Part shown: positions 1 to 52,335 of the stretch, in pieces
Position numbering within the stretch: the stretch's first letter is position 1
Layout: the number at the start of each line of letters is the position of its first letter
Origin: a virus
Lineage: Duplodnaviria; Caudoviricetes
DNA: 52,335 bases
Strand: one strand, 5' to 3'
Virus record (IMG/VR): IMGVR_UViG_3300036851_000202
Location: 1 to 52,335 of that record
Notes under the pieces: generated by a model
The model's database searches: none
Seen by the model: only the letters and a program-made list of their open reading frames with translations
Told to the model about the DNA's origin: nothing
Made by a program: the position numbers and the translations under genes

Positions 1-127
1 GGCTTCAAGCAAACGGCCAGCCCAGAAAATCGTGTTACGCAAGTCGGGCCCGAGCGGTCGATCCTGCGCCTGCGGAGATTCGATCACTACGCGATAGTCA
101 TGCGTTCTCTTGTCGTCCAGATAGAGC
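1..127. repeat. 127-bp end repeat, left copy (circular assembly overlap)
   Basis: Positions 1-127 are identical to 52209-52335; 127 is a common assembler k-mer size. Confidence 0.95.
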
Positions 128-261
128 ATGTTCCGCGCCTGCGCGTTGGGAATCCACCCGTGGCGGCCGATGCATCCGGCTCGCAGCTCGCAGTAGCCGG
201 TGGATGCCGGGCCGGGATCGACGCCAAGCAGGCACACGTCCTCGAAGTCTTTGGATTTCAT
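1..261 (-). CDS. RuvC-like Holliday junction resolvase, 5' part (continues across the junction to the stop at 51888; about 193 aa)
   Basis: ATG at 261 reads MKSKDFEDVCLLGVDPGPASTGY...YRVVIESPQ, in frame with track ORF 51888..52295. LGVDPG..TGY and VVIE are RuvC-type motifs. Confidence 0.7.
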   Translation of the reverse strand, partial: MKSKDFEDVCLLGVDPGPASTGYCELRAGCIGRHGWIPNAQARNMLYLDDKRTHDYRVVIESPQAQDRPLGPDLRNTIFWAGRLLEA

Positions 262-289
262 GGGTTACTTGGGTTGCAGGTCGCGGGTG

Positions 290-601
290 TCACGTGCGCC
301 TGTTTCGGTCTTTCGCGTAATCGTCGTGGTTCAACTCGACGCCGTATCGCTTCGCCGCGATTTTGATTGGTTGTATGTGGTGCATGTTGTCGCATTCGCG
401 CCACAGCTTAACGATCCGAGCGGCAATTACCTCTTTTGGCTCGTCGATCTCTTCAACAGTGATGCGGTATCGCCGGACGCTGACGATGCCATTGAAGCAA
501 GACGGCTCTTGCTCTCGCCTCCAGTCGTGCGTTTGATAGCTCCAAAGCTTGTAGAATGTTTCGATGACCAGCGGGAATTCTGGTTTACTTTTGGATTTCA
601 T
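290..601 (-). CDS. hypothetical phage protein
   Basis: MKSKSKPEF...; ATGA overlap with the upstream ORF ending at 598. Confidence 0.6.
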   Translation of the reverse strand: MKSKSKPEFPLVIETFYKLWSYQTHDWRREQEPSCFNGIVSVRRYRITVEEIDEPKEVIAARIVKLWRECDNMHHIQPIKIAAKRYGVELNHDDYAKDRNRRT

Positions 602-831
602 GCGATTGCCCTCCGCTGTTTGGCCTTGCGTTCCGCTTCCGCGTCGTCTCTGGCGGCCTGACGAATCCAGGCTGCGCGGTCTGGTGTTAGCTCCATGAAG
701 CACATCATCACATTCAGCTTCTTGTCCTCAAAGTGTTCCACGCACTCGCGTAGCTTGGGCAGCTTGCCGATAACGCGGTGATGCGACTGAATGAACTCCC
801 AGAGGTCGTTGGCTGTGATTGCTTGCGTCAT
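598..831 (-). CDS. hypothetical phage protein
   Basis: 77-aa ORF in the minus-strand operon, coupled to the next gene. Confidence 0.6.
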   Translation of the reverse strand: MTQAITANDLWEFIQSHHRVIGKLPKLRECVEHFEDKKLNVMMCFMELTPDRAAWIRQAARDDAEAERKAKQRRAIA

Positions 832-936
832 GGCGTCACCTTGGGCCGGCTGGGGTTAGGTCGCAGAAGTGCGACTGAAAGCACCTGTTTAGGCCAATAG
901 TGTGATATACTGTACGAATACAAACCGGAGGCTCGA

Positions 937-1338
937 ATGGATGCTTATTGGCAGGCTGCCCTAGCGAACCGCAGCGGCGACAAGATTCGGGATGCTCAGT
1001 TGCGGCGCAAGGCGGCGAAGTCCAAGCCGAAGCCGCCCAAGAGGACGCGCCAGAAGCCGCCAGCGTTCGCCGGGACTTACCGCGAGTACATCGACTCGCC
1101 GCAATGGGCGAAGAAAAAACGGAAGGCCAAGAAGTTCTACGGTGGTAAGTGCTGCCGATGCGGAGCCACGCGAGATTTGCAGGTCCACCATCGCCACTAC
1201 CGGACGCTGTTCCGGGAGTCGATGAAAGACCTTGAAGTCCTTTGTGGAGGATGCCACGCAAACGAACACGAGGGGACGAAGTTTGGTGCAATGGACCCCA
1301 TGACGGCCGAGTTTGTAGCGATGGCACGCGGCATGTAA
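937..1338 (+). CDS. HNH endonuclease
   Basis: CCRCG...LQVHHRHY...LEVLCGGCHANEH motif; GGAGG RBS upstream; TGATATACT extended -10-like element near 903-911. Confidence 0.85.
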   Translation: MDAYWQAALANRSGDKIRDAQLRRKAAKSKPKPPKRTRQKPPAFAGTYREYIDSPQWAKKKRKAKKFYGGKCCRCGATRDLQVHHRHYRTLFRESMKDLEVLCGGCHANEHEGTKFGAMDPMTAEFVAMARGM

Positions 1339-2118
1339 TCATCGAGCACCTCCGGCCAGGACGGCGCCGATCGGGAGGGTGGTCGCCGCCAGAACGTCCT
1401 CAAAGCCCGCCCGGCGGCCGCGTAGGACGGTTCGCAGCCAGCCCGCCGGGTTGTCGATCTTGCCGCCAGTCACGCGGAAGGACTCGATGGCTTGCTCGAG
1501 GTCGTCATCGCTGAGGTCTCGAGACCCGTAGAGCATCGCGACCTTGGCAACCAGCTTGAAACTATCCAGGTTGCCGCAATCAACCCAAACTGCCAGCCTT
1601 TCCGCCATCGCGCGCGCCCGCGTATCCTTCAAGAAAGAGAACTCTCTAGCGCCATTACCATTAACCGAAGGTGAAGCAGAAGATGATGATGAAGATGAAG
1701 GGGTTGGACGGCTGTTCAACCTTCCGCCAGCCTGAAGGTTGGAACTAAGGTTATCCTTCCCGGTCAATGCAGGGTTGCCGCCAAGGTGGCCCCCGGCTGC
1801 TCGAGCTGCTCGTGTCGCCTCATCGGCAACCATCCGTCTCGAGAATACCTCCCCGGCATCCGTCCGGCTGAAAACCTTGGCGCCCTCGAGCTCCGCCAGC
1901 CATGAGGCTGTCTGCCGCGGTGTGGCGCCAACCATCCGGCTAAGGGCTTGCGTCTCGAGGGGGTTCCCCTTGACGTTTAGATGCCCATACGGCTCGCCCT
2001 GGTGCATGATGCAGAGCATGTCCATCCACAGGCCACGGGCGCCGACGGAACAGGTCCGCAACGCAGTATCCCGCAGCCAATCGCCGGGGTAAAACTGAAA
2101 TGAAGGTCGTTTTGCCAC
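1339..2118 (-). CDS. phage replication initiator (lambda O-like position)
   Basis: N-terminal RPSFQFYPGDWL..TALR..S..ARGLWMDMLC, a Ser-rich linker (TPSSSSSSS) and repeated AAGGTT/AACCTT words at about 1718-1790 that resemble iterons. Confidence 0.75.
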   Translation of the reverse strand: MAKRPSFQFYPGDWLRDTALRTCSVGARGLWMDMLCIMHQGEPYGHLNVKGNPLETQALSRMVGATPRQTASWLAELEGAKVFSRTDAGEVFSRRMVADEATRAARAAGGHLGGNPALTGKDNLSSNLQAGGRLNSRPTPSSSSSSSASPSVNGNGAREFSFLKDTRARAMAERLAVWVDCGNLDSFKLVAKVAMLYGSRDLSDDDLEQAIESFRVTGGKIDNPAGWLRTVLRGRRAGFEDVLAATTLPIGAVLAGGAR

Positions 2119-2135
2119 TCTCGGCCAAGCTCCGT

Positions 2136-2393
2136 CTATCCTTGCCGCTGTCGTTCTTTCAGCTTCCAGAACCGCCTTACACGCTGCTGCTCGAGCTTTG
2201 CCGCCTTCCGGTGCTCAAATCGTCGCCGCGTTTCCTCATACTCCCGCCAAAACTCCGCCTTCCGCCGACGGCTTTCCTTTCGGCGCCGGTTGTGGCAGAT
2301 CTTGCAATAAGGCGTGAGTCGATCGGCCGTGTCCCGGTGACTGTAGAAATCACCAGGCGGCTTATCGTGCCCACAGCCTTTGCAGCGTTTCAT
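2136..2393 (-). CDS. small C4 zinc-finger protein (HNH/EndoVII-type N-terminus only)
   Basis: KRCKGCG..KP..DFY......D.L...CKICH; no nuclease domain follows. Confidence 0.55.
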   Translation of the reverse strand: MKRCKGCGHDKPPGDFYSHRDTADRLTPYCKICHNRRRKESRRRKAEFWREYEETRRRFEHRKAAKLEQQRVRRFWKLKERQRQG

Positions 2394-2440
2394 CGGCCTG
2401 TCGTCCTTGTTTCCATGCCGCCAACGATCCTTGCGAGCCC

Positions 2441-2662
2441 CTACGGTGCGTCGGCGAATAGCCGGGGTTGTGATGCCTCAATCGCCCTATCAAGCAGCGC
2501 CAGCTTGTCAGGGCCGCCGGCAACGTCGATGCCGTACAGAACGCCCATCGCCGTGCGCGTGTTCTCAGGCACGTATGGCAAGCGCTCAGCGGCTTCCGCG
2601 AACGAACAGCCACCAGCGATTAGCCGGCGGGCTTCTGTCAGCATGTTGGCAATTTGCGTCAT
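2441..2662 (-). CDS. hypothetical phage protein
   Basis: MTQIANMLTE...; start overlaps the stop of the upstream ORF. Confidence 0.5.
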   Translation of the reverse strand: MTQIANMLTEARRLIAGGCSFAEAAERLPYVPENTRTAMGVLYGIDVAGGPDKLALLDRAIEASQPRLFADAP

Positions 2663-2907
2663 CCGAATAAGCTCGCTTGTCTCACGGGTTCCTTCACACT
2701 CTCCACCGCTACATGCCATTCCCCATCCCGCTCGATGACCTTGCCGGCGAGCGCCAGGCCCAGCAGCGCGTTGGCCAGGTGCGGGAGCTTCTGGGGGAGA
2801 TCGGCTGGCGGTTCACGCAGGCCGGCTAGGGTCAGTTCCGACCACAATTGCGTTGTACTCGCTGGTGCTGTCCCCCGGACGAATTGGAGCAAGGCATCGT
2901 TAGGCAT
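2659..2907 (-). CDS. hypothetical protein (possible winged helix)
   Basis: MPNDALLQF...QASLFG; coupled to neighbours. Confidence 0.5.
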   Translation of the reverse strand: MPNDALLQFVRGTAPASTTQLWSELTLAGLREPPADLPQKLPHLANALLGLALAGKVIERDGEWHVAVESVKEPVRQASLFG

Positions 2908-3172
2908 TGGCAGCCTCCGGTGCGTCTGGCGGAAGGCATCCCGTATGCACGCCGCCGGAAAGCTGCTGGCCATCTTCGATGTACATGCACAGCGAAACAG
3001 AATCACCGTGCGCGAACCGCTTGCCGCATACGCAACAAGTCCGCTTTAGTTCGATCCACAGATAGCCGCTGCCTTTGCTGTCCAGCGATTCCGTGCATAT
3101 CCTGTGTGAAACGATTTGGATTTCCGTTTCGACGGTGATTCGCCTTGACCGCTTTGCTTTGACATGGCTCAT
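2900..3172 (-). CDS. hypothetical Cys-containing protein
   Basis: CCVCG...HTGC; overlaps both flanking genes in operon fashion. Confidence 0.5.
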   Translation of the reverse strand: MSHVKAKRSRRITVETEIQIVSHRICTESLDSKGSGYLWIELKRTCCVCGKRFAHGDSVSLCMYIEDGQQLSGGVHTGCLPPDAPEAANA

Positions 3173-3513
3173 TCATCGCCCTCCTCGTCTTGCCGCTGGG
3201 CAAACACCTTGGACGCCGTATATCGCCGCAACTTGCGCGTGAACTCATCGCCCTCTGCCAGGAACAGCAGATAGCCCACGGGGACGCTGCCGATCTCCTC
3301 GCCTTGATGCTTGCCCCATTGAAGCGTTTGCTTCTCGAATCGTGCGGCCTCGGTTTCGCTCATCGGCTCCATGCGCGGGTCAACGGGCCGTGTCGGCATT
3401 TGGCCTGCCGCATGCGCCGCCAGTAGTTCCCAGAACCGTTGCGGCTTGTCGCCAATGAACGCGATGATTTCTTCCGCGTCCTGACGGGCGGTGATGTTGT
3501 CGGCGATGCTCAT
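3169..3513 (-). CDS. DUF3820-like small protein
   Basis: LQWGKHQGEEIGSVPVGYLLFL matches the FGKHKG..I..VP..YL.W pattern. Confidence 0.55.
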   Translation of the reverse strand: MSIADNITARQDAEEIIAFIGDKPQRFWELLAAHAAGQMPTRPVDPRMEPMSETEAARFEKQTLQWGKHQGEEIGSVPVGYLLFLAEGDEFTRKLRRYTASKVFAQRQDEEGDE

Positions 3514-3541
3514 CCTGCCCTCGCTGTCCGGTTGTGGGGGC

Positions 3542-3817
3542 TTACTCGTCCTCGATCGACGGTGGTTCCGTGTCCACATCCGGGTCAGGCACGTCGCAGC
3601 CCCAGGCATGGGCCGTGCGTTGAAAGCTGGCCATCATCGTGGGAAAGATCGGCTCGTCGGACACGGGTGCCATCGCCCTGAGCGTTGACAGCGCCGCCAC
3701 AAGCGTTTTCTTCGCCGGCTCAGTCAGCGTGCGCGTGACCTTGCCGTTGGCGTCCACATCGACGCTGACGATCTTCCGGGGTGCCTTGGTCTTCGCTTCA
3801 GTTGCCGTCGCTGCCAT
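3542..3817 (-). CDS. hypothetical phage protein
   Basis: MAATATEAK...; AGGAG RBS upstream. Confidence 0.55.
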   Translation of the reverse strand: MAATATEAKTKAPRKIVSVDVDANGKVTRTLTEPAKKTLVAALSTLRAMAPVSDEPIFPTMMASFQRTAHAWGCDVPDPDVDTEPPSIEDE

Positions 3818-4895
3818 TGGATTCGTTCTCCTTGGAAAGGGTGTAAATCGACGCGGGGGCCTTACGTTCCGTCCGCGGCTTGTTCCGGCCGTAGCGAATC
3901 TCGCCATCGACCAAATCGCCGTGCTTGTCCGTGTGAGCCGTGAGGGCTTTCGCGAGCGAGTCCCGCTTGCCGTCGATGACCACGAGTTGCCGCAACGCGC
4001 CTACCGGGTCGCGTGCCACGTCGGCGATCGGTTGACCGGCGGCCGGGCAAATGCAAGCGGCATCGCACTGACCGCACTTCTCGCTCGTTGGCCACGTCGG
4101 CGGCTGGTTATCCGGGTCGTCAATGTCGTATGGCAGCACGCTCGTTAGGTGATGCTGGATCGCCATCCTCACGCGGGCATTGATTCGCGGCAGATCGCGT
4201 GTCCGGTCAAAGACCACTGGATACGTCAGCCGATTCGTGCGCGTGTTCCACACGGAAACCTCTACCGCGTCGATCGTGTCCCAATTCGTCAGGACCAGCA
4301 GCGAGTACATTTGGAACTGGAAATCGTTCGCCACGCTGGCCGCCGTGTGCTGACCGTGGCCGCTCTTGTAGTCGATGTAGTGCAGCAGCTTTGGCGACGG
4401 TCCAGCGTGCAGGAAGTCGAGTTCGCCAGTTGCCTTGACGCCGAGCTCGTTGAAGTCGCAAGCGAGTTGGCCTCCCTTGCCGATATCCTCACCGCCGTCG
4501 AAAGCCAGGATGTTGGACGGGTTCAGATCCTTGAGGTAGCAGGCCCAGGACCAGGCAGAAGCTACCGCCGCGTTGATAACGAGCGGCTGCAAGTCGGGCC
4601 GGCTGGCGTGCAATTCATCCACGAGCATTTGTTTTAGCTGGCCGGCGTAGTAGTCGCCGTTCGTTTCGACATAGGCTCGCGTCACGCGCCCGAAGGCGTC
4701 GTGGACCTCTTGCCCCACGCGAGCGGCTTCGCCGATGTTCAGCTTGCGGGCGTGATAGGCAGCGGCCTTGAACGGGCACGATGCCGCGAGTTGCATGGAG
4801 GTACGGTCAAGCACCTGGAGCGGCGGCTTTAGGTCGATGTCAATGAAGCTGCCGAGCGCTTCCCGCATTGCCTCGGGCGATGGTTTCTTAGGCAT
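3798..4895 (-). CDS. PD-(D/E)XK nuclease (RecB/Cas4-like exonuclease)
   Basis: SCP...G.EVH...GELDFL...IDYKSG...FQFQMY and C-terminal CGQC...CP; adjacent to ERF. Confidence 0.85.
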   Translation of the reverse strand: MPKKPSPEAMREALGSFIDIDLKPPLQVLDRTSMQLAASCPFKAAAYHARKLNIGEAARVGQEVHDAFGRVTRAYVETNGDYYAGQLKQMLVDELHASRPDLQPLVINAAVASAWSWACYLKDLNPSNILAFDGGEDIGKGGQLACDFNELGVKATGELDFLHAGPSPKLLHYIDYKSGHGQHTAASVANDFQFQMYSLLVLTNWDTIDAVEVSVWNTRTNRLTYPVVFDRTRDLPRINARVRMAIQHHLTSVLPYDIDDPDNQPPTWPTSEKCGQCDAACICPAAGQPIADVARDPVGALRQLVVIDGKRDSLAKALTAHTDKHGDLVDGEIRYGRNKPRTERKAPASIYTLSKENESNGSDGN

Positions 4896-5775
4896 TGACG
4901 AACTCCCAGCCTGGGGCGTCCTCGGGATTGCAACCAACGGCTTCGCAGACCTTCACAAAGTCCGCCCGCGTCCAGTTCTGCGCCTTGCTGGCATCGAAGT
5001 CCCGCTTGGCGGCCCAGTTGACGTACGTGTGGAATTTCTTATTCCAGGTCGGTACGTCGGCATCGGCCTGCGGATGATCTGCCCGCCAGTGAGCCAGGGC
5101 AAATGCGCATTGCTCTTTGGTGATTTCAGGCGGCTTCTCCGGCTGACGCTGGCCGCGCGGCGCGGGCTTGGCCGGCGCATTCGGCGATGCCTGCGGGTTG
5201 TCGTAAGCGGGCCGGTTGCCGTCCAAGTCCGTGTCCGCAATCGTCAAGTTGAAGATCCGGCAAATTAGAATCCGCTGACCGTAGGTGCCGGTGCTGATTG
5301 CCCCCTGCACTTCGTTCATACTGCTCTTGCCGCCCTTCGCGCCAGTGCCGTCCACTGGCAGGTCGATGAAGTGCCGCTCCTCGTGGCCCTCGATATGCAG
5401 CACGCGGCAGACGGTTCGCTTCCAACTTTCCCGCGGGCAGTCCTCTTCCGAGAATGACAACGCGAATCCATGCTTGCCGTAGATCGGTTTTGCCTGCGAG
5501 TTGATATGCTCTAGCTTCGCGTAGGTGCTGCGCGTGTGGCTGTTCTCAGACTCGCGGACGATACACGGCATTTCGTTTTGACAATCATTCATAGCCTTGG
5601 CAAATGCCGACTTGGCGCGGTTCGCCTGCCAGCGTTCGTGCAGGTCCGTAAGCGCTGTAAGCTGCTCGGTCGATAGCCCGCGCTCCACCGCAGCCGCCAA
5701 GAGCGACATAGGCGTTGCCGATTCCTCGCGCAAGGCTGGCGTTTCGTACTGGCCAGTTTCGATTTCCGATTCCAT
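4888..5775 (-). CDS. erf: ERF-family single-strand annealing protein
   Basis: YAKLEHI...KHGF..SF...GAISTGTYGQR...IFNL...DTDLDGN. Confidence 0.85.
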   Translation of the reverse strand: MESEIETGQYETPALREESATPMSLLAAAVERGLSTEQLTALTDLHERWQANRAKSAFAKAMNDCQNEMPCIVRESENSHTRSTYAKLEHINSQAKPIYGKHGFALSFSEEDCPRESWKRTVCRVLHIEGHEERHFIDLPVDGTGAKGGKSSMNEVQGAISTGTYGQRILICRIFNLTIADTDLDGNRPAYDNPQASPNAPAKPAPRGQRQPEKPPEITKEQCAFALAHWRADHPQADADVPTWNKKFHTYVNWAAKRDFDASKAQNWTRADFVKVCEAVGCNPEDAPGWEFVNA

Positions 5776-5819
5776 GCTGCCCTCTTGTAAAAGTCCTACC
5801 GCCCGCTCGGGTGTGCCGA

Positions 5820-6050
5820 TCATGGGGCCTCCGGTTTGGTCTGGTTCGTTCGCAAAAGCCGAGCGCGCCACGCCTCCCATTCCTCCGGCGTTTTCAGCCA
5901 CTGCAGCGGGTCGCGATTTGGTCCGTTTGGCAGAGCCAGCGCGATGAGGATTTCCAGCGTCTCGCCGATCGTCAGCTTGCCGGTTTCCCTGCCATCGGTG
6001 CGGACGTTGAAATCGCCGCTGTCGAGAACTTGCACTTCGATAGTTTTCAC
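5820..6050 (-). CDS. hypothetical phage protein
   Basis: GTG start (VKTIEVQV...) within track ORF 5820..6404. Confidence 0.45.
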   Translation of the reverse strand: MKTIEVQVLDSGDFNVRTDGRETGKLTIGETLEILIALALPNGPNRDPLQWLKTPEEWEAWRARLLRTNQTKPEAP

Positions 6051-6076
6051 GCCACAGCCCTTTCCATCCTGGGTGC

Positions 6077-6328
6077 CTAAGACCGATGAGACTTCTGTCC
6101 GCGCATCCACTCCTGCTGCTCCCGCTCGTCCACATGCACGCGGAACGGCCGCGACTCCACGCCTTCCTCCAGGTCGAACAGCGTCACGTTCCCCTGCCCG
6201 TCGTACGTGCGCAGGAATCGCGGATCGTGGCCTACGTGCGGTAGCGGGCGCCGGCCTTGCTGCCATGCTTCGTGGGCCTGGATGTCGGCTTGCTGCTCGG
6301 CGTGAAGGCGGAAGTTGTTGGTGTTCAT
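6077..6328 (-). CDS. hypothetical phage protein
   Basis: MNTNNFRL...; GGAGG RBS; ATGA overlap with the HNH stop. Confidence 0.55.
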   Translation of the reverse strand: MNTNNFRLHAEQQADIQAHEAWQQGRRPLPHVGHDPRFLRTYDGQGNVTLFDLEEGVESRPFRVHVDEREQQEWMRGQKSHRS

Positions 6329-6864
6329 GCGGCCTCCATTCCGTCTGCTTTCCTGTGGCATCGCTTGCAGAGCCAAGTGATGTCGAGTCGGACTTCCAGC
6401 GCATATCCCTTGTGATGATGGGCCTCGACTGGGCCTGCGCACTGGCACAACGAGCACCCGTCCGGGCGAATCAGCCTTCCGCGACGAACCGCTTCCCGCA
6501 CTGCATTACGAGCGAGTATTTTGTCCCTATCACGCTTGTATCGAATCGCTGAGTATCCCTTCCAGGTTCTCTTTACTTTCTTTGGCTTTCGACGCCTGTT
6601 GGTGGAGGTCCACTTGCACCGCGCAGAGCATAAGGACCGCCGTTGGTTTGCAGTCTGGAATATCGCACCGCAGATTGTGCAGCTCTTCTGGATTACTGGT
6701 CCGTTGGCGCGCTGCCTCCTCCCGGCCGCCTTGCGACCAGCGATACCATGCCGCTTCATCTCACCACGGACAATTCTCTCAGTCGTTCCGTGCTTGGCGG
6801 CTATTTCCCTTTGCGTCAGCCCTCCTTCGTAGTCCGCTCGTAATTGCTCAGCAATAAATCTCAT
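6325..6864 (-). CDS. HTH plus HNH-like endonuclease
   Basis: GLTQREIAAKHG (HTH), CTICG...CSARC, then CSLC...VEAHHHKGY...ITWLCKRCH. Confidence 0.7.
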   Translation of the reverse strand: MRFIAEQLRADYEGGLTQREIAAKHGTTERIVRGEMKRHGIAGRKAAGRRQRANGPVIQKSCTICGAIFQTANQRRSLCSARCKWTSTNRRRKPKKVKRTWKGYSAIRYKRDRDKILARNAVREAVRRGRLIRPDGCSLCQCAGPVEAHHHKGYALEVRLDITWLCKRCHRKADGMEAA

Positions 6865-7153
6865 TGGCTTACTCCCGCCGGTGAGGGCTGTTGGGCTGTT
6901 GCTTCTCTGACTGCCTTGGCGATGGCGCGCCCCATTGGGAGCGGCCATTCACCACTGAAGGCAAGCGAAAGGCCATCGGCAACGGCGGCAGAGTAGGTTC
7001 GGGCCGACGTGGCGGAGGTAGTGGCCGACGCGGTTGGTGTGGGCACAGGTGACTTTGGTGTAGAGCTTCATGGGTTTCGCTAGTGATTGGTGGCGGGACC
7101 GACACAGGAGCGACAATGTGTGCCTGGCCGTCACATGCCGGCCCCGCCGTGAT

Positions 7154-7456
7154 TTAGGCCGCGTCTTCTTCGGCGTGGAAGTCAAACTGAAGCTGGTTCT
7201 TCGGCGTCCTCCGCGCTCGAATCGTGTCGATCTTCCGGGCCGGAGTCTTGCGCGTCGTGACCGGCTGGATCACCACGTCATCCGGGTCTTCGGGGTGTGG
7301 CTGAATCGTCAGCTTCAACGTCACTTCCCGCTTGTCGCCAAGGCTCGGGCGCTGCTTGCAGTCGTGAACGGCCGCTTCAAGTTGCTGCTGAAAATCGTCG
7401 GCCAATCCAGGCGACAACTGGTGCAGCGTTTTCAGACTGAGTTCCATCGTTTGCAT
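7154..7456 (-). CDS. hypothetical phage protein
   Basis: 100-aa ORF, AAGGA RBS; DCKQRPSLGDKREVTLKLTI. Confidence 0.65.
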   Translation of the reverse strand: MQTMELSLKTLHQLSPGLADDFQQQLEAAVHDCKQRPSLGDKREVTLKLTIQPHPEDPDDVVIQPVTTRKTPARKIDTIRARRTPKNQLQFDFHAEEDAA

Positions 7457-7562
7457 CGGTCAATCCTTTCGTGAAACAGGTTTCAACGTCGTCTCTGCGT
7501 AATCCGCGCCAGCCCGAGCCCCGCCACAATGGCCGGCACGATCAGGGCTAGGGCGATGAGGT

Positions 7563-7790
7563 TCACTTTCGGTACTCCTGCTCTCTTGCTTCAGCTTCCT
7601 GCCTGACGCGCTGGCTCAATACTGCGGCGTCGTACCAACTGAATGACAACTCGGGGTTGACTGCGAACCTGCCGAGCGTCCGCAGAACCTCTTGCCTGTT
7701 TTCGTCGGTGAACGCGAATGCGTACCTTTCGCTTCCCTTGACCAGAACCAGGAAGTTGATGTACTCGCCGGTTTCAATGCGAATGCTCAT
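7563..7790 (-). CDS. small conserved protein resembling a planctomycete chromosomal hypothetical
   Basis: INFLVLVKGSERY.F.F.DENRQEVLRTLGRFAVNPELSFSWYDAAVLSQRVR; GGAGG RBS. Family recognition is from memory. Confidence 0.6.
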   Translation of the reverse strand: MSIRIETGEYINFLVLVKGSERYAFAFTDENRQEVLRTLGRFAVNPELSFSWYDAAVLSQRVRQEAEAREQEYRK

Positions 7791-7992
7791 ATCCGCCTCT
7801 CCAGCCAAGCGAGTTCGATTCCGATTGCTGCGACCGTGACCAGCCCAACGCAAGCCAGCCACACCTCCCATTGCTCGACCATCTTGCGACTCCTTTCGCG
7901 GGACCACGCCGGTTTGCGTCATGCGCCCCGGCTGATCCGCTCCATCGTGCTGACGGTCCCCGCCAGCCATCCTGGTTCGTCCATGAATCCAA

Positions 7993-8502
7993 CTACTCCG
8001 TGTGTCCAAAACAAAGCTTCTGCCTCGAATATGGTTCCGCCGCTTCTGGCATCCGCTCCGGCCGCATCACGAACGCCAGCAGCCCGCCTTCCGTCTCACC
8101 GTCAGGCTCGAATCCGGCACGCTCGTACGTGTAGCCCCAGTGCTTCACGCCTCTGCGGATAATGGGCGTCACTTCCTCGCGGTCAATGAACGTCACCATG
8201 CCGATTGCTGGCGGCTCCCATTTGCTGCGCGTAACGGCCACGGCCTGACGTATCATGTCGCTCGCGATACCAGGCCCCTCTTTGCGGAAGCAACTGCATA
8301 CCCACGCGCCGGGCCAGCGGTGCTTGACGTATTCGGCGAACGGCCACGAGGACACCCATAAGGCATCGCGGTTGCGGCTCAGCAAAACAATGCAGCGGCC
8401 GGGCGGAACGAATTGCGGCGTCCCCGGCTTCTGGCGGTTGTAGTGCCGGTCGGCAATGGGCAAGGCCCGCTTGTCGGCGCGATGGCTTAGAGTCCAGATC
8501 AT
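7993..8502 (-). CDS. putative GNAT/Mom-like DNA-modification protein
   Basis: ADRHYNR...SDMIRQAV...GMVTFID...GYTYERAGF...G.T follows the Mom/XF1762-like pattern. Confidence 0.5.
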   Translation of the reverse strand: MIWTLSHRADKRALPIADRHYNRQKPGTPQFVPPGRCIVLLSRNRDALWVSSWPFAEYVKHRWPGAWVCSCFRKEGPGIASDMIRQAVAVTRSKWEPPAIGMVTFIDREEVTPIIRRGVKHWGYTYERAGFEPDGETEGGLLAFVMRPERMPEAAEPYSRQKLCFGHTE

Positions 8503-8507
8503 TGCAA

Positions 8508-9371
8508 TTACGCAGCGGAAATGATTCGTGATGACAGGCCGCTGGACAGGTAGTTTTGTGCCTGTTCGCAGGTCTCGGTATTTGGCGGGCACTCTAAGGC
8601 AAAGAGCTTCCCGGTACTCGGGCAGGCACAGACCAGGACGCTCGCGCCGTCGGCGCGATAGAGCGATTCGCGCGTTCCTTCGATATCGTTGCGCCGCTTG
8701 TCGATGCGCGTGGCGTTGATGCCAGCTAGATATTTGGGCCAGCCGAAACGCTCGATTCGCAGCCGCTTCACTTCCTCGTTCTTCTCGCCGCGAAGCTGCT
8801 CGATCGTTTGCGTCTGCGGGGCCATTACGATCTGCTCGTCAACGGCCACGCCGCGCAGTCGCCAGAGCTGCCATCCGTCCTGGTATTCCAGTGCAGGGCC
8901 GTCCTCGCGGTGCAACTGGCCGCGTTCATTGCGGGCCATCGCGCTGTGCCGTTCGGAAATCCAACAAAGCTTGGTGTGAGGCAGGAACCAACCGGCGCTG
9001 TGGCAGATTTCGGTGAGGCCGTCTAGCTTGGCGGTTTGCTCGGTCAGTCCACAGACCTCGCGAAAGTAATCGTAAAAGCCGATCCAGTTCGCGTCATGCT
9101 GGCCGTATCCCGAAGCCCAGACCGAATCCCCTATATTCGGCGCGTCCTTCATGGACAGCACCACGGCTCGCGTCAGCCCTTGGGAGAGCGGTGATCCGCA
9201 CCAGACGACATGAGGGGCGTCCATACCTGCGCGCTTGTAAGCGAGTGCTACGGCGGCCTCAGCGCGTGGCCTGTCGGCGGGCTCAGTGCATAGGCCGATC
9301 TTGGTCCAGCGTTCAATAAACTCAGGAAACCTTGCGAGTTGCTCTGGCGTAAGGCTCTCTATGCGCTTCAT
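8508..9371 (-). CDS. DUF6745-like phage protein
   Basis: GYGQHDANW...GWFLP...ISERH...GQLHREDGPALEYQDGW.L.RLRGV...NEEVKR..IERFGW..Y...CPSTG. Confidence 0.7.
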   Translation of the reverse strand: MKRIESLTPEQLARFPEFIERWTKIGLCTEPADRPRAEAAVALAYKRAGMDAPHVVWCGSPLSQGLTRAVVLSMKDAPNIGDSVWASGYGQHDANWIGFYDYFREVCGLTEQTAKLDGLTEICHSAGWFLPHTKLCWISERHSAMARNERGQLHREDGPALEYQDGWQLWRLRGVAVDEQIVMAPQTQTIEQLRGEKNEEVKRLRIERFGWPKYLAGINATRIDKRRNDIEGTRESLYRADGASVLVCACPSTGKLFALECPPNTETCEQAQNYLSSGLSSRIISAA

Positions 9372-9838
9372 CGAAGTGACTCCAAGCCGTGAGCCTTCTC
9401 GTAAGATCCTCGAGCGCTTTTTGCGTCCTCGATGTCAGAGAAAAGGCCAAGGTGAACGTGTCGGTAGTTGACGCAGATTCCAGCGGCCCACTTACGTGCG
9501 CGGCGATGCCATGTCACGCCGCGGACGCCAGCCGCCGGGCGGTTGCGAAGATTGGTGGACCGATTAACGTCCCTGAGATTCGCGAGCCGATTGTCAGACT
9601 TGTCTCCATTGATGTGGTCAATGTCGCCGATTGGAGAAGCGCCGTGAACGAAGAGCCAAGCCAGCCTATGCGCCCAGTGCCTTCCCCCGCACGCACGAAT
9701 GACGATGTACCCGCGAGGGTCGCGCGAACCAGCCACCTGACCGGCCAGGAAGTGCGGTGGCATCCAGGTAAACTGGCCAGTCTCCGCATCATAAGCCAGT
9801 CGTGAACGCAGGACGGTTAGCGATTCGATGCGCTTCAT
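9368..9838 (-). CDS. HNH endonuclease with AP2-like C-terminus
   Basis: AHRLAW...IDHINGDKSDNRLANLRDV; GVTWHRRARKWAA.I......HLGLF. Confidence 0.9.
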   Translation of the reverse strand: MKRIESLTVLRSRLAYDAETGQFTWMPPHFLAGQVAGSRDPRGYIVIRACGGRHWAHRLAWLFVHGASPIGDIDHINGDKSDNRLANLRDVNRSTNLRNRPAAGVRGVTWHRRARKWAAGICVNYRHVHLGLFSDIEDAKSARGSYEKAHGLESLR

Positions 9839-10116
9839 GTGCTGCCCTCGCTGAGATATAGGCTGGCCCGGCGATTGACGACGGTGTACGACACCTCGCC
9901 ATTGCGTTTCAGCAGCCGCAAAATCCTGTCCGCAGAGCCCGGCGCGATGTGACCGACTTGCTGCCGCACGTAGGCGTCGAGGTCCGAGGAATGGAATTGC
10001 TCGCCGGCGTGAACGGCCAGGTAGTGCCGCACATGGCTGGCGATGGCTCCGCTGACGCGGGTGATCTGCTCGCGCTGGGCGGTGAAACCAAGCTCGCGTT
10101 GGGTGAGCGTTGGCAT
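9835..10116 (-). CDS. hypothetical protein (possible winged helix)
   Basis: APGSADRILRLLKRNGEVSYTVVNRRASLY. Confidence 0.55.
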   Translation of the reverse strand: MPTLTQRELGFTAQREQITRVSGAIASHVRHYLAVHAGEQFHSSDLDAYVRQQVGHIAPGSADRILRLLKRNGEVSYTVVNRRASLYLSEGST

Positions 10117-10337
10117 TACTTGGACTCCACAATCACGCGAATCAGATCCTCTGCCCGATACCAATTCCGACCGCTGAATTTGTGCGGCACGAGTTGGCCG
10201 GAATGGCGAAGCTCGTGCAATTTGTTCTCGCCGATCCCCGCGTGGTGCATTACCGCGGCCGTGTCGAGCAGTTCGCCGGGGCGGAGGATTCCGATAACGT
10301 CACCCTGCCGGCGTTCGGTGATGCGGGCCACGGCCAC
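10116..10337 (-). CDS. excisionase/MerR-like HTH protein
   Basis: ELLDTAAVMHHAGIGENKLHELRHSGQL......RNWYRAEDL; GGAGG RBS; near the integrase. Confidence 0.55.
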   Translation of the reverse strand: MAVARITERRQGDVIGILRPGELLDTAAVMHHAGIGENKLHELRHSGQLVPHKFSGRNWYRAEDLIRVIVESK

Positions 10338-10339
10338 GG

Positions 10340-10696
10340 CTAACCTCCAGCAAACTGACGAAACACATTGACGACATCGGTGCGCTGCCCCTGACGATCC
10401 TCGGCGATCATCCCGCGTTCGATCATCTTGGCCTCGATTGCCGGCCGTTCCTTTTTTGGTCGCTCTTGGATTGCAGCGCGAAAGCGGTGGTAGCATCGGG
10501 TGCAGAGTTGCCTCCGCCATGCCTCGCGCTCGCATTGAAGGCACTTGCCCTCTTTAGTGCGATCCTCGATTAGCTTCTGAACTTTCCGGCTGAGTTGAAT
10601 TTCCATCACGATCACACTTGCTTCTGGTCCGCAAATCATGTTGAGCAGCTCCGGGTTGATTTCGTCCCTGAGTGCTCCCTGCGTTTGATTATCCAT
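10340..10696 (-). CDS. Cys4 zinc-binding protein, first gene of the leftward early operon
   Basis: CLQC...LCTRCY; GAGG RBS. Confidence 0.55.
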   Translation of the reverse strand: MDNQTQGALRDEINPELLNMICGPEASVIVMEIQLSRKVQKLIEDRTKEGKCLQCEREAWRRQLCTRCYHRFRAAIQERPKKERPAIEAKMIERGMIAEDRQGQRTDVVNVFRQFAGG

Positions 10697-10718
10697 GCCT
10701 CATTCCGTTCACCGCGAT

Positions 10719-10766
10719 TGCGACGATCATAGTCGCATTTGCAACCACGTCAACTATATTTGCAAC
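10719..10766 (-). promoter_or_regulatory. candidate leftward sigma70-type promoter with operator-like repeats
   Basis: Minus strand TTGACG(10753-10748)-N16-TATGAT(10731-10726); inverted repeat TGCGAC-N7-GTCGCA (10719-10737); direct repeat ATTTGCAAC at 10737 and 10758. Confidence 0.5.
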
Positions 10767-10849
10767 AGGTTGATTCGCAAATGATACCGCGTATGGCCGT
10801 AAGTCTTTATGCCATTGACAGTTAAAGAATTTCTGCAATTCTTGAAGCC

Positions 10850-11248
10850 ATGCCAGACACAAACGCTTTTGGCGAAGAAACGAATGTCACTGCGGACGCC
10901 ATGCGGGCGTTTGCCGACATGCTTCGGAAGATCGCCGACCAGCATGAAACGATCGGAAAAGCCCTGGAAACCAGCGGGGTTCCCTCCGTGCGCGTGAAGA
11001 ACCTGCCTACCGGCGTGCAGGGGCTGGAGAAGCTCGGGAAGTTCGCCGGGGCTGTTTCAACGGCCTGCCACGATGCATTATCTGCGTCGGCGGTTGAACC
11101 AATCGAGCACGGCTTGCTCCTGCTGAAGCAAGCACTTCGCCGCACAAAGGAGAAGGTAAACAGCCCGCATCCGAAAGCCAAGAAGGCGATCGGCATGGCC
11201 GCCAATCGGGGCGCAGGTCGGGGCGCTCCAAAGCCGAAAACGCAATAA
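10850..11248 (+). CDS. hypothetical protein in the repressor position (no recognisable HTH)
   Basis: Divergent from the early operon, co-oriented with the integrase; basic C-terminal tail. Confidence 0.55.
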   Translation: MPDTNAFGEETNVTADAMRAFADMLRKIADQHETIGKALETSGVPSVRVKNLPTGVQGLEKLGKFAGAVSTACHDALSASAVEPIEHGLLLLKQALRRTKEKVNSPHPKAKKAIGMAANRGAGRGAPKPKTQ

Positions 11249-11258
11249 ACTCCTATAC

Positions 11259-11297
11259 GCCCCGCTAGCTCAATTGGTCAGAGCATCTGACTCTTAA
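11259..11297 (+). other. 5' half of tRNA-Lys(CUU); candidate attP core
   Basis: GCCCCGC-TA-GCTC-AATTGGTCA-GAGC-A-TCTGA-CTCTTAA; similarity to tRNA ends exactly after the anticodon loop; about 40 bp upstream of the integrase. Confidence 0.8.
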
Positions 11298-11336
11298 CAA
11301 GCCCGGCGTGGCTTCGCATATCCATCCCGTCCGTTT

Positions 11337-12446
11337 TTGCCGAGAAAACGTATGGATGCGAATCGAGAGAATGCGAATCAAGGGCCGTTTTCGGGGCGCG
11401 CTTCGGGGCGCTTGCGAGTGCTGATTCGCAGCAAGGGGCCGGGCCAGCCGTTCCATTTGTACTACGTCGATCCTGCCACTGGGAAGGAACGAACGAAGCG
11501 AACAGCCGCCATGACGCGCGACGACGCGCAGCGCGCGGCCGGCGTCTGGGAGCAAGAGCTGGTCGCCTACCGCGGCGAGCGCGACGACGGATGGAAGCTG
11601 TTTCGTGACAAGTTCAGGGATGAGCATGTAGCCTCACTATCGGACAAGACGCGGGCTGGGTACGGCACGGCGCTGAACCATTACGAGCGGCTGATGAATC
11701 CGCACACGCTGGCGGACCTGACGCCGGCCGCCCTCTCTCAATTCCAAGCGAAGTTGGTTGCCGAGAAGCGACCAGTGACCAGCATCGGCAACTACCTGAC
11801 GCACATGCGGACGGCTCTAAACTTCGCGGCCATGATCGGCATGATCGACAAGGCCCCGCGAATCAAGATGCCGAAACAGAATCGGCGGTCGTTCATGCGC
11901 GGGCGTCCGGTGACTGCCGCCGAGTACCGCCGGATGCTCCAAGCCGCGCCGCCAGATCTCCGCCGGCTAATGGAACTGCTTTGGCTTTCCGGCCTGCGCC
12001 TTAGCGAGGGACTGAAGATCTCCTGGGACTCACCGCCGATCGTGGCGAAGCTGGACGCCAAGCCCTACCCGCTGCTGATGTACTTCGCGGAAGGCCACAA
12101 GGCACGCCGGGACGACGCCGTACCGATGACGCCAGACCTCGCGGCTTGGTTGCGTAGGACGCCCGCCAAGGCCCGCGTGGGGTTCGTGGCCCCTGTGTCG
12201 CTAGAAACCCAGCCCCGCGTCTCTGAGGCTATCTCCGAAATCGGACGGGCCGCTGGCGTGGTTGTGAGCGATGACGGCAAGGCGGCATCGGCCCATGATC
12301 TGCGCCGGGCGTTCGGCACGCGATGGGCCCACAAGGTGATGCCGGCAGTCCTCCGCGTCTTGATGCGACACGGGGACATTCAGACCACGCTTAAATACTA
12401 CGTCGGAATCACCGCGACCGATGCCGGCGACGCGCTTTGGAAGTGA
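11337..12446 (+). CDS. int: tyrosine recombinase (integrase)
   Basis: Catalytic residues: SGLRLSE, HKA, HDLRR, MRHGDIQTTLKYY. The start may be the ATG at 11352. Confidence 0.95.
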   Translation: MPRKRMDANRENANQGPFSGRASGRLRVLIRSKGPGQPFHLYYVDPATGKERTKRTAAMTRDDAQRAAGVWEQELVAYRGERDDGWKLFRDKFRDEHVASLSDKTRAGYGTALNHYERLMNPHTLADLTPAALSQFQAKLVAEKRPVTSIGNYLTHMRTALNFAAMIGMIDKAPRIKMPKQNRRSFMRGRPVTAAEYRRMLQAAPPDLRRLMELLWLSGLRLSEGLKISWDSPPIVAKLDAKPYPLLMYFAEGHKARRDDAVPMTPDLAAWLRRTPAKARVGFVAPVSLETQPRVSEAISEIGRAAGVVVSDDGKAASAHDLRRAFGTRWAHKVMPAVLRVLMRHGDIQTTLKYYVGITATDAGDALWK

Positions 12447-12633
12447 CCCGGAAGGCGGCGATGCAGAGCGTCACATCGCCCCGCTTCTCTGCCATCCGGT
12501 TGTAATCGCGAATCACCGATTGCATTTCCTCTCGGTCGCCTTCGGTGTCCTCATAGCGACCTGCCAGCCACAGAACTTCGCGGTTGTCCGGGTCCGGGTC
12601 GAACAACCCTAGACGATATTTCCCCCTAACCAT
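12409..12633 (-). CDS. hypothetical protein
   Basis: MVRGKYRLG...; AGGAGG RBS; convergent with int. Confidence 0.4.
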   Translation of the reverse strand: MVRGKYRLGLFDPDPDNREVLWLAGRYEDTEGDREEMQSVIRDYNRMAEKRGDVTLCIAAFRVTSKARRRHRSR

Positions 12634-12971
12634 GACCAACCTCCTGCCCACGTCACACGTCCATGAAAGACGGCTGGGTTCCTTTATGCCCCCAAGCTCC
12701 GGCGGATCAGCCGGAATTCCGAGAATGAAGATTGCGCAATGTACACGACCGTACTGCAAAATGCTTGTACGGTTTGCCGCAAAATCTCCCCCGGTGCGGG
12801 AGCGTTCCTATGCCAGCGTTACCGGGCCGGCTTGCGGGGTTCCGCGTCGTGGTGACGCTTCGGTTTGGGGTGAAGCTAGCGGGCGAAAAGGACACGTCTG
12901 GTCCATTTGAGTCAAACGGAAAAGATTATTTTCTGGTTGTCGAATTGCCTCACCGCTCGCGGCTGGGGATA

Positions 12972-13235
12972 ATGGCGGGCATGAAACTCATCGGCAAAAT
13001 CGGCTTCTCTTTCGAGGTAACGGCGTCGGCGCTGGAGCGCATGGCTGAAGGCTTGCGGCAAGCGTCCCTGGCAATCGAAGGGTTTCGCCCGATTCTGGAG
13101 CGAGAGAGGCTCGACCTCTACCGTGGCGACTGGTGGAAACGCAGCAAAGGCCCGCCGGACTACATCGCGGACCTGCAAGAGCCCGAATGGTGGAACACTG
13201 GCGATGAGCCGCCAGAATGGGGCTGTGCAGCATGA
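12972..13235 (+). CDS. hypothetical protein
   Basis: 3' part of track ORF 12732..13235; coupled to the next ORF. Confidence 0.4.
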   Translation: MAGMKLIGKIGFSFEVTASALERMAEGLRQASLAIEGFRPILERERLDLYRGDWWKRSKGPPDYIADLQEPEWWNTGDEPPEWGCAA

Positions 13236-13408
13236 TGGATGGGGACGAAGCGATTGCTGTCTGGGATGCTGCGGAGAAGGTCGTAAACGCGACCGCTTGG
13301 AAGCTGGTCGATGATCGGAAGGTGGAAGTATCGGCCGCAGAGTGGAATGCTGCCATGCTGGTCGCTAAGGCGTGGATGGAAGAGAACGAGCCTCCGCGCT
13401 GGCTGTAG
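13232..13408 (+). CDS. hypothetical protein
   Basis: MMDGDEAIAVW...; ATGA overlap. Confidence 0.4.
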   Translation: MMDGDEAIAVWDAAEKVVNATAWKLVDDRKVEVSAAEWNAAMLVAKAWMEENEPPRWL

Positions 13409-13484
13409 CCGCCCCAATCTCCGCACGTCCGCGGCGAATAGGCTCCTACTTGCTTTTCAGGGGGCGGCGCGGGGTAATGCCTGG

Positions 13485-13931
13485 ATGTCGAATGCAGCTC
13501 GCGGATTTATCGGATGCCTTGCCTTTCTGGCCCTTTGCGGCGTGACTGTTCTTTCGATGTTCGCTTGCTGCGGCGGGCTCGGCGTTGTCGGCCTGCAAGA
13601 AGCGGCGAAGCAAGAGGCCCAGCTCGCGGCTAGGCCCAAGGCCAGTGAAGAACTTCAGCAACAGCGCAAGGCACTGATCGACAAGTACCGTGACGCGGGA
13701 ATGTTTGTACGAATCGAAGTACCAGGCGACGTGCCTCACGTATTTGTCGATCCGGTGGCGTGGTCACTCATAGACATCGAGGACAAAGAGGCGTTCGCTG
13801 GGGTGGTCGCCGCATACCACTACGGTCTGGATAAAGGCGTGATCGGCGATGCCCAAGACACCGTGAGGTTCTTCGATCGCACGACCGGAAAGGCTATCGC
13901 GTCCTACTCTCCTCCGCTCGGAATACGGTAA
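13485..13931 (+). CDS. membrane-anchored or lipoprotein-like protein
   Basis: Hydrophobic N-terminus ending in ACCGG, followed by a soluble domain. Confidence 0.65.
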   Translation: MSNAARGFIGCLAFLALCGVTVLSMFACCGGLGVVGLQEAAKQEAQLAARPKASEELQQQRKALIDKYRDAGMFVRIEVPGDVPHVFVDPVAWSLIDIEDKEAFAGVVAAYHYGLDKGVIGDAQDTVRFFDRTTGKAIASYSPPLGIR

Positions 13932-14014
13932 TCGGGCTCGGCCTTTCTAAGATTCGGCGCTGGCGAGCGAATTGGGACTAGCTTTTCTTTCTCGCTTGGG
14001 AGTAGGTTTGAGAT

Positions 14015-14227
14015 ATGGTCAACACTGAGGTCGCGAACGGATTCCAATTCTCGCTGCGGTCGCTGTTGATCCTGACGGCCGTTGCGGCGATTCTGCTGGG
14101 CCTCGGGCGAATGATCGTCCCGGCGGCGCTGGCGGTCGCACCGGACCTGACGATGCTGGCTTGGCTGGGCGGGCTTGTGGCACTCGCGGGAGCTGTAGCC
14201 CTAGTTTACTTCTACGCGAACCGATAG
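14015..14227 (+). CDS. small two-TM membrane protein, planctomycete-type
   Basis: FQFSLRSLLILTAVAAILLG N-terminal motif, common in Pirellulales-type proteins. Confidence 0.7.
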   Translation: MVNTEVANGFQFSLRSLLILTAVAAILLGLGRMIVPAALAVAPDLTMLAWLGGLVALAGAVALVYFYANR

Positions 14228-14234
14228 GTGGAAC

Positions 14235-15278
14235 ATGAGGCGCGGCGTCTCGCTCTTGGAAGTGCTGATTTCGATCCTCATTGTGAGCATCGGCCTGCTT
14301 GCGGCGCTGACGGTCTTCCCGGTCGCCAGTGCGATCGCCAAGAAGGGCGAGGTCGCCGACAACGTAGCAGTCATGGGCCGCAGTGCGATCCACGATTTCG
14401 ATACGCGAGGGATGAGGCAGCCGGCCCGGTGGATGGCCTGGAATCAGGCAGCCGGGGCTTACCAGAACTACGCGCCGACGTTCAACGAATCATTCTGCAT
14501 CGACCCTCGCGGAATGGCCGCCAACAGTGCCACGCCGCTGGCGATTGAAGCCTTCCCATATTCGGCGACGGCGGTTCAGCCGCGCATGCGACGACTCACG
14601 CTGGCGAGCGGTGCAGGCGGCCCGATGAGCTTGCCGCTGGCCAATTCAATCTTCCAACTGGACGATGATTTGACCGTGGTTCGCCCGGCCGATTCATCGC
14701 TGCCTGCCTTCGGCACGGTGACGGACGGCGTTCGCACGAGCAACGGGCATTTCTCTTGGATGGCAACCGTGGTTCCGCAACTGGAATTGCACAACGGCCC
14801 CGCCACTCCCATTCCGACTCTCCAGCAAGATTACATTCTCTCGGTCGTCATCTTCCACGATAGGCCAGGCGACATGCTGGCCGGCGACCCAATACACGAG
14901 CGGGTGGTCACTTGCGACTTCGCGGACGCTGGCGGGACTGGCTTCGCTGGCGGTGAAGTCTATCTGACGTGGGCGGCTCCGCAGACTCCCGCCAATGACA
15001 CGTTCGCCGAAGATGTGCAGCTTCACCTTCGCGCGGGCGAGTGGGTCATGCTCGCGCGCGGGGTACAGCATGCATCCGGCCCGGTCTTTCCGACGTTCCG
15101 CTGGTACAAGGTAGCAGATTGCGACCGCGAGCCGGAGTATCACGCGGCCGAGAGCCACTACGCCCTTGCGGCCTCGCTGGCCGGTCCTGATTGGGACACA
15201 TCGCCGGGCGAGACGATTGCCGTCCTTATGGAAGGCGTTGTTGGGGTGTACGAGAAGACGATCAGGCTCGACCGCTAA
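14235..15278 (+). CDS. type IV pilin-like (PilV-like) prepilin
   Basis: MRRG|VSLLEVLISILIVSIGLLA prepilin cleavage/N-methylation motif with Glu at +5. Confidence 0.85.
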   Translation: MRRGVSLLEVLISILIVSIGLLAALTVFPVASAIAKKGEVADNVAVMGRSAIHDFDTRGMRQPARWMAWNQAAGAYQNYAPTFNESFCIDPRGMAANSATPLAIEAFPYSATAVQPRMRRLTLASGAGGPMSLPLANSIFQLDDDLTVVRPADSSLPAFGTVTDGVRTSNGHFSWMATVVPQLELHNGPATPIPTLQQDYILSVVIFHDRPGDMLAGDPIHERVVTCDFADAGGTGFAGGEVYLTWAAPQTPANDTFAEDVQLHLRAGEWVMLARGVQHASGPVFPTFRWYKVADCDREPEYHAAESHYALAASLAGPDWDTSPGETIAVLMEGVVGVYEKTIRLDR

Positions 15279-15588
15279 TCAACCACTTTACAAGGCGACC
15301 AACGGCGTTTAAGGAGTCGGCCCGCTGTTTACATCCGCAGCGCGGCGCAAGGCCAAGCTTCCGCTTGAGCCAAGCCACTCGTCCGCAAGTGACGCCGGCT
15401 ACCGCAAGTGCAATGGTCGCCCATGCTCCAAATTCCCACCAGAATGGCCACGCGCGGCACTCCGCAAAAACCCTGGAGTCATCATGCGGAGTTGGTTTCG
15501 TTGTCCGTCCGCAGCGCACACATCGGACGCAGCGCCAGCCACCAGGCGCGGAGGTCTTGCACTCGCATTCTTTCCAAGAGCAATTCAT
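15262..15588 (-). CDS. small Cys-rich protein ending the tail operon
   Basis: Multiple Cys; CGCKQRADSLN. Confidence 0.6.
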   Translation of the reverse strand: MNCSWKECECKTSAPGGWRCVRCVRCGRTTKPTPHDDSRVFAECRAWPFWWEFGAWATIALAVAGVTCGRVAWLKRKLGLAPRCGCKQRADSLNAVGRLVKWLISGRA

Positions 15589-16214
15589 AGGGCAGACAGT
15601 GTTGCCGACACTCCCGATACGTCGCACGGAAACAAGGCGGTAGCTTCATCGCAGTTCGCGCCGCAATTCTGCCCGGTCGTCGTTTTTGTCATCGACAAAG
15701 AAGAAAAGTCCTCGCAGTTAACAGGATCGGTCCCGTGGTCGTACTCAAATACGAGAGCGCCGTTGTCCACGCCACATCGCGTGGAGCAATAGAAAATCTT
15801 CACGAATGACTTGTAGTTAGAACCTGACAGTTCATGAGACATCGCAATGAGATAGGTGCTGCCTAAACAAAAAATAGTAACGGGGTTAAGGGTGCCGGTC
15901 TTGCCCCATGTGCAAGCCGCGCCAGGATTGGGGCAATTTGTCGTCGTTGGGTTTGTCAGGACGTGAGTTGCGTTAAATGCGTCGGCGCAATGATACGCCG
16001 AATCGCCAGGAAACCCCGTCCCGTTGGCAAAGCCGGCGAGAACGACCTGCATATCTCCCTCGAAACTATCGGCGCATGTCGTGCATCCACCAGCGCAGCA
16101 GCACCACCAAAACAGCGGCGCGAGCGCGAACCACAGCGAAGCATCCGCCAGCCCAGCCACGGCGATGAGGCTGAATAGGAACCACAGTCGGATGATGCTG
16201 GCTTTGCGTTCCAT
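15585..16214 (-). CDS. Cys-rich putative tail-tip/virion protein
   Basis: Hydrophobic N-terminus, WWCCCAGGCTTC and many Cys; follows the tail genes. Confidence 0.6.
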   Translation of the reverse strand: MERKASIIRLWFLFSLIAVAGLADASLWFALAPLFWWCCCAGGCTTCADSFEGDMQVVLAGFANGTGFPGDSAYHCADAFNATHVLTNPTTTNCPNPGAACTWGKTGTLNPVTIFCLGSTYLIAMSHELSGSNYKSFVKIFYCSTRCGVDNGALVFEYDHGTDPVNCEDFSSLSMTKTTTGQNCGANCDEATALFPCDVSGVSATLSAL

Positions 16215-16949
16215 TTAGGCTACCGGGCATTCGATCCAAGTGAGGTATGGCTTTCGGTGCAGCCTCGCAACTCCTACCCACTTCCCGCTGCCTGCGCTAA
16301 TCCCGCGGTTGTAAACACTGGTGATATTGAACGTCGTGTCTGTCTCGCTGCCGGGCGTTCCGCTCCATACGCTGACGGTCCCGGTCGCACCCTTAGCATG
16401 GCTGGCGTCTGTTTTGCCAAGCCACTCCTGCGGGCTCTTCTCAATATTCACCCACAGCAACTGCTCCCCCGTCCCCGGCGGCGTGAACAGCAGCCGCACG
16501 TCGCCCCAGAAGCGGTCCCCTACTAGCACATCCGCACCGCTGCTGACGTAGGCCCAGAGGTCGGTGGTCGCGCCCACGTTGATGAGGGCCGGGCAGCGGC
16601 CGGAGATTTGGGCGAGGCCGATAGCGTTAGCGTCGTTCGCGATGCCTTCCAAGAGTACAGCGAAGGCTCGCGTTTCGTCAGGGACTTCGGCAGTGAACCA
16701 CGGTGCTTGTCGGTCCAGTGTCGTCAGGGCGTGCGTATCGAACTCCACGATCTCGCCCGCGCGTAGCAGCGTCCCGGTTCCGTTCTTCACCTTGACAAGA
16801 TCTGTCCCGAGGTGGCCGACGTTGCCGCCGCCCCCCTTTCCAAGCCGCCGCTGCAGCCGATATTCATCCGCCGACTCCAGGACGGAATTGGCGATATCGG
16901 CCACACCGAACGGGCCGGGGAATGGGCTGCCAGGTCCGACGCGTGCCAT
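16215..16949 (-). CDS. putative minor tail protein
   Basis: Downstream of the tape measure gene; beta-rich composition. Confidence 0.6.
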   Translation of the reverse strand: MARVGPGSPFPGPFGVADIANSVLESADEYRLQRRLGKGGGGNVGHLGTDLVKVKNGTGTLLRAGEIVEFDTHALTTLDRQAPWFTAEVPDETRAFAVLLEGIANDANAIGLAQISGRCPALINVGATTDLWAYVSSGADVLVGDRFWGDVRLLFTPPGTGEQLLWVNIEKSPQEWLGKTDASHAKGATGTVSVWSGTPGSETDTTFNITSVYNRGISAGSGKWVGVARLHRKPYLTWIECPVA

Positions 16950-16952
16950 GCT

Positions 16953-17579
16953 TTAGCCTTTCACGTCGAGCAACAGTTCCGTCTTACCGATCTGGCCGAG
17001 CACTGCCGTTACGCTGGCGGCGTCCGTGATTGCTACCGTCATGCGGATATCGAGCGTTGAGCCGGGGGCAAGGCTGGTCGGCGTGATTACGAAATCCTTG
17101 TTGGCGTCGGTCAGGCTATTGATCGACTGTGCCGCGGTGGCGCAAATGTCGGAACCGATCCCGGCCTCGTCGTCGGACAGGTAAACCTCGAAATCCACGG
17201 TTGCCGTGCCGTCCGATACGGTCGTGAACATGCCGGCGTGAACGCGGATCGTGACGGATTGACCAGCCACGTATTCAGTCGGCAGGGTATAGGTCGTGCG
17301 GGCGCGTTGCGTAACGGTCGTGGTCTTTGCGTCCGACGTGCGGATGACCGGCGAAGCGCTGCCGAACGTCCCGCCGATCAACGCAAGGTCATCTGTCGCG
17401 GCCGTGCCGGGGAGATCGGTATGCAGAGCATCCCACACGCGCCACGTATGCAGCTCGATTGGATAGCGGGCGTTTTCCTCTTGCACGAGCTGCGCCCGCG
17501 TGAGCGCCTGCGGGGTACCGGTTGCCAGGATGCTGCCCTGCACCAACAAATCGCCGATGACCTGATTTGCAATCGCCAT
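16953..17579 (-). CDS. putative virion structural protein
   Basis: Thr/Ala-rich beta-type ORF with GGAGG RBS in the tail operon. Confidence 0.6.
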   Translation of the reverse strand: MAIANQVIGDLLVQGSILATGTPQALTRAQLVQEENARYPIELHTWRVWDALHTDLPGTAATDDLALIGGTFGSASPVIRTSDAKTTTVTQRARTTYTLPTEYVAGQSVTIRVHAGMFTTVSDGTATVDFEVYLSDDEAGIGSDICATAAQSINSLTDANKDFVITPTSLAPGSTLDIRMTVAITDAASVTAVLGQIGKTELLLDVKG

Positions 17580-17582
17580 GAT

Positions 17583-18380
17583 TTATCCTCCAAAGCCGAG
17601 GGCCGATGCGAGATCGACGCGCTCGTACACGCGCTCGATGTAAATGAACTCCGGCTGCTTGACCGCCTTGCCGCCGTCAACCGCGTCCTTCCACTTGATC
17701 CAGGCAACGTCCCAGCCGTCCTTCTCAATTCCGGTGATGGCCCCGATGACTTGATCCTGCAGGTTTTCCGAGCACGCGAATTGATAGCCGACCTCGGCTT
17801 CCGCTTCCGAGCCGTCCGAGCCGGTAGATCCCAGATAGAGCACTTCGCCGGGGTCGCAGGTCAGCATTGTTTCGCTGTTGACCTTGCCTGTCAGGCGGGC
17901 CAGGGTCTTCGCCATCGCGATCGTGACGACGCCTTGCGGGTGCTTGTACGTGACGTTCAGCTTCAGCGCCGGAATCACGATGTCCGCGCCTTCCACGTCG
18001 TCGCCATTCACGCCGATGAGCTGCTTGTAATCGGGCGGCGCGGTGCCGTAGCTGTTGACCGTTTCCTTCGATGCCTTGATGTGGAAGCTCCCGCCGGTTG
18101 TATCAAACGAGAAGGTCCATTGGCCGGTCGGCGGCTTGTTTCCCTTGCGCGCGTAGGGGATGGTCACAAGCCACTGATTGAAGCCGTTCGGATCGACGCG
18201 AATATCTTGCCGGTAGAGTGAGCCGTAGATGGTCGGATAAATCGAGCCGGTAACAGACATCGCGTAGGCGTGGACGAAACTCTCGTCCTGAGTGCCGCTG
18301 GCGCGAAAGCGGAGCGTGATCGTCGGCGGTTCGCCCGTCGAGTCGCGGCTATTCGGTAATTCGGCCCACTGGAAACTCAT
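17583..18380 (-). CDS. putative distal tail/tail hub protein
   Basis: Immediately after the tape measure gene. Confidence 0.6.
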   Translation of the reverse strand: MSFQWAELPNSRDSTGEPPTITLRFRASGTQDESFVHAYAMSVTGSIYPTIYGSLYRQDIRVDPNGFNQWLVTIPYARKGNKPPTGQWTFSFDTTGGSFHIKASKETVNSYGTAPPDYKQLIGVNGDDVEGADIVIPALKLNVTYKHPQGVVTIAMAKTLARLTGKVNSETMLTCDPGEVLYLGSTGSDGSEAEAEVGYQFACSENLQDQVIGAITGIEKDGWDVAWIKWKDAVDGGKAVKQPEFIYIERVYERVDLASALGFGG

Positions 18381-19978
18381 GTGAATTTGCGGTTGAGTTT
18401 TTCCTTCAGCGTGACGTGATCCTGGTGCAGCACGTCCAGCTTTTCGACGGTCTTTTCGGTCGCCTTTGCAATCCGCTGGGCAGGTCCGCCGCCACCCTGC
18501 CCGGCCGCCAGCAGAGCCGCACCGGAGAAGGTCACGGTCGAAAACTTGGCCTCGGCCAGCGATTCAGCACTCACGTCAGGGCGCCGGCCAGGCCCCGCAC
18601 CAGCGGCGGACGCGGCGAAGGCACGCATGGCGGCCAGCTCCGCCCGTAGTTGATCCAGTTCGGCACGGGCTTCGTCTGCCCCGCCGATCGCCGACTTCAG
18701 GAATGAGTCGAGTGATCCTTCGGCCTTGCGCTGCTGGGCGCTTGCCGCCGCGCCGACTGCCGCAGTTGCCGAGCCGATGACTGCACTGCCAGCCGCCCCT
18801 AGACTAGGTAGCCCGCCCGCGCCGAGCGCCCCGGCTGCACCGCCCAGCGCCCCGGCGATGGCCCCTCCGCCCGGCAGCGATCCTAGAGCAGCCCCCAGGC
18901 CGCCCATCGCTGTACTGATTCCAGCAGCAACGCCGCGCCACATGCTTTCGATTTGCCGCATGGCGTCCGCGAAGGCATCGACCATGCCCGATACGAAAGC
19001 ATCCCAGAGGGCGGCAGCGCCTTTGATTACGACGTCGAACGCGCCAGCCAGGTCGCCTTGCAGGATCTTGCTGGAAAACACCAGCACGGCATCCCCGAGT
19101 GCTCCGAATTGGGCCATGATGCCGTCAACCGCCTCCAGAAACGCCAGCCGCATGCTGCCGGCGGCGATTTCCACGGCAAGCTGAAACTGCCCGGCAATCA
19201 GGGCGTCGGCAATCCCACCCAGGGCTTCGCCGATCGTCCCGAGCACCGGGACCATCTGCACCAGGGCATCAAGCGTGTTCTGGATTCCGCCGCCTTGCAG
19301 CCAGCGGTTGAATGCCCCGCCAATGTTCCTGACGATCTCCAGCACGGGCAGGATGGCCGGGGCGAGGGCGGAACCGATCTCGAATGCGGTAGCCCCGATG
19401 ACGCTCTGCACGGCGTCCCAAGCGTCCCCAAGGCGGTCGGCCATTTCCACAGCCTCATCGGACGGCGCGAGCCCCAAGTCGCGGGCCTCTTTGCGGAGGG
19501 CTGCAAGGTTCTCGATCATGGGCAGCAGCTTGGTTCCCGACTTGCCCCAATTCTCAATGGCCGCCTGAGTGCGTTTGGCCGGGTCTTGAATGGCCGCGAT
19601 CTTGGCTGCCACTTCATCGAAGGTTCCTTTGATCCCCTTCTTTTGCATCATGCGGATGGCTGTTTCCACGTCCTCGATGCTGGCCCCCGATTGCTCCGCG
19701 GCAAACTTCAGCTCCCCGAGCGAGCTGGCCGCCACGCCCGTACGCGCGGACATATCAGCGAGAGCGCTGCCGGCGCTCATAAAGTGCTTAACGGCATTGA
19801 GAAGGTGTTGGCCGATCCGCACGCCCATATCGGCAACCAGCTTCCCGATGCTGACGATGCCGCTGCCGAACGTCTTCAGGATGTTACTGGCCGCCGCGAG
19901 GCCGCTGGCCCATGCGCCCTTCTTGACGAAGAGCTCCACGAATGCCCGGCCCGCCTGGATATCCCCTCTGCCTGCCAT
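18377..19978 (-). CDS. tail tape measure protein
   Basis: AGRAFVEL N-terminus, ADMSARTGVA...L.FAAEQSG, Ala/Gly-rich helices; follows the chaperones. Confidence 0.9.
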   Translation of the reverse strand: MAGRGDIQAGRAFVELFVKKGAWASGLAAASNILKTFGSGIVSIGKLVADMGVRIGQHLLNAVKHFMSAGSALADMSARTGVAASSLGELKFAAEQSGASIEDVETAIRMMQKKGIKGTFDEVAAKIAAIQDPAKRTQAAIENWGKSGTKLLPMIENLAALRKEARDLGLAPSDEAVEMADRLGDAWDAVQSVIGATAFEIGSALAPAILPVLEIVRNIGGAFNRWLQGGGIQNTLDALVQMVPVLGTIGEALGGIADALIAGQFQLAVEIAAGSMRLAFLEAVDGIMAQFGALGDAVLVFSSKILQGDLAGAFDVVIKGAAALWDAFVSGMVDAFADAMRQIESMWRGVAAGISTAMGGLGAALGSLPGGGAIAGALGGAAGALGAGGLPSLGAAGSAVIGSATAAVGAAASAQQRKAEGSLDSFLKSAIGGADEARAELDQLRAELAAMRAFAASAAGAGPGRRPDVSAESLAEAKFSTVTFSGAALLAAGQGGGGPAQRIAKATEKTVEKLDVLHQDHVTLKEKLNRKFT

Positions 19979-19982
19979 CTGA

Positions 19983-20459
19983 TTACTCCTTGGGGATAAT
20001 CAGCTTGCCGCCGTTGGCGACGATGGCTGCAACCGCCTCATCGACTCCAGGCACATAGGGCATCGGCATGGCTGCGAGGTTGGTCATTTGTCCGCGCTTC
20101 ACATATTCCGCGAGGTTGAGTTTCGTTTCGTCGCTGAACAAGGCCCACACCAACTGCGCCTGGTGAACCGCCATCAGCCGATCATGCCGCTGCCGGCCAA
20201 CCGCCATGCTGAACAGTTCCCGGCAGGTCAATCCTTCGGACCTGGTTCCAACGATTCCGGCGAGTTCGTAGCACCATTCAACGATGTCAAAGCCGCCTGA
20301 ATCTTCCGATCCATTTCCTTCTCCGCCGCCGTCAGCAGCTTCTGCTCCAGCGCCGGGTCGTTCAGTTTCGCCATCGCCAGGGCCGTCGCCTTGGCCGTCA
20401 CGGCTGCTTGCTTGTCGGCGAGGGAACGCAGCAGCGATCGTTTCCGCTCGGGGAAAAAA
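19983..20459 (-). CDS. tail assembly chaperone GT extension (-1 frame)
   Basis: WCYELAGIVG....LTCRELFSMA; open in the -1 frame from the slippery site at 20459-20453. Confidence 0.6.
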   Translation of the reverse strand, partial: FFPRAETIAAAFPRRQASSRDGQGDGPGDGETERPGAGAEAADGGGEGNGSEDSGGFDIVEWCYELAGIVGTRSEGLTCRELFSMAVGRQRHDRLMAVHQAQLVWALFSDETKLNLAEYVKRGQMTNLAAMPMPYVPGVDEAVAAIVANGGKLIIPKE

Positions 20460-20734
20460 TCGAGCCACGCATCGGTGAGGGCTTTCGTCGCGTGGCCCAG
20501 CGGGTCGCCGAAAATCGCCTCGGCAAATTGCCGGTCTGTCGTGCCGTTCGCCTGACCGCGGCAGAGAACCCACAGCACGTCGAGCAACAGGACTGGATCG
20601 GCGTCGAGCTTATTGAAAAACTCGCCGTCCATCGCCCCCATGTTGATCTCGCAAACCGTCCGCACTTCGCGAATGGTCGGGGCGTCGATCTTGATTTGCC
20701 AATCGCGTCCGTTGGCATCCTTGAAACACGGCAT
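20228..20734 (-). CDS. tail assembly chaperone (G)
   Basis: FKDANGRDW...LDFFP; between the tail tube and tape measure genes. Confidence 0.75.
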   Translation of the reverse strand: MPCFKDANGRDWQIKIDAPTIREVRTVCEINMGAMDGEFFNKLDADPVLLLDVLWVLCRGQANGTTDRQFAEAIFGDPLGHATKALTDAWLDFFPERKRSLLRSLADKQAAVTAKATALAMAKLNDPALEQKLLTAAEKEMDRKIQAALTSLNGATNSPESLEPGPKD

Positions 20735-20742
20735 GGAAGCTC

Positions 20743-21156
20743 CTATGGGACTGCCACGCCAGCGTTCTTGACGACGAGCGATAGTTGGCTAGCTGTGATG
20801 CCGACGCCAAGCACGCAGACGTAATGGCCTGAGGCAAGATCGGCTACAGGCGCAATCCCTCCCGCCGTTGCCGACTGGACATAAACCGTTCCCACCGTGA
20901 CGGTAAAGCCAGGATCAAGCGTTCCGCCGCCGATGGCCACCTTGACCGGCTGGCCCGAAACACCGCCATTTAGCGCGATGCCCTTGACCGTAGCGGTCGC
21001 GGCGCTGGCGTTGGCGTCGGCGAGTTTGAACGTGTTGGTGGTCGTGTCGAGATAAACCGTCTGGCCGGCTGTGACCGTGGCCCCAAGAATGCCGTCAGTG
21101 GAAATGGTGCCGGAGTCCGCCAGCACTTCCGTGGCAACTACTGTTACATCAGCCAT
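20743..21156 (-). CDS. putative virion accessory protein
   Basis: GATVTAGQTVY...LADANA...GIALNG...GQPV; in the structural operon. Confidence 0.6.
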   Translation of the reverse strand: MADVTVVATEVLADSGTISTDGILGATVTAGQTVYLDTTTNTFKLADANASAATATVKGIALNGGVSGQPVKVAIGGGTLDPGFTVTVGTVYVQSATAGGIAPVADLASGHYVCVLGVGITASQLSLVVKNAGVAVP

Positions 21157-21174
21157 GATGGCGTTCCTTTTGCG

Positions 21175-21600
21175 TTAGACGTTCAGTTGCGGGGCGCGGC
21201 CGGAGGAGTCGGTCGGGGTCGCCGTAAACTCAAAAGTGTTCTGGCCTTTGAGCGGCATCCCGTTTTTGACCGACAGCGTGCAGTCGCCGTCATATCCGAG
21301 CCCGCTGGAATAGCTCTTGGTGCGCAGGGCGACCGCCGCGCCAGTGCGCTGGGCCGCCAGCAACGCAACGAGCGTCGTATCGTCGGTCTTCAGGATCATC
21401 GTCCAAGTAATCGTCGCCTTCAGGGCAACAACATCTTCGGTGACGATCGGCACGCTGGACCCCGCGCCGCGGACGGTGGTTTCCGCCTTCTCCGGCTCAG
21501 TCGTGTAATCCAGGTCGGTCGCGTTGGTTACTTGGGTTGCCGCCGTGGAACCAGCAGTCCCGTAATACAGAAGACCCTGCCAGCCGCTTTTGCTCGCCAT
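21175..21600 (-). CDS. major tail tube protein
   Basis: 141 aa; KSGWQGLLYYGTAG...AETTVRG; canonical position. Confidence 0.75.
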   Translation of the reverse strand: MASKSGWQGLLYYGTAGSTAATQVTNATDLDYTTEPEKAETTVRGAGSSVPIVTEDVVALKATITWTMILKTDDTTLVALLAAQRTGAAVALRTKSYSSGLGYDGDCTLSVKNGMPLKGQNTFEFTATPTDSSGRAPQLNV

Positions 21601-21603
21601 GAT

Positions 21604-21996
21604 TTATTCTCCGATGCTCCCCACCCAATCTTGGGCGAAGCGCGGGACGTTTCTTTCCAGTGCCGGCCCCATGTAGGACCGCTCGGGGTAATCCTGACCG
21701 CGAAACTCCTCGCCAAATTCATGCGCTGCCCCCGCCTCGCCGACGATGGAATGCATCGGGCCGATGACCGCGCCTTCCTTGTTGGCGTCAAATCGAACCG
21801 CCCGGCGCAGATATGCCCCGCGGTGGGTGTGCGGCGGGGTACCAGGGGAGGACGGCCCCTCGGCAGTGACCAGGGAAGCCTTCGCGTCCTTGCTGATTCG
21901 CGCCGCGGCGTGGCTGAAGTTGCGAAACGCGGCCCCCTCGGCGGCCTTGGCGATCCGCTTGGTCGTGTCTTCGCTATGAAACAGGAAGCCGATCAT
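21604..21996 (-). CDS. neck/tail completion protein (HK97 gp10-like)
   Basis: PSSPGTPPHTHRG...HEFG...YPERSYMGPAL. Confidence 0.7.
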   Translation of the reverse strand: MIGFLFHSEDTTKRIAKAAEGAAFRNFSHAAARISKDAKASLVTAEGPSSPGTPPHTHRGAYLRRAVRFDANKEGAVIGPMHSIVGEAGAAHEFGEEFRGQDYPERSYMGPALERNVPRFAQDWVGSIGE

Positions 21997-22475
21997 GGGT
22001 CTGTGCTGGCGTCGAATGTCAGGCGGATGATTCCGGTGTACTGGTTGAACTCCCGCAGGTGCTTGTGCATGACCGCAGCGATAATTTCCGTGCTCTTCCA
22101 TCGCGGCGGGTTAGTGGCGGTCAGCGCGCAGGGGGTAAAGTGTTCGGTGACTTCCTCGATCAGTGCCACCAATTCATCAACCGCTTCCAGGGTCAACCGG
22201 CCGTCGTCATTGCTGGCGTCGGCTGGCTCAAACTTCTTGCGAAATACGATGTCCGTCGCTGGTTCGTAGGCGACACTGCCGCCGCTCGTTTCCAGGTCGG
22301 TGACTACCCGCGACACGGGGACTACATCGCAGATGAGAATGCCGCGTTGGGCCTCGTCATCCAGCGCTAAATCCCAGTCCGCGTAACTCCTTTCAGCGGT
22401 AAATTCCAGGGCGAAGGCATGGCCGTTCAGTTCCGCGGTCACTGCATCGGCGGTTTGGATCAGCACCGCGGTCAT
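21993..22475 (-). CDS. putative tail terminator
   Basis: Size and position between head closure and neck genes. Confidence 0.55.
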   Translation of the reverse strand: MTAVLIQTADAVTAELNGHAFALEFTAERSYADWDLALDDEAQRGILICDVVPVSRVVTDLETSGGSVAYEPATDIVFRKKFEPADASNDDGRLTLEAVDELVALIEEVTEHFTPCALTATNPPRWKSTEIIAAVMHKHLREFNQYTGIIRLTFDASTDP

Positions 22476-22849
22476 CAGGCCACTTTCTTCGTGTGAACCT
22501 TCAAGAGGAGTCCCGACGTGTCCATCCGCTCATAGCAAGGCCGTTTGCCGATGGGCAGCACTTCGTAGGTTTCCTCATTGCCGTTGATCGTCACCGTCCA
22601 CAAGTCGCGCGGCCGCGGCACAACCAGGTCGCCGCCGATGGTCAAATCCGTCGCCGTGAACGTCCAGTCGTGAGCCAGAATCGTGGTCAAGACGTTGTTG
22701 GCGTCGATGACCTCGTATTCCTGCATCACCACCGTTGCGGTCAGGGATGCCGTTTGCTGGCTTCCCTGCTTGTAGGTTCCGACGTGGCCGGCCACCGTCT
22801 TCAGCTTGGCGCCGAGCCAGGCGGCTCCGCGTTGCATCAGGGTCGGCAT
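22475..22849 (-). CDS. putative head-tail joining (head closure) protein
   Basis: 124 aa; PRPRD...YEVLP...LLKVHTK; position. Confidence 0.6.
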   Translation of the reverse strand: MPTLMQRGAAWLGAKLKTVAGHVGTYKQGSQQTASLTATVVMQEYEVIDANNVLTTILAHDWTFTATDLTIGGDLVVPRPRDLWTVTINGNEETYEVLPIGKRPCYERMDTSGLLLKVHTKKVA

Positions 22850-22852
22850 CGG

Positions 22853-23233
22853 TTAGTTCACGTTGTGATACGGGGCGTGAATGGCCTTGGCGGTCGAGTT
22901 CGCCCCGCCGCCGCCGCTCGCCGCGATCCAACCGAACACGGCATTGTTGGTCGAAACGGTCGTCACCTTGTTATTGGTGTCGTCCCAGTAAACCTTCTTG
23001 CCGTTGGCGGCGTTGTTCAGGTTCACCACGTCATAGACGCCGCCGCCGACGGCGAGGGCGCCGAGTTCGTTGTTGGCGATGGGGCGATGGGCGATACAAG
23101 CCACGGCTCCTTCACCTGCGGTATTCGCGGTGACGCTGCCCAGCAGGACCACTTGGCCCTCAGTGATTGCGCCAGCGGCGGGCGTGTAATCGACCATCGT
23201 CGGAGCGCCATGCCGAAAGGTTGCTTCAGCCAT
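22853..23233 (-). CDS. DUF2190-like capsid cement protein
   Basis: VDYTP....I..GQVV...GALAVGGGVYDV...GKKVYWD. Confidence 0.75.
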   Translation of the reverse strand: MAEATFRHGAPTMVDYTPAAGAITEGQVVLLGSVTANTAGEGAVACIAHRPIANNELGALAVGGGVYDVVNLNNAANGKKVYWDDTNNKVTTVSTNNAVFGWIAASGGGGANSTAKAIHAPYHNVN

Positions 23234-23236
23234 GAT

Positions 23237-24511
23237 TTAGACCTCCAGAGGAATTGCAGCCGGTGGACGAACCACGGCCAAAGTGTCGGTAACGGAAATC
23301 AGCTCTGCGCCGGAAGCGAGAAACTCGTCAACCGCCTCCTGCACCTCGAAGTCGAGATTGTTCGCGTAGTCGTGAAATGCGATCAGCCCGCCCGGCTTGA
23401 GAACAGCCTGCGCCTTGCGGATATCGGCCCTGACGGATTCCAGGTCGTGCGCACCGTCGATGAATGCCAAGTCGTATTCAGGCAGCGGTATCTCCGCGTC
23501 GGGATGGCATACGATGACCTTGCCAGCAACCCCGTAGCGTTCCAGGTTCTTGTCAAACATCGCGCGGGTATCGTGCCGGCAAATCGTTGCGCCGCGGCTG
23601 TCGAAGTAATCGACCGCTGTCACGGATTCGGCCGCGCGGGCAATACAGATTGTCGAGCGACCGCAGTAGCTCCCGATCTCCAGTACACGCTTGCCGGCAG
23701 ACAGCTCCGCCAATTTCTTGCCCTCAGCCGGCAAGAGCCAGCCGGGCACGTCATGGGGAAAGGCACCCGGGACCGGACTGACGCGCACCACCTCTTTGTC
23801 GAAGGCGTCCTGCCGCGAGTCGCGAACCAGCGAGAATTCCACGTCGCCGGTATGAACTAGGTTGATCTTTCGCGTGGCCCCGATCTTCAGGCCGAGTTCG
23901 TGGCAGAGACGCGAGAAAAACCAATCCTCCGGCTCTGTTTGGGCCTGATAACGGTTGCACGCGCGGTTAAACACGATGCGGTCGTTGATCTGGAAATGGA
24001 CCTCGCGGCACCACTCCTGATTCCACTTAGCTAACCAGCAGCCGGTATTGAGCAACAGCGGTCTGCCAAGGTCGTCGCTGGTGAAGGTTTCCGGCAGTTC
24101 GTAGCAATCGTGGATCGACAAACGGGCGTGCGGCATCCAGGTATCGTTTTCCCGGTGCAGTGCCAGGCTCGTCATGCCGCGGGTATCCTTGATCGGCACG
24201 GCCGCCCCGAGCACGTCGAGCTGCTTCGCTTCCAACTCGTCAATCAGTTTGTCAAGCCAGAAGTCTTCCGGCCCGATATCGTCATGGAGCATGGCGAAGT
24301 AATCGACGCGCCCGCCCTGGTGGACAAGGTTTAGCGCCGCGCACCAAAGCTGGTTGAAGTTGGACGCCAGCAGTGAGCCGTTCTGGTAGGCGTTCCAGAC
24401 TTGTTGCATGTCCGCGCAGGCGCGCCAGAAGCCACGGCCAGCGGCTGCGGTCTGCTTTCCGTAGCCGGGCATTCCAAGGAAGATTCGGCGGTCTGGTGAT
24501 GGCGTGCTCAT
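23237..24511 (-). CDS. glycosyltransferase (GT-A) fused to a class I SAM methyltransferase
   Basis: N-terminal IFLGMP...YFAMLHDDI...NTGCWL...EDWFFS; C-terminal VLEIGSYCGRST...FIDGAH...LKPGGLIAFHDY. Confidence 0.85.
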   Translation of the reverse strand: MSTPSPDRRIFLGMPGYGKQTAAAGRGFWRACADMQQVWNAYQNGSLLASNFNQLWCAALNLVHQGGRVDYFAMLHDDIGPEDFWLDKLIDELEAKQLDVLGAAVPIKDTRGMTSLALHRENDTWMPHARLSIHDCYELPETFTSDDLGRPLLLNTGCWLAKWNQEWCREVHFQINDRIVFNRACNRYQAQTEPEDWFFSRLCHELGLKIGATRKINLVHTGDVEFSLVRDSRQDAFDKEVVRVSPVPGAFPHDVPGWLLPAEGKKLAELSAGKRVLEIGSYCGRSTICIARAAESVTAVDYFDSRGATICRHDTRAMFDKNLERYGVAGKVIVCHPDAEIPLPEYDLAFIDGAHDLESVRADIRKAQAVLKPGGLIAFHDYANNLDFEVQEAVDEFLASGAELISVTDTLAVVRPPAAIPLEV

Positions 24512-24759
24512 TTGGCGGGTGCGGTAACTTCAGATTGCTTGGCGACACCATGAACCTTGCTGGCAGGCTTCAGGAGCGACACGTAACCACGGCCGCCCTT
24601 GCTCTTTGGGCCGGTCAGGTAGGCGGCGGCGGCATCCGGCAAATCGACAACGGTTCCTGCCGTCAAATGCTCGGGATCGAGGGAAAGCGATGCGCCGAAA
24701 TCGGCATTGCACCGCCGCGCATCGGACATGCCAAGGTTGCTGAGCAATTCGTACTTCAT
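24508..24759 (-). CDS. hypothetical protein after the capsid gene
   Basis: MKYELLSN...; GAGG RBS. Confidence 0.55.
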   Translation of the reverse strand: MKYELLSNLGMSDARRCNADFGASLSLDPEHLTAGTVVDLPDAAAAYLTGPKSKGGRGYVSLLKPASKVHGVAKQSEVTAPAK

Positions 24760-24764
24760 CGAAA

Positions 24765-24820
24765 GGTTCCTCTCTGACAAGGTGAAGCCGCCCGCCGGGG
24801 TTCACCTTGTCGGGAGAACC
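24765..24820. promoter_or_regulatory. long hairpin downstream of the capsid gene
   Basis: GACAAGGTGAA (24776-86) pairs with TTCACCTTGTC (24801-11), extendable outwards; no U-tract. Confidence 0.55.
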
Positions 24821-24844
24821 CGCGGACGGGCAGCCTGTTAGTGG

Positions 24845-27034
24845 TTACGATGAGCCGCCGTCCGCATGGACGCCGCCACGGTACTCTTGGAAGTTCACGC
24901 CAACGTCCGAGTAGCCGCGCATCTGAACGCCAAGCACGTTGAATTCGGCGTCGGCCGTTTCGACGGTCGGCATCACGTTGCCGTTGAGGGCGGCGATCGC
25001 GATGACCGGCAGGACGTTCGGATCGGCCAGCAGCCACCAGGCAGTCGAGGTATTGCCCGTGTACGTGGAATTGCTGATGTACGGCGAGCTTTCCAGGCGG
25101 AACCGCCCGCGGAACACGTTGATGTTGGACATGCCGGCCGAAGCGCCGGAAACGATGACCGATTGCGGGTCCAGCAAGGCGCTGGCCGTCGCCTTGAGCG
25201 CCGACGGGACAAGGACAATCGCCGCCTCCATCCCCAGAGGAGTGCCGTCAGGGTTGGTCTGGTTGAGGAAAATCGTCTCGGTTGCAGCCAATCCGGCGAG
25301 CGTCATATCCGCAACGCCGGTATTGATGTTGCTATTGCCGGACGCGAAGAACGACGTCGAGACACCGGACAGGAATTCTGTCCAGAAGATGTGATTTAAG
25401 AGCTTCATCGCACCGTTTCCGAGCTTCATCGGAACGTCGGTCAGGGCTCCGGTGTCATCGTTGATGATGTCCTGCCGCGTAATGGCCAGCATCTTCGCGT
25501 AGGTATCGGCCTTGTTGGTGTAGCTCAGCTCGCCGAGCGTGCCGTGCTTGATTTCGCCGTCGCCGGCAACCTGCTCATACCGCACGGAATCCGTCAGGCT
25601 GACGGTGGTAGCGGTCTTGAAGTCGCGGACGTTCTGAATCTTCGCGATCCGCAGCGGCGTCTGATCTACGGCATTCCAGCCGCGGAATACGAACTTGTTG
25701 GCGACGTTGGAAACGATGTCGGAAATGTCGATCGTGCTGAAGCCCGCAGCGTGGATGTGCTGCCGCGGGGCAGTCATGCGGAAGGCCGCCCGCTGAACCT
25801 CCAGCGTCACGTCCATGTTTCCGTCGTTGAAGCCGTTGGCCTGGGCGCAGAGCAAGAAGAGCTGCTTGAGCCCGATTCGCCCGCGGAACCGCTTGTGCGC
25901 GGCATCCAGCACCTTCTCGTCAAACTGCTTCTCGATATCGGGCAGGTTGCCGGCCTGGCAGAGTGCCGCCTCCAGCACGTCGTTGGTGAGCTGCCCGTCG
26001 CGCTTCGAGGAGAACACGCCGACGCCCGGCGCCATCGTCGTAGCTTCGAGCAATTCCAGACGGAACTTGTCAACGCCCCATTTGCCGTCGATGCCCTGCT
26101 GGGCCAGTTCCTTGATGGCCTTGATTTCATACGGCCGCTTGTCGCAGGCGTTGAGGGCAATATCGGTGATCGCGTCAATGCGGTCGGTTTCGGCCTGCTT
26201 GGCATCAATGCCCTCGTCGAGCTTGACCCGCTTTTTCGGCGGAGTCACCAACTGACTCGTCGTGAAGTTGGCTTCGATCTTCTCTTGCTGCTCGGTCGTG
26301 GCGTTTTCCACGTCGATCCCCATGCTTTCGGCCCATGCTTTGACTTCGGCTTTCATAACTGTCTCCTTGGTAGAAGCGGCCGAAGCCGCGATGGTGACTT
26401 GGGTATCGTCGTCAGCGCCGTGAGAAACGAATGCAAGCCCCTTGAGCGTGCCGACGCGGGTCACGTACATGGGGCCGTCAAAGGTCTGGCCGTTGGCCTC
26501 GACCGTCTTGCCGGCCTTGACCTCCTGAACCTTCTCGGGATTGACTTCAAGACTCGATTGCCACACGTAGCCGTCGCGGGCGCTGTCCACCACTTCATCG
26601 CGGGCGGCGGTAGCGGCGGAGGCGGTTCCGTTGGCGACGAGAGATTTGCCGTCGTTTGCTACGGCGAAATTGCCGACACGCTTGGTGCGGTCGTGGTCGA
26701 GATTGGCGACAAGCACTTTGCTGGGCTTCAGGCCCGCAAGATCGATGACCACTGGCAAATCCCAGCCTTCGATGTCGAGTTTGCCGCCCGTGTAGAATGT
26801 GCTGGTGAACTTGGCCGGACCTTTGCTGGCGCCTTCGCCTTCCGCCGCGCTGATTGTCACGGGTGCGGAGAGGGCGATGATCGCTGGTCGTTTGCCTTTC
26901 GCCATGGCTTGCTCCTTCAATTTGGCCTGACACATGACGACGGCTTGCCCTTGGTCGTGACCTTCGTCCATGACCATCGGCACACAGCGCCGCATGTAGT
27001 CCTCGCGCGATTCGCCGGGCTTAGGAGTGGGCAT
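24845..27034 (-). CDS. prohead protease/scaffold fused to major capsid protein
   Basis: 729 aa; N-terminal LDHD...VG...WQSSL protease-like region; C-terminal V.DFK...GEIKHG.L.E..Y...ADTYAKMLAITRQDIINDD.GA capsid (Mu gpT-like) motifs. Confidence 0.85.
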   Translation of the reverse strand: MPTPKPGESREDYMRRCVPMVMDEGHDQGQAVVMCQAKLKEQAMAKGKRPAIIALSAPVTISAAEGEGASKGPAKFTSTFYTGGKLDIEGWDLPVVIDLAGLKPSKVLVANLDHDRTKRVGNFAVANDGKSLVANGTASAATAARDEVVDSARDGYVWQSSLEVNPEKVQEVKAGKTVEANGQTFDGPMYVTRVGTLKGLAFVSHGADDDTQVTIAASAASTKETVMKAEVKAWAESMGIDVENATTEQQEKIEANFTTSQLVTPPKKRVKLDEGIDAKQAETDRIDAITDIALNACDKRPYEIKAIKELAQQGIDGKWGVDKFRLELLEATTMAPGVGVFSSKRDGQLTNDVLEAALCQAGNLPDIEKQFDEKVLDAAHKRFRGRIGLKQLFLLCAQANGFNDGNMDVTLEVQRAAFRMTAPRQHIHAAGFSTIDISDIVSNVANKFVFRGWNAVDQTPLRIAKIQNVRDFKTATTVSLTDSVRYEQVAGDGEIKHGTLGELSYTNKADTYAKMLAITRQDIINDDTGALTDVPMKLGNGAMKLLNHIFWTEFLSGVSTSFFASGNSNINTGVADMTLAGLAATETIFLNQTNPDGTPLGMEAAIVLVPSALKATASALLDPQSVIVSGASAGMSNINVFRGRFRLESSPYISNSTYTGNTSTAWWLLADPNVLPVIAIAALNGNVMPTVETADAEFNVLGVQMRGYSDVGVNFQEYRGGVHADGGSS

Positions 27035-28595
27035 GGTTCACTCCGTTTGCGTGGCCGTTGAGAAGCCCGCGGCGTTTCATGGTCTGCAAGGCGGCCATGA
27101 CCGATTCATCCGTCACTGGCTGCGAAGATTGACCGGGAGCGCCGCCCTGCTGAACTGGCGGCAGAATCACGTCGAGCAGCCGTTTGCGCATTTCGTCGGT
27201 GCTGATGCCGAAGGATTGGGCCGACTTCTCCAGCTCATCCTCAAAGTCGAGACCGGCATCGCTGTAGAGCGTGTGCAAAAACACCTGCCCGCTCTTGAGC
27301 TTGGCCTGATTGGCGTTGGCTTCCGCCTCTACGTCCGCCACGCGATGCTTCGGCCAGTCCCATAAATGCAGGCGGGCTCCAGCGCCAACAGCGCCGGGAT
27401 TCCCGCCAAGCCAGCCGAAGCGGGCGATGGCCAGATCAAGCCAGGCGTTGAATAGCTTGGAAAGTACGAGTGAGCCGCATTCCATCCGCTGCACGTCAAG
27501 CGAGTCGTAATACGTGCCGTGATCCAGGCGGCCAGAGGCATAGTTGTAATCGGATGAATCTGCGGCGGCCTTGTTGCGCGGCATATTGACCGCGCGGCCC
27601 ATTTCGTTGATGAGCGATTTGTTGAAGTCCGCGTGTGTAGCGCTGGGAAACTTCGGGTCTTGGAAGTTCGGCTTCCAACCCACGGGCAGGAAGTTCATCA
27701 AGCCCTTCTCGATGTCCATCGTGCTGAAGGGGGCGACGAAATCGGCCTCATCGGGAGCCTGATTCGTCTCCATCATCAGCGTCAGCAAGGCCGCACGTTC
27801 GGCAGCCGACAGCGTAGCTTCGCGCCAGCGGCGGGCCGCGGCTCCGCAGTTGAGGGCGCTGCCAAGTTCCGGCGTGCCGCGGTGCTGGCCCGGCCGCCGC
27901 ATTCGGAACCAGTGCAGGACGCTGGCCGCCGGAACGCTTTCCGGCGTCAAATCAAGGAAGGTGCTGTTGGTCGTGCCGGGGTGCTCATTCAGCACGTCGT
28001 AGAAAATCGGGTTGCCGAACTCGTCAAACCAAACGCCGTCGATCCTGTTTTCTTCCGCGAACGGCAGGTAGGGCGTCTGGATTTGTTCGGCCTCGTAGAG
28101 CACTAAATCCATCGGGATCGGATGGTTGACGCCGGGGTTGCGGCGCAGCACGCCGAAGCCTTCCCCGTCAACGTGCTTGGCGTGGGCCATGCACCAGAGC
28201 TTGCGGCGCAGGCCGACTGCCTCGCTCCACAGATGCCAGGTCAGCTCGACCATCTGATTGAAGCCTTGCGAGCCGGTCTGCATTCGCAGAGTCGGGCCGA
28301 CGCCGATCAAATCGTTCGTGATCGTCTGGGCGATGCCGTCGCTGAAGGCGTTGTTGGCGACTTCGTACCGCGAGCGGCTGATGAGCGTGTGCCGAATCTC
28401 TTTCGAGTTGGCCGAATCGGCGTCTAGGCGGTCGGCGTTGCTCCAGTAGTTCTTGAACTCGTCGGTTGTGCGGGCCGCGTCGTAACTCGCCTTGAGTTGA
28501 AGAAAACGCGCCTGCCACATAGCAACCTGCGCGGCGGCGACATTGGCCTTCGCGGGCTTGCGTTTGCTTTTCGATTTGGTGGTCTTCGTGGCCAT
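27021..28595 (-). CDS. lambda-family portal protein
   Basis: YDAA...RSRYEVANN...VLHWF...RPGQHRGTP...DSSDYNYASGRLD. Confidence 0.92.
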   Translation of the reverse strand: MATKTTKSKSKRKPAKANVAAAQVAMWQARFLQLKASYDAARTTDEFKNYWSNADRLDADSANSKEIRHTLISRSRYEVANNAFSDGIAQTITNDLIGVGPTLRMQTGSQGFNQMVELTWHLWSEAVGLRRKLWCMAHAKHVDGEGFGVLRRNPGVNHPIPMDLVLYEAEQIQTPYLPFAEENRIDGVWFDEFGNPIFYDVLNEHPGTTNSTFLDLTPESVPAASVLHWFRMRRPGQHRGTPELGSALNCGAAARRWREATLSAAERAALLTLMMETNQAPDEADFVAPFSTMDIEKGLMNFLPVGWKPNFQDPKFPSATHADFNKSLINEMGRAVNMPRNKAAADSSDYNYASGRLDHGTYYDSLDVQRMECGSLVLSKLFNAWLDLAIARFGWLGGNPGAVGAGARLHLWDWPKHRVADVEAEANANQAKLKSGQVFLHTLYSDAGLDFEDELEKSAQSFGISTDEMRKRLLDVILPPVQQGGAPGQSSQPVTDESVMAALQTMKRRGLLNGHANGVNHAHS

Positions 28596-28819
28596 CAACC
28601 GGCTGCCGGTGGGATCGTCTTGCGGGCTCGCATTCCGCCGAGGCTGTTGGCGTTGTCCGACGCCAGTTCGCCTTTGATTTCCGCGCGGAGTTCGCGCAGT
28701 TCTTTCAGCGTGTAGCTCTGGACCGACTGCCCGCCGACGCTCACGCTCGCGACACCATCGGTCATTGCCGAACGGATCGCGGTTTCAATCGTCGTGAGGT
28801 CGGAAGTGGTCCAGGCCAT
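28595..28819 (-). CDS. gpW-like head-tail joining protein
   Basis: IETAI...GVASVSVGGQSVQSYTLKELRELR; immediately before the portal gene. Confidence 0.75.
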   Translation of the reverse strand: MAWTTSDLTTIETAIRSAMTDGVASVSVGGQSVQSYTLKELRELRAEIKGELASDNANSLGGMRARKTIPPAAG

Positions 28820-28830
28820 TACGTCAAGCC

Positions 28831-28866
28831 AAAAGAAAAACGGGGCACGCTTTCACGCGCCCCGTT
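28831..28866 (-). terminator. intrinsic terminator 11 nt upstream of the gpW start
   Basis: AACGGGGCGCG-TGAAAG-CGTGCCCCGTT followed by TTTCTTTT. Confidence 0.75.
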
Positions 28867-28956
28867 AAAGGCTCGATCGTTAACGCGATCTCAGAGGGTG
28901 GCCGCCCTGCCGATGTCGCGAGCCGCGCTAGGCGGCCCCTTGTCTCAATGATTGAT

Positions 28957-29277
28957 TCAACCGGCTTCCTTGTGGAGTGTCAAATGTGCCTGTCCAGAAC
29001 TGGACGATTCATCGCCAACCTCGCGCACGATAGTTGCTGGCGGCTGCTTGCTGTAGAACTTCCGTCCGCACTTCTTGTTGCGGCATTCGACATAGCGGAA
29101 CGTCGTGGCCTCACCCTGCCGCGTCCCGGTGGCGAACATCGCGCAGCCGCAGTACGGGCAAACGTCGGCCGGCTTGCCAGCGATCTGCATTGGCTGTTGG
29201 CCCGCAGCATCCGCCGCCATTTGCCGCGCCGTCGGTCGTTCGTGGGGAGCGGGTCGGGTCAACGGTTTCTCTCCCAA
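28957..29277 (-). CDS. Ogr/Delta-like zinc-ribbon protein
   Basis: CPYCG...TR......RYVECRNKKCGRKF has P2 Ogr-like spacing. Confidence 0.6.
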   Translation of the reverse strand: MGEKPLTRPAPHERPTARQMAADAAGQQPMQIAGKPADVCPYCGCAMFATGTRQGEATTFRYVECRNKKCGRKFYSKQPPATIVREVGDESSSSGQAHLTLHKEAG

Positions 29278-30020
29278 GCCCGCACGCCCGCCGGGCTCAG
29301 CGTCTGGTTGTAATACCCCTGCATCGGAACCTTGAACGGAATGTCGCCATATTTCCGCAGGGCCGCAAAGAGCATTGCGTTGTTCGGCAGTTCTCCAGCC
29401 TCTGCCAGCCGGCCAACGTGGTCCCGGCTTTCCAAGCGGATAATCGTTTGGCTGGCGATTTCCTCAATGGCGACAAGCACGAGCTCGTAACAGTTCGCCG
29501 CGGCGAGGTCGTAGAACAGCGTCGGATTCAGGCAGTAGAATCCGTGGTCGATCCAGCCGGTAAATGGGGACTCGTGAATCATCAGCCCGCCGTCTATGCA
29601 GTGGTCGTGCATCGTGCGGAACACTTGGCCGATGTTGAAAATGTGCTCGGCCGTGCCGTGATTTATCACCACGTTGAAACCAATCGGATACGTTTCCTTT
29701 GACAGGCCGCACTCTGGACATACCGGACCGTTGCGAATCTCGCCGCAGCACCACATGAATTCGCCAAGGTCAAGCGGCTGGTTCAGGTCTTGCTTAATGG
29801 CTTGAGGTCCACCATTGAAATCAACTGAAAACACGAACTCTGGGGCGAACAGCGAAGCATAAAGCGCCTTGCAGGCCGCGAAGCCGTCGCCCTCAAATGG
29901 AAAGTCTGGCTCAATGTCCCCGTACCAATTAGCTTCCCCAATCTCCAGCAGCGAACCGCCGGGCGGGAGGCGGTCTTTGAGGCTTGTAAGCAGGCGGTAG
30001 TGAGTGGCGGAAATGGCCAT
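29259..30020 (-). CDS. class I SAM-dependent methyltransferase
   Basis: LLEIGE...DLNQP...VINHGTAEHIFN...GGLMIH..P......HGFY; short Cys insert CCG...CPECG. Confidence 0.75.
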   Translation of the reverse strand: MAISATHYRLLTSLKDRLPPGGSLLEIGEANWYGDIEPDFPFEGDGFAACKALYASLFAPEFVFSVDFNGGPQAIKQDLNQPLDLGEFMWCCGEIRNGPVCPECGLSKETYPIGFNVVINHGTAEHIFNIGQVFRTMHDHCIDGGLMIHESPFTGWIDHGFYCLNPTLFYDLAAANCYELVLVAIEEIASQTIIRLESRDHVGRLAEAGELPNNAMLFAALRKYGDIPFKVPMQGYYNQTLSPAGVRAWERNR

Positions 30021-30175
30021 TAGATGACGTAGAACGTGAAGTAGAGTAGGTCGTCTTGGGCAAGCCACAATCGGGCGTGCTCGGTCATCAGACCCTCAGG
30101 AGCCAGCCCCATGCTGACATACCGTAAGTGCTGCCGGAGAATCTCGCGCGTTTGATTTCTGTCGTAGGTTGTCAT
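30020..30175 (-). CDS. small hypothetical protein
   Basis: MTTYDRNQ...; coupled on both sides. Confidence 0.4.
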   Translation of the reverse strand: MTTYDRNQTREILRQHLRYVSMGLAPEGLMTEHARLWLAQDDLLYFTFYVI

Positions 30176-30864
30176 GCCAAATACTCCTCCAGTTTCCGCG
30201 TGACAGGATAATCCGACTTCCGCGGCCGCTGCGACACTTCGCCGGGCGATGCCTCCGCCCACTGAACCGCCTTAGCCGGGAACATGCAGGCCAGTTCGTG
30301 AATCGAGACCAGCCGCTCGGAGCAAACGCAACTGGTCCCCGGCTTGATGTTCAGGAACGCATTCACCACGTCATCGACGTGAACGAAATCCTTGAGCTGC
30401 TCGCCGCCTTCGACTCGCAGAACGTCCGCCGCCTTGAACACGTCAACCACGCCATGCCCACCAGGCCCGTACACATTCGCGATCTGCAAGATGGAATCGC
30501 CGGGACGCATGCAGAGTTCCGCTGCCCGCTTGCTGACGGTGTAAGGGCTCGGGCCTTCGTTCATGGTGCTGGCAAGGATGACGGGGCAGCTTGCTTGCCG
30601 CACGATGTTGAGCGTGCCGCCGACGTTGACGCGGACGGTTTCGGCCGGGGCGGCGCAGCTCTTGCCGATTGAACTGATGGCGGCGAGGTGATAGATGAAA
30701 TCGTATCGCTCTGGCACATAGCCGCTGGCTACATCGCAACAATGCGTCAGCTTGTAATTGCACAACTGCAGGTCGAGAACCTCCACGAAATCGCCACGCT
30801 TAGCAAGCGCCGCGACCAAATGCCGCCCGATGAATCCGCTGCCGCCGGTGACTAGGACGCGCAT
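30172..30864 (-). CDS. NAD-dependent nucleotide-sugar epimerase/dehydratase (extended SDR)
   Basis: VLVTGGSGFIG, HLAA, YTVSK, NVYGPG, DFVHVDDV. Confidence 0.9.
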   Translation of the reverse strand: MRVLVTGGSGFIGRHLVAALAKRGDFVEVLDLQLCNYKLTHCCDVASGYVPERYDFIYHLAAISSIGKSCAAPAETVRVNVGGTLNIVRQASCPVILASTMNEGPSPYTVSKRAAELCMRPGDSILQIANVYGPGGHGVVDVFKAADVLRVEGGEQLKDFVHVDDVVNAFLNIKPGTSCVCSERLVSIHELACMFPAKAVQWAEASPGEVSQRPRKSDYPVTRKLEEYLA

Positions 30865-31061
30865 TCTGTCGCCTCCGGCTTGCAGAACACGGGCGCATTG
30901 TCCAGTGACACGAAGATGTATTGCAGCGCCGCTTCGTACGCTTCGCGCTCGCGAGGCGACAAGCTATCGCCTTTGCCAGCCAGTGCCGTAAGCGTCACTT
31001 CTGCGGCGCGAAAGTAAATCTCGGCCAACTTCAGTTCTTCATCGGTCAAGTCAATAACCAT
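30852..31061 (-). CDS. small hypothetical protein
   Basis: 69 aa between the terminase and epimerase genes. Confidence 0.45.
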   Translation of the reverse strand: MVIDLTDEELKLAEIYFRAAEVTLTALAGKGDSLSPREREAYEAALQYIFVSLDNAPVFCKPEATECAS

Positions 31062-31063
31062 TT

Positions 31064-33169
31064 CTATCTCCCAGAGGCTTTTGCCATATCCCGCGCAGTT
31101 TGTCGCTGATCCGGCGGCGGGCGGGATGATTTTGCGGCTCCAAGCACGCGAATTCCGTTGAGTGCTGCGCCAACATCGCTGTAGTAGCTCGCGTCGAGCC
31201 AGTCCATTTCACGCGCCTTAGGAATGAACACGCGGCGCACAACTCCCTTGTATTCTTCCTCGACCTCGATTTCTGCGCAGATATGCTTGGCGTACTGCTC
31301 GTGCTGAGTGAGCGGCGTATCGTCGTCGCCCCAGATGAACATGCAGCCCGGCTTGTCCGTCGCGGTCATCCATCTCGCGTGCTCCCATGCCTTCCAGTAA
31401 TCGGTGTCGGCGTGTACCGCCCAGATGCCGACTGGGTTATCACGGTCGAAATACCACCGCTCCCCACCGCCAGGCTTTCTGTTGGTCGTCCTGGCGATGC
31501 ATGGGCGAAACTTTCCTTTTGTCGATGCACCGGCAGACTGCCCAATGCCCTTGATCGCATAGACGCCCATCCCAAGCGACTTCACCGCCATCATCACCGC
31601 GTCGGATTCGTATCGCGAGTCGAATACGGACACGATCTGGCTCAGGGGCTCGCCGTTTGCCTGCAGGTACTCAGCGGCCCGAAACTCTTCCTCTCGCCTG
31701 CGCACGGCGTTGTAAATCGCCCGGTTCAGCCCTTCGTTGCTGCCGTGCTTAACGCCTGCCACATCCATGATCCCATAGTCGATCGTGTAGCCAGTTCCAT
31801 CCGGCTTAAAGGCGCGAACCACCCAATGGAAGCCCTTCGTTTTTCCAACATCGCAGCCGTGCGATAGAACGGTGCAGCCGGGCGGGATAGTTTTGTTGGC
31901 ATAGCCAGACTTCTGCTTCTGGATCATCTGGGGATTGATGCCGGATTCAATGCGTCCATCGTCTTCTGGCGGGTCGTTTTGATATTCCGTCAGGAAGCTC
32001 GGCATCCCGTGGTCGGTGATGAAGTCGTAGCAGTTCTGCAGGGCCGAGACTTGCATCTGCGATCCATCAGGGAGGATTGACCGCGTGTAGTCGTTCTCAT
32101 TGCTGACGACGGCCCCGAGGTGCATTTCGTCGAATCGTTCAAGCAGGAACTGATGCGCCTTGCGGCCGTGCTTATCAATTGGCCGTCCGTCATCGTCGAA
32201 CGTCTCGCGGCCTGCCCGCCGCAGTCCCATGTACTCATCCCACAGAGACTGATTGGCCGGCCATTCCTTGATCTTTCGCAGCCGCACCCCCGACCACTGC
32301 TTTTGCTTTGGGTCGGAATACTTGAACGCCACAGAGTGCCGGCTGGGGATCGTGCACAGCATGACCGCGCCGAATGGCTCGCCAGGGCCACCGAGACCGC
32401 TGATGTTCTCATCGACCGTCTTCTCGATCTTCGCTGCAATCGTGCCGCCGTCTTTTGAGGACAGAGAATCGCGATCATCCAAGTCATCTAGCAGGCAGAA
32501 CCTGGGTCGAACGTCGTAGAGGTTGAATCCCTGAATGTCGTTGGACGTGATGCCCATACCTGCAAGCATTCCGGCCATCCCACCCTCATCATCGAAGCTC
32601 GGCAGGATGATATGATCGGCAGCCCATTCCAGGAAGACAGGCCGACCACCGACCGTGACGTTGTGAGCGCGTGCAGGGGCCGGTGCGACGTGACGGGCAA
32701 TAATGCACTCCAGCCCGTAGTCGTCGAATAGTGGCGATCCTTCCCGGGCACTCCGCAGTTTATTTTTGATCGCGTCCAAGCTATCGCCTGCCTTCTTGCC
32801 GGTCGCGTTGATGAGCAGGGACAGCGGCACAAACGGAACTAGTAGGCCATCGCGTTCGATCTTTTGGAGACTGTACTTCAGGCATAAGTAGCGGGCGATG
32901 CTGGTCTTTCCGTCGTGCCGCGGGGCCGCAAATGTCTTCAGCAGCCCATATTGCAGGGCGTGTGAAATCTCTTCCACGATGTGTCGTTGATCGTCAGTAA
33001 ACGGAAACCGGAAGACGCCCGGAACGTACCGTCGCAACCACTCGCAATCGTCCGCCTCGCAGGCTGCCCGGCGATTGGGGTCTTTGGTGGTATGGACTGA
33101 CAGATCCCGCTCTGCAGCACGCTTTACAGCGGCTTTGGTGGCCTGTCGTTCGCGTTCGGTCTGGGTCAT
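31064..33169 (-). CDS. terL: terminase large subunit (GpA-like)
   Basis: Walker A APRHDGKTS, Walker B CLLDD, TEYQNDP, nuclease GCDVG and MDWLDA. Confidence 0.9.
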   Translation of the reverse strand: MTQTERERQATKAAVKRAAERDLSVHTTKDPNRRAACEADDCEWLRRYVPGVFRFPFTDDQRHIVEEISHALQYGLLKTFAAPRHDGKTSIARYLCLKYSLQKIERDGLLVPFVPLSLLINATGKKAGDSLDAIKNKLRSAREGSPLFDDYGLECIIARHVAPAPARAHNVTVGGRPVFLEWAADHIILPSFDDEGGMAGMLAGMGITSNDIQGFNLYDVRPRFCLLDDLDDRDSLSSKDGGTIAAKIEKTVDENISGLGGPGEPFGAVMLCTIPSRHSVAFKYSDPKQKQWSGVRLRKIKEWPANQSLWDEYMGLRRAGRETFDDDGRPIDKHGRKAHQFLLERFDEMHLGAVVSNENDYTRSILPDGSQMQVSALQNCYDFITDHGMPSFLTEYQNDPPEDDGRIESGINPQMIQKQKSGYANKTIPPGCTVLSHGCDVGKTKGFHWVVRAFKPDGTGYTIDYGIMDVAGVKHGSNEGLNRAIYNAVRRREEEFRAAEYLQANGEPLSQIVSVFDSRYESDAVMMAVKSLGMGVYAIKGIGQSAGASTKGKFRPCIARTTNRKPGGGERWYFDRDNPVGIWAVHADTDYWKAWEHARWMTATDKPGCMFIWGDDDTPLTQHEQYAKHICAEIEVEEEYKGVVRRVFIPKAREMDWLDASYYSDVGAALNGIRVLGAAKSSRPPPDQRQTARDMAKASGR

Positions 33170-33269
33170 GCCGGTAGGTAGGTACTATCCTGGCTTAGCG
33201 CGCGGTGCGGGAAATAGAGGCGTAAAATCTTCCCTTGGAAGTACCTTTGACTACCGGGGGGGGTCTGCC

Positions 33270-33599
33270 TCAATCCACCCCCCGATACTTGGCCACGTAT
33301 TCAATCCGCCTGAAGTCCACACGATCCCCGCTGGCCGTCGCTGTGACCTCCAGGGCGTACTTCGTGCCTGCCGTGAGCGTTGTCCCGTCCTCGATCGTGC
33401 CGCGATACAGCCCGTCGCTGCTCGCCACGTAGGCCATACTGCCACTTGCCACGTTCGCTCCTCCCGCTGCGGGCTTCAGTGCGAAGGCCACTGTGGCGTC
33501 ATTGATGTACGCGGCCAGCACGTTGTCATAGAGCCCGTCCCATTCAACGAGGTTATCGCTGCCGATGTAGAGGTGGCCTGCCCGCAGTCCTGCGCTCAT
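33270..33599 (-). CDS. putative virion accessory protein
   Basis: 109-aa beta-rich ORF in a coupled operon before terL. Confidence 0.55.
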   Translation of the reverse strand: MSAGLRAGHLYIGSDNLVEWDGLYDNVLAAYINDATVAFALKPAAGGANVASGSMAYVASSDGLYRGTIEDGTTLTAGTKYALEVTATASGDRVDFRRIEYVAKYRGVD

Positions 33600-33850
33600 A
33601 GATCAACCGATCCTTCCTCTGAATTGGCAAGGCTAAGCCTGCCGCCTAGTGCTTGCTCCAGGTCAACGCTGCCGGCGAGGGCTGAGGCTAGGGCGACGTT
33701 GCCGCGGAAGGCGATTGCCGTATCGACTCTTCCTGCCAGCCTAGGGCGCAGGGCGACGATTCCGCCGAGATCGCTATCCAGAATGACCAGCACTTCCGTC
33801 AGCATGAACGGAGGCGCAACCAACAGCGGACTTATCAGGCTCACGCTCAT
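33596..33850 (-). CDS. hypothetical protein
   Basis: ATGA-coupled to both neighbours. Confidence 0.5.
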   Translation of the reverse strand: MSVSLISPLLVAPPFMLTEVLVILDSDLGGIVALRPRLAGRVDTAIAFRGNVALASALAGSVDLEQALGGRLSLANSEEGSVDL

Positions 33851-36198
33851 GTGGCAGCCCCCACGTCATCATCATCGCCAGCGCTCGTGTAAACCTGCGT
33901 CGTCACAACGCTCGTTCCGTTGTCCGCATACGTCTTGATTTCGTCGCTGTCCTTGGTGACGCGCTTGAAGAATCGCCGCCACACCTGCACCAGCATTTCG
34001 CGGAAATTCGCCGCAACGCCAGCGGGTGCAGTGGTTGCTATCGAATCGAGCCCGTCGCTGGCCAACTTGTAGCCGGTTGTGACGGTCACGCTCCCCACGC
34101 TTCCGCTCAGATTCCCCGTGATGTTGCCAACAATGTCCATCGTCTGATTTGGCAGGTTGATCGCCGTCAGGTGATCCCCATCGCCACCGGCCTCGGTCAG
34201 TCCAGCGCCGGCAACGCCCACTGTCGCAATGAGCGCGTCAAGATCGGCGTTTGTCGCGTAGCTCGCCGCCACCAGCGTTCGCGCCTCAAACTCTGCAACG
34301 GTGGGCAAGTCCGCGAGTTGCGTATCCAGGTTCGCCGAAGCCAGTCCCATCGCCGCCCGAATCGTCGCGTCCAGGTCCAGCGTGGTTGAATCCTCGTCCA
34401 GGGCGGTCAGCGTGCGAGCGGCAGCAGCCCAAATGTCGCCTACGTTATGGCTGCTCCGGCTGCTAACGGTCGCATTGAGGTTCGTGTTGACAAGCGCCCA
34501 AATCGAGTCGCTGTCGCTGGCCGGGTCGCCAATCGCCTGGCCGAACGTGCCTTGTGTTTGATGGGCGGTCGCATCTTCGTCCCACACGGCATCGACCTCA
34601 GCCGCCAGCGCCGTGGCATAGAGCGTGCCGCCGAATCGCAGGGCGTCCGACTTCATATTGCCGTCTGCCGTGAGGGCGGCTGGCAGGCGGGATTGAATGT
34701 CAGCAATTTCGGTATCAAGGAAATTGTCAACGGTGTCGAGCGCGGAGGCGGTCGCGAGACTTGCCCCGGCGTGATCCTTGGCCAGCACGTTTTCACCGAA
34801 TGATCCAGCGGCAACGTGACCGGCCCGCGCCTCGTCCCATACTGCGTCGGCAACTTCTCCCGCCGTTGGGGCTGAACCGCCCGCCGCTGCCGTGTCGCTG
34901 AAGATCTTGTAAGTGATCGTCCCGGTAGGTGTCGTGGTCCAAGTGGCCACTGTTGCCGTGTCCGTTGCCGACACGTAATCCGTGATGAGCCTGGATTGCC
35001 CCACCCCTGCCGAGCCGCCCGTGATAAGAACACGCGATCCGATCAATTCGTCATCGGCGAAGCCCGCGGCAGCCCGCAGTTGGATGGTAGTTCCTGTGGC
35101 GGCTTGGGCTGTGCCTTGGTCAACGATATTTGTCCAGGGGACCGCCCCGGCAGTGTCGTCAAACGCAAGCTCTAGATTGTCCGCTGCCGCCGAGTCGCCG
35201 CTGATTTGCGTAGCATTGGCCGTGATTGGCGTCGTCAGGGTAAATGCGCTGGCGACCAGGGTAATGCCACCAGTGCCGTCCAGCAGCGATTCGAGATTGT
35301 TAGCCGCCGTGGCATCTCCAGACAGCTTCGCAACGTCGATGCCCACGATATCATTCGAGGCATTCGTAGCAGATACAGCGCCCGTGAGCGTCGTAGCTCC
35401 CGTAACGGTCAGGGCACCGAAGGTCGTTGTCCCGGCATTGCTCCCGGCGATGAAGTGGCCGCCTGACGCACCGGGAACGATGTTGGCGATGTAGAGTGCC
35501 TTGCCGATCGAACTGGCCACGGTGAAGTCGCCGGCCGTCGCGTCCTGCCAGACGCCTGTTGCGATTGCCGCTGCGGTGAGTTGGTTCGTGACGGTGGTTG
35601 CTGTGTTGACAAGATTGATCGTGGTAGCCGACAAGTTTACCGTACTGCCAGGCGTTCCGACGTTGGCCCAATCAATGCCTGTCTCACCGGTCGCCGAAAC
35701 GTCCAGCGTGCGGCCGGCTGTCGTAGGGACAAGCGGCAGGGCCACCGTGGTCAGCGCGTTCCACAGCTTCACGTTCACATCTGGCGTGCCTGCCGTACCG
35801 GGGGTGAGCCAAGCGGTCCCGAGGAGCTGCAGGACATTCGCCCCAGCGACGGATGACCCGGCCGCCCCTGCCCAAGCATTGGCGCTGGCAGCAAATAGCG
35901 CGTCGTAAACCGCCTCCTCCAGCACATGAATCTCTTTGATCGGGCAGGCGTTCACCGTGTCGTCGATGACGATTTCCAGCGTCCCGACCGTGTTGACGTC
36001 GGTGGCCGTGAGCGACAGCGAGTAGTGACCGGTGTTGCGGTGCGTGAGCGTAGCCGAGCCGTTTAAGGCTGCTGGCGCACCGCCGTTTTTGCTCGCCTTG
36101 AAGTCGCCGACAACGCCGCCCGTGACCGCTACGCCGTCCGCGTCCAGCACGGGGCCAACGGTGACGATGATCGCTGTTGATTGACGCGCGTAGATCAT
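33847..36198 (-). CDS. large Ala/Thr-rich repetitive protein (putative fibre/decoration)
   Basis: About 783 aa; repeated A(D)AVWDE...H..GSFG/GTFG and SGD.(T/A)AA.NLE modules. Confidence 0.7.
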   Translation of the reverse strand: MIYARQSTAIIVTVGPVLDADGVAVTGGVVGDFKASKNGGAPAALNGSATLTHRNTGHYSLSLTATDVNTVGTLEIVIDDTVNACPIKEIHVLEEAVYDALFAASANAWAGAAGSSVAGANVLQLLGTAWLTPGTAGTPDVNVKLWNALTTVALPLVPTTAGRTLDVSATGETGIDWANVGTPGSTVNLSATTINLVNTATTVTNQLTAAAIATGVWQDATAGDFTVASSIGKALYIANIVPGASGGHFIAGSNAGTTTFGALTVTGATTLTGAVSATNASNDIVGIDVAKLSGDATAANNLESLLDGTGGITLVASAFTLTTPITANATQISGDSAAADNLELAFDDTAGAVPWTNIVDQGTAQAATGTTIQLRAAAGFADDELIGSRVLITGGSAGVGQSRLITDYVSATDTATVATWTTTPTGTITYKIFSDTAAAGGSAPTAGEVADAVWDEARAGHVAAGSFGENVLAKDHAGASLATASALDTVDNFLDTEIADIQSRLPAALTADGNMKSDALRFGGTLYATALAAEVDAVWDEDATAHQTQGTFGQAIGDPASDSDSIWALVNTNLNATVSSRSSHNVGDIWAAAARTLTALDEDSTTLDLDATIRAAMGLASANLDTQLADLPTVAEFEARTLVAASYATNADLDALIATVGVAGAGLTEAGGDGDHLTAINLPNQTMDIVGNITGNLSGSVGSVTVTTGYKLASDGLDSIATTAPAGVAANFREMLVQVWRRFFKRVTKDSDEIKTYADNGTSVVTTQVYTSAGDDDDVGAAT

Positions 36199-37388
36199 GC
36201 GGCACACCCCATGAGGACTCGGCGGCGACGATTGCCGCCCACGGATGGCGTCAGGTTCAGCGAGTTGTCAAAGTTGTAGGTCAGCACGGCCCCGTTCCTG
36301 AACAGTGGCCCGAACCGATTCCCGCCGGGGTCTTGGTACGTCTGCACGTAGTTTCCAGTGCCTGCCGAATAGGCCGTGTCGCCAGCCGACCACGTTGTTC
36401 CGCCGTCCGTCGATTTGGTGTAGTAAATGCCGACCGTCGTTCCCAGCGTTTCCGAGCCGTCCCGCTTGCCCGTGTAGCAAACGTAGATGTCGTCCGTGTT
36501 ATTGTCGATGTAAACGGTCGCGTGATAGCAATCGTCGATGTTGGTCGCGATGGCTGTCAGTTCGGTGATCGAGCCGGAGCCGTTGATGTCGAAAACACGG
36601 ATGTCGGCGGTGACTCCCGCCGGGTCGCGTTCGGTCACAACCACGGCGATCAAATGCCCATCGCTGTGCCGGATTGCGCCGGAGAACGGGTACTGAGAAG
36701 TGCCGTCAGAGCTCAAGGCCGTGACTGTGGCGATCGTGCTGCTTTCCGCGTTCGTGTCAGCGGAGTCGTCGTGCGTCTTCAGCGTCCAGGCCGTTGCGGA
36801 GTGGTCGTAGTACAGGCAGTCGATGTCGTTCGCATCGGCGTAGTTGCCAGGGAACAACATCGCGAAGTCGTTCGCTGCGACCTCGTGAAGGTTTGTGCGG
36901 ACGGTCCAGTTCACGCCGCCATCTGTCGAGCGGTAGGTGCCTGTTTCGGCAGCGGCGTCGATGCAAAAAACGATGTAGAGATTGCCGCCGCGTGCCTTCG
37001 TGATGCTGAGGTGAGCGGAAACGGACAGCGCTCCGCTTGTTTGCGTTACCACCGTGCGCAGAGTTCCCAGCGTGTCGCCGTTCGTGTCGAGCGTGATATA
37101 GAAAACATCGTCCGTGCCGGTGTCCGACCAGGCGATGTGAATCAGCGTCCCACTGTCGCCCGGAGTCCGCTGGTCGAAATAGCAGGCGTGCATGTGGACG
37201 GTGCCGGTCGAGATATTGACCGCCGCGCCCCAGGTCTGCCCGCTGTCCGTCGTCTTGTAGTATTTCAGGTCGGACGAGCTATCAATAAAAACAGCGTACC
37301 CGACCAACGCAGACACCCAGATAATTGGGCGCTGCGCCTTGCCGTTCTGGGCCGAAGCCGTGCTCGATACTACGGTGATGTCTGCCAT
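36195..37388 (-). CDS. BNR/Asp-box repeat (sialidase-like beta-propeller) protein
   Basis: TTDSGQTW, STDGGVNW and STDGGTTW Asp-boxes. Confidence 0.75.
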   Translation of the reverse strand: MADITVVSSTASAQNGKAQRPIIWVSALVGYAVFIDSSSDLKYYKTTDSGQTWGAAVNISTGTVHMHACYFDQRTPGDSGTLIHIAWSDTGTDDVFYITLDTNGDTLGTLRTVVTQTSGALSVSAHLSITKARGGNLYIVFCIDAAAETGTYRSTDGGVNWTVRTNLHEVAANDFAMLFPGNYADANDIDCLYYDHSATAWTLKTHDDSADTNAESSTIATVTALSSDGTSQYPFSGAIRHSDGHLIAVVVTERDPAGVTADIRVFDINGSGSITELTAIATNIDDCYHATVYIDNNTDDIYVCYTGKRDGSETLGTTVGIYYTKSTDGGTTWSAGDTAYSAGTGNYVQTYQDPGGNRFGPLFRNGAVLTYNFDNSLNLTPSVGGNRRRRVLMGCAA

Positions 37389-37391
37389 TGG

Positions 37392-38039
37392 CTATAGAAT
37401 CGTCTCAGCATTCCCCGTGTCGTCAGGCCCAAAGTACGCCGTGTCGTTCCCGCCGTCCCCGTTAAGCGTGTCGGCGTCGTCATCGTCCAGCGGGCTGAGC
37501 AGGAATGAATCGAGCACGCCGTTGTCGGACCAGTCGGCCAGCAGCGCGAGCATGGCCGCATCGTCGGTGTCGTCCGCCGTCGCCGTGCCGTTGAACAGCA
37601 GGTCATCGCCGCCGCCGGCGCTGAGGATGTCTGGCCCGTCTCCGGCAATCAGCACGTCGTTACCGTTGCCGCCGAAGAGGCGGTCAAACCCGTCGCCGCC
37701 GGAAACCAGATCGTTGCCGCTGTAGGCCGCCAGATAGTCGTCACCGCCCTCGCCGTAGAGCCGTGCGTCTTTCGGCACGTTGCTCATTTGCAGCGTGTCG
37801 TTGCCGTCCCGGCCGCACATAATGACATCGCCGGTGACGGTCAGGTTTTGGAATGAGCCGTTCAAGCGGACCCGCAAAAGGTCGGGGTTGAAGAAACTGG
37901 CGAGCGAGACTTGCATCACGTCGTTGCCGCTGGTGCCGACCATAATCAGGTCGCCCGAGACGACTTGCACTGAGCCGTCCGCATAGCCGTCGCAGAGGGC
38001 CAGCAGGCAGCGGGATTCCAGTTGCTCGAAAGTGCGCAT
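37392..38039 (-). CDS. RTX (hemolysin-type Ca-binding) repeat protein with planctomycete LEPR-XLL-type leader
   Basis: FEQLESRCLLA; GEGGDDYL, GGDGFDRL, GGNGNDVL, GDGGNDT repeats. Confidence 0.85.
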   Translation of the reverse strand: MRTFEQLESRCLLALCDGYADGSVQVVSGDLIMVGTSGNDVMQVSLASFFNPDLLRVRLNGSFQNLTVTGDVIMCGRDGNDTLQMSNVPKDARLYGEGGDDYLAAYSGNDLVSGGDGFDRLFGGNGNDVLIAGDGPDILSAGGGDDLLFNGTATADDTDDAAMLALLADWSDNGVLDSFLLSPLDDDDADTLNGDGGNDTAYFGPDDTGNAETIL

Positions 38040-38068
38040 GGGTTGGCTCCTTCTGTTAAACTGATGGA

Positions 38069-38287
38069 ATGATTACCCTCACCGAAACCGAACTCGAAAT
38101 GGCCGGGCGGTTGCCAACCATCCTGCTGTCTCTCGCCAAATGGCATGAAGACTGTACGCGCGTCATGGATGCCAGCGGGCGTCCGCGAGAAGAGCTAGAG
38201 GCCGAGTGGCAGCAGCATATCGACCGGGCCAAGGAACTGCGGCAGGCAGCGGTGCAATTGCTGATGGAGCCGGTCGCTATACAGTAG
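38069..38287 (+). CDS. small hypothetical protein, opposite strand
   Basis: 72-aa helical ORF filling the gap between minus-strand genes. Confidence 0.4.
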   Translation: MITLTETELEMAGRLPTILLSLAKWHEDCTRVMDASGRPREELEAEWQQHIDRAKELRQAAVQLLMEPVAIQ

Positions 38288-38295
38288 GTCGCCAT

Positions 38296-38874
38296 TTACC
38301 GTCTCTCCATCGCCGCATACCACGCCTGCACGCGCAGGGCGGCATCTTCGGTCGTCATTGCATTGCAGCGGACCAGGGCTTTAGCGATCGCCTTCACCGA
38401 ATCTGGCCCGCAGTTTGTCAGGCCGACGAGCTGCTTCGGAAAGCCCTCGAGCAGCCCGCCTACCGTGAACATCCCGGCCGCTTCAAGCATGTTCGTCGTC
38501 CGCATTGGCAGGTTTAGCCAAGTCACATGCTTGGCCGCCAGCGTGCCGTTCGTCGGTCCCGGAACCGTCGTTTCCTTGGCCCGTAGTTCGTATTCAAGCG
38601 CCAGTTGATCCACCACTAGGTGCAGCTTGTCCCATTGGCCGATCCTGAGCAGAGCTTCAAGCCGCGGAAGGGCTTCGGCGACAAAGACGGCTGGCAGATC
38701 GTAGCTGGCCGCGCGATTGGAGACAGGGTTACGCTGACTGCGGACGATTGCCGCGCGGTCCAGTGCGTCCCCGCGACGTGCTTGCCCTTCGCCAGCCTTG
38801 ATGGCGCGTTCTGTCATCCCGGCATCGTGCGGCTGATTGGCAAGCCACGGGTGGATTTGGTTCTGGTGTGCCAT
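38296..38874 (-). CDS. protein with an RNA polymerase alpha-CTD-like domain
   Basis: VTWLNLPMRTTNMLEAAGMFTVGGLL...LVGLTNCGPDSVKAIAKAL aligns by eye with alpha-CTD VDDLELTVRSANCL...NLGKKSLTEI. Confidence 0.75.
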   Translation of the reverse strand: MAHQNQIHPWLANQPHDAGMTERAIKAGEGQARRGDALDRAAIVRSQRNPVSNRAASYDLPAVFVAEALPRLEALLRIGQWDKLHLVVDQLALEYELRAKETTVPGPTNGTLAAKHVTWLNLPMRTTNMLEAAGMFTVGGLLEGFPKQLVGLTNCGPDSVKAIAKALVRCNAMTTEDAALRVQAWYAAMERR

Positions 38875-38948
38875 GATTGTTAAAGGGCAGCCAAACTGTG
38901 TTGAAACACGTTAGCCTCGGGAATCCTCACTGCTTGGCCGCCCGTAAA

Positions 38949-39218
38949 CTACGGTTCCCCCGTACAAACTTTCCCGCTCTCGCACTTCGCGCACTTGTGC
39001 ATTTCGCCGCCGCACTCGGGGCAGTAGGCCACGGGCTTGACGAACGGCTTGCCCTGCGCCATGTCGCGGAGGAATGAGTTGGTGCTGTCGGTAATCGTCA
39101 CCGGGCAGGGGATTGTCACGTCGCCAACAGGTTCGCCGAGGTCCAAGTCGGAATCACTGTCCTCGTCGGGCGGAATGATATCCGTGCCTTCAGTGTCGCT
39201 GTCGTCTGGGTCGATCAT
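38949..39218 (-). CDS. acidic small protein with Cys ribbon
   Basis: Asp-rich N-terminus; YCPECG...CAKC. Confidence 0.5.
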   Translation of the reverse strand: MIDPDDSDTEGTDIIPPDEDSDSDLDLGEPVGDVTIPCPVTITDSTNSFLRDMAQGKPFVKPVAYCPECGGEMHKCAKCESGKVCTGEP

Positions 39219-39697
39219 GGCACTTCACTCCCCGGCAGTTTGGCCAATGGGTTGCGACCGAACTTCAGGTAGGTTTCCACGGCTGTCTGCCGCACCTGAA
39301 GGTCTTGGACGTTGCGAATGTTGATCTGCTGCGTATTGTCAACTCGGGTACTAATGTCCGACACGTTTTTGATTTCTTGCTGCAACGTCTTGTCGAGCGA
39401 CCCCAGACGCAATTCGATCTTCCCGTCCACTGCGGCGAGCTGATCCTTAGCGCCCCGGAATTGAGTTTCGATTTCTGCAAACTGCACCTGCATGGCGGCG
39501 AGTTGCGCTTGGACAGCGGACTTGGCGTCCTCCAGTTCCTTCACGCGAACGGATACCTTGTCGTTCTCGCTTTCCGCGTTGATTAAGCCCGCATACATCG
39601 GTGTGATGACCGCGGACACGCCGGCCACTAGAGCCAGGATGGATAGAACCGGCGTCCATGTTTTTCCGTTGCCGTGTTCTGAGTCAGCCACCTCCAC
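39215..39697 (-). CDS. membrane-anchored coiled-coil protein (holin/spanin-like)
   Basis: One N-terminal TM segment followed by a long coiled coil. Confidence 0.55.
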   Translation of the reverse strand: MEVADSEHGNGKTWTPVLSILALVAGVSAVITPMYAGLINAESENDKVSVRVKELEDAKSAVQAQLAAMQVQFAEIETQFRGAKDQLAAVDGKIELRLGSLDKTLQQEIKNVSDISTRVDNTQQINIRNVQDLQVRQTAVETYLKFGRNPLAKLPGSEVP

Positions 39698-39948
39698 CTC
39701 CTACCGCGCGGGCCGCGAGGTCAATTAGCAAGCCGATCAATCCCCAGCCAAGCCTGAAGCCACAGCCGATAATCACAGACCAAGCGAATGTTCGCCAACT
39801 GATTTCTGTGGTCATTGTTTCTGGCCTCTCGTTTGCACACCCCGCGGGTAGAGGTATGCGATGGCTGCAATTCTCAAGTTCGGGACTTCCGCTGCCGATG
39901 CTTTACGCATGGCAGAGCGTTGGATTTACTTCCTGGCAGGTATTGGCC

Positions 39949-40317
39949 TCATGGTGGTCCTCGGCCTGGCAGGCTGGTTTGTAGGTCGCTTGCTTCAACT
40001 CTTTTGACGCATAGCGGGCAGGGACAGCGATTGGCGAACTCCGCCGCGCTCCTGCTAGTGAACGTCAGTCGCTCATTTAGCAGCGGACAATTCGGATCGG
40101 CGTGATAGTCCGGGCCCAGAGCCGCACCGACGTAGGTAACTGGCAGGGCCGCGTGGGCTTGCTCCGAGACGGGCTGGACAATCGCCTCGGGCCATGCCTG
40201 TAGCGTCAGGATGACGCTGCCAGCGACATTCGCCGCACGCCACCAGTTGCTTCCGCTCCGGCGCGCGGCGAGTTCCCCCAGGATGATGGCGGCCCAAGCG
40301 AATAGGATTGCTGTCAT
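39949..40317 (-). CDS. membrane protein with an Ada-type Zn-binding-like tail
   Basis: Two hydrophobic segments; YHADPNCP...F.S..AA.....PCPLC. Confidence 0.5.
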   Translation of the reverse strand: MTAILFAWAAIILGELAARRSGSNWWRAANVAGSVILTLQAWPEAIVQPVSEQAHAALPVTYVGAALGPDYHADPNCPLLNERLTFTSRSAAEFANRCPCPLCVKRVEASDLQTSLPGRGPP

Positions 40318-40607
40318 TTTCTGTCACCCATAAACCAAGTAGCAACCGACCCGCCGATGGCGCTGATGCCGGAAGCTATGCCGATGACTAGCACCTGCCA
40401 CCGCTCTACCGCCGCCATTCGCTGTTCTAAGCCTGGCCGACCTTCGGGGCCGTCCACCTTGCGCTTGATATCTGCCATGTCGCGCCTCAGTTCCCACCAC
40501 TCCTCTTGCGTCGGTTGCCAGACGGGTTGCGGGTTTCCCCCATCGGTACGGGAACCCGCATGCGGATTTATCGGGTAGCTTCGCGGCGATTCTTCGGCGG
40601 GTTCCAC
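40314..40607 (-). CDS. XhlA/holin-like membrane protein
   Basis: Coiled coil...GLEQRMAAVERW, then a C-terminal TM segment. Confidence 0.5.
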   Translation of the reverse strand: MEPAEESPRSYPINPHAGSRTDGGNPQPVWQPTQEEWWELRRDMADIKRKVDGPEGRPGLEQRMAAVERWQVLVIGIASGISAIGGSVATWFMGDRK

Positions 40608-40627
40608 GGGGCTTCATGCTCCACCTG

Positions 40628-40957
40628 TTAAGGCTGCTGCGAAATCATGCCGGCAGTCGGCGGCGGTAGCGGGCCACCGTTCGGAGCCGGGGTAATCGTC
40701 GTACTCGCCACCCATCCATCCGCGCCGATCACAATGACCATCGTGAGCGGGTTGCTGTAGTCGGCCTCGAATCGCGACTCGATAACGAGCTTGTAGGAAT
40801 GGCCCGCTTCAGACGGGCTGAAGTTGGCACTACTGACCGATGGGCCAATCTCGTCCTGGCTGATCTGCACGGTGTCCTTGAACCATGTTCGACGCTGGCC
40901 TTCGATCGGCTGCGTTGGGTCCATCGCGGGCATCCAACTGGCGGATATGTAGGGCAT
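40628..40957 (-). CDS. hypothetical protein
   Basis: MPYISASW...; AAGGGA RBS. Confidence 0.5.
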   Translation of the reverse strand: MPYISASWMPAMDPTQPIEGQRRTWFKDTVQISQDEIGPSVSSANFSPSEAGHSYKLVIESRFEADYSNPLTMVIVIGADGWVASTTITPAPNGGPLPPPTAGMISQQP

Positions 40958-41033
40958 CGGTTGTTCCCTTAAATTCCCACCTAGACGGCGCGACAACATG
41001 CCGGCCGCCCGGTGGGACGGCGATACTGCGGGG

Positions 41034-41471
41034 TTACTGATCAATCACTTGGCCGGATGGCAGAACGAGCCTTCCGTCCGGCAAGCGATAAACGGTCTCT
41101 TGGCGAATGGCTTGCGTCTGGCCGCTGTAGCTGTAGCCCTGCGAATAGCTTAGGGACGGTTGCTCGGCATAGACCACGGGCGCCGGCTGCTGGATGACGA
41201 TCGGCTGGGGAGCCGGGACATAGATCGGCTGCGGAGCGTAGAACGACTGGGCGAAGAACGGGGCCGAATAGCCGTAGCGAAAGCTCTGGCTGTAGTACGG
41301 CGCAACAAACCGCAAGTCCTGCCGGAATGCGGCGTGATACTGCGGAGCGACAACGACAGCCCCAACGCGCGGGCGAAAGGGCGTGGCTCGGATGCGGACC
41401 ACTCCACCATGCGCGGCGGCAGTCGATGCCAATCCGGCGACGAGCGAAAGGGCGAGTAGGAAGCGTTTCAT
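41034..41471 (-). CDS. secreted Pro/Tyr/Gln-rich low-complexity protein
   Basis: Signal peptide MKRFLLALSLVAGLASTAAA; planctomycete-style composition. Confidence 0.7.
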   Translation of the reverse strand: MKRFLLALSLVAGLASTAAAHGGVVRIRATPFRPRVGAVVVAPQYHAAFRQDLRFVAPYYSQSFRYGYSAPFFAQSFYAPQPIYVPAPQPIVIQQPAPVVYAEQPSLSYSQGYSYSGQTQAIRQETVYRLPDGRLVLPSGQVIDQ

Positions 41472-42313
41472 TCTTGGTTCTCCTTGGGAGGAAGTTGTAA
41501 TTCGAGTCCGCCTGGCGGCTTGCCGAAGTTGTTATCCGCTGGTGGCATTGGCGCGGGCGGTGGCTGTTCGTTGCCCAAGCGCGGACGGGCCAAGAGCGAA
41601 TGCAGGCTGGAAATCACCACCGTCTTTTGCGCCGCCGTGAGGTTGCCGCCGGGTGGCATCTTGCCGCTGATAACCGCCGTGCTGGAGAGTTCAATAGTCG
41701 GCTGGTCGATGTCCACCGAACCGTCAAGGATGATGTGCTTTGGCGCGCCCTTCGTCCCGCGGCCGTCGTGGCAGGCAGCGCAGGACATGGCTTGGACGAG
41801 CTGCTGCGGGCCTTGCTGTTGGAGTTGTTGGGGCGGTGGCGGCTGCACGATGCGCGGCTGGCCGTTCACAATCTGGACAGAGAACTGCTGCTGTTGCGGC
41901 CCGTTATTGGATGAGAGCGCCTGAGCAGCAAGGCTGAACACCTGAGCGTTCGCCTCCCGCCGCGACTGCGCTTCCATGTACGCGAGTTGCTGCGAGCTAC
42001 GCTCACGCTCGGATTCGATGATGAGCTGCTGATTCACACCGATCTGCTCAAGTGCCCGGACGTTCCGATCCTGGAGCAAGATCGAGTCGTCGCGGTAGCT
42101 GGCGGTCTGCACCCCGTACACAGATTGGCCTTGCTGAGAGTAAGGAAAAATGTTGTTAAACAAAAAGTTGGTAGTGTAGTTCGCAGGGGCATAGGCCACG
42201 GGCTTGACGTAGTAGCGGCAGTAGTTTCCACGCCGCCCGCAGCGACCGCAGGCGCTCGCCTCACACGCCAACGACGCCACCAACGCGAGAGCAATCACAA
42301 CAACGCGGACCAT
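41468..42313 (-). CDS. secreted protein with CxxCH motif (c-type cytochrome-like)
   Basis: Signal-like N-terminus; SCAACHDG and distal GKMPPG. Confidence 0.7.
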   Translation of the reverse strand: MVRVVVIALALVASLACEASACGRCGRRGNYCRYYVKPVAYAPANYTTNFLFNNIFPYSQQGQSVYGVQTASYRDDSILLQDRNVRALEQIGVNQQLIIESERERSSQQLAYMEAQSRREANAQVFSLAAQALSSNNGPQQQQFSVQIVNGQPRIVQPPPPQQLQQQGPQQLVQAMSCAACHDGRGTKGAPKHIILDGSVDIDQPTIELSSTAVISGKMPPGGNLTAAQKTVVISSLHSLLARPRLGNEQPPPAPMPPADNNFGKPPGGLELQLPPKENQE

Positions 42314-42323
42314 ACAGAATTCC

Positions 42324-42863
42324 TTATGCAACGTGCTTCCAGGTTTTGCCTTGCGTAATTTCCCAGACGTATCGTGGCAGCATTTTTGGGTATTTCCTTG
42401 CGATGTCACATGGACGCATGCCGGATGCGTGCAGCCGGCGAATCTCCCTCACGTCGCTTTCCGTAAGTTTCGCCATCCATTGCCTTTCGCCCCTTGGCTG
42501 AGTTCCGTGCTTGGTCCTGTCATCGCAGTTTTCGATATGTGTTCCCCACGCTACGTTTGTCGCTCGGTTGTTGGCCTTGTTTCCGTCCAGATGCCTGCAT
42601 TCCATTCCGTCCGGTCGCGGCCCAACAAATGCTTCCAAAACTACGTGGTGAATCTTTCTTCTGAACTGACCTGACTCATTGCATAGGGTGACATCGCGGT
42701 ACTCTCCACTTGCACACCCGACTAACCGTTTCCATTTGCAGAACGTGATCCCATTCGGTCCTCCGTGGCGACAACTCCAAACCGTTCCGTCGTCGCCAAC
42801 GGCATATCCCTGAAAACCAACTACCTCCCTAAACTCGACTCCGGGTACATTTGGAATATCCAC
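42324..42863 (-). CDS. NUMOD4-HNH endonuclease with C-terminal HTH
   Basis: GYAVGDDGTVWS...IHHVVLEAFVGPRP..MECRHLDGNKANN...KLTESDVREIR. Confidence 0.9.
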   Translation of the reverse strand: MDIPNVPGVEFREVVGFQGYAVGDDGTVWSCRHGGPNGITFCKWKRLVGCASGEYRDVTLCNESGQFRRKIHHVVLEAFVGPRPDGMECRHLDGNKANNRATNVAWGTHIENCDDRTKHGTQPRGERQWMAKLTESDVREIRRLHASGMRPCDIARKYPKMLPRYVWEITQGKTWKHVA

Positions 42864-42922
42864 AGCTCGTTCTCCTAAACGGGTTGCTGGCTAGACCCCG
42901 CTGTTCTCGCAGCGGGGTTGTT

Positions 42923-44599
42923 TCATTTCTTGTATTCCTTTGAGACTCCGTAAGCGGCTGCGGCATACACTCGCAGCCAATCCTTTCGCGGAATCCTTAG
43001 CCCTCGCTTCAGGCCCTCGATGGCCGGATCAACGAAGGTCACTGGCTTGCCGTCAATCATCACGTCGATGCGGCGGTTTGGCAGTAATTGATTCAGGACG
43101 TGGCGGCCCTCGCCGGCCTTGGAGCGATAGCCCAATTCAAGACAGGCCTGATCCGCCCCGACGTTCGCCTCAGTGATGCTTTTGGCGTACCAAAAATCGT
43201 TAAATTGCTTAGAGAAATTCTCGTGAGCCTTCTCAACGACACCCACAGCCCCGCGCACTCCGCTTCCCCGAGTGGCACGAAAGACGGCATCGGCGTAGTC
43301 ATCGCGAGACTCCTGCAATCCCTGCTGGAATGAGTCTCCGGCGGCATACAGGCCAGCCACGCGGTCAACTGTTGCAAACCTACCGTCCTTGCTAGAAAGG
43401 TCGTCGAACAGATCGAGTTCGCCGATGCCGCCGCCAAGAAGAATCGGGACTTCATTACGTACCGCCTGCACGCCTCCAGTTGGCCCGTGACACCTAATGC
43501 ACGAGGCCATCGGATACAACTGCTTCTCGTGAGGGTCGGGCACACGGTGGTCGCTCACCAGATTCGGCGGCGCGACATCGACCAACTTGCCAGCGCCGTC
43601 TGTGAGCAAATATCCGAGCGTGCCGTTGGCGCGATGAAAAATGATTTCCTTGCCGCGGGCTCGATCAACTCCGTCAACAAGGTTGTAAATTGCGTGCCGC
43701 GAAGCATCGACATCCTCAGCGAAAATGTCGTAGGTGATGCGAGCCCGGCCGACTGCGCCTTGAACTTGCTCGACAGTTCGCGGCTTGCCGGTGACACCAG
43801 ATTGGAAAATTGCTGCGCGGTCGTCGCCTTCGACCTTGCGGGAGAGGAAAACGTCTAACCCAACGAGCTTAAAAATCTCTCGCTCGTCAAGCCGGTGGCC
43901 ATCACGGATAAAGCCGATAGCGTGATAGTAGAGCCCGCCCTCGATCGTACTGCTGAGCCGTCTGAGGAAATCATCAGCCCGCACAAGCGGAGCAAAGCAC
44001 GAAGTCTCTTGCTCAAGTAAGGTGTACCCCTGCGCGACGTGGGGGGCCGGGATAAATTTCCGCCCATGATAGGTTTTCCCGTCGATGTGAACGTAGGGCT
44101 GGCTCGCCACTGACCCACCAAGAGACAGAGGAACTTCGGCGTGAAAGTACGGTTCCTGAATCGCCAGGGCGTTCCAGCAGATCAGCAGCCGACGCAGGTC
44201 GTCCGGCTTGGGGGCCAGCTTCCGCAAGTCCCACACGATCATCCGGCCGCCATAGAGAACTTCCGGCAGCACGATCAATGACGACTGATTGCAAGCTGAA
44301 TTCACCACGAGCGAGTTCGCCTCTACCCAGGTCGAGTCGCCCCACTCTGGAATGGCAATCCATCGCAGGTACGGGATGCTGGCGGGGTCCGTCTGCTGCC
44401 GCATCTTCAGGTCGAGCACTGCCCAGGCTACAAAGTCGGTCGTATCAGGGACTCGCGTGTATTCGTAGGGACCGGCCGGGACTGCCGGGGCGCTGATTCG
44501 CGGCGCAGGGGCCCACTGCGCAGGATCGAAGCCCGGCAACGGCCGCGAAAGTGAAGGGTCGATTTGGCCGACTAGCGCGACCATCAATAACTCCCACAT
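42923..44599 (-). CDS. large protein with CxxCH motif
   Basis: EIIF..ANG..GYLLTDGAG..VDVAP...VSD...SCIRCHG resembles a planctomycete cytochrome-c-like family. Confidence 0.65.
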   Translation of the reverse strand: MWELLMVALVGQIDPSLSRPLPGFDPAQWAPAPRISAPAVPAGPYEYTRVPDTTDFVAWAVLDLKMRQQTDPASIPYLRWIAIPEWGDSTWVEANSLVVNSACNQSSLIVLPEVLYGGRMIVWDLRKLAPKPDDLRRLLICWNALAIQEPYFHAEVPLSLGGSVASQPYVHIDGKTYHGRKFIPAPHVAQGYTLLEQETSCFAPLVRADDFLRRLSSTIEGGLYYHAIGFIRDGHRLDEREIFKLVGLDVFLSRKVEGDDRAAIFQSGVTGKPRTVEQVQGAVGRARITYDIFAEDVDASRHAIYNLVDGVDRARGKEIIFHRANGTLGYLLTDGAGKLVDVAPPNLVSDHRVPDPHEKQLYPMASCIRCHGPTGGVQAVRNEVPILLGGGIGELDLFDDLSSKDGRFATVDRVAGLYAAGDSFQQGLQESRDDYADAVFRATRGSGVRGAVGVVEKAHENFSKQFNDFWYAKSITEANVGADQACLELGYRSKAGEGRHVLNQLLPNRRIDVMIDGKPVTFVDPAIEGLKRGLRIPRKDWLRVYAAAAYGVSKEYKK

Positions 44600-44618
44600 T
44601 GACCGGGCTCCCCGGTGT

Positions 44619-44876
44619 TCAACTCCCGAACCAACTCCGCACGATCAACGCCACGCTTCCCACAAGCATCAAGGCGAGACTGCCGAAGATGACGAACGCT
44701 TCGTAGTCGATGTTCGCGGCGTAGGTTAGGAAGCGTTTCCAGAGGCTCAGCTTGAGTCCCTTCCGGTCCGCCGGTTCGGTCCACAGGCTGTCTTTCGGCG
44801 GCGGCAATGTGCAGTCGGCCAGCACGCTGCCGCTGTCAATCTCACCCTCCGGCACTGTCCAGATTTGATCGTTCAT
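44619..44876 (-). CDS. small membrane protein
   Basis: C-terminal TM segment; ATGA overlap with the protease gene. Confidence 0.5.
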   Translation of the reverse strand: MNDQIWTVPEGEIDSGSVLADCTLPPPKDSLWTEPADRKGLKLSLWKRFLTYAANIDYEAFVIFGSLALMLVGSVALIVRSWFGS

Positions 44877-45610
44877 TGCCACACCTTGCTCCCGCTCAGA
44901 GTGACCTTCTTGCCGCCAAGCTCTGCGGAAATCTCGCACGTAAAGCGGTCGCCCTTGGGCAGCGCTTTCATCGTGCAGACCAGCATTTCGCCTGGCGGCG
45001 GCTCTGGTGACGGTGCCAGCTCCGCCGGTCCGAACATCTTCATGGCGATACTCGCCTCATCCGCTTGAGGCTCCCAAATTTGTGGGTTGTACCGCTTGTT
45101 CATCAGGTCAGGAGTACCGTCATCGTCCAAGTGCGGGAAGCCAATGATATGGCCCCACTCATGCGCGCCGACGTGGGCCAACCCGATCGTGTTCCTCTCC
45201 GGCACGCCGAAGACCTCCACGAACTGCTCCATGTCCAGCCGCATCCGTTGCTGCTTTTGCCCTGTGTAGAGTTCGGCATCGGCAAGAATCCCGAGCGGCC
45301 CGTCGATGGTCGTGACCTTCACCAGCACATTGGCCGACGCTTTCGTAACGGCCTGCTTAGGCCGGTGCTTGCATACCTTGGACCACGCGGAGAACGCCGA
45401 TTGCAGCACAGATTCCGTCTTGCCGTCTGACCAACCGGCAATCCTCCCTTCCAGCCACCACGTCCAATCAGGAGACGGAATGGGGTAGAGCTTGCCGTCT
45501 AGGCGAAATTCTTCTTTGACTCCGCAGTAGTGGATTTCCTCTGCGAAGTCACCGGTTGCGCGAGCGATTTGCGGAACAGACCGCCTCGGCTTGCTGGATT
45601 TTTTTGCCAC
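44873..45610 (-). CDS. matrixin-like (M10, metzincin) zinc metalloprotease
   Basis: AFSAWSKV...DGPLGILADA...AHEWGHIIGFPH...LMNKRY (HExxHxxGxxH plus Met-turn). Confidence 0.85.
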   Translation of the reverse strand: MAKKSSKPRRSVPQIARATGDFAEEIHYCGVKEEFRLDGKLYPIPSPDWTWWLEGRIAGWSDGKTESVLQSAFSAWSKVCKHRPKQAVTKASANVLVKVTTIDGPLGILADAELYTGQKQQRMRLDMEQFVEVFGVPERNTIGLAHVGAHEWGHIIGFPHLDDDGTPDLMNKRYNPQIWEPQADEASIAMKMFGPAELAPSPEPPPGEMLVCTMKALPKGDRFTCEISAELGGKKVTLSGSKVWQ

Positions 45611-45613
45611 GGA

Positions 45614-45961
45614 CTACCCCGCCGGAAAGAGTTTCTTCAGCAGGTCCAGGGCGCCCGTCAGGAAGCCCGCCAACTGCGGGGCCAACTTGAGCAGCGTGAA
45701 AATGCCACGCAGCCCGCTGAAGTCAATCACGGCCTGAGACGTTCCGCCTGCGGTCAGGCACTGGGCGATCTGCGATTCCGCAGCGGCCTCTTCCTCGGTC
45801 GGCGTCACGAGCTCCAGGCCGCCACTGGCCGCAGCCGGTGCGGGAATCACCTTGGCGGCGATTTGCTTGACCAGCTCCACAAGCTGCATGACCAGCGGCC
45901 ACACTTCGGCCAGCTTCGGTCCAAACGCGAGCAGGGTCTTCAACAGGTCGATGTACTTCAT
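45614..45961 (-). CDS. amphipathic/hydrophobic protein (holin-like)
   Basis: MKYIDLLKTLLAFGPKLAEVWPL...; GAGG RBS; directly upstream of the protease. Confidence 0.5.
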   Translation of the reverse strand: MKYIDLLKTLLAFGPKLAEVWPLVMQLVELVKQIAAKVIPAPAAASGGLELVTPTEEEAAAESQIAQCLTAGGTSQAVIDFSGLRGIFTLLKLAPQLAGFLTGALDLLKKLFPAG

Positions 45962-46120
45962 TTGCACTTCCTCACTTGAAAACAGGATTGGTTCAGTTAA
46001 CGGGTTGACATACACTTCCCCGCCGTACATCTCGGCGTAGGACTCGGCGAGTGCTTGCGATCGTGCGGGGATCTTGTCGGGGCTGCCTTTGCGGGTGTAG
46101 TAGTAGGTCGTCACTGTAAA

Positions 46121-46212
46121 AACTTCTGGATGGAATCGAACCACCGACAAGTCCTGTCGCTACCAGGACACCACGGGAGCGACCCGCTGCTCTGCCACTG
46201 AGCTACAGAAGC
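46121..46212 (-). ncRNA. tRNA-like RNA with two hairpins replacing the anticodon/variable arms
   Basis: Acceptor GCTTCTG/CAGAAGT; D arm GCTC-AGTGGCA-GAGC; T arm GGTGG-TTCGATT-CCATC; central hairpins GCGGG-TCGCT-CCCGT and GTCCTG-GTAGCGA-CAGGAC. Confidence 0.8.
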
Positions 46213-46217
46213 CAAAT

Positions 46218-46508
46218 TCACTTCACGTCCTCCAACACGGTCTGCGCCTTGACAATCTCCGCGGCCAGTTCCCGCCCCTGGTCGCTGCCTTCCTTCTCCA
46301 GCAGCGCGGCAATCTTCGTGGCCCGCTCGTTATCGAGCCACACGCCGGGGACAGCATCCGCGCCGATCTTCTCGGCTTTCTTCACCGCCTGGTCGTAGCG
46401 CAGGTCAACAGCGCCGACGTGCTCGCCGTGGATGATGGCGGGCGCGGCGAACGGCTCGGGGATGATTACCGTGCCGGATTCGGATGGTGGTTTGCGGCGA
46501 GACGGCAC
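46218..46508 (-). CDS. hypothetical protein
   Basis: 96-aa ORF ending 6 nt before the tRNA-like RNA. Confidence 0.5.
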   Translation of the reverse strand: MPSRRKPPSESGTVIIPEPFAAPAIIHGEHVGAVDLRYDQAVKKAEKIGADAVPGVWLDNERATKIAALLEKEGSDQGRELAAEIVKAQTVLEDVK

Positions 46509-46614
46509 GGCGAAACCGTTATGGTTTCACCCTGCCGGGCAGGATGCCGCGTCAGAGTGCGAATCGTTTAACCGGCGGCCAAGATGGCGCACCGGAGCAA
46601 TTGCTAGGGGAATC

Positions 46615-46881
46615 CTAAACCTTGACGGGGGTTGATGTCAACGCGAAGCCGTGCCAGTACCGCAGTTTCTCGTTCAGCGTCAGTTTGGAATCCTCGTCCA
46701 ATTGGTCCGTTGCGAATGTCACGCAGATACTTCCGCTGGTCACGTCAATAGCGATGTCCTTGACTTCAGTACCGCCGTCCGTGAATGCGCTAATTTCATC
46801 ATCCGAGACAACCGAATCCCACAGGCTGTCGCCGACGCGAGGCACGATGGGAAGCCGAACGTTGCGGCTGGCGTAAGCCAT
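46615..46881 (-). CDS. hypothetical protein
   Basis: 88 aa; LPIVPRVGD motif; may start further upstream. Confidence 0.5.
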   Translation of the reverse strand: MAYASRNVRLPIVPRVGDSLWDSVVSDDEISAFTDGGTEVKDIAIDVTSGSICVTFATDQLDEDSKLTLNEKLRYWHGFALTSTPVKV

Positions 46882-46935
46882 GCCGTCCGTTCCTACAAGA
46901 AAAACCGGAATGTGCTAGTTCGCAAACCCAAGCGG

Positions 46936-47121
46936 TTACGGTCGTCGCGAGCGGGCCGCGATGTCCCAGCCAGCAGTGAGCGCGACCAAGCCGCCCATGC
47001 CCGCAATGACGTAGCCGAGCACCGATTGGTAGTAGATGCCGTAGGCCACGCCAAACGCGCAAACGACTAGGTTGACGAGCAGCTCCGGCCAGGGCGGCCC
47101 GCGCCGGCGAACTTTCGTCAT
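46936..47121 (-). CDS. small two-TM membrane protein
   Basis: Two hydrophobic segments. Confidence 0.5.
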   Translation of the reverse strand: MTKVRRRGPPWPELLVNLVVCAFGVAYGIYYQSVLGYVIAGMGGLVALTAGWDIAARSRRP

Positions 47122-47124
47122 GGC

Positions 47125-47298
47125 TCACCCCTTCGCCTGATTGCCCCGGTTCGACTTCCCCTTCGCGGCCCGCTTCTTCGCCTTAGCCTTCTTGCTGGGC
47201 AGCTTCTTCGGGTCCACCTTCAGGATGCCTGAGACGAAGGCGTCGAAGGGGAGGGGGACGTGGAGGGTCTGTCCAGGTGTCCTAGTCGGTTTCTTCAT
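47125..47298 (-). CDS. 57-aa Lys-rich protein (below the ORF-track cutoff)
   Basis: Translated by hand: MKKPTRTPGQTLHVPLPFDAFVSGILKVDPKKLPSKKAKAKKRAAKGKSNRGNQAKG. Confidence 0.55.
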   Translation of the reverse strand: MKKPTRTPGQTLHVPLPFDAFVSGILKVDPKKLPSKKAKAKKRAAKGKSNRGNQAKG

Positions 47299-47398
47299 GG
47301 AATCCGGCCTTAAAGGCTGTTCAGTTATCGCCTTCCGTCAAACGGGCGATTATGGTAAAAGACTGGTCTTTTCCTCACCTGTCCCCAAGGATTCCGCC

Positions 47399-47971
47399 AT
47401 GACGCCTGAAGCGATTAAAGACCGCGCCAAGCGAATCATCGTGGAGTTGGTTCGCCAAGCCGGCGGTGTATTCTACAACAAGACCAACCTTTACAAGGCG
47501 TTCTGGCGGGCGCATCTCGCCTACGCCGAAACCAATCCCGGCTATCTATCCGCTTGGCCCATCGTGAAGATGCCGGAGGGGCCGGGGATCGACCGATTCA
47601 ACCGCCTCTGCGGCGAGATGCTGGAGGACGGTTGGCTGGACCTCCGCGAGCAGCAATCCGGTCCTCACACGGGAATGGTCTTTGACTTGGGCGAAACTCC
47701 GCCCCCCTGTGCGCTGGACAAGAACGCCGTGGCGGCAATCAGGGCTGGAGTAGCAGTAGCCGGCAAGTGGGCCGCCACCGTGAGCGATGAATCCCACCGC
47801 GATTCGCGAGCGTGGAACCAGGCGGCAATGGGCAAGGAGCTGGACGTTTACAGCGACTTGCTATCCAACGAAGAACTGGCCGAATTGGACAAGGGCCTAG
47901 AGTCGCTTGCTGCGGCGGCAGGATATGCACTATCGGATCGAACGAAAATGAGCGTCAACCCAGTGGGTTAG
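47399..47971 (+). CDS. Panacea/SocA (DUF4065)-like antitoxin domain protein
   Basis: KTNLYKAFWRAHL.Y.......LS.W...KMPEGP...SDESH....W. Confidence 0.7.
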   Translation: MTPEAIKDRAKRIIVELVRQAGGVFYNKTNLYKAFWRAHLAYAETNPGYLSAWPIVKMPEGPGIDRFNRLCGEMLEDGWLDLREQQSGPHTGMVFDLGETPPPCALDKNAVAAIRAGVAVAGKWAATVSDESHRDSRAWNQAAMGKELDVYSDLLSNEELAELDKGLESLAAAAGYALSDRTKMSVNPVG

Positions 47972-48307
47972 CTCGGTTTCGGTCTTGTACTCGATCTGCT
48001 CAAGTTCCTTCAGCGCACGCAGGTCGCCGTCGCTGAGATCCCGCCGCGCAGATCGAATTGACAGGTAGCGAACGACGCCCAGATAGAGACCTAACTGCAG
48101 CCCGGAGTACAAATACTCCGAGAAGTATCGAGTCATAAAGGCGATGGCCAGTTCCCTTGGACCGGCGCAGTGCAGCGAGTCGGTCGCCATGAATTCATCG
48201 AAGTCATGCACCACGCGAAAGCGGCGAGGATCGCCGTTCGTGCGGGTAATAGCGTGGTCGATGATCGTGCGAAACTGAATCCGAAAATCCGCCGATGGAA
48301 CGTGCAT
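47930..48307 (-). CDS. hypothetical protein
   Basis: 125 aa; directly downstream of the tRNA and convergent with the Panacea-like gene. Confidence 0.45.
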   Translation of the reverse strand: MHVPSADFRIQFRTIIDHAITRTNGDPRRFRVVHDFDEFMATDSLHCAGPRELAIAFMTRYFSEYLYSGLQLGLYLGVVRYLSIRSARRDLSDGDLRALKELEQIEYKTETELTHWVDAHFRSIR

Positions 48308-48334
48308 CTTCGCTTGTCCTCGCTACAATGTAAG

Positions 48335-48431
48335 TGCGGCGGACGGGACTCGAACCCGTATGAGGGCCTTGCTAAGGGGACCACTCGCCCGATCCCAAAT
48401 CGGGTGCGGCTACCAGTTTCGCCACCGCCGC
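48335..48431 (-). tRNA. class II (Leu-like body) tRNA with UGG (Pro) anticodon and 28-nt variable region
   Basis: GCGGCGG/CCGCCGC-A; D arm GCG-AAACTGGTAGC-CGC; CCCGA-TTTGGGA-TCGGG; ACGGG-TTCGAGT-CCCGT; CCA not encoded. Confidence 0.85.
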
Positions 48432-48680
48432 GCTTTCTCATTCACAACGTGCATCCTGTTGCACTTCTTCTTGGTGCGGGTCGCGGCGGCCTAGCCGCGG
48501 CCCCACCAACGGGCCAACTAGACGGATTGTAGGGCCTTCCACCACCCAATTCAATGGCCGTCCTGATATCTGTCGGCCGGACCACGCCGCGGATGAACTC
48601 CGGCCGGCTCTTGACCTCCCACGTGGTGCTGATAAAGTTTATCAGTGGAGTTGACATGAATCCGTGTTAGGAGAGTGACC

Positions 48681-49559
48681 ATGCCCAGAAATGATCCTGA
48701 ACTCCCGGTGGCGCAAGCTGGTAGCCGACGCAAGCGGAGTCCGATGTACCCCTCTCTCACGCTTGAGCAGGCCCTGCAACGCGCTGAAGTGCTTCACGAC
48801 AAGTGCGGCGAACACACCTCAACGCTTGAAGAGGCGGCGGTGGCTTGGGGGCAAAGCCCGACGAGCAGTGGCGTGCTACAGGCGGTTTCCGCCTTGAAAC
48901 AGTACGGATTGCTGGCGGATGAGGGAAGCCGCGAAGATCGCCTTGTCCGCCTGACCGATGCGGCCCTGGACATTCTGATCCATGAGCCTGGATCGGCAGA
49001 GAGGCGTCGGCTCATTCAAGAAGCTGCTCTCACCCCGAAATTGCACCGGGAACTATGGGACAAATTCGGAGGCTCCCTGCCACCAAACGACGGGCCGCTT
49101 CGCCTTTACCTATTGCGACAGCGTGAGGAAAGCACATTTAACCATGCCCATGTGGACAGTTTTATCAGCGATTTCCGCGAGACGATAGCCTTTGCGAAGC
49201 TGGTGCCGATGTCTATAATCGCGATGGCAGATGACAGCGAGTCCGAGAGTAGCGAGTCGAGCGGTTCCATGAGCCTATCGTCAGAGAGTTCCAGCGTCAG
49301 CAGTGTAAGTAGCGCTGGCAGTTTTAGCAGTTCCACCCGTAATTTGCCGACGAATCCTGCTGGGAAGCAGGCTGGGCAAGTATTGCGAATCCCCGTGACG
49401 CTGCCGACCCTAAAGGTAGCCTGGCTCGAAGTTCCCGAGCGGATGACTGAGGCGGAATTCAGCACGCTTCGTGATGCACTGAACCTGTTTCATGATGCCC
49501 TTGTAGTGTCGCCGCAGGTGCCCGCTGATCCGCAGCAGCCGGGGCCGGCTGCTACTTAG
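48681..49559 (+). CDS. accessory protein, probable winged-helix N-terminus
   Basis: RSPMYPSLTLEQAL...AWGQSPTSSG....SALKQYGLL...VRLT; AGGAG RBS; Ser-rich linker. Confidence 0.7.
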   Translation: MPRNDPELPVAQAGSRRKRSPMYPSLTLEQALQRAEVLHDKCGEHTSTLEEAAVAWGQSPTSSGVLQAVSALKQYGLLADEGSREDRLVRLTDAALDILIHEPGSAERRRLIQEAALTPKLHRELWDKFGGSLPPNDGPLRLYLLRQREESTFNHAHVDSFISDFRETIAFAKLVPMSIIAMADDSESESSESSGSMSLSSESSSVSSVSSAGSFSSSTRNLPTNPAGKQAGQVLRIPVTLPTLKVAWLEVPERMTEAEFSTLRDALNLFHDALVVSPQVPADPQQPGPAAT

Positions 49560-49623
49560 CTGATTGGCCGCCTTCCTGGCCGTTCCGCTCGCCTACTGGC
49601 ACATAGTTCGATGTCGAACATAA

Positions 49624-49824
49624 CTACTTTGCCTTCGCAGGTGGTTGAATAACGGTCAACCCGTCCGGGTGCAAAATGACGACGGTAATTTTAGCCCCGT
49701 CCTCTCTGGTCTGAACAGTGAGCGGACCCGAGCACGTCTCGAATGTGACCGGCCGATCCTTGAGCTGACTGGCGGAGTGGTTTCGCAGCTTACGCGCTTT
49801 CGCTGACTCGTCCTTGCGGCTCAT
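49624..49824 (-). CDS. small hypothetical protein
   Basis: AGGA RBS; last gene of the minus-strand run. Confidence 0.5.
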   Translation of the reverse strand: MSRKDESAKARKLRNHSASQLKDRPVTFETCSGPLTVQTREDGAKITVVILHPDGLTVIQPPAKAK

Positions 49825-49846
49825 GGCGGTTCCTTCCTGGGTGCGG

Positions 49847-50038
49847 TCAGTGGGCGTTCATGGACGTAGCTTTGTTCTCTGTGATTTCCACGCCTGTTCG
49901 TCTCTCAACTTCGCGCGGGTCGCCGCCGCACTCCCTGACGAGAGATTCCTGGTATCCCCAGCCGACCCGAGAGTTCGCTTCGTTCACTGGATTCCACGGC
50001 CAGCCGTTGATTGTGACTTCATCGTTTCCGGCCATCAC
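49847..50038 (-). CDS. small hypothetical protein
   Basis: AGGAG RBS. Confidence 0.45.
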   Translation of the reverse strand: MMAGNDEVTINGWPWNPVNEANSRVGWGYQESLVRECGGDPREVERRTGVEITENKATSMNAH

Positions 50039-50214
50039 TCCACTCCTACGTCGTTGGGGGTTGGGTCAATTCCGGCAGTCTCGCCACGACAGCACAATCG
50101 CAATGCAGCACCCGATCAGCGCACCGATCAATGCGGCCGCTTGCCCGAACAGACCGCCAATGCCGCAACCAAGGGCGTATGCCCCGACGATTGTGCAAAA
50201 GACTTCACTGGCTT

Positions 50215-50424
50215 TCATCGCTTCCCTCGCTTCGGGCGGGCGGCGCGGACCAAGCGGCGGTAGTCGGCTTCGCGGATGACGACGACGCGGCACAACTCGC
50301 CTCTGATATGCGGGCGGCCACCGCCTCGGGGGATTCTTGGCGGCGAGCCATTCCCGATGAGTCCGAACATCCGGCCATCGCGAACCTCGCCCCACGCACG
50401 CACCGCTTCGACCTTACGCTTCAT
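50215..50424 (-). CDS. small basic hypothetical protein
   Basis: ATGA-coupled. Confidence 0.45.
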   Translation of the reverse strand: MKRKVEAVRAWGEVRDGRMFGLIGNGSPPRIPRGGGRPHIRGELCRVVVIREADYRRLVRAARPKRGKR

Positions 50425-50451
50425 GGGTTGGGCCTTTCGTTGTGAGGGCGG

Positions 50452-51198
50452 CTAAATGTGGCGCACCGGCACAACGACCAGACGACGTAGTTTCCGTCTA
50501 GCCTCGCGTCTCGCTCGCCGCACTTCGGGCAGATTTCGTGGATGGTTCGCTTGATGCTCATGCGTTCCTTTCGATTTGACAAGCTCGCAGAGGAAAGCGA
50601 CAGCGGCTTCGCGGGAGGGCCAGTAGTGCTCATCGCCGAGGTCTGGGTTGTCGTCCCACAGCTCGGTTACGCGATTCGCCGCACCCGCCCTACCATCGGT
50701 GATCCACCACTGGCCATCGCGACCGGAAAACAGGCTTGGCTCAATCCAGTACCGCCTGCCCTTCCACTCTTTCATCATCGCGTCAATTTCCCTGCTGGCG
50801 GCAATCTCAATATCGAGCATTTCGACCACACTGATTCCTCGCCGCATAGACTCGCTCTCCAGGTACTGCACCCATCGACGATCTGGTAGCGGCGTTGACC
50901 CTGCCTGCTCCGCTGGCGGCGCGGCGGCTGGGGATTCCAGGGCCAGTAGCGCTTCAATAGTGTCGCTGTCCGTGATTGGCGGAACTGTGGCTAGAAACTC
51001 TGCGCCGGTCAGCGTGGCGGCTGGGGTGGCGAGAGCGGCGCGAAGCTCACGAGCGCATCGCCTCAGACCAGTCGCTCGGTCCCATCGGTGGCTGCATTCC
51101 TGCGGCGGAAGGTTTACTGTGGACTTGTCTATCGAGTCCGCTTCGGACTCCCACGCTTCAATCAGCCGCTCCGCTGCGGCCTGGGGGTTCTCAGTCAT
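50452..51198 (-). CDS. hypothetical phage protein
   Basis: 248 aa; GGAG RBS. Confidence 0.55.
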   Translation of the reverse strand: MTENPQAAAERLIEAWESEADSIDKSTVNLPPQECSHRWDRATGLRRCARELRAALATPAATLTGAEFLATVPPITDSDTIEALLALESPAAAPPAEQAGSTPLPDRRWVQYLESESMRRGISVVEMLDIEIAASREIDAMMKEWKGRRYWIEPSLFSGRDGQWWITDGRAGAANRVTELWDDNPDLGDEHYWPSREAAVAFLCELVKSKGTHEHQANHPRNLPEVRRARREARRKLRRLVVVPVRHI

Positions 51199-51297
51199 GG
51201 GCGGTTCTCCGTGATCCTGATTCGCTGCTCGTGATCGACGATGATGCTTTCGTGTTGTTGCTGGACGGCTGACGTTAGGCGGCTCTCGGCCTCCCGG

Positions 51298-51870
51298 TCA
51301 CGATACGCAGAGGCGATCCTGGCCCCCCGCCATCGCGTCGAGCTGGGCGCGGGCGGCGGTGAGCTGGGATTCGGCGGACTCGGCACGGCGGCGAAGGATT
51401 TGCACTCGCTGCGTCACAGTCAGCGGTACGCCCCCTTTGGCATGACCGACTTCGCGCCAAGTCTCGATGCCGGCCACCGTTAGGATGTTCGCTGCGTCGC
51501 TCCACTCTGTTTCAAGGTATTCCAGATTGCTCTCGGCGTGCTTTCGCTCTGCCACCGCCGCATCCCGCTCCGCCTTGAGGCGGTCCCGCTGCCGCACCAG
51601 CTCCCTGACCGACTCGGCATAGTTGCCGTCCTCGCGGATAGCCAGCACGTCGCCAGCGTCGGCGAGTGCGCCTTGGATGCTGGAGAGGGTGGAGGCTAGG
51701 CGGTTGCGATCGGCCTCGGCTGCCGCGAGTTGCTTCAGGCGGGCTTCGAGTTCCTTGATACACCTAGCGCCTTCAATGCTCAGTTTGTCGGATCGCCTCA
51801 CAAGGTCGCCGGCAATCTTGATTGGTTCGCGTGGCGGCTCGGGCTTTCGGTCGTAGCAGGCGGTGCTCAC
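51298..51870 (-). CDS. coiled-coil hypothetical protein
   Basis: GTG start with GGAG RBS; heptad-rich. Confidence 0.55.
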   Translation of the reverse strand: MSTACYDRKPEPPREPIKIAGDLVRRSDKLSIEGARCIKELEARLKQLAAAEADRNRLASTLSSIQGALADAGDVLAIREDGNYAESVRELVRQRDRLKAERDAAVAERKHAESNLEYLETEWSDAANILTVAGIETWREVGHAKGGVPLTVTQRVQILRRRAESAESQLTAARAQLDAMAGGQDRLCVS

Positions 51871-51887
51871 TATGCGTCTCCAGGTTG

Positions 51888-52335
51888 CTAAAGTGGGGAA
51901 AGTTTCGCGGGCTGTTGGCTCGCGTACAGCGCGGCTGCAAGCGCTGATAACTCGTGTTCGGTGAATCCCGCCAGCGGGCTCGGCACGCGGATCTGCCTTG
52001 CCCCGGAACACCGCGGGCATTTCTTGGGTCCTCGCACGCCTGGCACTTGGCCAGTGGCCTGGCACTCCGCGCAGGACTCGTGCCGCGTATCGCCGAATTG
52101 ATTCTTCAGCGCTATTTTCACGCCGACATTCGTACCACCGTTGCCAGTCAGCCACAGGCTCACGTCGCGCTCTTCGACCTCGCGGACATCGCGGCCGTTG
52201 GCAATCGCGGCTTCAAGCAAACGGCCAGCCCAGAAAATCGTGTTACGCAAGTCGGGCCCGAGCGGTCGATCCTGCGCCTGCGGAGATTCGATCACTACGC
52301 GATAGTCATGCGTTCTCTTGTCGTCCAGATAGAGC
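51888..52335 (-). CDS. RuvC-like resolvase, 3' part (joins 1..261)
   Basis: VVIESPQ...CAECQATG...CPRCSG...HELSALAAA. Confidence 0.7.
   Translation of the reverse strand, partial: LYLDDKRTHDYRVVIESPQAQDRPLGPDLRNTIFWAGRLLEAAIANGRDVREVEERDVSLWLTGNGGTNVGVKIALKNQFGDTRHESCAECQATGQVPGVRGPKKCPRCSGARQIRVPSPLAGFTEHELSALAAALYASQQPAKLSPL
52209..52335. repeat. 127-bp end repeat, right copy
   Basis: Identical to 1-127. Confidence 0.95.

What the first reader, a model, noticed from the sequence alone, without database searches (positions are those of the whole stretch)
46121..46212. tRNA mimic whose anticodon arm is replaced by two hairpins with complementary loops
Seen: canonical acceptor, D and T arms (elbow intact). 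The anticodon-position hairpin has a 5-nt loop UCGCU, and an extra perfect 6-bp hairpin has the loop GUAGCGA. UCGCU is the exact complement of AGCGA (extendable to GUCGCU/AGCGAC), predicting a kissing-loop/pseudoknot or a two-state switch. Intact stems argue against simple decay. It cannot decode normally and lies just upstream of the putative lysis operon. Inference: a novel structured ncRNA, for example a decoy for tRNA-targeting defence enzymes, an RNase P processing signal, or a regulatory switch.
Basis: partly seen in the sequence, partly recalled or inferred. Interest (0 to 1): 0.85.

Follow-up and report, generated by a model that had tools for sequence, protein, structure and literature searches.

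The report
Odd phage tRNA with extra hairpin
This soil phage carries a gene that is clearly derived from a transfer RNA, but its codon-reading loop is shrunken and it has an extra inserted hairpin, so it probably does not read codons normally, and I found no second copy anywhere to show what it does.

Summary
On the minus strand, 46212..46121 folds into a five-helix cloverleaf. The acceptor, D and T arms are intact. There is a 5-bp hairpin with a 5-nt loop (UCGCU) and a perfect 6-bp hairpin with a 7-nt loop (GUAGCGA). The loops are exact complements.

It is not a new RNA family. Rfam tRNA scores 43.8 bits (cut-off 29), and ARAGORN calls it tRNA-Ala(CGC). The first hairpin sits at the anticodon-arm position. 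The second is a 21-nt insert in the variable loop, flanked by a UGUC repeat. The rest resembles Lys/Thr-type class-I tRNAs.

The complementarity has a chance of 0.0037 for that loop pair and 0.039 for any pair of the four loops. Folds containing the loop-loop helix hold about 3% of the ensemble. None of 33 other two-hairpin phage tRNAs shows it.

I found no homologue in viral, metagenome or phage collections, no RNA data and no informative neighbours, so covariation cannot be tested.

Two distant relatives of the phage carry other irregular tRNA-likes, one with no anticodon loop at all. This scan had already noted phage tRNAs with a second hairpin on other DNA.

Best reading (0.45): a non-decoding tRNA-like RNA cut out of its operon transcript by RNase P and RNase Z. 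Rivals: a working GCG reader, a pseudogene, or a kissing switch or decoy.

The parts
46121..46212 (-). tRNA-derived gene, 92 nt, five-helix cloverleaf
   Evidence: Rfam RF00005 at 43.8 bits. ARAGORN tRNA-Ala(cgc) at 46120-46213. MFE fold.
46173..46187 (-). Hairpin 1 at the anticodon-arm position: 5 bp, one of them G-U, with the 5-nt loop UCGCU (loop at 46178-46182). It can also be read as 4 bp plus a 7-nt loop with anticodon CGC.
   Evidence: Infernal aligns it to the anticodon arm with the loop two bases short. Pair probabilities are 0.83-0.94. The sequence is unique in the window.
46151..46169 (-). Hairpin 2 in the variable region: perfect 6 bp with the 7-nt loop GUAGCGA (loop at 46157-46163)
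   Evidence: Fold. Pair probability 0.84. Unique in the window even with 3 mismatches allowed. Treated by Infernal as a variable-region insertion.
46146..46166 (-). 21-nt insert relative to a class-I tRNA. It follows a UGUC and ends in a second UGUC, a 4-nt direct repeat. Removing it leaves a 71-nt class-I tRNA.
   Evidence: Read. Compared with the GUGUC variable loop of Streptomyces phage Alone3 tRNA-Lys(ctt) in alignment A2.
46129..46145 (-). T arm, 5 bp with loop UUCGAUU
46189..46203 (-). D arm, 4 bp with a 7-nt loop that includes GG
46218..46508 (-). Upstream 96-aa ORF. Its stop codon ends 5 nt before the tRNA gene.
   Evidence: GC3 is 0.82. No family or homologue found.
45614..46114 (-). 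Downstream ORF. It is open from a GTG 6 nt after the tRNA end. There is also an in-frame ATG at 45961 preceded by GAGGAAG.
   Evidence: GC3 is 0.69 for the first 153 nt and 0.83 for the rest. No family found.
46612..46641 (-). Promoter-like site (TTGACA, 18 nt, TAGGAT) upstream of the 96-aa ORF
   Evidence: Consensus scan only.
48335..48431 (-). Second irregular long-arm tRNA of the phage: Leu-type D arm, anticodon loop with UGG. Its variable-arm loop shares a UAGC-purine-A motif with hairpin 2.
   Evidence: Rfam at 51.8 bits. Not found by ARAGORN. Fold. Motif chance 0.003 for that exact form and 0.10 for any shared 4-mer.

Best explanation
It is a genuine phage gene derived from a class-I (Lys/Thr-like) tRNA. 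Two changes set it apart from an ordinary tRNA. The anticodon loop is contracted to five bases (U-CGC-U). A 21-nt insert in the variable loop forms a perfect 6-bp hairpin with a 7-nt loop.

It lies 5 nt after the stop of one ORF and 6 nt before the next open frame on the same strand, so I infer that it is transcribed as part of that gene row. Its acceptor stem, T arm, D arm and elbow nucleotides are intact. I therefore infer that host RNase P cuts at its 5' end and RNase Z or exonucleases trim its 3' end. CCA is not encoded, so it would have to be added.

That processing would split the transcript between the 96-aa ORF and the downstream genes and release a stable tRNA-shaped RNA of about 92 nt. 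I think this RNA is not an ordinary decoder.

Shown: the sequence, the fold, the tRNA family match, the position between ORFs and the standard genetic code of the phage. Inferred: transcription, processing and loss of decoding.

The loop-loop complementarity is real. I treat it as unproven in function. It may be chance, or a by-product of how the insert arose.
For: - The tRNA family match and the full cloverleaf are clear.
- Conserved core positions are visible in the sequence: U8, A14, GG in the D loop, the UUCGA T loop, a purine 15 with pyrimidine 48 pair, and A26 (alignment).
- The anticodon loop is two bases short of the model. If it is opened to 7 nt, the stem is only 4 bp, positions 32 and 38 are G and C, and position 37 is U.
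- The 5' 24 nt equal Deinococcus tRNA-Thr(GGU) genes. Nt 1-30 are 90% like Streptomyces phage tRNA-Lys(ctt). The loop carries neither a Thr nor a Lys anticodon, and there is no G3-U70 pair for alanine.
- The phage uses the standard code. GCG aligns with Ala in 19 of 23 conserved columns and CCG with Pro in 25 of 26.
- ORFs abut the gene on the same strand.
- Two distant relatives of the phage (portal 58% and 48% identical) also carry irregular tRNA-likes between same-strand ORFs. One has an 8-bp anticodon stem capped by a 4-nt loop, so it cannot decode, yet it keeps perfect acceptor, D and T arms.
- tRNA-like elements that direct RNase P and RNase Z cuts in mRNAs are established in plant mitochondria (abstract of PMC1920247).
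- Irregular soil tRNAs that are not used in translation are reported in sections 14 and 16 of PMC5389517.
Against: - No RNA data exist for this DNA, so transcription and processing are unshown.
- No homologue was found, so there is no evidence of selection on any part.
- A bare processing signal would not need a 92-nt RNA with two perfect extra hairpins.
- U33 precedes CGC, and a strong 32-38 pair is the direction expected for G+C-rich anticodons (recalled knowledge). Decoding of GCG is therefore not excluded.
- The irregular tRNA-likes in the relatives are not at the same genome position and are not demonstrably homologous.
- All five stems are perfect or G-U-containing. That fits a selected structure with a function beyond being cut out.
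Confidence: 0.45

Rival explanations
1. It is a working but unusual tRNA that reads GCG. The innermost G-C pair of hairpin 1 opens, or acts as a 32-38 pair, to give a 7-nt loop with U33 and anticodon CGC on a 4-bp stem. The extra hairpin serves as a handle for a charging or modifying enzyme, as has been proposed for other phage tRNAs with a second hairpin.
For: - ARAGORN reads it this way, as tRNA-Ala(cgc).
- The tRNA core is fully intact.
- A large phage family has the same layout: a class-I D arm, a linker, a second hairpin with a 7-nt loop, and a linker. It spans 45 loci, all with UAU in the first loop and GAU in the second.
- GCG is a commonly used Ala codon in the phage.
Against: - The stem would have only 4 bp and position 37 would be U, which is very rare by recalled knowledge.
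- There is no G3-U70 for AlaRS.
- Neither loop shows a Thr or Lys anticodon for the body type.
- The second loop's central triplet AGC fits no anticodon-reading synthetase that I can name.
- The Rfam score is lowered by the loop deletion.
- The phage code is standard, so any charging other than Ala would mistranslate its own proteins.
Confidence: 0.2
2. It is a neutral or decaying tRNA pseudogene. A class-I tRNA lost two loop bases and gained a 21-nt snap-back or duplication insert. The perfect hairpin and the loop complementarity are by-products of that mutation, for example template switching that copied nearby sequence in reverse complement.
For: - The insert is flanked by a 4-nt direct repeat (UGUC), and removing it leaves a 71-nt class-I tRNA.
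- No homologue, and so no sign of conservation, was found in any collection searched.
- The complementarity is only modestly unlikely (0.039 for any loop pair).
- Broken or partial tRNA copies do occur in the relatives.
Against: - All five helices and the conserved core bases are intact, so any decay would have to be very recent.
- The gene fits exactly into a short gap between ORFs.
- The phage keeps a second irregular long-arm tRNA, whose variable loop shares a motif with this one.
Confidence: 0.2
3. One reading: the two complementary loops pair, as a kissing loop, a pseudoknot or a two-state switch. The RNA would then act as a regulator, or as a decoy for tRNA-targeting defence enzymes.
For: - The complement is exact over 5 bp, or 6 bp with one stem base from each hairpin, with chance 0.0037 for this loop pair.
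- The duplex of the two loop regions is computed at -12.5 kcal/mol.
- Many bacterial defences attack tRNAs, and phage tRNAs can counter them (abstract of PMC10264068; titles and abstract openings in the listing).
Against: - Structures holding the loop-loop helix lose the acceptor stem, are 2.9 kcal/mol worse and hold about 3% of the ensemble.
- By my geometric inference, which I did not compute, a 5-nt loop that is fully paired must stack coaxially with its partner, and the 3-nt linker between the hairpins cannot span that in one molecule.
- 0 of 33 other two-hairpin phage tRNAs has 5 or more complementary loop bases.
- The phage has no tRNA-repair, synthetase or defence-related gene in my Pfam scans of 60 ORFs; PHROGs was run on 20 ORFs, 8 of them also among the 60.
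Confidence: 0.12

Closest known systems
Class-I tRNA-Lys(CUU) and tRNA-Thr genes of phages and bacteria, for example Streptomyces phage Alone3 tRNA-Lys(ctt) (OR725492.1) and Deinococcus tRNA-Thr(GGU)
   Same: - Acceptor 5' strand plus D arm: the first 24 nt equal the Deinococcus tRNA-Thr(GGU) genes.
- Nt 1-30 are 90% like the Alone3 tRNA-Lys.
- The 5' strand of the anticodon stem is the same as in Alone3, and so is the GUGUC variable loop.
- Both have a G1-U72 end pair and a 7/5 acceptor/T layout.
   Different: - The anticodon loop has 5 nt, not 7, and carries CGC rather than CUU or NGU.
- A 21-nt hairpin insert follows the variable loop.
- CCA is not encoded.
Class-II (long variable arm) tRNAs: Leu, Ser, Tyr, Sec
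   Same: Five-helix cloverleaf with a stem-loop between the anticodon and T arms.
   Different: - The D arm is the class-I type, 4 bp with a 7-nt loop. A real tRNA-Tyr has 3 bp with an 11-nt loop.
- The extra hairpin is set off by 3-nt and 5-nt linkers and has a 7-nt loop. The tRNA-Tyr has 0-nt and 3-nt linkers and a 4-nt loop.
- The anticodon is not Leu, Ser or Tyr.
Phage tRNAs with a second, anticodon-arm-like hairpin in the variable region. I saw the UAU/GAU family in IMG/VR loci (for example L146). It is described only in this scan's own notes (e1-5896621, e1-122484, e1-5844104, e1-5936730). I found no paper on it with the searches.
   Same: Class-I D arm, then the first hairpin, an unpaired linker, a second hairpin with a 7-nt loop, an unpaired linker, and the T arm. 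The overall length is about 91-92 nt.
   Different: - Those tRNAs have a normal 7-nt first loop, and their second loop shows the cognate anticodon (GAU).
- Here the first loop has 5 nt, and the second loop (central AGC) matches no identity rule that I can name.
- There is no sequence kinship.
- Their loops are not complementary.
Allo-tRNAs and irregular tRNAs of soil Acidobacteria (Mukai et al. 2017, PMC5389517; sections 14 and 16 read)
   Same: Soil origin. A long-arm tRNA shape whose anticodon does not fit its body. That paper reports five-stem variants and members that are not used in translation.
   Different: Allo-tRNAs are defined by an 8/4 or 9/3 acceptor/T configuration. This element is 7/5.
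t-elements of plant mitochondria and the tRNA punctuation of organelle transcripts (Forner et al. 2007, PMC1920247; abstract read)
   Same: A tRNA-like fold placed at the border of coding regions. It is expected to direct RNase P and RNase Z cuts.
   Different: Different organisms. Processing here is only inferred. This element keeps a far more complete tRNA shape.
Phage tRNAs selected to escape anticodon nucleases (van den Berg et al. 2023, PMC10264068; abstract read)
   Same: A phage-encoded tRNA whose anticodon loop departs from the host type.
   Different: Those are working tRNAs with point changes in a 7-nt loop. Here the loop is contracted and its identity is unclear.

Membership tests
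tRNA (Rfam RF00005) | Covariance-model score at or above the gathering score | tested here: met
   43.8 bits against 29, over the full model 1-71.
tRNA (Rfam RF00005) | Acceptor 7 bp, D arm, T arm 5 bp and conserved core nucleotides | tested here: met
   Alignment and fold. U8, A14, GG in the D loop and a UUCGA T loop are read.
tRNA (Rfam RF00005) | 5-bp anticodon stem with a 7-nt loop, U33 and purine 37 | tested here: not met
   The loop has 5 nt. If it is opened to 7 nt, the stem has 4 bp and position 37 is U.
tRNA (Rfam RF00005) | Aminoacylation and codon reading | not testable with these tools
   No RNA or biochemical data. No identity set is recognisable: no G3-U70, and no Thr or Lys anticodon.
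Class-II tRNA (Leu/Ser/Tyr/Sec) | Long variable arm forming a stem-loop | tested here: met
   6-bp stem with a 7-nt loop.
Class-II tRNA (Leu/Ser/Tyr/Sec) | 3-bp D stem with an enlarged D loop, and a variable arm that abuts the anticodon stem | tested here: not met
   The D arm is 4 bp with a 7-nt loop, and the linkers are 3 and 5 nt. The reference tRNA-Tyr has 3 bp with an 11-nt loop and linkers of 0 and 3 nt.
Allo-tRNA (Mukai 2017) | 8/4 or 9/3 acceptor/T-stem configuration | tested here: not met
   The layout is 7/5. The definition comes from the abstract of PMC5389517.
Phage tRNAs with a second anticodon-arm-like hairpin (UAU/GAU family and kin) | Class-I D arm plus a linker-flanked second hairpin with a 7-nt loop | tested here: met
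   Same layout as L146 and 44 other loci.
Phage tRNAs with a second anticodon-arm-like hairpin (UAU/GAU family and kin) | Normal 7-nt first anticodon loop, and a second loop that displays the cognate anticodon of the body | tested here: not met
   The first loop has 5 nt. The second loop, GUAGCGA, holds no Thr or Lys anticodon.
Kissing-loop or pseudoknot regulatory RNA | Loop-loop complementarity kept by covariation in homologues | not testable with these tools
   No homologue was found. In this one sequence the complement is exact.
Kissing-loop or pseudoknot regulatory RNA | The paired state is energetically competitive | tested here: inconclusive
   The nested alternative scores -32.1 against -35.0 kcal/mol, with pair probability 0.03. 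A true kissing geometry cannot be computed with these tools.
tRNA-like processing signal (t-element type) | tRNA-like fold at the border of same-strand coding regions | tested here: met
   It lies 5 nt after the upstream stop codon and 6 nt before the downstream open frame.
tRNA-like processing signal (t-element type) | Cleavage by RNase P and RNase Z in vivo | not testable with these tools
   No RNA run is listed for this DNA.

The most novel reading that the evidence does not exclude
The two loops are working partner sites. The second hairpin shows the codon GCG flanked by A on each side, much as a T-box specifier loop shows a codon followed by a purine (recalled knowledge). The first hairpin shows the matching anticodon CGC flanked by U.

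A 5-nt loop cannot pair fully within one molecule across a 3-nt linker. The natural product would therefore be a head-to-tail dimer held by two reciprocal kissing contacts. Both coaxial stacks would have the same length (5 + 5 + 6 bp).

Alternatively, each site may capture a host partner, such as the anticodon loop of a host tRNA. The phage's second odd tRNA carries the same UAGC-purine-A motif in its variable loop. The two RNAs could then be a pair of tRNA-shaped decoys or sponges that use a displayed codon-like loop.
Probability: 0.1. Interest if true: 0.8.

Novelty: new variant of a known kind. Interest (0 to 1): 0.4.

Why it matters
Phage tRNA genes are usually explained by codon supply or by escape from tRNA-cutting defences. 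This gene fits neither explanation easily. It keeps everything a cell needs to recognise and process a tRNA, but it lacks a normal reading loop.

It adds a data point to a growing set of irregular, hairpin-bearing phage tRNAs.

If such RNAs are made and are stable, they point to uses of the tRNA shape outside decoding: transcript punctuation, enzyme sponging or RNA-RNA capture. As it stands, this is one sequence from one soil contig with no conservation or expression data. Its main value is as a lead and as a caution for automatic annotation, which will label it tRNA-Ala.

Tried and rejected
Homologue hunts that found nothing useful:
- megablast and blastn of 45000-49000 against 50,697 phage records: no match.
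- An exact 37-mer in viral contigs: 0.
- Neighbour proteins in viral contigs: 245 aa, 96 aa and 558 aa, with no relatives.
- The large protein database: the 245-aa protein has one relative, P0002, at 47% identity. The 96-aa protein matches only itself.
- Two metagenome pattern scans: 0 and 0.
- Rfam tRNA on the 45 records that hold a portal relative: 6 records with a match and 7 matches of 57-77 nt, none long-armed.
- cmscan and ARAGORN on seven long relative contigs. L130 and L131 were covered by ARAGORN only.
- blastn of the 92 nt against phages: 626 records with partial matches and 0 covering 80% or more.

Other negative or uninformative results:
- A pattern scan for kin of the second tRNA gave 18 loci, none with its variable arm.
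- The Deinococcus lead gave no host evidence. The portal was found in 0 of 4 and then 0 of 301 sampled genomes of that phylum.
- The hairpin sequences are not repeated elsewhere in the window.
- No RNA holder is listed for this DNA. One soil DNA run holds it and is probably its source. Laying that run showed only the source contig, with no variants.
- The protein atlas gave no usable hit for either neighbouring ORF.

Readings that I rejected:
- Allo-tRNA membership, because the layout is 7/5.
- Recoding, because the phage uses the standard code.
- A replacement tRNA for tRNA-dependent lysogeny (abstract of PMC10865867). The anticodon is not that of the tRNA-Lys half at the candidate attP site.
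- ARAGORN's tRNA-Leu(gag) at 24953-25039. It lies inside the capsid-protease ORF and has no Rfam match.

Limits:
- Literature searches found no description of this layout. That holds only for those term sets in the held library.
- Supplementary files of papers were not opened. Supplementary Figures S5-S7 of PMC5389517 may show comparable five-stem tRNAs.
Full report
What the DNA is. The window is a complete-looking IMG/VR virus record of 52,335 bp with direct terminal repeats and 60.6% G+C. It is held by one soil-metagenome DNA run, which is probably its source. It encodes a lambda-type large terminase, a portal, a protease-capsid fusion, an Erf-type annealing protein, an exonuclease and a tyrosine integrase, so it is a temperate tailed phage. 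The host is unknown.

The observation. On the minus strand, 46212..46121 matches the Rfam tRNA model over its full length at 43.8 bits against a cut-off of 29. ARAGORN calls it tRNA-Ala(cgc). The minimum-free-energy structure is a five-helix cloverleaf at -35.0 kcal/mol with z -1.9. It has a 7-bp acceptor stem and a 4-bp D stem with a 7-nt loop. Hairpin 1 has 5 bp and the loop UCGCU. A 3-nt linker leads to hairpin 2, which has 6 perfect pairs and the loop GUAGCGA. A 5-nt linker leads to a 5-bp T stem with a UUCGAUU loop. The pair probabilities of the two middle hairpins are 0.83-0.94 and 0.84. UCGCU and AGCGA are exact complements.

What the layout really is. Infernal aligns hairpin 1 to the anticodon arm, with a loop two bases shorter than the model, and treats hairpin 2 as a 23-nt insertion in the variable region. 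The anticodon arm is therefore not replaced by two hairpins. The RNA is a tRNA with a contracted anticodon loop and a hairpin in the variable region.

The body is class-I. The D arm is 4 bp with a 7-nt loop, whereas a real class-II tRNA-Tyr folded for comparison has 3 bp with an 11-nt loop and a variable arm that abuts the anticodon stem.

The first 24 nt are identical to tRNA-Thr(GGU) genes of four Deinococcus-group genomes, which were the only exact matches among the species-representative genomes. Nt 1-30 are 90% identical to tRNA-Lys(ctt) of Streptomyces phages. Other partial matches are annotated Asn, Pro and Val, so the isotype is not settled.

In the alignment with the Alone3 tRNA-Lys, the 5' strand of the anticodon stem and the GUGUC variable loop are shared. 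In the element, GUGUC is followed by 21 extra bases that end in UUGUC. The insert is thus flanked by a UGUC direct repeat, and without it the RNA would be a 71-nt class-I tRNA.

Can it decode? As folded, the loop has five bases. If the innermost G-C pair opens, the loop becomes G-U-CGC-U-C on a 4-bp stem. U33 is present, but positions 32 and 38 can form a Watson-Crick pair, and position 37 is U, which is very rare by recalled knowledge.

No identity set is recognisable. There is no G3-U70 for alanine, no Thr or Lys anticodon, and a G1-U72 end pair with U73. CCA is not encoded.

The phage itself uses the standard code. In conserved columns of seven structural proteins aligned to relatives, GCG stands for Ala in 19 of 23, CCG for Pro in 25 of 26 and ACG for Thr in 14 of 14. 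Ordinary decoding is doubtful but not excluded.

Is the loop complementarity meaningful? The chance that a 5-nt loop is fully complementary to a 7-nt loop is 0.0037. The chance that any two of the four loops share five complementary bases is 0.039.

The best nested fold that contains the GUCGCU/AGCGAC helix costs 2.9 kcal/mol more and destroys the acceptor stem. Those pairs have probability 0.03. A true kissing contact cannot be computed here. My own geometric inference is that a fully paired 5-nt loop must stack coaxially with its partner, and that a 3-nt linker between the two hairpins cannot allow this within one molecule. A contact between two molecules is possible.

I folded 88 other long-insert phage tRNA middles, and 33 of them form two hairpins. 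None has five complementary loop bases, two have four and three have three. Complementarity is therefore not a feature of the class.

Search for relatives. None was found. The searches are listed in Tried and rejected. They covered the phage database, viral contigs by exact and degenerate patterns, two metagenome scans, neighbouring proteins and 45 records that hold a portal relative.

Gene content shared with the longer relatives is limited to the structural module, plus an integrase, an exonuclease and an HNH gene in single relatives. The 40-52 kb region around the element has no counterpart, apart from the HNH match of ORF 42324-42863 in G035.

Context in kin and in other phages. Two of the long relative contigs carry irregular tRNA-likes of their own.
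- G040 has a 71-nt element scoring 38.4 bits. Its anticodon arm is an 8-bp stem with a 4-nt loop, and ARAGORN finds only a two-base 'anticodon'. Its acceptor, D and T arms are perfect.
- G007 has a 78-nt Thr(CGU)-like element with a bulged D stem, a mismatch in the anticodon stem and a 10-nt variable region.

Both lie between same-strand ORFs. They are not at the position of this element, and homology is not demonstrable.

The window has a second irregular tRNA at 48431..48335, scoring 51.8 bits, with a Leu-type D arm, a UGG anticodon and a long arm.

A pattern scan of viral contigs also turned up a large family of about 91-nt phage tRNAs with the same overall layout as the element. They have a class-I D arm, a first loop with UAU, a linker, a 4-bp hairpin whose 7-nt loop holds GAU, and another linker. 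The family covers 45 loci. Earlier notes of this scan describe such 'second anticodon arm' tRNAs on other DNA. I saw the family independently, but I did not test the proposed function.

Neighbourhood. The gene begins 5 nt after the stop of a 96-aa ORF and ends 6 nt before a GTG that opens the next frame. A better ribosome-binding site precedes an in-frame ATG at 45961. A promoter-like site lies upstream of the 96-aa ORF. The flanking ORFs match no family. The only recognisable gene nearby is an M10 peptidase, so 'lysis operon' is unverified. My Pfam scans of 60 ORFs found no tRNA-repair, synthetase or defence gene. PHROGs was run on only 20 ORFs, 8 of which were also in the Pfam set.

Reading. 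What the sequence guarantees is an intact tRNA top half inside a gene row. By established knowledge of RNase P and RNase Z, which recognise the acceptor and T arms and the elbow (recalled), such an RNA would be cut out of its transcript. That would separate the upstream ORF from the downstream genes and leave a stable tRNA-shaped RNA. This parallels the t-elements of plant mitochondria (abstract of PMC1920247).

The contracted loop, the U at position 37, the missing identity set and the anticodon-less cousin in G040 make a non-decoding role the most likely one (0.45). A working GCG reader (0.2), a recent pseudogene whose hairpin and complementarity came from the insertion event (0.2), and a kissing switch or decoy (0.12) remain open. 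Irregular soil tRNAs that are charged but not used, or not charged at all, have been reported (PMC5389517, section 16). Phage tRNAs are also discussed as counters to tRNA-targeting defences (abstract of PMC10264068).

Verdict. The element is a new variant within the known kind 'irregular phage tRNA or tRNA-like gene'. It is not a new RNA class, and it stands on a single sequence. Interest is moderate.

Noticed in passing
L117 11383-11453 (+), contig G040, a portal relative at 48% identity: A 71-nt tRNA-like gene (Rfam 38.4 bits). Its anticodon arm is an 8-bp stem capped by a 4-nt loop, so it has no anticodon. The acceptor, D and T arms are perfect, and it lies between same-strand ORFs.
   Followed up: partly
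L119 8661-8738 (-), contig G007, a portal relative at 58% identity: A 78-nt Thr(CGU)-like tRNA (Rfam 42.6 bits) with a bulged D stem, a C-A mismatch in the anticodon stem and a 10-nt variable region. The MFE fold merges the middle into one long irregular hairpin. It lies just after the exonuclease homologue.
   Followed up: partly
window 48335-48431 (-): A second irregular tRNA with a Leu-type D arm, A73, anticodon loop UUUGGGA (UGG, proline) and a long variable arm. ARAGORN misses it. Its variable loop shares UAGC-purine-A with hairpin 2 of the finding. The chance is 0.003 for that exact form and 0.10 for any shared 4-mer.
   Followed up: partly
IMG/VR loci such as L146, L134 and L132 (45 loci): A large family of phage tRNAs of about 91 nt. 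The first loop holds UAU, and a linker-flanked second hairpin has a 7-nt loop that holds GAU, the ordinary isoleucine anticodon. This is the same family as in earlier notes of this scan.
   Followed up: partly
L010 and L044 (IMG/VR): A phage tRNA with a class-I D arm, a CUA (amber-reading) anticodon loop and a long variable arm. CCA is encoded.
   Followed up: no
L200 654-746 (IMG/VR, a 42.6-kb DTR phage, not a portal relative): A tRNA-like gene with the same anticodon-stem sequence and a similar variable loop as the finding, but with a 24-nt extension inside the anticodon arm that ends in a 7-nt loop holding GAU. Its acceptor stem is imperfect.
   Followed up: partly
window 24953-25039 (+): ARAGORN's tRNA-Leu(gag) lies inside the protease-capsid ORF 24845-27034 and has no Rfam match. 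It is most likely a false positive.
   Followed up: yes
window 11259-11300 (+): The 5' half of a tRNA-Lys(CUU), from the acceptor strand to the anticodon loop, stands just upstream of the integrase gene and is a candidate attP. G040 carries a similar 5' half of a tRNA with a UUU loop, and G025 carries a 3' tRNA half at its contig end.
   Followed up: partly
window 46277-46289 (-) versus 46155-46166 (-): A 13-nt stretch inside the upstream 96-aa ORF closely resembles the 3' part of hairpin 2, including its loop, with one mismatch and one extra base. It could therefore also pair with the loop of hairpin 1. This is probably chance.
   Followed up: no
My Pfam scans of the ORFs in this stretch gave no family at E up to 0.01.
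   Followed up: partly
window 28551-28637 (+): A weak, sub-threshold Rfam match to DUF3800-VII RNA, at 27.3 bits against a cut-off of 36.2 and E 0.33.
   Followed up: no

What the first reader, a model, noticed from the sequence alone, without database searches (positions are those of the whole stretch)
48335..48431. Leu-identity tRNA body carrying a Pro (UGG) anticodon
Seen: anticodon loop UU-UGG-GA, but G1:C72, A73, a 3-bp D stem, A15 with U48 and a 28-nt variable arm (GAG/CUC, GG/CC, CCUU/AAGG). Established: bacterial tRNA-Pro is class I with C1:G72, whereas A73, A15:U48 and a long variable arm are tRNA-Leu features, and LeuRS largely ignores the anticodon. Inference: it may insert Leu at CCA/CCG codons (missense decoding or relief of proline stalling), or act as a decoy.
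Basis: partly seen in the sequence, partly recalled or inferred. Interest (0 to 1): 0.8.

Follow-up and report, generated by a model that had tools for sequence, protein, structure and literature searches.

The report
Leucine-shaped phage tRNA reading proline codons
A soil phage carries a real transfer RNA built like a leucine tRNA but bearing a proline anticodon; it belongs to a family that travels on phages and jumping genes, and it may either mis-insert leucine at proline codons or be a new shape of proline tRNA.

Summary
Window 48335-48431 (minus strand) is a tRNA by Rfam (51.8 bits). It has a 7/5 cloverleaf, G1:C72, A73, a 3-bp D stem, a leucine-type D loop, anticodon loop UU-UGG-GA and a 28-nt variable region. 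The anticodon is not an assembly error. An independent re-assembly of the probable source run agrees. Contigs from two other soil studies carry the identical tRNA, and in one of them the flanks differ.

The window is a whole temperate tailed-phage record. The tRNA is not unique. One metagenome scan gave 53 further distinct leucine-bodied UGG tRNAs and a virus scan gave six more. About half share a bipartite 27-33-nt variable arm. An IS1595-family transposase lies just 3' of the tRNA in 32 of 67 metagenome loci and in 4 of 6 viral UGG loci, against 0 of 74 other viral loci.

CCA/CCG codons in the phage and in those transposases stand at conserved proline positions and never at leucine positions. 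The code is therefore not reassigned.

Which amino acid is attached cannot be settled in silico. The E. coli leucine identity set is complete. The proline anticodon determinants and A73 are present, but G72 and G15:C48 are absent. I rate ambiguous or proline-leaning charging slightly above pure leucine mistranslation. I found no description of this family in print.

The parts
48335..48431 (-). tRNA gene: class II, leucine-type body, anticodon UGG, A73, no encoded CCA
   Evidence: Rfam RF00005, 51.8 bits, full-length match. Sequence read. Identical in contigs of two other studies.
48395..48397 (-). anticodon U34 G35 G36 (CCA on the plus strand), inside loop UUUGGGA (48393-48399)
   Evidence: Infernal alignment. 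The loop is identical, 7 of 7, to that of a canonical 77-nt tRNA-Pro(UGG) in locus L057.
48360..48387 (-). 28-nt variable region: an outer stem (GAG..GG / CC..CUC) and an inner hairpin (CCUU-AGC-AAGG); the alternative pairing GGUC/GGCC is also possible
   Evidence: Sequence and MFE fold. The outer stem is supported by covariation in 25 long-arm family members.
48409..48422 (-). leucine-type D arm: 3-bp stem plus loop AACUGGUAG (A14, A15, G18G19, A20a)
   Evidence: Genuine tRNA-Leu(UAG) and tRNA-Leu(CAG) on metagenome loci L039 and L047 have the same architecture.
48526..48554 (-). promoter-like site TTGAAT-17-TACAAT, about 95 nt upstream of the tRNA 5' end
   Evidence: Consensus scan: 4 sites in 45900-48800 against 0.9 expected. 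This is a consensus match only, not evidence of function.
47930..48307 (-). 125-aa ORF, 27 nt downstream of the tRNA on the same strand, with no known family
   Evidence: ORF list. No hit in Pfam, PHROGs or the Atlas. No relative in virus contigs.
46121..46212 (-). second irregular tRNA: class-I-type 4-bp D stem, long hairpin in the variable region, G1.U72, U73, and an abnormal anticodon loop (5-nt UCGCU, or 7-nt GUCGCUC with G32 and U37)
   Evidence: Rfam, 43.8 bits. ARAGORN calls it 'tRNA-Ala cgc'. Fold.

Best explanation
This is a genuine, selectively maintained tRNA gene of a temperate tailed soil phage. It is a class II tRNA descended from a CUN-type tRNA-Leu whose anticodon has shifted to UGG.

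It belongs to a mobile family of at least 59 other distinct sequences in metagenome and virus contigs. Many members carry the same bipartite 27-33-nt variable arm. Many sit directly upstream of an IS1595-family transposase.

I think it most likely works in translation as a decoder of CCA/CCG. The genes that travel with it use these codons for proline. I therefore take the selected role to be proline-leaning or ambiguous charging. In that reading, ProRS would recognise G35, G36, G37 and A73. LeuRS could still recognise A73 plus the leucine-type elbow, giving some Pro-to-Leu error. In short, it looks like a leucine-shaped tRNA in the course of an identity switch.

Shown: the gene, its conservation, the family, the link to the transposase, and the meaning of CCR codons in the carriers. 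Inferred: that it is expressed, that it is charged, and with which amino acid.
For: Real and conserved:
- Rfam 51.8 bits.
- The tRNA is identical in contigs of two other studies, and in one of them (X2) the flanks differ at 9 of 191 bases.

Family:
- One metagenome scan gave 67 loci and 53 further distinct sequences.
- Features the pattern did not require are still conserved among the 54 sequences (window included): A73 in 53, U48 in 51, a fully paired acceptor stem in 50.
- Among 25 long-arm members, 98.1% of cells pair (81.0% when shuffled, about 40% when slid). 17 of 25 pairs show compensatory changes, and 0 of 500 shuffles reach that.

CCR means proline in the carriers:
- Phage structural genes: CCA 7 of 18 positions majority-Pro, 0 majority-Leu, 11 variable. 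CCG 50 of 85 majority-Pro, 0 majority-Leu.
- 22 distinct transposases: CCA 39 of 43 majority-Pro, 0 Leu. CCG 34 of 46 majority-Pro, 0 Leu.
- CCA plus CCG make up 68% of 729 phage proline codons.

Proline-ward signs:
- G35, G36, G37 and A73 are present (listed as bacterial Pro determinants in PMC9976931).
- The anticodon loop is identical to that of a canonical tRNA-Pro(UGG).
- C1:G72 occurs in 5 of 54 members, spread over five separate sequence clusters.
- In virus contigs, leucine-type scaffolds with Gln, Asn, Ser or His anticodons carry G73 (with U1:A72 for Gln), G73, G73 and C73. So the scaffold itself need not mean leucine.
- The extra-long arm is tied to UGG. None of 11 viral loci with A35 and long spacing is a proper cloverleaf, whereas two viral UGG members and the window have the long arm.
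Against: - Every element listed as essential for E. coli LeuRS is present, and LeuRS does not read the anticodon (PMC9976931). By E. coli rules, leucine should win.
- The window tRNA lacks G72, G15:C48 and G49, which are bacterial ProRS elements.
- From general knowledge, not tested here: class II synthetases such as ProRS approach from the variable-arm side, so a 28-nt arm could hinder them.
- Most family members keep G1:C72 (44 of 54).
- 5 of 6 viral UGG members have A37, not the G37 expected of either Pro or CUN-Leu tRNAs.
- There is no evidence of expression or charging of any kind.
- The host and its type of ProRS are unknown.
- The family was collected with patterns that required the leucine-type D arm and UGG. 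Conservation of those features within the family is therefore not evidence.
Confidence: 0.4

Rival explanations
1. Leucine-dominant missense tRNA. LeuRS charges it as an ordinary tRNA-Leu, and it inserts leucine at CCA/CCG in competition with the host's tRNA-Pro. That would be programmed or tolerated Pro-to-Leu mistranslation, carried by phages and IS elements.
For: - The E. coli Leu identity set is complete: A73, A15:U48, G18G19, A20a and a 3-bp D stem.
- C2:G71 and A73 exclude SerRS by E. coli rules.
- The bacterial ProRS elements G72 and G15:C48 are absent.
- Genuine tRNA-Leu on metagenome loci share the same architecture.
- Natural mistranslating tRNAs exist in bacteria: tRNAProX (PMC10404621, listing and start of abstract only).
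- Irregular, possibly missense-suppressor tRNAs near toxin-antitoxin and transposon genes are reported from soil Acidobacteria (PMC5389517, passages).
Against: - It would hit 68% of the phage's own proline codons.
- It would hit conserved prolines of the phage's structural proteins and of the adjacent transposases, where leucine is never the majority residue.
- Family members are intact and widespread rather than decaying.
- C1:G72 in 5 of 54 members is unexplained under pure leucine identity.
Confidence: 0.3
2. A tRNA-shaped RNA with a role outside decoding. It could be a processing or expression signal for the gene downstream, a preferred insertion target or component of IS1595-type elements, or a decoy or competitor for an enzyme that recognises the tRNA-Pro anticodon loop.
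For: - There is a tight and specific link to an IS1595-family transposase just 3' of the tRNA: 32 of 67 metagenome loci, 4 of 6 viral UGG loci and 0 of 74 other viral loci.
- One pair of loci shares a 1,223-bp block (tRNA plus transposase) inside unrelated flanks.
- In the window, an ORF starts 27 nt downstream on the same strand.
- A second tRNA 2.1 kb away has an anticodon loop unfit for decoding.
- Mukai et al. found irregular tRNAs that were charged but not used in translation (PMC5389517).
Against: - The whole cloverleaf, a standard 7-nt anticodon loop with U33 and a purine at position 37, and A73 are all kept. This is more than a processing signal needs.
- The window phage has no IS1595 transposase.
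- tRNA and transposase occur in both relative orientations, so a fixed co-transcript is unlikely.
Confidence: 0.2
3. A decaying tRNA-Leu(UAG) copy with a chance A35-to-G mutation and no function, or a sequencing artefact.
For: - One base separates UAG from UGG.
- Some short-arm singletons in the metagenome set look like this: L039 and L088 have only 5 of 7 acceptor pairs, and L057 sits in an ordinary tRNA cluster.
Against: - The tRNA is identical in three studies, with flanks that differ in one of them (X2).
- All four stems are perfectly paired.
- It belongs to a covarying family with a derived variable arm.
Confidence: 0.05

Closest known systems
Bacterial tRNA-Leu, CUN isoacceptors (class II)
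   Same: 3-bp D stem, D loop AAYUGGYAG, A15:U48, A20a, G37, A73, G1:C72, C2:G71 and a 7/5 acceptor/T arrangement. Genuine tRNA-Leu(UAG) and tRNA-Leu(CAG) on loci L039 and L047 look the same.
   Different: The anticodon is UGG, not NAG or YAA. The variable region is 28 nt with two helices, against 10-19 nt in the short-arm members. No Leu-anticodon tRNA with so long an arm was found in virus contigs.
Canonical bacterial tRNA-Pro(UGG)
   Same: The anticodon loop UUUGGGA is identical to that of the 77-nt tRNA-Pro of locus L057. A73 is shared.
   Different: Canonical tRNA-Pro is class I: C1:G72, a 4-bp D stem, G15:C48 and a 5-nt variable loop. The window tRNA has none of these.
allo-tRNAs and 'irregular tRNAs' of soil Acidobacteria (Mukai et al. 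2017, PMC5389517; abstract and passages read)
   Same: Long-armed tRNAs from soil and peat whose anticodons do not fit their body. They are found near transposon-related and toxin-antitoxin genes and were proposed as missense suppressors or non-coding RNAs.
   Different: allo-tRNAs have 8/4 or 9/3 acceptor/T stems and serine identity. The window tRNA is 7/5 with A73 and C2:G71. UGG and proline are not mentioned in the main text of that paper (0 occurrences). Its supplementary figures could not be seen.
tRNAProX / ProRSx of Streptomyces and relatives (PMC10404621; search listing and start of abstract; details recalled)
   Same: Natural bacterial tRNAs whose identity elements and anticodon disagree, so that a sense codon is mistranslated.
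   Different: There, a proline body carries non-proline anticodons and has a dedicated synthetase. Here, a leucine body carries a proline anticodon, and no synthetase gene is nearby.
Candida tRNA-Ser(CAG), charged by both SerRS and LeuRS (PMC11415595, passages read)
   Same: A class II tRNA with an anticodon of another amino acid, recognised by two synthetases, which gives ambiguous decoding.
   Different: It is eukaryotic, chromosomal and part of a codon reassignment. Here CCR remains proline in the carriers.

Membership tests
tRNA (Rfam RF00005) | Cloverleaf that scores above the curated threshold | tested here: met
   51.8 bits against a threshold of 29, with the full model matched.
Bacterial tRNA-Leu (E. 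coli identity rules) | Discriminator A73 | tested here: met
   A73 in the window and in 53 of 54 family sequences. Rule taken from PMC9976931.
Bacterial tRNA-Leu (E. coli identity rules) | Elbow elements A15:U48, G18G19 and A20a, with a class II body | tested here: met
   D loop AACUGGUAG, and U as the last base of the variable region. Rule.
Bacterial tRNA-Leu | A leucine anticodon (NAG or YAA, i.e. A35) | tested here: not met
   The anticodon is UGG, confirmed in contigs of three runs.
Bacterial tRNA-Leu | Charged with leucine by LeuRS | not testable with these tools
   Needs an aminoacylation assay.
Bacterial tRNA-Pro | Anticodon-branch determinants G35, G36 and G37 | tested here: met
   Loop UUUGGGA. 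Rule from PMC9976931.
Bacterial tRNA-Pro | Acceptor determinants A73 and G72 (C1:G72) | tested here: not met
   A73 is present but position 72 is C (G1:C72). 5 of 54 family members do have C1:G72.
Bacterial tRNA-Pro | Class I core with G15:C48 and G49 | tested here: not met
   A15:U48, A49 and a 28-nt variable region.
tRNA-Ser / allo-tRNA | G73, G2:C71 and a long variable arm; for allo-tRNA, an 8/4 or 9/3 acceptor/T arrangement | tested here: not met
   The long arm is present. But the tRNA has A73, C2:G71 (an E. coli antideterminant for SerRS) and a 7/5 arrangement.
Leucine-bodied UGG tRNA family defined here | Leu-type D arm, UGG, A73, 7/5 cloverleaf; in about half of the members, a 27-33-nt bipartite variable arm | tested here: met
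   The window tRNA matches the search pattern. It aligns with 24 long-arm members. Its nearest member, L085, is 87% identical outside the variable region.
IS1595-linked tRNA module | IS1595-family transposase within a few hundred bases 3' of the tRNA | tested here: not met
   PF12762 has no match anywhere in the window, and there is no blastx hit to the family's transposases.

The most novel reading that the evidence does not exclude
Phages and IS1595-type insertion sequences spread a leucine-accepting tRNA that reads proline codons. This would be a mobile device for programmed Pro-to-Leu mistranslation. Its derived two-helix variable arm would serve as a handle for a partner or a switch that controls when it is used.
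Probability: 0.25. Interest if true: 0.9.

Novelty: new variant of a known kind. Interest (0 to 1): 0.7.

Why it matters
Natural tRNAs whose body and anticodon disagree are rare. They are the raw material both of genetic-code change and of regulated mistranslation.

This one is not a lone oddity. It belongs to a covarying family found in many soil and peat metagenomes, on phages and beside one family of transposases.

If it is charged with proline, it would be the first class II proline tRNA that I know of (from my own knowledge). It would then be an identity switch caught midway, with independent C1:G72 acquisitions.

If it is charged with leucine, mobile elements would be distributing a missense tRNA against one of the most structure-critical amino acids.

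Either way, simple charging and reporter assays can decide. The long variable arm is also a ready-made natural scaffold for tRNA engineering.

Tried and rejected
tRNA detection:
- ARAGORN does not find the tRNA.
- ARAGORN's 'tRNA-Leu gag' at 24953-25039 lies inside the capsid gene and has no Rfam match, so I treat it as false.

Searches for relatives that found nothing useful:
- The exact D-arm-to-anticodon-stem pattern found nothing in virus contigs.
- A first degenerate pattern also found nothing there. It was too narrow: it required UGGUAG, G37 and GGUUCGA.
- Flanking ORFs have no relatives in virus contigs.
- blastn of the tRNA found nothing in INPHARED phages. In E. coli genomes and plasmids it gave only 26-41-base partial matches.
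- Capsid relatives (L001-L021) are short fragments without such tRNAs. The three that come from MAGs carry conflicting taxon labels, so no host could be named.
- The 30-letter loose end of a second tRNA-bearing contig of run X1 was not found in metagenome contigs. That contig matches the window's D arm and anticodon arm with 2 differences. Its anticodon remains unknown.

Expression: no RNA holder was listed.

Neighbouring ORFs have no family in Pfam, PHROGs or the Atlas.

Transposase: it has only relatives of 42% identity or less on plasmids. The Atlas gave no firm host taxon.

Terminal inverted repeats around the tRNA-transposase block were not found.

Readings rejected:
- Codon reassignment CCR=Leu.
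- Serine or allo-tRNA identity, because of A73, C2:G71 and the 7/5 arrangement.
- A phage attachment site: the tRNA is full length, and the integrase (11337-12446) is about 15 kb away across the ends. This was not tested further.

Other:
- The scan for class-I-type D arms with long spacing gave 75 loci, which I did not analyse beyond a table.
- Supplementary files of papers were not opened.

Full report
**What the window is.** The window is a complete IMG/VR virus record of 52,335 bp with direct terminal repeats. CheckV estimates 73% completeness. PHROGs identifies an integrase (11337-12446), an Erf-like annealing protein, a portal, a fused protease/major-capsid protein and a tape-measure protein. 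It is therefore a temperate tailed phage. G+C is about 60% throughout. Run metadata point to soil. Its nearest capsid relatives are short fragments at 48-65% identity. The three of these that come from MAGs carry conflicting taxon labels, so the host is unknown.

**The observation.** Rfam's tRNA model matches 48335-48431 on the minus strand end to end, at 51.8 bits. ARAGORN misses it. It also misses most family members with a variable arm of 27 nt or more, finding 5 of the 24 distinct ones.

- G1:C72 and C2:G71
- a 3-bp D stem with an A13.C22 mismatch
- D loop AACUGGUAG
- anticodon loop UU-UGG-GA
- a 28-nt variable region ending in U48
- a 5-bp T stem
- A73, with no encoded CCA

Folding energy alone is not remarkable (z -1.55).

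The anticodon is not an artefact:
- The Logan re-assembly of run X1 has no difference over 4.2 kb at depth 36.5. This run is probably the source sample, so it is not independent.
- Two contigs of a different study (X2, depth 4) differ at 9 positions, all within the 191 flanking bases. None lies in the 97 bases of the tRNA.
- A contig of a third study (X3) is identical over 139 bases.

A promoter-like site lies about 95 nt upstream (a consensus match only). A 125-aa ORF of no known family starts 27 nt downstream on the same strand.

**It is one of a family.** One metagenome scan required a leucine-type D arm, U33-UGG-G37, a long variable region and a T loop. It returned 67 loci, which hold 53 distinct sequences besides the window's.

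Features that the pattern did not require are nevertheless conserved among the 54 sequences:

| Feature | Count of 54 |
|---|---|
| A73 | 53 |
| U at position 48 | 51 |
| acceptor stem fully paired | 50 |
| anticodon stem fully paired | 48 |
| T stem fully paired | 52 |

Variable-region length is bimodal. It is 10-19 nt in 29 sequences and 27-33 nt in 25, the window (28 nt) among the latter.

On the 25 long-arm members, the cloverleaf plus an outer variable-arm helix pairs in 98.1% of cells. The figure is 81.0% in shuffles and about 40% when partners are slid. Of the 25 pairs, 17 show compensatory changes, which no shuffle of 500 reaches. Inside the outer helix most members have a second small hairpin, often CCYUU...AAGG. 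The window's CCUU-AGC-AAGG fits this, by my reading; the MAFFT alignment does not resolve this part.

Twenty loci were scanned with Rfam, and their family members score 45.8-60 bits. The window's nearest relative, L085, is 87% identical outside the variable region.

These hold 43 well-formed cloverleaves, six of them with UGG (L102, L105, L142, L148, L165, L173). All six have A73 and G1:C72. Two have 29- and 31-nt arms. Five have A37 instead of G37.

**Link to a transposase.** In 32 of the 67 metagenome loci, an ORF of about 300-350 aa lies 3' of the tRNA, in most loci within about 450 nt (all within 3.5 kb), in either orientation. It carries the IS1595 DDE domain (PF12762, E 1e-44) and zinc ribbon (PF12760).

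An unknown protein of about 180 aa lies 55-62 nt upstream, on the same strand, in 15 of the 67 loci.

In the virus set the same transposase family lies on the returned locus, 39 nt to about 1.5 kb from the tRNA, in 4 of 6 UGG loci and in 0 of the 74 other loci.

Loci L047 and L063 share one 1,223-bp block at 86% identity inside unrelated flanks. The block holds about 76 nt upstream of the tRNA, the tRNA itself, a spacer and the transposase. In L047 against L083 the two parts lie in opposite relative orientation.

The linkage is therefore firm. It remains open whether the tRNA is cargo of the element or its preferred target. No terminal inverted repeats were found. The window itself has no such transposase.

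**What the codons say.** In 71 ORFs picked by GC3, proline is written CCG 50%, CCC 20%, CCA 18% and CCT 12%, over 729 codons. A UGG anticodon would thus address about two thirds of them.

In the phage's structural genes I looked at positions with at least three homologues:
- CCA: majority-Pro at 7 of 18 positions, majority-Leu at 0, variable at 11.
- CCG: majority-Pro at 50 of 85 positions, majority-Leu at 0.

A cruder count gave the same result.

In 22 distinct family-linked transposases:
- CCA stands in majority-Pro columns 39 times of 43, and never in Leu columns.
- CCG stands in majority-Pro columns 34 times of 46, and never in Leu columns.

CCR therefore means proline in the genes that travel with these tRNAs. 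Reassignment is excluded. Efficient leucine insertion would damage the carriers themselves.

**Which synthetase?** The rules come from the identity review (PMC9976931, passages read).
- E. coli LeuRS needs A73, A15:U48, G18G19 and A20a. It ignores both the anticodon and the variable arm. All four elements are present.
- Bacterial ProRS uses G35, G36, G37 and A73, which are present. It also uses G72, G15:C48 and G49, which are absent in the window.
- Archaeal-type recognition is listed as A73 plus G1:C72 plus the anticodon.
- A73 and C2:G71 speak against SerRS.

By E. coli rules leucine should therefore prevail. Four observations pull the other way:
- the codon evidence above;
- C1:G72 in 5 of 54 members, which fall in five different sequence clusters;
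- in virus contigs, the same leucine-type scaffold with Gln, Asn, Ser or His anticodons carries G73 (with U1:A72 for Gln), G73, G73 and C73, that is, the discriminator of the anticodon's own amino acid;
- the extra-long arm is coupled to UGG. Of 11 viral loci with A35 and long spacing, none is a proper cloverleaf with a long arm.

Proline and leucine share A73, so a switch from Leu to Pro cannot use the discriminator. The derived arm may be the alternative route. This last point is my inference.

**Verdict.** The gene is real and conserved, and it belongs to a mobile family. I put about 0.7 on a role in decoding CCA/CCG. Within that, I rate proline-leaning or double charging (0.4) slightly above leucine-dominant mistranslation (0.3). 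A non-decoding role gets 0.2, and decay or artefact gets 0.05.

**Literature.** Six searches found no description of leucine-bodied UGG tRNAs or of tRNAs linked to IS1595. I also read passages of PMC7609411, PMC5389517, PMC11415595 and PMC9976931.

The closest report is Mukai et al. 2017. It describes allo-tRNAs and 'irregular tRNAs' from soil Acidobacteria near transposon-related and toxin-antitoxin genes. Its main text mentions neither UGG nor proline. Its supplementary figures, which list irregular tRNAs, could not be seen and might include relatives.

Subscription journals are not covered by the library. 'Not in print' therefore means only 'not found in these searches'.

Noticed in passing
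window 46121-46212 (-): A second irregular tRNA (Rfam 43.8 bits) with a class-I-type D arm, a 6-bp hairpin inserted in the variable region, G1.U72 and U73. Its anticodon loop either closes to 5 nt or has G32 and U37, so it is probably not a decoder. A pattern for such tRNAs (class I D arm plus 10-30 extra bases) matched 75 virus contigs. In many of them the extra bases seem to lie in the anticodon arm instead.
   Followed up: partly
window 24953-25039 (+): ARAGORN's 'tRNA-Leu (gag)' lies inside the protease/major-capsid gene (24845-27034, minus strand) and has no Rfam match. It is a false positive.
   Followed up: yes
L030-L096, e.g. L047:2154-3104 (-), L034:739-1785 (-): An IS1595-family transposase (PF12762 plus PF12760) lies directly 3' of the leucine-bodied UGG tRNA in 32 of 67 metagenome loci and 4 of 6 viral UGG loci, and in none of 74 viral loci with other anticodons. 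Whether the tRNA is cargo or target is open.
   Followed up: partly
L080:979-1614 (-) and 14 other loci: An unknown protein of about 150-210 aa (coiled-coil N-terminus; the C-terminus looks to me like a winged helix; no Pfam match) ends 55-62 nt upstream of the tRNA on the same strand in 15 of 67 loci. A conserved hairpin whose loop holds TAGGAGGG lies between the two.
   Followed up: no
L111, L116, L121, L127, L130, L135, L136, L141 (virus contigs of 32-233 kb): tRNAs with a leucine-type D arm and a 13-nt variable arm, but with anticodon UUG, U1:A72, G73, A37 and U38. That is a glutamine identity set on a class II-like body. Similar cases exist with GUU (G73), GUG (C73) and Ser anticodons (G73).
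   Followed up: no
L114, L139, L168: Leucine-bodied tRNAs with A73 and anticodon UUA, which would read the UAA stop codon. They are candidate ochre suppressors on virus contigs.
   Followed up: no
L106, L115, L120, L123, L128, L152, L155, L159, L169, L171, L282, L283 and others: A recurrent tRNA-like element on virus contigs (acceptor AGTCAGG/CCTGACT, normal D and T arms, A73). About 45 bases replace a recognisable anticodon arm.
   Followed up: no
L047:3318-3390 and L063:2575-2644; L081:1486-1557: Directly upstream of some family members lies another tRNA or tRNA-like piece. In L047 and L063 it is a T arm plus CCA with a G3.U70-like acceptor, below the Rfam threshold. In L081 it is a 72-nt tRNA with anticodon CGA, 10 nt upstream. 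These recall the 'polycistrons of irregular tRNAs' of Mukai et al.
   Followed up: no
run X1 record 8 (615-nt contig, depth 8.2): A different tRNA in the probable source sample matches the window's D arm and anticodon arm (48388-48425) with only 2 differences. It then continues into a shorter variable arm and a different T arm. It may be the host or ancestral tRNA-Leu. Its anticodon could not be read.
   Followed up: partly
window 42324-42863 (-), 44873-45610 (-): An HNH endonuclease (PF13392, E 2e-11) and a matrixin-like metallopeptidase (PF00413, E 1e-8) lie among ORFs of unknown family in the same arm of the phage as the two tRNAs.
   Followed up: no
L040:9463-9755 (-): A group II intron (RF02001, 121.6 bits; RF01998, 58 bits) lies about 6 kb from a family tRNA on a 76-kb metagenome contig.
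   Followed up: no
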